28,637 nt of DNA from an uncultured archaeon (GCA_964631415.1 CAZVZC010000002.1:1-28637); one strand, 5' to 3'; numbered from the stretch's first letter, positions 1-28,637 are shown. Notes: a model not told the origin generated them from the letters alone. Translations and numbers: made by a program.

Positions 1-278
1 CGTATCTGATTTACTTCCCGTCCTTTGTATGTGATGCTCTAGTGGGGAACTGGGCCGGCTATGTCCCAGGAGGGCTGCTCTTCTCGGAGCCTTTTGTCCT
101 GTTCTTGTTCTATTCGGTCCTTATGCCGAGTCAGTTTTCATACTACGCATGGGTGTCTGATATGGGAGCGGAGTTCGTGCGCGCGGGGCTCGTTCAAGTT
201 CTCAGCATCTGGATCGTAGGCAGCCTCCTTTTCGCGTGGCTTGCTGTCGAGATCACTCGTAGACTGAGTCGGAACTGA
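1..278 (+). CDS. 3' end of a polytopic membrane protein, probably ABC-2-type permease (5' truncated by window edge)
   Basis: Frame is open from nt 3 (YLIYFPSFVCDALVGNW...). Hydrophobic helices and a basic C-terminus (RRLSRN) like the next gene, which starts 2 nt later. Confidence 0.6.
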   Translation, partial: YLIYFPSFVCDALVGNWAGYVPGGLLFSEPFVLFLFYSVLMPSQFSYYAWVSDMGAEFVRAGLVQVLSIWIVGSLLFAWLAVEITRRLSRN

Positions 279-280
279 AG

Positions 281-1060
281 GTGGCATCGAAGAAGATGAC
301 CTCAGCCCTAGTGCGATGTGCAGACCTCATCCTTGTCTCAGGTACTCACATATCAGCCATCGTTGGACTTGTCTTGATGATTGCCGGGAGCCTAGTAAGA
401 CACATCTCACTCTTGGCTGTTGGGGCGACAGAGAGTCTGGTCTATGCAGCACTGGAGGCGGAGTTTCAAGGTGGAGGAAACCTTACACTTGTGGCCTTGA
501 TAATGAGTGGTGTTCTGTTCCAGATGTTCCTTTCGGAGTCGCAGCTGCAGAAAGACGTAGGTCTAGTGCTACAGCCAGTAGAGAGAGTCCACATATACGG
601 TTGTAGACTCCTCCTCGACCTCCTAATGGTCCTAGCGTACTTCGTATACGTCATGGGGTTCTACTCTTATCTTTCTGTAACCCTGAGCGATCCTGAGTTC
701 CTCGGGTTTGGATTAGCAGTTGTGGTGGTGGGTTCTTGCCTCGTCTTCATGGTCCACGCCATTGTGTTCCTCCTCACTGTGCTTCCCATTGACGACATGC
801 AGAAGGGTGCGTTACTTGTGATCTTAGCCATCTTTTGTGTTTCCCCTCCAGTGGGAACTGGCGGAGTTTCATTGACCCTCTTCATGTTCCTTGCACCAGC
901 CATCGTTGGGTTGCTCCCTTCTGCCGTAGTGGAATCACTCGAACAGGCAACAGGGACAACACTGGAACCCACACTCCTGCCGCTGGTGTCGATCGTCCTT
1001 CTGTTCGGACTCGCGTGCATTGTCTACGTCTCAGTTCTCAGACGGAGAGAGTTCCCCTAG
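281..1060 (+). CDS. ABC-2-type transporter permease (~6 TM)
   Basis: 259 aa, about six hydrophobic segments. The 'LLLQPV.R..IY..RLL'-like loop (LVLQPVERVHIYGCRLL) and C-terminal 'LRRREF' are typical of ABC-2 permeases. Confidence 0.6.
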   Translation: MASKKMTSALVRCADLILVSGTHISAIVGLVLMIAGSLVRHISLLAVGATESLVYAALEAEFQGGGNLTLVALIMSGVLFQMFLSESQLQKDVGLVLQPVERVHIYGCRLLLDLLMVLAYFVYVMGFYSYLSVTLSDPEFLGFGLAVVVVGSCLVFMVHAIVFLLTVLPIDDMQKGALLVILAIFCVSPPVGTGGVSLTLFMFLAPAIVGLLPSAVVESLEQATGTTLEPTLLPLVSIVLLFGLACIVYVSVLRRREFP

Positions 1061-1604
1061 AAGAGGCCGGGGCTGTCCCATCCTGCCTCCTTGCTCAAGA
1101 AGGAGAGACATCAGGATGCCGTGTGGCAGAAGGTGTGTCGCCTCGACCGTGAGGTTTCCCGGTTGATTGCTTCGCGTACTGTCTGGTTCTGTGAGGAACA
1201 CAGCGTGAAGACCGTGTACTTCGAAGACCTGAGGAGCTATCAGGCGCCGCGAGGTCGGGGGGACCTTTCTTGGAGACTCTCCACAAACCTCTGGGGAGAA
1301 GTCATTGACACTGTACGATACATGCGAGAGTCACTGGGTCATAGCACGTACGGTGTGTGCACAGTGAACCCGCGCTACACCAGCCAGACCTGTCATGCGT
1401 GTAGGCAGAGAGGCATTCGGGTCGATAGCCGCGGGTCAAAGACGGAACAGAGAGGCGGAGAGTACTTCTACTGTCCGCACTGTGACTCACACATCCATGC
1501 AGACATCAATGCTGCTCGAAACGTGATGCACGTTCACGGTCTCAGTGCCGTTCCTGAGAGGACACAGGACACATGTCCTACCTTGTCCAACTTACAATGA
1601 ACGG
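1061..1604 (+). mobile_element. tnpB: Remnant of an IS200/IS605- or IS607-family element: N-terminally truncated TnpB (ORF 1091-1600) with right-end region
   Basis: RuvC-II 'VYFEDL', 'VNPRYTSQTC', Zn ribbon CHAC...CPHC and RuvC-III 'HADINAARN' are present. WED/REC and RuvC-I are absent. No transposase in the window. Confidence 0.85.
1520..1604 (+). ncRNA. Candidate omegaRNA (reRNA) scaffold / IS right-end hairpins
   Basis: Three consecutive stem-loops right after DINAARN: aacgtg-atg-cacgtt (1520-1534), tctcag-N8-ctgaga (1540-1559), and nested ggaca-c-aggac-acat-gtcct-acct-tgtcc (1560-1588). This is where TnpB omegaRNAs are encoded. Confidence 0.45.
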
Positions 1605-2420
1605 TTATGCTTGTCGACCCTCCTCACTCTTCCACACCCCCAGGAGCTCTCTGGAGTTCCTCAGATTGTTCGGAACGTACTCTGAAAGGAACCCCTTGAG
1701 TATGTGATCCGGGTCACCCTGAACACCATACCTCTTGAAGTACGAGAGGACATTGAAGATATCGCGTTTCAGCAGATGCACGACGACCTTCATGTCGGCC
1801 CATGGTCCGATGAAGTATGCCTGTGGCACATCGATGATCCATGGCTGGTTACGCCACCACAGTATGTTGTAGGCGCTCAAGTCTCCATGCACGTACTTTG
1901 CGTCACGGTACATAATCAGGTATTCGTCGAACACTTGTTCCATGGCCTGCTCGGGGTCATCCAGTCGAACATCCTTGAGCTGCTGCGCCGGGTCGCTGCT
2001 GTCACCCAAGAATCGCATGGTAAGGTAGTTGCCAACTCGACCTATGGGCGTTGGTACATGCACGGTAGCCTTGAAGCAGGCTGAGAGGACGTCGTACTCC
2101 TTAGCAGCAACTGATTCCATCTTTTCTATGGCATAGAACCCCTTGCGCTTCTCTGCCTGCGAGGTCTGCCATAGTCTGTAGACCTTGAGTATGATGGGGT
2201 GCTCTCTCCAATGGGCGAGGAATATCGATGCCTCCTTTCCAGCATTGATCTGCGACCAGACTTCAGTGGCAAGTCCAAAACGTACTGCATCACGCTTCAC
2301 CGCTTCGAATGTGATCTCGCTAATCGGTACAGCCGCACCCCTCCTTCCGGCCCGGTCGTGGTCTCTCTCTCTTGAGAGGGTGCTGGCCTTGAGGGGATTG
2401 AATCGCTCTACCCGGCTCAT
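1605..2420 (-). CDS. RIO1-family atypical Ser/Thr kinase
   Basis: 'INAGKEASIF' P-loop, 'ILKVY', 'VPTP', catalytic 'HGDLSAYNIL', 'IIDVPQA', 'LKRDIFNV..YF'. GAGGTG RBS upstream. No RIO2 winged helix. Confidence 0.9.
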   Translation of the reverse strand: MSRVERFNPLKASTLSRERDHDRAGRRGAAVPISEITFEAVKRDAVRFGLATEVWSQINAGKEASIFLAHWREHPIILKVYRLWQTSQAEKRKGFYAIEKMESVAAKEYDVLSACFKATVHVPTPIGRVGNYLTMRFLGDSSDPAQQLKDVRLDDPEQAMEQVFDEYLIMYRDAKYVHGDLSAYNILWWRNQPWIIDVPQAYFIGPWADMKVVVHLLKRDIFNVLSYFKRYGVQGDPDHILKGFLSEYVPNNLRNSRELLGVWKSEEGRQA

Positions 2421-2730
2421 CTCTCACACCTCGGTGAGAATGCCCGGGTGCGCTCTCTGGTTTGTGGTATGCAACTCTGTAGTACACCTTCGGATTTAGG
2501 GCGTCCATGCGTCAGTCTTGTTAGTGGCACAAAGTCGACTACTAAGGAGCCAGCAGTCCGCGCTGTGTTTCAGTCAGTGAGCACACCGACGCATGATTGG
2601 CTGCAGACAGAGAGAAGCAGCGGAGGTCTACGCGACCTCACAAGCACGGATACTAATGCTCTCTGGAATGAATACATCGCCTGTAATCATAAAGCCAGGA
2701 ACACCTCCGTGCTCTTGTTAGGATTCGTGC

Positions 2731-3292
2731 TCATGACAAGGGCATATATGACTTTTGGTCAACGAAGACCCGGTGACCTTGTGTTCCAGCTGATTTGCCT
2801 TCTTCGCTTTCGTTGCTTGCGGCTCTTGAGAATCGGGTTTCTCGAATGAAGGCGCACAGCAAGAACGCTCCGACAAGCCCCAGACCCGAAGCAAGCCAAA
2901 ATGGCAAGATGTGCCCTCCGATTGAAAACCATCCGACCTGAAACATGGTTAAGCAGGAAGTATCCCATGAGACCCATCACGATAATGGGTTTCCGACCTC
3001 GTTTGTCAGAGACCCCTCCTTAGTAGAGGGCAAGCGGCGTCCTCGTCGCCATGAATGATGCCATCATCACACCAAGGAGGACCGAGAACTCAGCAACAAC
3101 CTCAGGAGGGACAACATAGCCTGGGCCAGGGGGCTGTTCCAGTCCGCCTTCGAGGGCAATCAAATAAAACGACATCAACGGAGAAATCTATCCGAACCCG
3201 ATCATCACGAGCATGGCATCCAAGGCAACGACCATGAGCTTGACGTTTGTATAGAGATGCTCCTTTTTGCTGCGCGGATCAGTCTCATCCAT
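2731..3292 (-). pseudogene. Decayed MFS transporter
   Basis: Manual translation from ATG 3292 gives MDETDPRSKKEHLYTNVKLMVVALDAMLVMIGFG*ISPLMSFYL...LALY*GGVSDKRGRKPIIVMGLMGYF, containing MFS motif A. In-frame stops at 3188-3190 and 3020-3022, then a frameshift/deletion near 2946 into 'LPFWLASGLGLVGAFLLCAFIRET'. Confidence 0.8.
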
Positions 3293-3478
3293 CACTCGTC
3301 GATACTTCTAGGTTCGTTTCGCCGCCTCGGCGTGCCTATGTAGATGCCCATCAAATGGCCCTCACATACAGAAGGCTTTATCTCAGTAGAATTTCGGGTG
3401 TTTGCGGTTTCCGTCTGGCATTTGTGCGTAACAAGATATGTCAGCCGGAGCTTTCAAGGCGACAAGAGACGACGGCAA

Positions 3479-5185
3479 ATGGCCAAGGCAAGCAACCCGT
3501 TGATAGTACAGTCTGACAAGTCAATGCTACTTGAGGTCGATAACCCCCTCTATGAAGTGGCGCGGGACTCTCTTGCTCGATTCGCTGAACTGGTGAAGAG
3601 CCCAGAGTACGTTCATACTTACAGGATTACGCCGCTTAGCCTTTGGAATGCCGCTTCGACTGGGATGACGCCAGACGAGGTTGTGAAGACACTAGAAACA
3701 TATGCCAAGTATCCAATACCGGGCAATATTGCCCGTGAAATCATCGACTACATGAGCAGGTATGGGCAGATCTCCTTGGAAAAGGAGGGTGAGAGGTTGA
3801 TCCTCTCGTGTGCTACCCAGAACCTTGCCGAGGAGCTTTGGACGAACAAGAAAGTCCGTGAACTGATTCTTGAGAGACTGGACAAGAAGAGTATGCTAAT
3901 TGAACCGTCGATGAGAGGGCTCATAAAACAGGTCCTGATCGAGTTCGGTCACCCGGTGGAGGATGTTGCAGGCTATGCAGAGGGAGAGGAACTTCACTTT
4001 GAGCTCCGCTCCACAAGTCTCTCCGGGAGGCCTTTCAAACTCAGGGACTATCAAGAAGCATCTGCGGCTGCCTTTCATGCTGGCGGGGGAGTTTCAGGAG
4101 GTTCAGGTGTTGTCGTTCTTCCGTGCGGCGCAGGAAAGACGATGGTCGGAATGGGGATCATGGATAGACTTCAGACGTCCGTTCTGATACTTTGTCCTAA
4201 CGTTGTGGCAGTCCGCCAATGGATAACTGAACTGCTTGACAAGACGACACTCAAACCAGAGCAGATAGGCGAGTATACAGGGGACACGAAGGCCATACGT
4301 CCTGTCACTGTGGCGACATATCAGATTCTCACTTGGCGAAGATCGAAGGACGGTGAGTTCGAGCACTTCAAGATATTCGAGGCCAGGAAATGGGGTCTTA
4401 TCATATATGACGAAGTGCACCTCCTACCGGCCCCTGTCTTCAGAGTGACTGCTTCCATTCAGGCCACAAGAAGGCTGGGCCTGACGGCGACTCTGGTGAG
4501 AGAGGATGAACGAGAAGAGGATGTCTTCAGTCTTATTGGCCCGAAGAAGTATGACGTACCATGGAAGCAGCTCGAGGATCAAGGTTGGATTGCCACCGCA
4601 GTCTGCTATGAGATACGCATCGAGCTGCCAGAGGGATTGAAGCGGAAGTACGCAGTGGAAGAAGACAGACGGAAGTACCGCATAGCTGCTGAGAACCCGG
4701 TCAAGCTCGAGATACTTAGAAAGATTGTCGACCACCACCACAAGGACAACATCTTGGTGATTGGCATGTACCTAGATCAGCTCAATATCATTGCTCACGA
4801 ACTGGACGCGCCATTGATCACAGGGAAGACGAGCAACACGGAGCGGGGTGAACTCTATGGTGCCTTTCGCCGCGGTGAGCTCAAGACTCTGGTCGTGTCG
4901 AAGGTGGCGAACTTCGCCTTGGACCTACCCGACGCCAACGTCGCCATTCAGGTGTCCGGGACCTTTGGCTCGCGACAAGAGGAGGCCCAGAGGCTGGGCA
5001 GAATCCTCAGACCCAAGACTGATGGAAGCCTGGCAAGGTTCTATAGCATAGTGACAAAGGACACCCGTGACATGGACTTCGCGGCCAAGAGGCAGCTGTT
5101 CCTTACAGAGCAGGGCTATCAGTACATCATTGCGTCTGGCGAAGAAGAGATCTGGAAGGAACCGATTCAGAAGCTCTTCTGCTAG
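3479..5185 (+). CDS. xpb: DNA repair helicase/translocase XPB, ERCC3/Ssl2-type with N-terminal Helicase_C_3 domain
   Basis: NTD 'PLIVQSDKSMLLE...HTYRITPLSLWNAAS.G', 'LRDYQ', Walker A 'VLPCGAGKT', 'DEVH', 'LGLTATLVRED' (RED motif), 'GSRQEEAQRLGRILRPK'. Probable start ATG 3479; ORF track starts at 3344. Confidence 0.95.
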   Translation: MAKASNPLIVQSDKSMLLEVDNPLYEVARDSLARFAELVKSPEYVHTYRITPLSLWNAASTGMTPDEVVKTLETYAKYPIPGNIAREIIDYMSRYGQISLEKEGERLILSCATQNLAEELWTNKKVRELILERLDKKSMLIEPSMRGLIKQVLIEFGHPVEDVAGYAEGEELHFELRSTSLSGRPFKLRDYQEASAAAFHAGGGVSGGSGVVVLPCGAGKTMVGMGIMDRLQTSVLILCPNVVAVRQWITELLDKTTLKPEQIGEYTGDTKAIRPVTVATYQILTWRRSKDGEFEHFKIFEARKWGLIIYDEVHLLPAPVFRVTASIQATRRLGLTATLVREDEREEDVFSLIGPKKYDVPWKQLEDQGWIATAVCYEIRIELPEGLKRKYAVEEDRRKYRIAAENPVKLEILRKIVDHHHKDNILVIGMYLDQLNIIAHELDAPLITGKTSNTERGELYGAFRRGELKTLVVSKVANFALDLPDANVAIQVSGTFGSRQEEAQRLGRILRPKTDGSLARFYSIVTKDTRDMDFAAKRQLFLTEQGYQYIIASGEEEIWKEPIQKLFC

Positions 5186-6012
5186 TTGCCCTCAGGCCCG
5201 GGAGATTCGAACCGGGTGAGAGACTTGGCTATCTGCTTTATCTCATCAATGCTCATGCGTCTCACACCCTTGATTCCCACGTCGAACGTGACCCATATAG
5301 GATTGTGAGCCGCGCCCTTGACCTTCGTCACTCTAAACTGTTTGATGAGCATGCCGGCCTTGCTGAAGGCAGGCTCGTGTCTGGTGTCTACAATGACATC
5401 ACTGATGTAGGTGATCATATCATCGTACGCTGAGAACTGCTGCAGACCAGTATGGTAGGTGGCCCAGAATGGTATTGAAAGCTCCTTGCAGAAAGTTGCC
5501 CTCCATGCTTTCACTGCATTGACGGCCTTGAACGGATGGGACTGGAGGAAAAGCTCGGTTATGCTGTCCATGAATATCGCTCCGATCTTGCTACGATTGC
5601 TCTCTTGGGCAATAGCCCTTATCGCTTCGCCTATTTCGTCCGGCTCGCTGGGATCACGCACGAGACTGGTATGCTCGCTTGGTGCGGTACGGTGGAGTAT
5701 TTGCGTAGAGAAACAGTCGACTAGGCGTATCAACCCCTTGTCGAGCATCGTCGTGTAGTCCCAGCCAAGCGAACATAGATTCTGCAATACCGAGAGCGGG
5801 GTGTCTTCAAAGCAGACGTAGATGACGCTCTTGCCTGCCTCCATCATGCATTTGGCAATCTCATTGAGAATGACTGATTTGCCACCTCCACCAGGACCTC
5901 TTATGACTCCGAATGCGTTGCATGGAAAGCCTTTGGGAACCTCGTCATCCAAAGCATCTATGCCGGTCCTGTATAGGTTCTTACCCTTCTCTAAGAGGTC
6001 CTTATAGCTCAT
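5182..6012 (-). CDS. Single-domain KaiC/RAD55-like RecA-superfamily ATPase
   Basis: 'TGIDALD', Walker A 'GPGGGGKS', 'YVCFED', 'LVDCF', Walker B 'IFMDSIT', 'VTKVKG..H'. GGTGAGGTG RBS. Stop overlaps the xpb stop. Confidence 0.85.
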   Translation of the reverse strand: MSYKDLLEKGKNLYRTGIDALDDEVPKGFPCNAFGVIRGPGGGGKSVILNEIAKCMMEAGKSVIYVCFEDTPLSVLQNLCSLGWDYTTMLDKGLIRLVDCFSTQILHRTAPSEHTSLVRDPSEPDEIGEAIRAIAQESNRSKIGAIFMDSITELFLQSHPFKAVNAVKAWRATFCKELSIPFWATYHTGLQQFSAYDDMITYISDVIVDTRHEPAFSKAGMLIKQFRVTKVKGAAHNPIWVTFDVGIKGVRRMSIDEIKQIAKSLTRFESPGPEGN

Positions 6013-6080
6013 GCCGCCACCTCACCAAATGCGTGTCCGCGAAACAACCACGAAGCCGCTGGCCCTGCCGACTGATAATC

Positions 6081-7040
6081 TTACCTGAGGGAGGTCAGAT
6101 ACTGCATCTTGTCTTGGACATACCTGAATACTCTTGCTCCAGCGTTAGGAGCTAATGCAGTGTACTCAATCAGGCCGGCCTCCAGCCGCTCCAGAAACTG
6201 CAGGCTCCATCCCACAGCCGAAATGACTGCAAGGGGTCGTAGATTCTCGATTATGGGTAACTCATCGCTCACAGACAGGACTTCATGCCGAATACTCAGT
6301 ATTGAGCCCTCATCCTGACTGAACAAGTAAGCCAAGTCAAGGAGCGGCTCGCCAATGCTGCAAGACTCGAGGTCTATCAGCACGACCCGATCCGGTTGAA
6401 TGACAACGTTGGACTCCTGCAGGTCACCATGCATTGTTCTCCGTGACCAAACGCAGGACGAGTCAGTTATGTCCCCTACTCTCTCGACGACTCGTTCAAA
6501 TGACCCGAGAAGGCGGCCGAGGTTGGGTGACAAGGATGTAGCCCCCTGTGTGGACTGCTTGACCACGTCCGTGATACTTGACAGATAGTCAGAAGGCTGC
6601 CTGTAGGACTTCACGCCGGGCGGTCTGAGTGCCGAAAGACGAGCCAGCGCGACTCTGAGATTGCTCAGGTCATCGCCGGTCATCTCAGGCAAGCTTGACC
6701 TGACGACACCTTCGGCATACTCTGCCACCATGAACGGCGTACGCTCCTCATCATTCAGACGACCAATCTTCACAGGTTTCGGACACAGCCCATCTCGGGA
6801 GAGGAAGTCCATCACCTTGTATTCCCGGGTGTAGGGGTGCGACCTGAACGGGCCCTTCGTCGTTGGGAGTTTCAGGACAAACGTGCGTTCCTGTGAATAC
6901 GTCAAGAGAGTGATGTTGCTCCAACCGCCTAGGAGGGAAGGGTCAATCGTGATATCAAACTCGCCGCCTAAAGAGCGGCTTACTTGGTCCTCCAGTTCAG
7001 GTAGAGAGTGCCCATGCACAATCTTGACTTGAGGTTTCAT
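6081..7040 (-). CDS. Aminoglycoside phosphotransferase/choline kinase-family kinase
   Basis: 'LGGWSN' loop, 'FVLKL', 'RE..VM..L', Brenner motif 'HGDLQESNV', 'LIDLE', 'GEPLLDLAYL'. Confidence 0.85.
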   Translation of the reverse strand: MKPQVKIVHGHSLPELEDQVSRSLGGEFDITIDPSLLGGWSNITLLTYSQERTFVLKLPTTKGPFRSHPYTREYKVMDFLSRDGLCPKPVKIGRLNDEERTPFMVAEYAEGVVRSSLPEMTGDDLSNLRVALARLSALRPPGVKSYRQPSDYLSSITDVVKQSTQGATSLSPNLGRLLGSFERVVERVGDITDSSCVWSRRTMHGDLQESNVVIQPDRVVLIDLESCSIGEPLLDLAYLFSQDEGSILSIRHEVLSVSDELPIIENLRPLAVISAVGWSLQFLERLEAGLIEYTALAPNAGARVFRYVQDKMQYLTSLR

Positions 7041-7070
7041 GTTGGCAACTATGTCCCCTCAGCAAGTCAA

Positions 7071-7082
7071 AGTACTTAAAGA
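7071..7082. promoter_or_regulatory. Candidate shared TATA box for divergent genes
   Basis: TACTTAAA (TTTAAGTA on the - strand) in a 62-nt gap, ~23 nt before ATG 7103 and ~33 nt before ATG 7040. Confidence 0.45.
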
Positions 7083-7102
7083 GCACCGGGCACGGATGAC
7101 GC

Positions 7103-7390
7103 ATGAATGGAAGAGATGTCTTACTCATACTGGCACACCTCTTCAGAAAGCAAGGAGGCCCGGTCAAGATAGAGGAGGCCGTGGAGCTACTGTCATTCAG
7201 GTGGAGGTTTGGCACACCGAGCAACGTGAGAAGGATGCTGACCGTTGCACTCCAGAATGACCTCATCTCCAGAGATGGCGAACTACTTTCCCCTGTGTTC
7301 CTCTTTGACCGTCAGGTGCTGGGTCCAGACTTGGTGGGCAAGCTTCAGGACTCAATAGTGGTCGACGCGAAGTTTGAACCCATGCATTAG
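7103..7390 (+). CDS. Small archaeal winged-helix-like protein, DUF2240-like
   Basis: 'LAHLFRKQG...LSFRWRFGTPSNVRRMLTVALQNDLISRDGELLSPVF' matches the pattern I recall for the DUF2240 N-terminus. Confidence 0.6.
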   Translation: MNGRDVLLILAHLFRKQGGPVKIEEAVELLSFRWRFGTPSNVRRMLTVALQNDLISRDGELLSPVFLFDRQVLGPDLVGKLQDSIVVDAKFEPMH

Positions 7391-8502
7391 CTGGTCTTGA
7401 TCGACGTCATCTCGCCAATCGACGCCAAAAGGGCAGACAAATGGACGAATGGGTTCTTTGCCTGCGTAATGCGATATTCAATCTCTGCAATGCGTTGAAG
7501 GATCCGGTCTGTTGTCAGGGAATCTAGTGGTCTGTTCATTATGTCTGCTTGGATACCAATGCATAGCTCTTCAGGGCTGTAACCATCCACTGCCAACAGC
7601 CGCTTCATGAGATCTCTCCCCTGAGCAAACGATCCGTTGACAACAAGGGACACCATCTCTCGGACGCCTTTGGCAACCTGGCTCTCAGAGCACTCGTAGA
7701 CGACATCCTCTGTTATAGCTTCAACTCCTGCTGCACACACTTGAAGCAGATTGACGGCTCGACGCATGTCACCTGAGGACTCATGGGCAATCGCTCTGAA
7801 TGCTCTTTCATCACACATCACACGCTCCTTCGCCGCTATCGTCCTGAGGAACTTCTCGACGACATCGTCCTGCAAAGCTGGGAACCTGACAACCAAGCAT
7901 CGGGAAACAACAGCAGTGTTCCAGCCTGCGAGAGATGGGGTTGTGAGAATGAAGCGACATGCGTCACTGTAGATCTCCATAGTCCTGCGCAACGCCTGCT
8001 GCATACTCCTATCAAGCGCATCAGACTCATCTAGAACTAGGTACTTGACCATCTCGTCGCTCACAGTGATGGTAGATGCAAACAGCCTGACGGCCTCGTG
8101 CAGAAGTTGGCTCTTGTTGGGCTCACCTGTGTGCCCTTTCAGAGCCATGTTCGTCTTTGCCTCTTTGTATACAGCAGACATGTACTCGTCCAGCTCTGTG
8201 CGCTCGCTGCGCTCGAGCTTCGACAGCGTCTGGAGGTCGCGCTTGGCCTTGGCGACTGTGGTTTCCCTCAGGTCGCGGACGTTCAGGTATTTGAAATTCG
8301 CAGTGAATGTATCCCCTAGGAGAGCCCGCGCAAAGACAAAGGCAGCGCAGGACTTGCCGGTGCCCGCTGGGCCGCAGAAGATCATGTTCTGACCAGTCTT
8401 CGACTCTGCAAGTTTCCTCAGTTGTGAGATGGCATCGTCCTGGCCGACGAAGTCTTCCCATGTCTGAGGGCTGTACTTTATGGACCAGAGCACTGGCTCC
8501 AC
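7387..8502 (-). CDS. Replication factor C small-subunit paralog (clamp-loader AAA+) with ~50-aa insertion
   Basis: 'W.IKY.P.TWEDFVGQ', Walker A 'GPAGTGKS', Walker B 'LVLDESD', 'QQALRRTME', 'SRC' Arg finger, 'GDMRRAVNLLQ', collar 'AEIEYRI'. Confidence 0.9.
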   Translation of the reverse strand: MEPVLWSIKYSPQTWEDFVGQDDAISQLRKLAESKTGQNMIFCGPAGTGKSCAAFVFARALLGDTFTANFKYLNVRDLRETTVAKAKRDLQTLSKLERSERTELDEYMSAVYKEAKTNMALKGHTGEPNKSQLLHEAVRLFASTITVSDEMVKYLVLDESDALDRSMQQALRRTMEIYSDACRFILTTPSLAGWNTAVVSRCLVVRFPALQDDVVEKFLRTIAAKERVMCDERAFRAIAHESSGDMRRAVNLLQVCAAGVEAITEDVVYECSESQVAKGVREMVSLVVNGSFAQGRDLMKRLLAVDGYSPEELCIGIQADIMNRPLDSLTTDRILQRIAEIEYRITQAKNPFVHLSALLASIGEMTSIKTS

Positions 8503-8687
8503 CTATCGCACCAAATGAGATGTCGTACGTGGACAAGATAAGCCTGCCCCTCACGACCTTGTTTCTAACGGTAGAAGGCTGCTCCCTTGAAACCAAAGGT
8601 TGACAACACCGAAACTATCATAAACCATTGATTTCAGGCTGGTTGTTTACGAATCTTCGAATGAATGACAGAGGACAGGCAGTCGAT

Positions 8688-10412
8688 ATGTCAAAGGAAA
8701 CGCTGGAGCAAGAACTCGAACACATGCTCAGAGAGGACCTAATCGCCGCATGCCAATACTGGGGTGTGGAGGTGAGCGGCTCTTCCTCAGGGACGTCTCT
8801 CATTAGACTGCTAGCTGAGAAGATGAGGTCAAAGCAGGCACGAGAGCGCGTCTTCAGCACCTTTGACTCCAAAGAGAAGGATCTTCTAGGGATGCTGTCT
8901 CTCAGCGGTGGGGCCATGAGCTATGACAGGCTCAAACCGTACAGAAAAGTGTACAGCTATGGCCAGCTGAACCAGACTGAGAAGGATCTTCGGAAGAAGG
9001 GAATCATAGTAAGGCGGGTGATGTCAAGACTCACTGAGTTTGGCAGAGAAGTGGCCGAGTTCAAGATACTAGACTTTTTGACTCCACATTTGGTCAGGTA
9101 CTTCTCGGAGAAGCCGGTCCCGTCTGGAGAGAGGCCGAAGCGGCTGAAGGTATTTGTTGACTACCGGGACACGCTCCTTGTCGACATGCTTCTCCTCGTT
9201 TCATATCTTGCGAAGCAAGAGATCCGGATGACGAGCTCATGGGAGTTTCCGAAGAGGGACGTCGACCGTGTGAAGGAAGCTATGTCACAACCAACGGACG
9301 AACGGTTCGATCTGGTTCAGAAGATGGCCCGAAAGGCAGGAGCCTATTCTATTGTTGAGAATGACAGAGCAGCGCCTTCCAAGATAGACCTCCTCTTTGC
9401 AGGACGACAGGATCAGGTCGCTCGTCGGCTGCTTCTCTCCTCTCTCGGGCATACGAGGGCCATATGGGCGACACCCGATCAGCCCACTGAGTACACTCTC
9501 AACCTCGCAGTCTGCCGGCTACGCGAAAGCAAGCAGGATGAATGGATAAGTGTGACAGAGCTGCGGGACTGGATTCGAAGTGAGCTATTCATTGAGAATC
9601 AGCCGCTGAAGTGGATTCAGGTTGATGAGGAGAGAGTAGGTACAGCACTTGACACACCCATACTCTTGGGCCTTCTCCAATGCGCATACAAGGGTAAGGC
9701 TCTCCAGTTCGTGAGCATGACTCCAATAGGCGCCACAGTGATTACAAACCAGACGCCCAAATCTGAGGAGAGTCATGAAACATTCCTCGTTCAGCCCAAC
9801 TTCGAAATCACCGTGTTCACTTCTGAGATGGACTATCATAAGATCTACCGGCTGATGCTCTTTACAGAGCCTATCAGGACAGATGTGGTGACCGCACTCA
9901 AGATAACTGACAAGTCGGTCTTCCAAGCTATCGAGATGGGACTCAGGGAACGAGATATACTTGGTTTTCTGGAAGAGGAGAGCAGTAAGCCAGTTCCTGC
10001 GAACGTAGTCCGCTCGATCAAAGACTGGATCTCTCAGGCAACGTTCGCGACAGTGTCGCAGGTCTTGTTGCTGGAAACGGATAGTGAGAAGGATCTTGAG
10101 AACCTTCTACTCATAGAAGAATTTGCTCACAGCGTTGTCAAGAGAGTAGGACAGATGGCTGTCGTGTTGCAGGGTGACATCGACAAGCTTACTGAGGACT
10201 TGCGGAGCCACAAGTGTAACGTTACGAGAGCCGACAAGAAGAAGCCGGAACCTCAGGAAACGCAAGGATCGGCAGTGGCTGAGCAGGTCCTGTTGTACGG
10301 CGAACAGACGCTCTCTGATGCTCCGGAGGCATGCGTAGGCTGCCCCGCGCTTCAATCCTGCAACAAGGTAGTGAGGCGGAAAGCCCACACGGCTAGGGAG
10401 AAGAACGAATGA
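8688..10412 (+). CDS. XPB-partner protein with Helicase_C_3/clutch domain, TFIIH p52 (Tfb2)-like
   Basis: 'FLVQPNFEITVF...LMLFTE...LKITDKSVFQAIEMGL...ILGFLEEES.KPVPANVVRSIKDW' follows the same pattern as the XPB NTD in this window and the Tfb2 clutch domain. No helicase motifs. Probable start 8688; ORF track 8628. Confidence 0.75.
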   Translation: MSKETLEQELEHMLREDLIAACQYWGVEVSGSSSGTSLIRLLAEKMRSKQARERVFSTFDSKEKDLLGMLSLSGGAMSYDRLKPYRKVYSYGQLNQTEKDLRKKGIIVRRVMSRLTEFGREVAEFKILDFLTPHLVRYFSEKPVPSGERPKRLKVFVDYRDTLLVDMLLLVSYLAKQEIRMTSSWEFPKRDVDRVKEAMSQPTDERFDLVQKMARKAGAYSIVENDRAAPSKIDLLFAGRQDQVARRLLLSSLGHTRAIWATPDQPTEYTLNLAVCRLRESKQDEWISVTELRDWIRSELFIENQPLKWIQVDEERVGTALDTPILLGLLQCAYKGKALQFVSMTPIGATVITNQTPKSEESHETFLVQPNFEITVFTSEMDYHKIYRLMLFTEPIRTDVVTALKITDKSVFQAIEMGLRERDILGFLEEESSKPVPANVVRSIKDWISQATFATVSQVLLLETDSEKDLENLLLIEEFAHSVVKRVGQMAVVLQGDIDKLTEDLRSHKCNVTRADKKKPEPQETQGSAVAEQVLLYGEQTLSDAPEACVGCPALQSCNKVVRRKAHTAREKNE

Positions 10413-11443
10413 CAGGGAAAGTCCTACCAGAGCAGCTCGTGGGAGAGTTCCTCGGAGTCGGCAGCGTTGGGGAATCTGACCCGAAGGCTGCTTTGCCTTA
10501 TGTGAAGAGGCTCAAGTTACCCTATGCGTATCAAGTCCCGAGAATCAAGGAAGAGGACATGATAAGGCAGTTCGGATCGCTTGTCGAGGGCTTTGAAGAG
10601 AAGGGTGACTACATACTCGACCTAGATCTGTATGCGTATCAAGAGATGACACAGAATGTATCGCCGCTCATCCCGGACCAGAGCCACGCGCACGGACTGT
10701 ATCTGATGATGGATGGAAGCCGCTACGAGTTCTTCAAGACACAGCAGACGGCGCCAGCCACTATGTGCTTTAGCACCAGAGGAAGCGACGGTAAGCAACT
10801 TGTGTCCCAGAGGATGTTTCATTTCTATTCATCACTTATGGCGAGAGTTGCGAAGGGCCAGGTCGAGCATCTGTCGCGGTCCTGCAAGACTATCATCCTG
10901 TGTCAGGACGACCCTGCTCTTGGATTCGTGACCAAACTGATGCTGGAGGATCGAGCTGACGGCCTTACCCTGAAACAGGTCATCGATGGTACAGAGAAAC
11001 TGTTCCCGAGGTCAGTTGTCCCAGCATACCACTGCTGCGATGACTGGCGACTGCTCTCCAAGGGCGGCTCTTACATCCTATGGGACGGCGTTCCCAAGAT
11101 CGTGCACATCGACGTACTGTCATTTCGACCAGAGATTGACCCGGGGCAAGCTGAGAGGATTAACTCCTTCATGGAGCGGGGAGGTGCACTTGGGCTGGGC
11201 GTACTTCCGAACGTTGATGATGCATTCGTCGCCCCAGTCGTTGAAACACTTCGAAGGAATCTGAAACCTGTGCTCGAGTCATTCCTAAAGAGCAGAGTCA
11301 GCCTCGACCTCATGCGTGACCGGGCAATGGTTTCGACACAGTGCGGCCTGTTCAGAGCCACGAGCTCGCTCTCAAAGGAGATTCACGAGAAGAGCAAGGA
11401 GTTCAGGTCAGTCTTCGAAGACACGATCAAGCGGCTTCTCTGA
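10409..11443 (+). CDS. Single-barrel MetE-like protein (UROD/MetE superfamily; core methionine synthase/methyltransferase-like)
   Basis: 'GVGS', 'Q..AP.T', 'QDDP', Zn-ligand-like 'HCC', 'LGLGVLP', 'STQCGL'. ATGA overlap with the upstream gene. Confidence 0.7.
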   Translation: MTGKVLPEQLVGEFLGVGSVGESDPKAALPYVKRLKLPYAYQVPRIKEEDMIRQFGSLVEGFEEKGDYILDLDLYAYQEMTQNVSPLIPDQSHAHGLYLMMDGSRYEFFKTQQTAPATMCFSTRGSDGKQLVSQRMFHFYSSLMARVAKGQVEHLSRSCKTIILCQDDPALGFVTKLMLEDRADGLTLKQVIDGTEKLFPRSVVPAYHCCDDWRLLSKGGSYILWDGVPKIVHIDVLSFRPEIDPGQAERINSFMERGGALGLGVLPNVDDAFVAPVVETLRRNLKPVLESFLKSRVSLDLMRDRAMVSTQCGLFRATSSLSKEIHEKSKEFRSVFEDTIKRLL

Positions 11444-11570
11444 AAGTAGTCGAATTCCAGATTTGGTTTTGACGATGTAAGGACAATGAAACCACGGAAG
11501 CTGACTGCACAACAAGATATGCTTAAGAGGAAGCTACAGGGTTCCGGCGTCAAATAGGAGAGTCGAGGCC

Positions 11571-12389
11571 ATGCAGGCACCCAGCAAGCAGCCCGGACGA
11601 GTGATGAAGTTCATTCAGGACTACAGAATGAAGATGCTGATTCCTGAGATCCTCGTCGTGTTTGGCGTCTGGTACATGAAACCAGACTCACTCTTGGGGA
11701 ATGTCTATGCTTTCCTGGGGCCAATAGGCTTACTTCTGCAACCACTGTTCACCATTCCAAGTGGACTACTGGCACTAGTCACTGCGTTCATGTTGCACGG
11801 TATCTACCCTCTGGACAACTTCAATGAGGGCAAAATCCCGGTACTGCCTAAGGGAGCAGTACTGATGATAATCATCTCGTTTGTGCTTCTGCCGTTGCTT
11901 GTGCTCATGCAGATGATAGGATACTTCATGACTGAAGCCACGGAGTACTTGAGCCGAAACCCGCTGTGGGAGAGAGTGGAAAGTGTAGGAGACCTGTTGT
12001 TCTACGCTGGGGCTATGTTCTTCGTCGCATTTCAGTGGTGGCTTGTCATACCCGTCTTCTTTCTGTCACAGGCTGTTGACGGGATTCATAAGATCGCCCA
12101 TCATGAAACGATTAATGCTAAGATCACAGCCCTCTTCTACTTCCTATGGCCAGTGACCATGCCCTTCTTCTTCGACCCAGTTGAGGTTATGGCGATGGCA
12201 GCCGTGTCGATTCCTGCCTTTGCCTTCTACTCATACATCAGACCATACTACACATACGTCACGGCCGTACACACATTGACATTCGCTATTCTTGTGGTCG
12301 TCAGCATGGTCATCTATCCGTACATGCCGCTGCTGAATGTCTGGTTCCCCGGCTTCATACCCCCACATGTGCCACCAAAGATATGGTGA
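11571..12389 (+). CDS. Polytopic membrane protein of unknown function (~7-8 TM)
   Basis: 272 aa, strongly hydrophobic. Possible RBS (GGAG/GAGG) and TA-rich element upstream. Confidence 0.7.
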   Translation: MQAPSKQPGRVMKFIQDYRMKMLIPEILVVFGVWYMKPDSLLGNVYAFLGPIGLLLQPLFTIPSGLLALVTAFMLHGIYPLDNFNEGKIPVLPKGAVLMIIISFVLLPLLVLMQMIGYFMTEATEYLSRNPLWERVESVGDLLFYAGAMFFVAFQWWLVIPVFFLSQAVDGIHKIAHHETINAKITALFYFLWPVTMPFFFDPVEVMAMAAVSIPAFAFYSYIRPYYTYVTAVHTLTFAILVVVSMVIYPYMPLLNVWFPGFIPPHVPPKIW

Positions 12390-12432
12390 TAGACCCAAGT
12401 AGGTTAGCTGCAGAAGTCGGGACGATTCGATA

Positions 12433-12744
12433 TCAACTGGTGGTACCCGTGAAAGTGGGCTTGCGAGTAGCCTCTTCCTTGTCCTCTTCACGGAGCTTGT
12501 GTTTGAATGGGCGACCTTGTTCGTAGATCTTCGGGTCCTGATCTTTGGTCTTTGCCATGATGACAGAGAAACCTATGAGTTGAATTACAAGGGCGCCAAT
12601 GCATATGATAAACACGTCAGGGAAGAATGTGTGCGTGAACAGCTGAAGGTTCCATATCGTAGGGTAAGCCACTGCCTGAATCGCTATGCCGGCTATGAGC
12701 ATCAGAACCCACTTGTTCGTCCAATGGGACAGTCCCATCTGCAT
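12433..12744 (-). CDS. Small 2-TM membrane protein with charged C-terminal tail
   Basis: Two hydrophobic helices followed by a K/E-rich tail. AGGTG immediately upstream. Confidence 0.65.
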   Translation of the reverse strand: MQMGLSHWTNKWVLMLIAGIAIQAVAYPTIWNLQLFTHTFFPDVFIICIGALVIQLIGFSVIMAKTKDQDPKIYEQGRPFKHKLREEDKEEATRKPTFTGTTS

Positions 12745-12814
12745 ACACCTTGAGGATGAGTTATGGAGTCAGGTTAACCGAGCATTCTAGTTAAACATAG
12801 CTATGATGCCGTTT

Positions 12815-13789
12815 CTAGGCTGGCTCGTAGACCTGCTTCAGCCTGGCAACCAAGACTCCGGCCAAGGCCTTGAAGTCCTGCCTAGAGATGGACGGCACTT
12901 CGCTGGTACGCTTTGGGATGTCAAATCGGGCTACCATCACTGCCACATCTTTGTCCGTGGAGTACTCGATCAGTGCTGGATACTTGGTCCGCAGACGGAT
13001 TCGTTCGTTGTCAGTGTCCACACTCTTGCCCTTGTATACTGTGCCCACCAGATAGGGATATGCGAACCCGGAATGAGAGACTTGGACCTTGATAGCGACC
13101 GTGTCAGGCAGACCCTCAATATACGCTTTGCATTCCGCCCCGATGATCGTGCGAATCCCTCCCCGTTCTCCAAGGTCCACGTTCACGCCAGCTCTAATGC
13201 CGGCGACCTCGGCCAGCTCGCGAGTGAACCCGTAGACATCGTCAGACAACGGGGGCTGGAAGAAAGCTACAGCGTCGATCTTCGGGATTCGGTAGCCGAC
13301 AAAGAAGCCGAGTATGGACACTATCCCGTAGAGAATGATGATGAGAATCACCGAGTCAATGAAAGAGCTGAACACCGGCTGCGGATTCAGTTTGTACAGC
13401 AAAGCAAGACCGCCGACACTGACTGCGACAGGCATCATACAACAGCAAGCCGTGGTGCCAGTTGGGTGAGCATAGAGATGGCCATATGCCTTCTCGTGTT
13501 CTTTGACCATAAGCTCATACTGTGCAAAGGTTGCCCAGACTTTGCGATGCTCCCACTCTCCCGGGATGTAGTCTATGGCTCGCTTCGAGCCTGCTCCCAT
13601 CGCCATGGAAACAAAGAGGAGGAGTAGAGGAATCGCGGAGTAGGCCAGCAGTGTGGTTTCAAGGCTGTCAGGGCTGGTGTATTCAACATACGCGCCAGAG
13701 ACGATGAGCGCGGCGGTTACGACGATGAACGCTATGTTGACCGGGCGCTGCCGATCGTACCTAATGACCTGATCCTCGCTCATTGTCAT
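12815..13789 (-). CDS. 4-TM membrane protein with C-terminal soluble domain (paralog 3 of 3)
   Basis: 2TM, then 'WE......F.QYELMVKEHEKAYGHL', 2TM, and a soluble domain with 'GVNVDLGERGG...AYIEGL'. Start may be 13783. Confidence 0.75.
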   Translation of the reverse strand: MTMSEDQVIRYDRQRPVNIAFIVVTAALIVSGAYVEYTSPDSLETTLLAYSAIPLLLLFVSMAMGAGSKRAIDYIPGEWEHRKVWATFAQYELMVKEHEKAYGHLYAHPTGTTACCCMMPVAVSVGGLALLYKLNPQPVFSSFIDSVILIIILYGIVSILGFFVGYRIPKIDAVAFFQPPLSDDVYGFTRELAEVAGIRAGVNVDLGERGGIRTIIGAECKAYIEGLPDTVAIKVQVSHSGFAYPYLVGTVYKGKSVDTDNERIRLRTKYPALIEYSTDKDVAVMVARFDIPKRTSEVPSISRQDFKALAGVLVARLKQVYEPA

Positions 13790-14822
13790 CGTCCTCTACA
13801 TCACCTGTTATCCGCTGTTCATCTGAGATAAGAGCATCGCCTTCATGTGCCTTATGTGAGTCAGGAGCGACATTCCCAGTCATCTGGATTCCTAGATCTT
13901 CCATTATGCCATCCAACATCTCATCACTACCCCGATCACTCACGTACTCTCTGAAGCATGTTCGGACAAGATCCTCGAGGTCGTGACGAGCCAACTCCCC
14001 TGTAGCCGGCCTCGGAGGTCGCAATTCCCGTTCATGAGAACTGAGCGCAACTCTTGCCACGGCATCAATTGGACGGCCTGATTCATCTACTTCGACCTCA
14101 ATCCATGCAGAACTCTCAATGCCTTCAATCCTGCCTATGGCTCTGGGATTGCGCACAGTGAAGTACCCCCCAGCCTCGCCTATGGTCAATCGGACACCAG
14201 CCCAGGAAAGACCAGAGGTTTCCTCCAGCAGCTCAATTGGTCTCCAGATACGTTTCCAGGAAACCCATGGAAACTCGATGCTGGCATCGTTTGGAGCAGC
14301 CATGTAGACTGTCCGTCCTGCCATGAGCCCAAACGGCAATAGAAGGAACCCGAAAAGATACGGGGCAATCGCAATGAGTTCAGGTATGTAGGCCACGACT
14401 GCGTTCGGCAGCATAATGGCCGCGACAGCAATGCTTGCAGTGATTGTCACGGACATCCAACCGACGCGATTCATCAAATGTGAGTACGCTTTGTAGTAGC
14501 CTCTCAGGAGAGCTTCGAACTCCGAGTACTCTATGTCTCGCTCATGGAGTTTCCAATCGAGCGACGTGACTGAAACCTGTTGCTTCATCTTCCACGATAG
14601 TACAGCGATAGGAGCAGACATAGTTCCCATGACTGCCGCAGCCATTCTCGCCCAACTCATCGGGTCCGAAACTGCAGCCAAGAGTCCGTACTGAGACAGC
14701 TCTTCACCGATCACTATCCATGTCAACAACACGGCGAACATCAGCGCGTAGTATGGCATAAGCGATCTGTATGCAATAGGGTCAGCTGACACATGCAGGT
14801 CTCCGATGAGATGAGGGCGCAC
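13761..14822 (-). CDS. 4-TM membrane protein with C-terminal soluble domain (paralog 2 of 3)
   Basis: 2TM, 'WK......EYSEFEALLRGYYKAYSHL', 2TM, 'GVRLTIGEAGGYFTVRNPRAIGRIEGIES'. Confidence 0.75.
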   Translation of the reverse strand: MRPHLIGDLHVSADPIAYRSLMPYYALMFAVLLTWIVIGEELSQYGLLAAVSDPMSWARMAAAVMGTMSAPIAVLSWKMKQQVSVTSLDWKLHERDIEYSEFEALLRGYYKAYSHLMNRVGWMSVTITASIAVAAIMLPNAVVAYIPELIAIAPYLFGFLLLPFGLMAGRTVYMAAPNDASIEFPWVSWKRIWRPIELLEETSGLSWAGVRLTIGEAGGYFTVRNPRAIGRIEGIESSAWIEVEVDESGRPIDAVARVALSSHERELRPPRPATGELARHDLEDLVRTCFREYVSDRGSDEMLDGIMEDLGIQMTGNVAPDSHKAHEGDALISDEQRITGDVEDDDNERGSGH

Positions 14823-14831
14823 CTCGTCGAG

Positions 14832-15836
14832 TTAGCCCTTTCGGTGCTTTACGCCGAGAACCTCCAGCATCTCACTGATGTGGGGACTGTCACCCCGAGT
14901 TGACGAGTACTCGATAAGAATCAAAGCCACTGCGTTCTTTGTGATCAGCCCGACATCCTTGACACCAAGCTCATGGACTCGCGATGGTACGGGGCTGCGC
15001 ACATAGTAGCCTTCCTTATCCAGAGCAGTGGACTTGATGAAGTTCCTGTCTCTTGAGTCCCACAGCCAAGTTGTCACGCCGGAAGAGCCATACCCAGACA
15101 ACCGACAGAGTACTCTGCTGAGTGCTCCTAGCTCGCCAGACCAAGATTCGACATAGGCGTCACTCTCCAGTCCTGCGACGCGGGCGATGACACGCGGATT
15201 CCTATGTACCACAAAATCCCCGCTCTGAGCTCTGTCAATCAGTACTCTGACATTTGAGATGTTGGGGACTCCTGACTGCACGCTTGCCACCCACATAGCC
15301 TCTCTTATCAGAGGCAACGTGAAATCTGGCGAAGCTGCGTTTGACGTCGCACTGAAGCCACCATATGTGGTAGCAACATGAATGCCAAGAAGAATGAGAG
15401 ACGACAACAGAGGAATGAATGGTGACAGTGGAGGGTACAGGAAGGAGCTATCGTATGGTAGTGAGATATTCAATAGAACCAATGGTATCGGGATGTAGAA
15501 GTGCCAGAAGCTAGTCGCGGCGACAAGCCGTTTGAACTGTTTGTTGTGTTCCCTGACAAGCCTACGGCATTCGCTGACCTCGAGCTGGACAGGCTCGAAT
15601 TGCCACTGGGGCGCGACATAGATCACAGTCGACTTCTTTGTTTTCCAGCCAATGTAGAATCCTGCCGCTGCCGCATACAATGGCACAACAATGAACCAGG
15701 CTAGTGCGAGGAGGCCGTCAGTACCAAAGAGAACCAGAGACACCCAGTAGCCGCCGACACCTACCAGAAGGGCCTCTAGGACAACGATGGTCCACGCCAC
15801 CTTCATCGAATTGAAAACAACCGGCGACCCTGACAC
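14832..15836 (-). CDS. 4-TM membrane protein with C-terminal soluble domain (paralog 1 of 3)
   Basis: 2TM, 'WQ......EVSECRRLVREHNKQFKRL', 2TM, 'VRVLIDRAQSGDFVVHRNPRVIARVAGLES'. Confidence 0.75.
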   Translation of the reverse strand: MSGSPVVFNSMKVAWTIVVLEALLVGVGGYWVSLVLFGTDGLLALAWFIVVPLYAAAAGFYIGWKTKKSTVIYVAPQWQFEPVQLEVSECRRLVREHNKQFKRLVAATSFWHFYIPIPLVLLNISLPYDSSFLYPPLSPFIPLLSSLILLGIHVATTYGGFSATSNAASPDFTLPLIREAMWVASVQSGVPNISNVRVLIDRAQSGDFVVHRNPRVIARVAGLESDAYVESWSGELGALSRVLCRLSGYGSSGVTTWLWDSRDRNFIKSTALDKEGYYVRSPVPSRVHELGVKDVGLITKNAVALILIEYSSTRGDSPHISEMLEVLGVKHRKG

Positions 15837-15954
15837 TCTGATTACTTCCTGCGCAGTCGATGCTGCTTGGAGAGGGGCTCCTTAAGAGTTGCGTGCTGTG
15901 AGTCTTCTGGCGCAGGCACAATAGAGAGAGTTGAAGACATGACAGACGGCAATG

Positions 15955-15990
15955 CTTATTAATGCGTTCACAATAGTGAATAGCGAGGTG
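15955..15990 (+). promoter_or_regulatory. Promoter of the bcp pair with candidate operator
   Basis: CTTATTAA (15955-15962), inverted repeat TTCAC-aata-GTGAA (15967-15980), then RBS GAGGTG before ATG 15997. Confidence 0.45.
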
Positions 15991-15996
15991 AAATCT

Positions 15997-16479
15997 ATGG
16001 TAAAGGTTGGTGAGGTTGCACCGGACTTCGAAACGATCACCGAATCTGGCGAGAAGTTCAAACTGAGTGCTATGAGAGGAAAGAGACTGATGCTCTATTT
16101 CTATCCGAAGGACGACACGCCAGGGTGCACCGCAGAGGCCTGCTCAATACGCGACAGCTATGCCGCGTTCAAGAGGAACAATGCACTGGTGTTTGGTGTC
16201 TCAGGCGGGCCGGTCAATTCGCATAAGGATTTCAAGGCGAAGTATAGCCTACCATTTCCCTTGCTGATGGATGAGGAGTACAGAATCGCAAAGCTGTATG
16301 GAGTCTACGGCCCCAAGAAGCTGTACGGCAAGGACTACATGGGCATTGAGAGGACTACCTTCCTGATCAATCAACAAGGCAAAGTTGAAGGGATCTTCGG
16401 CGGCCCCGAAGGAGCCGAGAAGGTCGACACCAAAGAGCATGCCCAGCAAGTGACCAAGTTCTGGGGTTTCAAGCTGTAG
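15997..16479 (+). CDS. bcp: Peroxiredoxin BCP/PrxQ (2-Cys), copy 1
   Basis: 'APDF', 'YFYPKDDTPGCTAEAC', 'F..KY.LPFPLL.D', 'ERTTFLI'. RBS supports start 15997. Confidence 0.95.
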   Translation: MVKVGEVAPDFETITESGEKFKLSAMRGKRLMLYFYPKDDTPGCTAEACSIRDSYAAFKRNNALVFGVSGGPVNSHKDFKAKYSLPFPLLMDEEYRIAKLYGVYGPKKLYGKDYMGIERTTFLINQQGKVEGIFGGPEGAEKVDTKEHAQQVTKFWGFKL

Positions 16480-16494
16480 GAGGTATTCGACATA

Positions 16495-16974
16495 TTGGCA
16501 ATCGGTGATAAGGCGCCAGACTTCCAGACAACAACAGACACTGGAGAGTCGTTTAGACTCAGCGAAAAGATTGGAAAGAAGGTAGTTGTCTACTTCTACC
16601 CTGCCGATGATACACCCGGATGCACGGCCGAGGCTTGTTCCATCAGGGACAGCTACAACACCTTCCTAGAGATGGGAATCGATGTCTATGGCATCTCAGG
16701 TGGTTCTCGGGAGTCCCATGAGCGGTTCAAGCAGAAACACAGACTCAACTTCACCCTACTCATGGACGAGGACCATGCAATCGCCAAGCTATACGGAGTG
16801 TATAAGCCCACGAAGATTCTCGGAAAGGAGCTGTTGGGTGTCCAACGCGTAACCTTCCTGATAGACGGTGAAGGCAAGATAGAAGGGATATTCGGCGGCT
16901 CTGAAGGTCTTGACAAAGTGAAGACCCGCGAACACGCAGACCAAATACTCAACTTCTGGGGCTTGAAGCTCTAG
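16495..16974 (+). CDS. bcp: Peroxiredoxin BCP/PrxQ (2-Cys), copy 2
   Basis: 'YFYPADDTPGCTAEAC', 'QRVTFLID'. TTG start with AGGAGGT RBS. Confidence 0.95.
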   Translation: MAIGDKAPDFQTTTDTGESFRLSEKIGKKVVVYFYPADDTPGCTAEACSIRDSYNTFLEMGIDVYGISGGSRESHERFKQKHRLNFTLLMDEDHAIAKLYGVYKPTKILGKELLGVQRVTFLIDGEGKIEGIFGGSEGLDKVKTREHADQILNFWGLKL

Positions 16975-17009
16975 TGAGGTGTAGGCTGCCGCAAGCGTGC
17001 GCAGTAGCC

Positions 17010-17741
17010 TCACTTCTTTGCGGCTCGCCCAACGTTACTCATGTATACTACGGCCTCTTGGATCCCGTCGGCTTCAATCAGCTCATCCATCTCATTGTCA
17101 TAGAAGGCGCCAATCTGGCAGGTTGAGAGACCGATGGCCTCCGCGGCAATGGCCAGGTTCTGTGCGATGTGCCCTACGTCCATGTACGCATACCTGTATG
17201 CACGATCCAGATACTTCCAGACACACCTAGGAAAGACAGCTGACCAGATGAAGACGACTGCAGAACGCGCGGCCATTTCCTGATCCAATGCCGCGGCTGC
17301 CACCGCTCTTGTTAGGTCGCCTTTCCTCATAACCTCAAGCTTGCGGCATCGGACATCGTAATGATACAGACCTTGCTCAAGGTCTGTGATCCGGTTCACA
17401 CAGACATAGGTCTCAATCGGATACAGGGCACCAGCGGAGGGAGCAGTCCGCAGTCCGTCCCTGAGCTGAGCAGTGATCCCCTGCGTTGCCCAGAGGAGCT
17501 GCGACAACTCCTGTTTTGTCACTGGCGTCTGGCTATAGGCTCTGACGCTTCTCCTTTTGCGGAGAGCTTCCCAGATTCCCGGGCCTCCAGATGTTTCGGC
17601 CGGGGGTAGAGCAACAGTTTCCCTTCCGGGATACTCCTTGAACGTCGCGGGCTTAGTAGCCCAGTCCAGAGTGTGGGAGGGCATCTTTCCTCGTACGTAC
17701 CCGCTCTTCGCATGAAAGTCGTGGCCAGCAGACGGAACCAT
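17010..17741 (-). CDS. SagB/ThcOx-family FMN-dependent nitroreductase-fold dehydrogenase
   Basis: 'RRSVRAY', 'LSQLLWATQG', 'RTAPSAGALYPIETY', 'GLYHY', 'KY.DRAYRY..MDVGHIAQN', 'IGAFYD'. Confidence 0.9.
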   Translation of the reverse strand: MVPSAGHDFHAKSGYVRGKMPSHTLDWATKPATFKEYPGRETVALPPAETSGGPGIWEALRKRRSVRAYSQTPVTKQELSQLLWATQGITAQLRDGLRTAPSAGALYPIETYVCVNRITDLEQGLYHYDVRCRKLEVMRKGDLTRAVAAAALDQEMAARSAVVFIWSAVFPRCVWKYLDRAYRYAYMDVGHIAQNLAIAAEAIGLSTCQIGAFYDNEMDELIEADGIQEAVVYMSNVGRAAKK

Positions 17742-17921
17742 AGCACATCAGCCGAGAGCCAGTCGAGCTTCCTTATCAACTAAAGGGCGGGTGTTGCACT
17801 GGTGAGAAGATCAGCCGTGCGGCTGTGTAGGCATAGGTTTTAATCGAGGCTGCAGACCAGCTCGCCCAGTCAGACTAACACAGCGAGGTCTGCCACAGAT
17901 CAAGTTTAGGGGCTCGTCACT

Positions 17922-19355
17922 ATGCCTGAGAAGAAACCTGCTGCTCCAAAGAAGGAGCCTGAAAAAAAGGTCGAGAAGACAGCTGAACCACCGAAGGCCG
18001 AAGAGAAGCTCACGGTAGAGGATCTCAAGAAGAGGGCTGAGAAGCCGGGAAAGGACGCCATGATACTCCACCCATTCTACAAGGGGAAGATCATGAGCAT
18101 TGGCAAGTGTCCAGTGCGCGAGTTCAGCGACTTCGCCATTTGGTATACACCCGGTGTGGCAAAGCCATGCCTAGCGATAAGGGATAACGAAGACTTGGCA
18201 TATGAGATGACCAACAAAGGCAACATGGTCGCTGTCGTGAGTGATGGTACAAGGGTCCTGGGCCTTGGTGACATAGGTCCGTACGGAGCAGGCCCGGTCA
18301 TGGAAGGCAAAGCACTTCTGTTCAAGTATCTGGGAGGAGTGGATGCTTGGCCGATATGTCTGGACTCCAAGGACCCTGCAAAAATCATTGAAACTGTTAA
18401 GCTTATTCAGCCATCGTTCGGGGGCATCAACCTTGAGGACATTGAGAAGCCGAAATGCTACGAGGTCCTCGAGACCCTTCGGAAAGACCCCAAGGTGAAG
18501 ATTCCCGTATGGCATGATGATGCCCAAGGTACTGCAACAGTCGTGCTGGCCGGTGTTATGGGCGGGCTCAGAGTTGTCAAGAAAGACATTAGGAACGTCA
18601 GAGTCGCAATGCTCGGGGTTGGCTCTGCTAACACCCGTACCGCATATCTCATGTTTGCCGCTGGGGTCAATCCAAAGAACGTCATCCTTGTCGACACTAA
18701 GGGAGCAATCTATGCAGACCGTGAGGACATCGTCAAGGAACGTGACGAGGACAAGTTCAAGTATGACCTAGCACAGAAGACAAACCCCGATAGGATGACC
18801 GGAGACCTCGGACAGGTCATAAAGGGAGCTGACATTCTGATCAGTGCGGCGACGCCCGTGCCCGGCAGTGTGAAGAAGGAGTGGGTCGCTAAGATGGCAA
18901 AGGACTCCATTGTCTTCGCTTGTGCCAACCCCTACCCTGAGATATGGCCGTGGGATGCGCTTGACGCCGGTGCGAAAATCGTCGGTACTGGACGCAGTGA
19001 CTTCGACAATCAGATCAACAACTCACTTGGCTTCCCGGGTATCTTCAGGGGCACACTCGATGTTCAGGCTCGAACCATAACTGACGAGATGTGCATTGCG
19101 GCCTCTCAAGCCCTAGCGGATCTCGGTGCCAAAGAAGCGTCCCCGAAACACGTCATTCCCACGATGTCCCGATGGGAACTGTATCCAAAGGAGGCCACGG
19201 CGGTCGGCATGAAGGCAATAGAGCAAGGCATTGCCCGGAAACAGTGGGAGGAGAAGGACCTGTACAAGCATGCAGAAGATGTCATCAGGACTGCGCGCGC
19301 GGCCTCAGAGATGCTCTACAAGCAGGGCCATATTCCAAAGGCTCCACCAACATAG
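17922..19355 (+). CDS. NAD(P)-dependent malic enzyme
   Basis: 'YTPGVA', '[16 protein letters not shown]', '[11 protein letters not shown]', 'GGINLEDI', 'PVWHDD.QGT', 'ANP.PEI', '[22 protein letters not shown]'. N-terminal K/E/P-rich tail. Confidence 0.95.
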
Positions 19356-19370
19356 TCAAAGCAAGGTAAC

Positions 19371-19406
19371 TGCCGCGGATTCTCCGCCGCGGCATCTACT
19401 CTTTCT
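19371..19406 (+). terminator. GC-rich hairpin plus pyrimidine tract between convergent genes
   Basis: tgccgcgg-N8-ccgcggca (19371-19394) followed by tctactctttct. Confidence 0.5.
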
Positions 19407-19455
19407 AAAGAACACTACTAGGATAACATCTCCTACTTGTGCGGCTATACGCCCA

Positions 19456-21438
19456 CTACCTAATGCGACGCCAGAAAATGAATGAGCCCACTCCAACGGG
19501 CGTCATGATGATTAGACCAATCACGAGAAGAAGATTGATCCGGGGATTGGGATCTGGACCGTCCCACAGGACGTCTGCATCGTTATCCGGGACCAGTGGG
19601 TTCGATCCTTCAAGGAGCTCTAACTGGTCACGCAAACCATCTGAGTCGGTGTCCGGACTATTAGGATTCATTCCCATTGACACCTCAATCGAATCTAGCA
19701 CCCCGTCGTTATCCCCATCAGCTGAGAGAGGATTGGCCCCGTGCTCATACTCCTCTATGTTTGTCAGTGTGTCATTGTCTGGGTCAAGTGCTGCATCATT
19801 GACGAGAGGATTGGTGTCATAGTCCACTTCCCATCCGTCGGGCATTCCGTCAGAATCGGTATCGCTGTTGAGCGGATGTGTGCCGAGGGCTATCTCACGG
19901 AAGCTTGTGAGACCGTCAGCATCAGGATCCTCGTCTGCGTCGTTCCGCAGGGGGTCCAAGCCATATTTGACTTCAACCGAGTCACCCATCATGTCTGAGT
20001 CAGTGTCGGGCTTGAATATGTCAGTGCCATGAACCGTTTCGTCGGCGTCGCTCAGTCCATCGCCATCCCAGTCAAGAGGTGGCTCTGGGCTGGGCCAAGT
20101 ATACTGGAACGAATCGAGCATGCCATTGCCATCTGTATCCGAATCATAATCGATGTACAGCGCGATATTGGCTGAAGAGTTTCCTTGGTTGACGACCCGA
20201 ACATCCACGGGTCCCAACTCGGCAGGTAGTTCACATGTGATGGTGAAGTTGCCAATGGGAATCGCTGTTGAGTCAAGCAGAAATGTCGTCTTGTTGAAGA
20301 CCCGGACTGAAAGACTACTGTTCTCTGAGGAAACGCCTCTCATTGAGAGCACTTGGGGGACAGTCATGACAGCCCTGAGAGTCATCTCTTCTCCCGGACC
20401 GATGGTGCGTTGGAGCTTCTGTGTCGACCTTTGACCGTTTCCCTGCATCGAGAGGTAGACTGCTACAGAGGCAGCGGCTCTTGCGACCAAGAAGGCTTGG
20501 GTTGTATTGAAGTGGGGATTATTGAGGGAATCTACAAATGGATCTTCCGGATTGGGAGTATGGCCGCTCTTGACATTGACTGCTGGAAGCCATTGACCCC
20601 AGAAAGACCATTGATCAGTCTGGGTGCCAACCTCTTCAACAGCAGACATTATGTCAAGTCCTGACAGCTTCATGAAGGTGACAAGAAGGTCTGCCAAGTA
20701 CCCCGTCGAGTGGTAGCCAAAAAGAACAGCCGTACGGTATTCTGCAACAAGGCGTTGCGTTTCACTCTGGGCCAAGTTCCTGAAGAGTAGTTCATCGAAG
20801 TTATAGAAGGCTATGACATCAACACCCTCTTCGACCAAGTGGGCAGAGATTTCCCGGGAACCCCACATTGCCCTATTCTTCTGTTGGTCATCTAGGAACT
20901 GCATGTTGCCTGCAAAAAAGCAGTAATAGACGTCGATAGGAAGTCTAAATCGGGAGAGTATGCTGGCGACGGTCGCGACGACCGCACAGCCACCCAGATT
21001 CTGGTGTATGCCAATGGAGCTTGGGGCTGAATCCAGATGGGCTCCAAAGACAATCGCCCGGCTGTCGTTGCCATAGCCTTGTTGATGACCCAGAACAGAG
21101 TCGTGATTGCCGTAGTAGGTTATTGTGATTCCCATCGACGATAGGAGGTCAATCAACCAGTCGCCCGCGAGGTAGTACCCAGGATCTCCGTCATATCGCG
21201 GCCCGTAGCCGGCGATCACCTGAAGTGGTGTGAGCAGATCGCCCTTGGTCCCGAGCTCGGACGCTATGTCCCACCAGTTCAGGTTGTTGAATGGATGGGG
21301 GGACAAAGGCGTCGTTCCATCTTGATCGCCATTTCCTGGCGGAGCCCTGAATGAAGGCAGCAAGATGACTGCCACAGCCATGACCACGACTGCAGCGACC
21401 ACAAGTGAGGACGCTTTACGTCGGTTCATGGTTGTCAT
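19456..21438 (-). CDS. Membrane-anchored extracellular protein: M28 peptidase-fold domain with degenerate active site, beta domain, Asp-rich Ca-binding repeats, C-terminal TM
   Basis: Signal/anchor 'MNRRKASSLVVAAVVVMAVAVILLP', 'IVFGAHLDS', 'YNFD', DxDxDG repeats, TM plus 'WRRIR'. ORF track start 21483; 21438 or 21429 is more likely. Confidence 0.8.
   Translation of the reverse strand: MTTMNRRKASSLVVAAVVVMAVAVILLPSFRAPPGNGDQDGTTPLSPHPFNNLNWWDIASELGTKGDLLTPLQVIAGYGPRYDGDPGYYLAGDWLIDLLSSMGITITYYGNHDSVLGHQQGYGNDSRAIVFGAHLDSAPSSIGIHQNLGGCAVVATVASILSRFRLPIDVYYCFFAGNMQFLDDQQKNRAMWGSREISAHLVEEGVDVIAFYNFDELLFRNLAQSETQRLVAEYRTAVLFGYHSTGYLADLLVTFMKLSGLDIMSAVEEVGTQTDQWSFWGQWLPAVNVKSGHTPNPEDPFVDSLNNPHFNTTQAFLVARAAASVAVYLSMQGNGQRSTQKLQRTIGPGEEMTLRAVMTVPQVLSMRGVSSENSSLSVRVFNKTTFLLDSTAIPIGNFTITCELPAELGPVDVRVVNQGNSSANIALYIDYDSDTDGNGMLDSFQYTWPSPEPPLDWDGDGLSDADETVHGTDIFKPDTDSDMMGDSVEVKYGLDPLRNDADEDPDADGLTSFREIALGTHPLNSDTDSDGMPDGWEVDYDTNPLVNDAALDPDNDTLTNIEEYEHGANPLSADGDNDGVLDSIEVSMGMNPNSPDTDSDGLRDQLELLEGSNPLVPDNDADVLWDGPDPNPRINLLLVIGLIIMTPVGVGSFIFWRRIR
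19540..20150 (-). repeat. Bacterial thrombospondin type-3-like Ca-binding repeats (protein level)
   Basis: About ten DxD(G/S/N)D(G)(L/M)xDxxE...GxxP units, e.g. DGDGLSDADE, DADGLTSFRE, DSDGMPDGWE, DNDGVLDSIE, DSDGLRDQLE. Confidence 0.85.
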
Positions 21439-21644
21439 GTCCTGAGCCAGTCGAGGGTCACCCGCAGACCCGATAATGCACATAAATACGCACCGAAAAG
21501 AGCACTGACCAGCGCAGCACTGAAGCGGAAGAGTGTGCGTCCATTGTGCATCATCCTCACGTATTATAAAGCGTGAGAGTCACTGGAAATCGGCAGACCT
21601 TTTTCTACAAGAGGTCCGCAACCTCAGCGAAGGTGTTCCACCAA

Positions 21645-22763
21645 GTGTCATCAAACGCATCTTATGAGAAATGCGTCCGTTGTGGCTCATGCATGAAACT
21701 ATGCCCCATCTTTGATGTCATGGGTGAAGAACAGTATTCTCCTAGAGGCAAAATATACCTACTTCAGATCATGGATCAGGTCGAGTCGGACCCAGAGGCC
21801 GCGAAGGAGTTCAGGAGACTGCTATTTCAATGCGCCATGTGCGGTAGATGTAACGAGGCGTGTTCATCGGATGTTGACTTGCTCAAGGTCTGGCATGAGC
21901 AGAGAGCCAAGGCAATTGAAACTTCTCCTGAGGAGTTCCAATACCTTGATGCATTGAAGGACTCTCTTGAGAACGTGAAGAACATCTATGGCTTGTCCCC
22001 CGAAGATAGGGCGGTCTATTGGCTTGATGAGCTGGAGGGCGAGATACCCCACATCCAAGACAGGGTGTTCTCCAAAGGGAAGACTGCGGAGCTTTTGGTC
22101 TTCTTGGGCTGTCTGATGTCGTTCAGGGGGACTCAGGTCGATGTCCTCAAAGCACTGTTCAAGACACTTGAAACTCTCAAAGTCGACTACCTCGTTATGG
22201 GGGCGGAAGAATTCTGTTGTGGTCATCCTCTAGACCTGATGGGATATGAGAAGGGCACCAAAGACCTGAGAACTCACAACCGAAGTGTAATCGAAGACGC
22301 GCATGCCAAGAAGGTTATCACCTGTTGCCCGGGGTGCCTGATTCAGCTGTCTAGGAATCATGGACTCCAAGGAGTCGAAGTGATTCATCATACGCAGTTT
22401 CTCGATCGTCTGCTGAAAACGATACCAAAGTACAGACAAACCGAGAAGTTCGTCTATCATGATCCATGTGAACTCCATAGGATATGCGGAGTAAAGACAG
22501 AGCCCAGGTCCCTACTGAAGAAGATGGGAGTGCAGTTCCGGGAACTGGAACTGAGCTGTTGCGGCGGTGGCGGGCTGCTCAGAATGACCGATCCCAACCT
22601 CAGTGAAAAGATAATGCAGCTTCGTGCGGCACGCGAGCATCTCAAAGACGCCACAATCATCACTGCTTGTCCATCTTGCAGAGAACAGCTTCTGCTCAAC
22701 GACTTGAAGACAAGAGACATAGTCGAGCTCGTCTACGAGGCGCTGCAGGAGCGTGAGGTGTGA
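21645..22763 (+). CDS. Fe-S oxidoreductase subunit, GlcF/HdrD-like (2x[4Fe-4S] plus two CCG domains)
   Basis: CxxCxxCxxxC twice (CVRCGSCMKLC, CAMCGRCNEAC), 'SPRGK', 'EFCCG', 'CPGC', 'YHDPC', 'CCGGGG', 'ACPSC'. TTATAAA at 21564-21570 and AGGTG RBS favour GTG 21645; ORF track 21573. Confidence 0.9.
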   Translation: MSSNASYEKCVRCGSCMKLCPIFDVMGEEQYSPRGKIYLLQIMDQVESDPEAAKEFRRLLFQCAMCGRCNEACSSDVDLLKVWHEQRAKAIETSPEEFQYLDALKDSLENVKNIYGLSPEDRAVYWLDELEGEIPHIQDRVFSKGKTAELLVFLGCLMSFRGTQVDVLKALFKTLETLKVDYLVMGAEEFCCGHPLDLMGYEKGTKDLRTHNRSVIEDAHAKKVITCCPGCLIQLSRNHGLQGVEVIHHTQFLDRLLKTIPKYRQTEKFVYHDPCELHRICGVKTEPRSLLKKMGVQFRELELSCCGGGGLLRMTDPNLSEKIMQLRAAREHLKDATIITACPSCREQLLLNDLKTRDIVELVYEALQEREV

Positions 22764-24101
22764 TTGAAGCTCAGAGACATCGTCATCGGCGCAAACGCCT
22801 CAATCTACTATCGCATGGACTTCACCAAGATTAAGGGTGTTTTCTATCCCGGAACCGAAAATGAGGTGCTTCAGGCGATAGCTACGGCCCGAGAGAAGGG
22901 CTACGATGTGACGCCCAAGGGCGGAGGATCAGGACTCAGCGGCGCTTGTACCGGAGGCGACCGCGACAGGGTCATGATAAGCAGTCTCCGGATGAGGGAG
23001 ATACTCTCTGTTTCGAAGGACCAAGGCTTCGTGGATGTCCAGCCCGGAGCAACTCCAGACGAGATTAATGCTCTACTGGCTTCATCAAAGATGAAGTTCT
23101 ACGTGACGCCCAGTAGTAGAGATGTTGCGACTGTGGGCGGGATGCTGAACACAGACGCCGGTGGAAATGATGCATGGGTCAATGGCACTATGCGCGACAA
23201 CACCCTCAGAGTCAAGATGATCCTCTATGATGGCCGACGTATCAGCATTGACAGAGATGGCACCAGATCAGACGATTCAGAACTTGAGGCCGGGCTGAAC
23301 GGAGCAAACATGGGAATGCACGATATCTCCGGTGCTCATGGAACCTTGGGGTTCGTGACGGAACTGCGTCTCGCCATCAGACCTGTCACTCGCGAAACCC
23401 TTGTGGGAGGCCTTGCAGAGTATAACAGCTGTGATGAGCTCGGTAGAGTTCTTCGTCGCATGATTGAGTCCGAGAGTCCGATAAGGTATGGAGAGGCGGT
23501 TGTGTCTGCCCATCCCGATGTCCGCGGTGACCTGAAGCCGCCCATGCTTATACTCGAATTCCCTGAGAGCTACGAGTCCGAGCTTCGACGGATCACGGAC
23601 ATGAAGAGACTCCCGGACAGTGAACTGGCGAGGCTCAAGGACATTCGATTGAAGCTGCCCAAGCGCAACCCGAAGACAGGACTTCAGATGGCTCTCTTCG
23701 AAGACTATGGTTTCTTTGGGAAGAGTCTGACTAGGATGCAGCGTGGAGTCGATAGGATAGATTCACTCCTGGAGAAGCATGGGTTCACACCTTTTGCGAA
23801 GTACGGTCATGCACCCAGCAAGTGGTACCTAGGTGACAACACTCCAGCGTATGGAATCATAATGCACTCCAGAGAGATTCGGCCCGAAACAAAGACCAAG
23901 GCTCAGATTTTCGAAGCCGTGCTTGACATAGTACGCATGTGTGAGAAGATGGGAATAACACCAAAACCCGAACACAAGTGGCCTTACAGTGACAAGGTCA
24001 AGCTGGCCAGGATTCAGGAACTGAGAGAGATCATAGGCGGAGGGTTCAACACATTCCTTCTCCAGCCTAACTGCAACGAAGTTCTAAGCTCCATGGTGTA
24101 G
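22764..24101 (+). CDS. FAD-binding oxidoreductase, GlcD/D-2-hydroxyacid dehydrogenase-like (VAO/PCMH fold)
   Basis: 'P.GGGSGLSG', 'VQPG', 'ATVGGMLNTDAGG', 'G..GTLGFVTE', metal-site-like 'GHA...H...EH'. Confidence 0.85.
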   Translation: MKLRDIVIGANASIYYRMDFTKIKGVFYPGTENEVLQAIATAREKGYDVTPKGGGSGLSGACTGGDRDRVMISSLRMREILSVSKDQGFVDVQPGATPDEINALLASSKMKFYVTPSSRDVATVGGMLNTDAGGNDAWVNGTMRDNTLRVKMILYDGRRISIDRDGTRSDDSELEAGLNGANMGMHDISGAHGTLGFVTELRLAIRPVTRETLVGGLAEYNSCDELGRVLRRMIESESPIRYGEAVVSAHPDVRGDLKPPMLILEFPESYESELRRITDMKRLPDSELARLKDIRLKLPKRNPKTGLQMALFEDYGFFGKSLTRMQRGVDRIDSLLEKHGFTPFAKYGHAPSKWYLGDNTPAYGIIMHSREIRPETKTKAQIFEAVLDIVRMCEKMGITPKPEHKWPYSDKVKLARIQELREIIGGGFNTFLLQPNCNEVLSSMV

Positions 24102-24141
24102 CAGTACACGGAATACTTTCGGTTATGCGTCTCTTGGGTGG

Positions 24142-24149
24142 TTTATATA
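24142..24149 (+). promoter_or_regulatory. TATA box of the cdc6-like gene
   Basis: Consensus TTTATATA ending 23 nt before ATG 24172 (leaderless geometry). Confidence 0.6.
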
Positions 24150-24171
24150 CGCTCAGGAGGACAAACGGCTG

Positions 24172-25314
24172 ATGAACATGAGCAGGCCACAACGCAGTCC
24201 AAAGGGGTTGTTTGACCCGTACTATGTGCCTGAGACACTGCTTTACCGTGACAGGGAACTTGACGCAATAACTGGCGTATACAAGGACGCCTATGAAGAG
24301 GAGTACGGCGTCAACTGCCTTGTCCATGGGATCACTGGTGTCGGCATGACAGTCTTCTCACGCTACTTCCTGACTAAGGTCATCCCTGAACGCTTCGATG
24401 CACACACGATATACGTGGATGCCAAGAGCAAGGACGTTCTCGAGATTGTATCAGAGCTGAACGACGCCATCCACAGGAAGGAGAACAAGCCGATCACAGT
24501 GGCCTTCGACGCGGATGTTCTTTGGATGCACTTCAAGCGTATGGCATCAGGTGCGGGGAAGAGAACAGTATTCGTGATTGACAACATCGACGAGGGAAAC
24601 GAGGAGCTGTACTCGAAACTCGCCCGTCTATCTAAGGAGATCAAAGCGAGCACAATAGGCGTACTGAACAGTCATGACTACAGGCTGTTGACAAAGGCAC
24701 CAGCTACACAGATGGCCTATGACTTTGAGGTCCACCTCGACACATACACACAGTCACAGCTGTATGACATAGTGAGGATGAGAGTAGAAGACACGTTTCC
24801 CCTCGGCCTCACAGAAGAGGTTCTCCGCTACATCACAGACATCGTCTGTGAATTCGATGCCTCCAAGCCAAAGACATCAATAGAGGCACTCAAAGCACTC
24901 TGGCCTCTGTCTCAACGCGGCCAAGAGATTGACTCAGACGCAGTCCGTGCAGCGACGGCGCGAATAGTATCGCTGGGACATGACCAAGACTACTTGGACG
25001 TGGTCGACACAATCAGCACGAACGACTTCATGACGTTGCTCGTGCTTGAGGTGATGTCAGAGCATCTCATGAGATACAGGACGGAAACCTATGTAGACCG
25101 CCAAACACTGAACGAGAATGTCATGATAAAGTGCGAAGAACTTGGCATCAACTACACACCTGACGACATTGACAGGAGCCTTCAAACTCTGATATTCCAG
25201 AGTATTGTCTTCGAATCTGGGTACTCGCGCAACCTGCTCTATATCCTAGTGCCTCCTGAGGTGCTATATGACGCAGCTATGAGCATGAGGCGAGAACTCA
25301 CTAGGAGAAAATGA
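24172..25314 (+). CDS. Orc1/Cdc6-family protein with degenerate ATPase motifs
   Basis: 'FDPYYVPETLLYRDREL', 'LVHG.TGVG.T', 'VFVID.ID', 'YTQSQLYDIV..R', C-terminal winged-helix-sized region. Walker A K->M, Walker B E->N. Confidence 0.85.
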   Translation: MNMSRPQRSPKGLFDPYYVPETLLYRDRELDAITGVYKDAYEEEYGVNCLVHGITGVGMTVFSRYFLTKVIPERFDAHTIYVDAKSKDVLEIVSELNDAIHRKENKPITVAFDADVLWMHFKRMASGAGKRTVFVIDNIDEGNEELYSKLARLSKEIKASTIGVLNSHDYRLLTKAPATQMAYDFEVHLDTYTQSQLYDIVRMRVEDTFPLGLTEEVLRYITDIVCEFDASKPKTSIEALKALWPLSQRGQEIDSDAVRAATARIVSLGHDQDYLDVVDTISTNDFMTLLVLEVMSEHLMRYRTETYVDRQTLNENVMIKCEELGINYTPDDIDRSLQTLIFQSIVFESGYSRNLLYILVPPEVLYDAAMSMRRELTRRK

Positions 25315-25318
25315 GAGA

Positions 25319-25343
25319 GTGTGACCGGTTTCACCGGCCACAC
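25319..25343 (-). terminator. Hairpin between convergent cdc6-like and gcvH-like genes
   Basis: gtgtgaccggt-ttc-accggccacac, an 11-bp stem with one G-U pair on the - strand, followed on - by ctctcattttct. Confidence 0.55.
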
Positions 25344-25356
25344 ATGCGATCGTGTA

Positions 25357-25782
25357 CTACTTCTTCTTCTTCTCAGCAAACTCTTTCTTGACCCATGCCT
25401 CAAGCCCGGTCGCACCCTGCATCGTCTTGAGCTCGGCATCGAGTTTCGTGGGCTCGATGACTGCTATCCAGCCCTTGCCGTATGGGTCTTCGTTGAGAAG
25501 GCCGGGGTTGTTCTTGAGATCCTCGTTTATTGCCTTGAGCATGCCGGTCACTGGAGACTTCACTGGTCCAGTCCACTTGCCCGACTCGAGCGTCCCAATG
25601 CTCTTGCCCGCTTCAATCGGCTTACCCGCCGGTCTCAGCCGGACGAACTTGATCTTCCCCGCGAGGTCCATGCCGAAGGGTGTGAATCCAATCCTTACGG
25701 TCTTGTCCTCTTTCTTCAACCAGATCTGGTCGTTTGTGTAGAACAGGCTGTCTGGAAAATCGAAGCCTTCGTGCTTGACCAT
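25357..25782 (-). CDS. gcvH: Glycine cleavage H-like lipoyl carrier protein
   Basis: 'P..L.Y.....W', 'VRIGFT', lipoyl-Lys 'LESGKW', 'SPVTG....IN..L...PGLLNEDPYGKGW'. AGGTGA RBS. Confidence 0.85.
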   Translation of the reverse strand: MVKHEGFDFPDSLFYTNDQIWLKKEDKTVRIGFTPFGMDLAGKIKFVRLRPAGKPIEAGKSIGTLESGKWTGPVKSPVTGMLKAINEDLKNNPGLLNEDPYGKGWIAVIEPTKLDAELKTMQGATGLEAWVKKEFAEKKKK

Positions 25783-25925
25783 TCTCGTGTCACCTAGGAT
25801 GGGTTCAGCGGGTGGTCCTTAAGTCAGTTTCGGACCAGTTTGTCGGACAAGTACTGAAGGGCGCTTCTCTGGTGCCGGCCACGATTGGGGGTCGTTATAG
25901 CCTGTAATGACGGCTTATTATTGGG

Positions 25926-26690
25926 ATGAATAGACAAGAGGCGCTCACAGGAACAGGGTTCCAGACAGCAGACCGAATGATGCGCCGGGTAGTGAGTACT
26001 GGGAGTAAGCCTCTGGACACTCTGTTAGGCGGCGGGTTTGAGATGGGGCTCGTGCATCTCTTCTATGGAAGCCGCTGTCTGAACGAGGACCTTCTGCGCG
26101 CTGCGGTCCAAGTACAACTCCCTGAGGAACGTGGAGGCATTAACAGTCCAACAATCATCATCGACAGTGCAAACATGATCAAGATTGACAAATTGACTGA
26201 CCTCTCGTTTGAGCTCGGACTTGAGCCAGAAGATGTGATGGACCGTATCTACATATCCCGTGCATTCAACTCGTCCCAGACGTACGACCTAGTGATGAAC
26301 CAGCTTGACCAGTTCTTTGAGAGAGCCCCTGCACGGATGCTCATTGTCGCAGGACTCCCTGACCTCTACATCACAGAGGGGCTGACAGGAGAGGGACTGC
26401 AGCAGCTCTCGCACATGGCGACAAGACTCATGGCTTTCACTCTCAGCAGGGGAATAGTGACCCTGGTATCAGCACCTTCCTCTCCAAAGAGCCCCGATCT
26501 TCCTGCCGGAGGAAAGGCTCTCGCCAGCTGTGCTCAGGTACATGTCCACGTCGCGGAGAGTGCGGCCTACTTCAAATACACACTGGCAAAGCACCCACAA
26601 TACCCTGTGAAACGAGCGTCGCGCTCAAAGCCTGTCAGCTTTGGCACCACCCTACCACTCTCTCACTTCCTTGGGGAGGAAGAAGAGTAG
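25926..26690 (+). CDS. RadA/Rad51-fold paralog lacking Walker A and Walker B (predicted inactive)
   Basis: 'STGSKPLDTLLGGG', 'VQLP.E.GG', 'IIIDS', 'VMDRIYISRAFNS', 'GGKALA', 'L.KHP..P' are RadA hallmarks. P-loop reads 'YGSRCLNEDL' and Walker B 'LIVAGL'. No N-terminal HhH domain. Confidence 0.8.
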   Translation: MNRQEALTGTGFQTADRMMRRVVSTGSKPLDTLLGGGFEMGLVHLFYGSRCLNEDLLRAAVQVQLPEERGGINSPTIIIDSANMIKIDKLTDLSFELGLEPEDVMDRIYISRAFNSSQTYDLVMNQLDQFFERAPARMLIVAGLPDLYITEGLTGEGLQQLSHMATRLMAFTLSRGIVTLVSAPSSPKSPDLPAGGKALASCAQVHVHVAESAAYFKYTLAKHPQYPVKRASRSKPVSFGTTLPLSHFLGEEEE

Positions 26691-26730
26691 AGGAGAAACA
26701 TGAGGGCTGTAGAAGAGCCATGCCCTTCCA

Positions 26731-28637
26731 CTACCCTCCTCCGGTGATACTCTTCACAAGCTCTTCGACAAGGTCACGAGGCAGTTGCTTTGCCTGCTCC
26801 ATTATGGTATCGATCTCATTAGCAGGCACACCCTTCGCCTCGAGCTGCTTCTTCAGCTCAGCCAGCTCAAAGGGACTGAGCTTGTCGCCCACGGGCGCCG
26901 CTTCCTCAGCGATGGGTCGAGTCGGCCTTGGTGTCACCTTCTCCGGGGGAGCTGGAACCTTCTCGACGACCTTCGCTTCACGTTTCAGTATGACTGGCTC
27001 CTCCGTGACTTCCTCAGGAACCTCCTCGACTGCCTTCTCCTCACCCAGTTGCCTTGTGGCTTGGGCTCTCAGCCCATCAAGGACTTGGTCTACAGTCTTA
27101 CCTTCGCGCCGAGCAACACGAAGAGCCTCTTGAGTGATTACCTCTTTGACGAAAGCAGCCTGCTCGCTCATCTTCATCTTGGAGATGTCGGCCTTGAAGT
27201 CGTCAAGTTCCTGCTGGTTGAGGTGTGTGAGCATTGACAGCTGAACCAGGAGCTCGCCCATCTCGGGTATCGCAATGCCTACTGACTCCGCAGGCACCTG
27301 GTCGACCGTCCGGGTCAGCTTCATCTCGGCGAATGTGTCATTGAACAGGTCAGCAACGAGCTGCTGTCTGCTCTTCGCTTCGGCAACTGGCTTTGGCATT
27401 CGTCCTTTCCGCAGCGCCTTGATCTGCGCATTGATCTGCCGAAGACGCTTGGGTATGCTATAGACCCTCAACCATAGGAGGAGTGCCGTCATTGCGACAA
27501 AGAAGATCGGGAAGCCATAGTTCACCGCGGTTGTCAGCGTCCTCTGCAAATCAGTCGGCACGACTACAACGGTAATGGTCTTCGTGATGTTGGCGCAGTT
27601 TGGCGCGGACATCTCTATGAGAACAGAGATTGAGTTCTCCTGCAAGAAGACTGGTATCCAGCCAGGGTCTGCAAAGATAGTCAGCTGATACCTTCCATTC
27701 CCGAGCTCAGTGGTCGATATGACGAGAACAGAACTACCGACACGTGCTTCGACAACACCTCCGGATATGCCGGGCTGTGAATGCAGTGGCCAGTTGTCAT
27801 AGTACACGACTGTCAGGACTCGGGTGTCTCCATAGGTCATGTTGATTCTGTAAACCTGCAGCCCGTCTGCCGTTATTGTCAATTCAGTTGGAATCAGGAT
27901 GATCTTTATGAACAACTCGGAGAAGCCAGCCGTCCTATTTGCAAGATACAGCCTGATAGTCAGACGATACGTATCTTTCTGGATTATGAAGTCTGCAGAA
28001 TGGAAGGTAAGACTATAGTGTCCACCAAAAAGCGGTGTGAGGTTCGCTCGCATGCCAGTTGTGTAGCCTGGATATAGCCACGAGCCCTCTGGCTGTGACC
28101 ACGAGGCACCATCAATGCCTCCAGCATATGGCGTGTCTTCTTTGGACCTAGTTGCATTGAAGAAGAATTCCAGAGAAAGGTCATCTCCAAAAGGCACTAA
28201 GTAGACATGGTTGTCAGAGTCATACACACCGCCCGAGTGATTGACCGTGACGCTTGTCGGTATTTCCATCACAAGGAGATTGAATGATCCGGATGACGGT
28301 ATGTAGTTGTCATAGAAGAACTCCAATCTGATCAGAAAAGGCTGAGTGCTAGGCGGAACAGGAGTGGTGTCAATGTGGATGGCATAACTTCCATTGCCTA
28401 AGTAGGTCGCACTGTGTTGCTGGCCGGCCCACCCGTATGTCGCACTCACGACGTGGCCATAGGACACGTTGTCAATCCCAGCTCCTGTCTCAGGATTCGT
28501 GTAGTTGAACACGAACGTGCCATTCCAACCCCAGTATCGCAGTTGCGAGCTGGGTGAACTCACCACTGTCGGAATCCTCGTAATCACTATTGTGACCACC
28601 GTGCCAGAATTCGCAAAAGCCGAGTCGGTGCTTTCCG
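26731..28637 (-). CDS. C-terminal part of a large cell-surface glycoprotein: tandem beta-sandwich repeats, single TM, ~240-aa cytoplasmic domain (5' truncated by window)
   Basis: Frame is open to the window end (..ESTDSAFANSGTVV). ~110-125-aa units begin 'IPT' with 'GNG.Y'. About ten NxS/T sequons. TM 'FPIFFVAMTALLLWL' followed by basic residues. Confidence 0.8.
   Translation of the reverse strand, partial: ESTDSAFANSGTVVTIVITRIPTVVSSPSSQLRYWGWNGTFVFNYTNPETGAGIDNVSYGHVVSATYGWAGQQHSATYLGNGSYAIHIDTTPVPPSTQPFLIRLEFFYDNYIPSSGSFNLLVMEIPTSVTVNHSGGVYDSDNHVYLVPFGDDLSLEFFFNATRSKEDTPYAGGIDGASWSQPEGSWLYPGYTTGMRANLTPLFGGHYSLTFHSADFIIQKDTYRLTIRLYLANRTAGFSELFIKIILIPTELTITADGLQVYRINMTYGDTRVLTVVYYDNWPLHSQPGISGGVVEARVGSSVLVISTTELGNGRYQLTIFADPGWIPVFLQENSISVLIEMSAPNCANITKTITVVVVPTDLQRTLTTAVNYGFPIFFVAMTALLLWLRVYSIPKRLRQINAQIKALRKGRMPKPVAEAKSRQQLVADLFNDTFAEMKLTRTVDQVPAESVGIAIPEMGELLVQLSMLTHLNQQELDDFKADISKMKMSEQAAFVKEVITQEALRVARREGKTVDQVLDGLRAQATRQLGEEKAVEEVPEEVTEEPVILKREAKVVEKVPAPPEKVTPRPTRPIAEEAAPVGDKLSPFELAELKKQLEAKGVPANEIDTIMEQAKQLPRDLVEELVKSITGGG

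What the first reader, a model, noticed from the sequence alone, without database searches (positions are those of the whole stretch)
3479..10412. Candidate archaeal proto-TFIIH module: ERCC3-type XPB plus p52/Tfb2-like partner
Seen: this XPB carries the N-terminal Helicase_C_3 domain (~3494-3770), and a helicase-less protein at 8688-10412 carries a second copy of that domain (~9783-10035; LVQPNFEI..ITDKSV..A...G....I..FL......VP.NV...I..W). Established: classical archaeal XPBs lack this NTD and pair with Bax1, whereas eukaryotic XPB binds the p52 clutch domain through a pseudo-symmetric dimer of this fold. No bax1 is visible in the window. Inference: the two proteins form an XPB-p52-like translocase in a probable Asgard archaeon, relevant to the origin of TFIIH. 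Caveat: similar XPB/Helicase_C_3 pairs occur in bacteria, so horizontal transfer is an alternative.
Basis: partly seen in the sequence, partly recalled or inferred. Interest (0 to 1): 0.8.

Follow-up and report, generated by a model that had tools for sequence, protein, structure and literature searches.

The report
Thorarchaeal XPB with p52-like partner
This Asgard (Thorarchaeota) genome encodes the DNA-opening motor XPB and, 3.5 kb away, a motor-less protein predicted to fold like the whole of p52, the subunit that holds XPB in eukaryotic TFIIH. The same pair is common in bacteria and was found in no other Asgard lineage searched, so it is an old prokaryotic module and not a shown ancestor of TFIIH.

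Summary
XPB (3479-5185) carries an N-terminal Helicase_C_3 domain. A helicase-less 574-aa protein (8688-10412) carries the only other copy in the genome.

An AlphaFold model of the second protein (pLDDT 89) matches TFIIH p52/Tfb2 chains as the top 19 PDB hits, colinear over about 380 residues: winged helices, clutch, C-terminal domain. Its clutch superposes on the XPB N-terminal domain at Z 16.

The pair is syntenic in 75 of 76 Thorarchaeaceae genomes and in one sister-family genome. It was found in none of 224 other Asgard genomes searched.

It is not an Asgard speciality:
- The partner lies next to XPB in 69 of 80 bacterial loci.
- It lies next to XPB on Thermoplasmata-type contigs.
- The two proteins are fused, in both orders, in several metagenomic proteins.

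Thor XPB is 64-70% identical to Chloroflexota XPB and 37-41% identical to eukaryotic XPB.

Phylogeny does not settle ancestry. AU tests reject neither a Thor+eukaryote clade (p 0.46) nor bacterial monophyly (p 0.52).

So the "XPB-p52-like pair" reading is supported, and the "proto-TFIIH of Asgard origin" reading is not shown. No p8, p44 or p34 homologue and no Bax1 was detected.

This scan has noted the same module before on other DNA, in at least 26 genomes.

The parts
3479..5185 (+). Long-form XPB/ERCC3 DNA translocase, 568 aa. The open frame begins at 3344.
   Evidence: NCBIfam NF045503 at 864 bits over its full length. Pfam ResIII and ERCC3_RAD25_C. Walker A (VLPCGAGKT), DEVH, the RED loop (LVREDE) and motif VI (QEEAQRLGRILRP) are intact in the translation.
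3500..3883 (+). XPB N-terminal domain (Helicase_C_3 fold), the presumed docking surface for the partner's clutch domain.
   Evidence: Pfam PF13625 at E 4.8e-35. The profile of the partner family also hits this stretch at E 2.8e-7.
8688..10412 (+). p52/Tfb2-like partner, 574 aa, with no helicase motifs. NCBI annotates relatives as 'helicase-associated domain-containing protein'.
   Evidence: AlphaFold2 model with pLDDT 89 and pTM 0.81. The top 19 Foldseek PDB hits are all p52/Tfb2 chains, best E 2e-11. VIA-align gives 6nmi_D at Z 13.3 with 379 residues aligned, model 55-508 against p52 44-458.
8688..9746 (+). N-terminal helical and winged-helix array of the partner, roughly aa 1-353, with three winged-helix-like units.
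   Evidence: Secondary structure of the model. Aligns colinearly with the p52 N-terminal winged-helix region. On their own, aa 44-145 match MarR/ArsR-type winged helices at Z about 10.
9768..10043 (+). Clutch domain of the partner (aa 361-452), a paralogue of the XPB N-terminal domain.
   Evidence: VIA-align against human and yeast XPB N-terminal domains: Z 15-16, rmsd 1.2-1.7 A over 90-92 residues, 23% identity. Pfam Helicase_C_3 at nt 9786-10130.
10050..10217 (+). C-terminal beta-alpha-alpha-beta-beta-alpha domain (aa 455-510), at the position of the p8-binding C-terminal domain of p52.
   Evidence: Alignments to p52 run through to p52 residue 458-461 of 462 and to 6trs_B residue 491. This region is conserved in 110 family members.
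10332..10409 (+). Thor-specific tail: a conserved Cys-x2-Cys-x5-Cys motif followed by a basic helix, after a disordered linker.
   Evidence: C549, C552, P553, A554, S557, C558 and N559 are invariant in 30 Thor sequences. Model pLDDT is 56-70 across the tail and below 50 only in the linker, aa 518-539. Bacterial and some archaeal relatives carry a WYL domain at their C-terminal end instead.
5182..8502 (-). Conserved intervening genes on the other strand: a KaiC-like ATPase (5182-6012), an APH-family kinase (6081-7040) and an RFC small-subunit paralogue (7387-8502). They are syntenic neighbours and are not shown to belong to the module.
   Evidence: Pfam and NCBIfam matches. The order XPB - [KaiC] - APH - RFCs, then p52-like on the opposite strand, is kept in seven other Thorarchaeaceae genomes. 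The sister-family genome keeps XPB, RFCs and p52-like.

Best explanation
The window carries the Thorarchaeal version of a widespread prokaryotic two-protein module: a long-form XPB DNA translocase plus a helicase-less partner homologous in fold and domain order to eukaryotic p52/Tfb2.

Inferred mechanism, by analogy with TFIIH:
- The partner's clutch domain pairs beta-sheet to beta-sheet with the paralogous XPB N-terminal domain.
- The partner's C-terminal domain rests against XPB RecA2 and tunes the ATPase.
- The winged-helix array and the Cys-rich basic tail bind DNA or other factors and direct the motor to its substrate.
- The likely role is DNA repair or another DNA-opening task. It is unlikely to be transcription initiation, which is ATP-independent in archaea.

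Shown here: the domains, the fold match, the gene linkage, the fusions, and the congruent trees of the two genes.

Inferred: the physical complex, the ATPase regulation and the cellular role.

Evolution: the Thorarchaeia share the module with Thermoplasmata-type archaea. The module most likely crossed between Bacteria and Archaea by horizontal transfer. The data do not show that eukaryotes inherited theirs from this lineage.
For: Fold:
- Model pLDDT 89.
- p52/Tfb2 chains fill Foldseek ranks 1-19, E from 2e-11 to 1.5e-5, with 311-542 alignment columns.
- VIA-align gives Z 12.6-14.4 over 355-379 residues, colinear to the end of p52. The clutch against the XPB N-terminal domain gives Z 16, rmsd 1.2 A.
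- A search that does not use Foldseek puts XPB and p52 (6trs_B, 289 residues aligned) at ranks 1-2.

Linkage:
- The pair was found in 75 of 76 Thorarchaeaceae genomes and 1 of 1 sister-family genome, a few kb apart on one strand wherever both lie on one contig.
- Synteny is kept in 8 genomes.
- The partner lies beside XPB in 69 of 80 bacterial loci.
- It lies directly downstream of XPB on Thermoplasmata-type contigs.
- XPB-partner fusions exist in both orders: P0451, P0482 and P0492 one way, P0464, P0467 and P0487 the other.

Co-evolution:
- Thor XPB is sister to Thermoplasmata-type XPB, SH-aLRT 98.
- The Thor partner is sister to the clade holding the Thermoplasmata and Euryarchaeota partners, SH-aLRT 91.

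Transfer:
- 64-70% identity to Chloroflexota XPB, 37-41% to eukaryotic XPB.
- Other Asgard genomes hold only short classical XPBs.
Against: - No binding or multimer prediction could be run, so the complex is inferred.
- In Thorarchaeia the two genes are not one operon. Two or three opposite-strand genes lie between them.
- The sequence-level match to Pfam Tfb2 is below its threshold, 20.7 against 34.5 bits.
- A profile search of PDB sequences finds XPB N-terminal domains but not p52.
- TM-scores to p52 are low (0.24-0.41) because the domains sit at different angles.
- The direction of transfer is not resolved. Bacterial monophyly is not rejected (p-AU 0.515).
Confidence: 0.72

Rival explanations
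1. Ancestral reading. The Asgard XPB-p52-like pair is the direct vertical forerunner of the XPB-p52 sub-module of TFIIH. Bacteria obtained theirs from archaea, or it dates to before the split.
For: - Eukaryotic XPB shares the N-terminal domain and a p52-type partner with this long-form family, not with classical archaeal XPB-Bax1.
- The AU test does not reject a Thor+eukaryote clade: delta lnL 2.86, p 0.455.
- The AU test does not reject a root that leaves Bacteria monophyletic: p 0.515.
- An archaeal subclade (Thor plus Thermoplasmata-type) appears in both gene trees.
Against: - The pair was found in only one order of Asgard. It was not found in 224 genomes of 28 other Asgard families, which keep classical short XPBs.
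- The Thor stem is short and lies within the span of bacterial diversity. Core identity is 66-70% to Chloroflexota against about 50-54% to Actinomycetota.
- The free tree puts eukaryotes at the base of the long-form clade, not with Thor.
- No p8, p44 or p34 homologue was detected.
Confidence: 0.12
2. The two proteins work independently. The helicase-less protein is a multi-winged-helix DNA-binding regulator that merely shares one domain with XPB, and the synteny is a frozen accident.
For: - The genes sit in different transcription units in Thorarchaeia.
- The N-terminal winged helix alone resembles MarR/ArsR repressors at Z about 10.
Against: - Near-perfect co-occurrence across Thorarchaeaceae.
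- Adjacency across many bacterial phyla.
- Independent fusions in both orders.
- Congruent trees for the two genes.
- Whole-length colinearity with p52.
Confidence: 0.08
3. The pair is an anti-virus defence system: a helicase plus a sensor, as suggested by the WYL domains of relatives.
For: - Many bacterial and some archaeal relatives end in a WYL domain.
- XPB gives weak generic hits to PADLOC's PbeA helicase models.
Against: - The partner matches no PADLOC model.
- The Thor locus is a stable core-genome neighbourhood (RIO kinase, RFC, peroxiredoxins) kept across genera, not a variable island.
- The Thor protein has no WYL domain.
Confidence: 0.05

Closest known systems
XPB-p52(-p8) translocase sub-module of eukaryotic TFIIH (human XPB/p52/p8; yeast Ssl2/Tfb2/Tfb5; PDB 6NMI, 7NVV, 6TRS, 8EBS)
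   Same: - XPB has the same N-terminal domain and helicase core.
- The partner has the same domain order as p52: winged-helix array, a clutch domain with the XPB N-terminal fold, and a small C-terminal alpha/beta domain.
- p52 chains are the best PDB matches to the partner.
- Greber et al. 2019 (PMC6422496) show that the clutch and the N-terminal domain form a pseudo-symmetric dimer that recruits XPB.
   Different: - No p8, p44, p34 or p62 was detected, so there is no TFIIH around the pair.
- About 14% sequence identity to p52, and Pfam Tfb2 below its threshold.
- The partner is about 110 aa longer than p52 and has a Cys3 plus basic tail.
- XPB lacks the eukaryotic N- and C-terminal extensions.
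- The two genes sit in separate transcription units.
Bacterial XPB with its adjacent 'helicase-associated domain-containing protein' (for example in Actinomycetota, Planctomycetota, Chloroflexota, Bacillota and Spirochaetota)
   Same: - Same XPB family: NF045503, 50-61% identity over the full length, up to 70% in the core for Chloroflexota.
- Same partner family. The profile aligns over nearly the whole length.
   Different: - Bacterial partners are usually 650-900 aa, often with a second Helicase_C_3 copy and a C-terminal WYL domain.
- In bacteria the partner lies next to XPB, or within a few kb of it, on the same strand.
- The function of the bacterial pair is also unknown. Balasingham et al. 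2012 (PMC3353954) stated that p52 homologues had not been found in bacteria.
Classical archaeal XPB-Bax1 helicase-nuclease pair
   Same: An XPB-family SF2 translocase with a dedicated protein partner, thought to act in DNA repair.
   Different: - Classical XPB has a short DRD in place of the Helicase_C_3 N-terminal domain, and its partner is a nuclease.
- It is about 28-33% identical to the window's XPB and forms a separate clade with 100% support.
- Bax1 is absent from this genome.
- Bax1 was present in 3 of 41 Thorarchaeaceae genomes; in the two whose classical XPB position was listed it lies directly beside that XPB.

Membership tests
XPB/ERCC3/Rad25 helicase, long form (NCBIfam NF045503) | Full-length match above the curated equivalog cut-off | tested here: met
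   863.9 bits against a cut-off of 610, profile positions 1-547 of 548.
XPB/ERCC3/Rad25 helicase, long form (NCBIfam NF045503) | N-terminal Helicase_C_3 domain, SF2 motifs I, II and VI, and the RED loop | tested here: met
   PF13625 at E 4.8e-35. GAGKT, DEVH, VREDE and QRLGRILR are present in the translation and invariant in alignment A3.
XPB/ERCC3/Rad25 helicase, long form (NCBIfam NF045503) | ATP-dependent 3'-5' DNA translocase or helicase activity | not testable with these tools
   Needs enzyme assays.
p52/Tfb2 (Pfam PF03849; TFIIH subunit) | Sequence match to the Pfam Tfb2 model above its gathering score | tested here: not met
   20.7 bits against 34.5, covering only profile positions 259-356. 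One archaeal relative, P0251, does pass at 38.4 bits.
p52/Tfb2 (Pfam PF03849; TFIIH subunit) | Domain order: N-terminal winged-helix array, clutch domain with the XPB N-terminal fold, C-terminal p8-type domain | tested here: met
   Colinear structural alignments of model 55-508 to human p52 44-458 (379 aa, Z 13.3) and to yeast Tfb2 35-507. p52 chains fill Foldseek ranks 1-19. This rests on a predicted model.
p52/Tfb2 (Pfam PF03849; TFIIH subunit) | Binds the XPB N-terminal domain through the clutch and stimulates the XPB ATPase | not testable with these tools
   No multimer prediction was on offer. Indirect support comes from operons, fusions and co-phylogeny.
p52/Tfb2 (Pfam PF03849; TFIIH subunit) | Heterodimerises with p8/Tfb5 through its C-terminal domain | tested here: inconclusive
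   No free-standing copy of the C-terminal domain in the genome, by a profile of 110 C-terminal domains. No Pfam Tfb5 hit, but that search rang in no control genome. The genome is 85% complete.
p52/Tfb2 (Pfam PF03849; TFIIH subunit) | Anchored to p34/p62/p44 within a TFIIH core | tested here: inconclusive
   No Ssl1 or Tfb4 match in the genome, but there was no positive control among the prokaryote control genomes. An XPD-type helicase lies elsewhere, at C1:38422-38925.
Prokaryotic 'helicase-associated domain' partner of XPB (Helicase_C_3 proteins) | Helicase_C_3 domain above the Pfam threshold, no helicase core, gene linked to a long-form XPB | tested here: met
   43.3 bits against 34.2. The family has 2201 representatives at E<=1e-3. 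Linkage is shown.
Classical archaeal XPB-Bax1 system | Bax1 (PF05626) nuclease gene next to a short DRD-type XPB | tested here: not met
   No PF05626 in the genome, with the control genomes ringing. No second XPB by tblastn.

The most novel reading that the evidence does not exclude
The archaeal long-form XPB-p52-like clade (Thorarchaeia plus Thermoplasmata-type) is the lineage from which the proto-eukaryote took its XPB-p52 pair. On this reading the TFIIH translocase sub-module has an identifiable archaeal sister group, and the Thor pair is a living model of the pre-TFIIH state.
Probability: 0.12. Interest if true: 0.85.

Novelty: new variant of a known kind. Interest (0 to 1): 0.62.

Why it matters
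Reviews still state that prokaryotes lack p52 and that archaeal XPB works only with Bax1 (PMC3353954, 2012; PMC13024598 and PMC13153155, 2026).

A whole-length p52 counterpart coupled to XPB in bacteria and in two archaeal groups means the XPB-p52 partnership predates eukaryotes. The regulatory heart of the TFIIH translocase was then recruited, not invented.

It also offers a simple two-protein system, free of the disordered eukaryotic extensions, in which to study how a clutch domain controls XPB.

For eukaryogenesis it is a caution. An 'Asgard plus eukaryote-like' gene pair can equally be a bacterial-type module with patchy archaeal distribution.

Tried and rejected
- A profile of 30 Thor partners against PDB sequences found only XPB N-terminal domains (E about 3e-3) and no p52, so sequence alone does not show the relationship.
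- The first AlphaFold run, on a shallow Thor-only alignment, gave pLDDT 59 and was not used.
The contexts of the closest non-Thor partners had to come from a metagenome scan instead.
- The broad archaeal-like alignment A4 had no stretch conserved enough to scan with.
- Defence-system reading: the partner has no PADLOC match.
- The conserved downstream ORF 11571-12389 was considered as a third component. It is a polytopic membrane protein with no informative relatives.
- ORF 10409-11443 overlaps the partner's stop codon but is missing from several Thor genomes.
- A free-standing p8-like protein was sought with a profile of the C-terminal domain and not found.
- The genome-contig scan returned only bacterial loci.
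- Eukaryotic p52 sequences could not be obtained, so no p52 tree that includes eukaryotes could be built.
- The literature searches found no paper linking Asgard, TFIIH and p52, and none describing a prokaryotic p52 homologue.

Full report
**What is in the window**

The 28.6-kb window is contig C2 of a 2.16-Mb assembly that is 85% complete. The best hits to both proteins are named Candidatus Thorarchaeota, so the organism is an Asgard archaeon.

On the + strand lies an XPB gene. Its frame runs 3344-5185. The start that fits every homologue is ATG 3479, which gives 568 aa.

XPB matches:
- Pfam Helicase_C_3 at its N-terminus, E 4.8e-35
- ResIII and ERCC3_RAD25_C
- NCBIfam's XPB equivalog over its full length, 864 bits against a cut-off of 610

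The helicase motifs and the RED loop are intact.

A second + strand gene (8688-10412, 574 aa) has no helicase motifs. It holds the only other Helicase_C_3 domain in the genome: 43 bits against a gathering score of 34. It also gives a sub-threshold hit to the last 100 positions of Pfam Tfb2, E 2e-4.

Between the two genes, on the other strand, lie a KaiC-like ATPase, an APH-family kinase and an RFC small-subunit paralogue.

**Is the second protein p52-like?**

By sequence the link is weak. A profile of 30 Thor orthologues finds XPB N-terminal domains in the PDB, not p52.

By structure it is clear. An exhaustive profile search gave 2201 relatives. An alignment of 142 of them raised the AlphaFold2 model from pLDDT 59 to 89, with pTM 0.81.

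Foldseek against the PDB:
- It places human, yeast and Chaetomium p52/Tfb2 chains at ranks 1 to 19.
- E-values run from 2e-11 to 1.5e-5, with 311-542 alignment columns.
- XPB chains, matched at their N-terminal domain only, follow.

VIA-align:
- It aligns 355-379 residues colinearly. Model 55-508 matches human p52 44-458 at Z 13.3. Yeast Tfb2 35-507 gives Z 12.6.
- The rmsd is large because the domains are hinged differently.
- The clutch domain (aa 361-452) superposes on the XPB N-terminal domain at Z 15-16, rmsd 1.2-1.7 A, 23% identity.

A search of 48,161 representative chains that does not lean on Foldseek again ranks XPB and p52 first and second. There 6trs_B aligns over 289 residues at Z 11.0. 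Single winged-helix regulators follow, matching only aa 44-145.

So the protein has the p52 domain order: a winged-helix array, a clutch, and a small C-terminal alpha/beta domain. After that come a Thor-specific disordered linker, an invariant C-x2-C-x5-C motif and a basic helix. All of this rests on a predicted model.

**Are the two genes functionally tied?**

In 301 Asgard genomes the partner was found in 75 of 76 genomes of the window's family and in the one genome of a sister family. It was found nowhere else, apart from one marginal hit.

Where both hits lie on one contig, they sit a few kb apart on the same strand. In eight genomes examined gene by gene, the order is kept: RIO kinase, XPB, [KaiC-like], APH kinase, RFCs on the opposite strand, then the p52-like gene. 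The sister family keeps XPB, RFCs and the p52-like gene.

Outside Asgard:
- A scan of species-representative genomes returned 80 bacterial XPB loci from Actinomycetota, Planctomycetota, Chloroflexota, Bacillota, Spirochaetota, Sumerlaeota, Hydrogenedentes and Pseudomonadota.
- In 69 of them a member of the partner family lies next to XPB or within a few kb of it on the same strand. Most of the other 11 sit on short contigs or near a contig end.
- On five metagenome contigs of a Thermoplasmata-type relative, XPB lies directly upstream of the partner on four; on the fifth, a full-length ORF directly downstream of the partner was not identified.
- Six database proteins fuse the two, in both orders. 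XPB comes first in P0451, P0482 and P0492. The partner comes first in P0464, P0467 and P0487.

The two gene trees also agree:
- Thor XPB is sister to Thermoplasmata-type XPB, SH-aLRT 98.
- The Thor partner is sister to a clade that holds the Thermoplasmata and 'Euryarchaeota' partners, SH-aLRT 91.

Operon linkage, fusion and co-phylogeny together make a physical partnership the best reading. No multimer prediction could be run, so binding remains inferred.

**Is it a proto-TFIIH of Asgard origin?**

Several results speak against the strong form of this claim.

- Other Asgard lineages hold only short classical XPBs. With Pfam ERCC3_RAD25_C they score 57-87 bits, against 139-181 bits for all but a few partial Thor matches.
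- None of the 224 genomes from 28 other Asgard families has the partner or an XPB with the N-terminal domain.
- Thor XPB is 64-66% identical over its full length to Ktedonobacterales XPB.
- Its core is 66-70% identical to Chloroflexia and Ktedonobacterales XPB. It is 37-41% identical to fungal, cnidarian, red-algal and protist XPB.
- No Tfb5, Ssl1 or Tfb4 homologue and no free p8-like domain was detected. The Pfam searches had no positive control, so this is weak evidence.
- An ordinary XPD-type helicase lies on another contig.

The tree, however, does not close the question. With classical Asgard XPBs as outgroup, the free tree puts eukaryotes on a very long stem at the base of the long-form clade. 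It places the Thor group six nodes deep among bacteria, nearest to Dehalococcoidia, Sumerlaeota and Hydrogenedentes or to Chloroflexota. Those nodes have only 82-91% SH-aLRT.

AU tests reject neither alternative:
- A Thor+eukaryote clade costs 2.86 lnL, p 0.455.
- A tree with Bacteria monophyletic scores 0.22 lnL better than the free tree, p 0.515.

The position of the root and of the eukaryotic branch is therefore unresolved.

The case for horizontal transfer between Bacteria and the Thor/Thermoplasmata archaea rests on three things: the narrow archaeal and broad bacterial distribution, the short Thor stem, and the high identity to one bacterial phylum.

**Relation to the classical system**

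This genome has no Bax1 (control genomes positive) and no second XPB. Three of 41 Thorarchaeaceae genomes do carry Bax1; in the two whose classical XPB position was listed, it lies directly beside that XPB. In this genome the long-form pair is the only XPB system seen.

**What is known**

- Greber et al. 2019 (PMC6422496) established that the p52 clutch and the XPB N-terminal domain share a fold and form the pseudo-symmetric dimer that recruits XPB.
- Balasingham et al. 2012 (PMC3353954) noted the N-terminal domain in bacterial and some haloarchaeal XPBs. [quoted passage not shown]
- Two 2026 reviews still say archaea lack the other TFIIH subunits or a TFIIH-like assembly (PMC13153155; PMC13024598).
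- Four full-text searches found no paper describing a prokaryotic p52 homologue or an Asgard TFIIH module. The library lacks most subscription journals, so this is not proof.
- Public annotation calls the protein a 'helicase-associated domain-containing protein'.
- This scan has noted the same module before on other DNA, in at least 26 genomes. These include four notes on Thorarchaeota-type genomes (three distinct regions) that reached the same verdict.

**Verdict**

The pair is best described as the Thorarchaeal member of an old and widespread prokaryotic XPB-p52-like module, barely described in the literature. It is not a demonstrated Asgard ancestor of TFIIH.

That ancestral reading survives only as a minority possibility, about 0.12, which present phylogenetic resolution cannot exclude.

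Noticed in passing
window 7387-8502 (-): An RFC small-subunit paralogue that scores below every NCBIfam equivalog cut-off (245 bits against 303). It is divergently placed against the p52-like gene, an arrangement kept across the Thorarchaeaceae and the sister family. It may be a variant clamp-loader subunit.
   Followed up: partly
window 5182-6012 (-): A KaiC/RadA-like P-loop ATPase whose 3' end overlaps the XPB stop codon by 4 nt in convergent orientation. It is present in some Thor genomes (L100, L104, L107) and missing in others.
   Followed up: partly
window 11571-12389 (+): A 272-aa polytopic membrane protein with no Pfam, NCBIfam, PADLOC or Atlas relatives. It is 68-78% identical across Thor genera and nearly always sits just beyond the p52-like gene.
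   Followed up: partly
window 1091-1600 (+): A 169-aa ORF with a Cas12f1-like TNB domain (E 2e-14), probably a truncated TnpB or IS200/605-type remnant.
   Followed up: no
G182:C148:3588-5300, G221:C8:11360-13072, G206:C197:583-2295, G081:C127:612-2324 (one genus of Thorarchaeaceae): In four of five genomes of one genus the p52-like gene is read through one in-frame TAG. This could be a recoded codon, a shared pseudogene or a split gene. It was not examined.
   Followed up: no
P0451, P0464, P0467, P0482, P0487, P0492 (database proteins): Single polypeptides of 1016-1249 aa that fuse XPB and the p52-like partner in either order. One is from a Planctomycetes MAG. They may be natural single-chain versions of the complex, useful for structural work. 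Gene-calling artefacts are not excluded.
   Followed up: partly
L097:2156-3871 and L095:2947-4125 / L096:4471-5649 (Thermoplasmata-type metagenome contigs): Further conserved ORFs of 572 aa and 393 aa lie directly downstream of the XPB-partner pair. They were not identified and may be extra components in that lineage.
   Followed up: no
window 15952-16974 (+): Two tandem AhpC/TSA peroxiredoxin genes (175 and 159 aa). At least the first is part of the same conserved neighbourhood in several Thor genomes.
   Followed up: no
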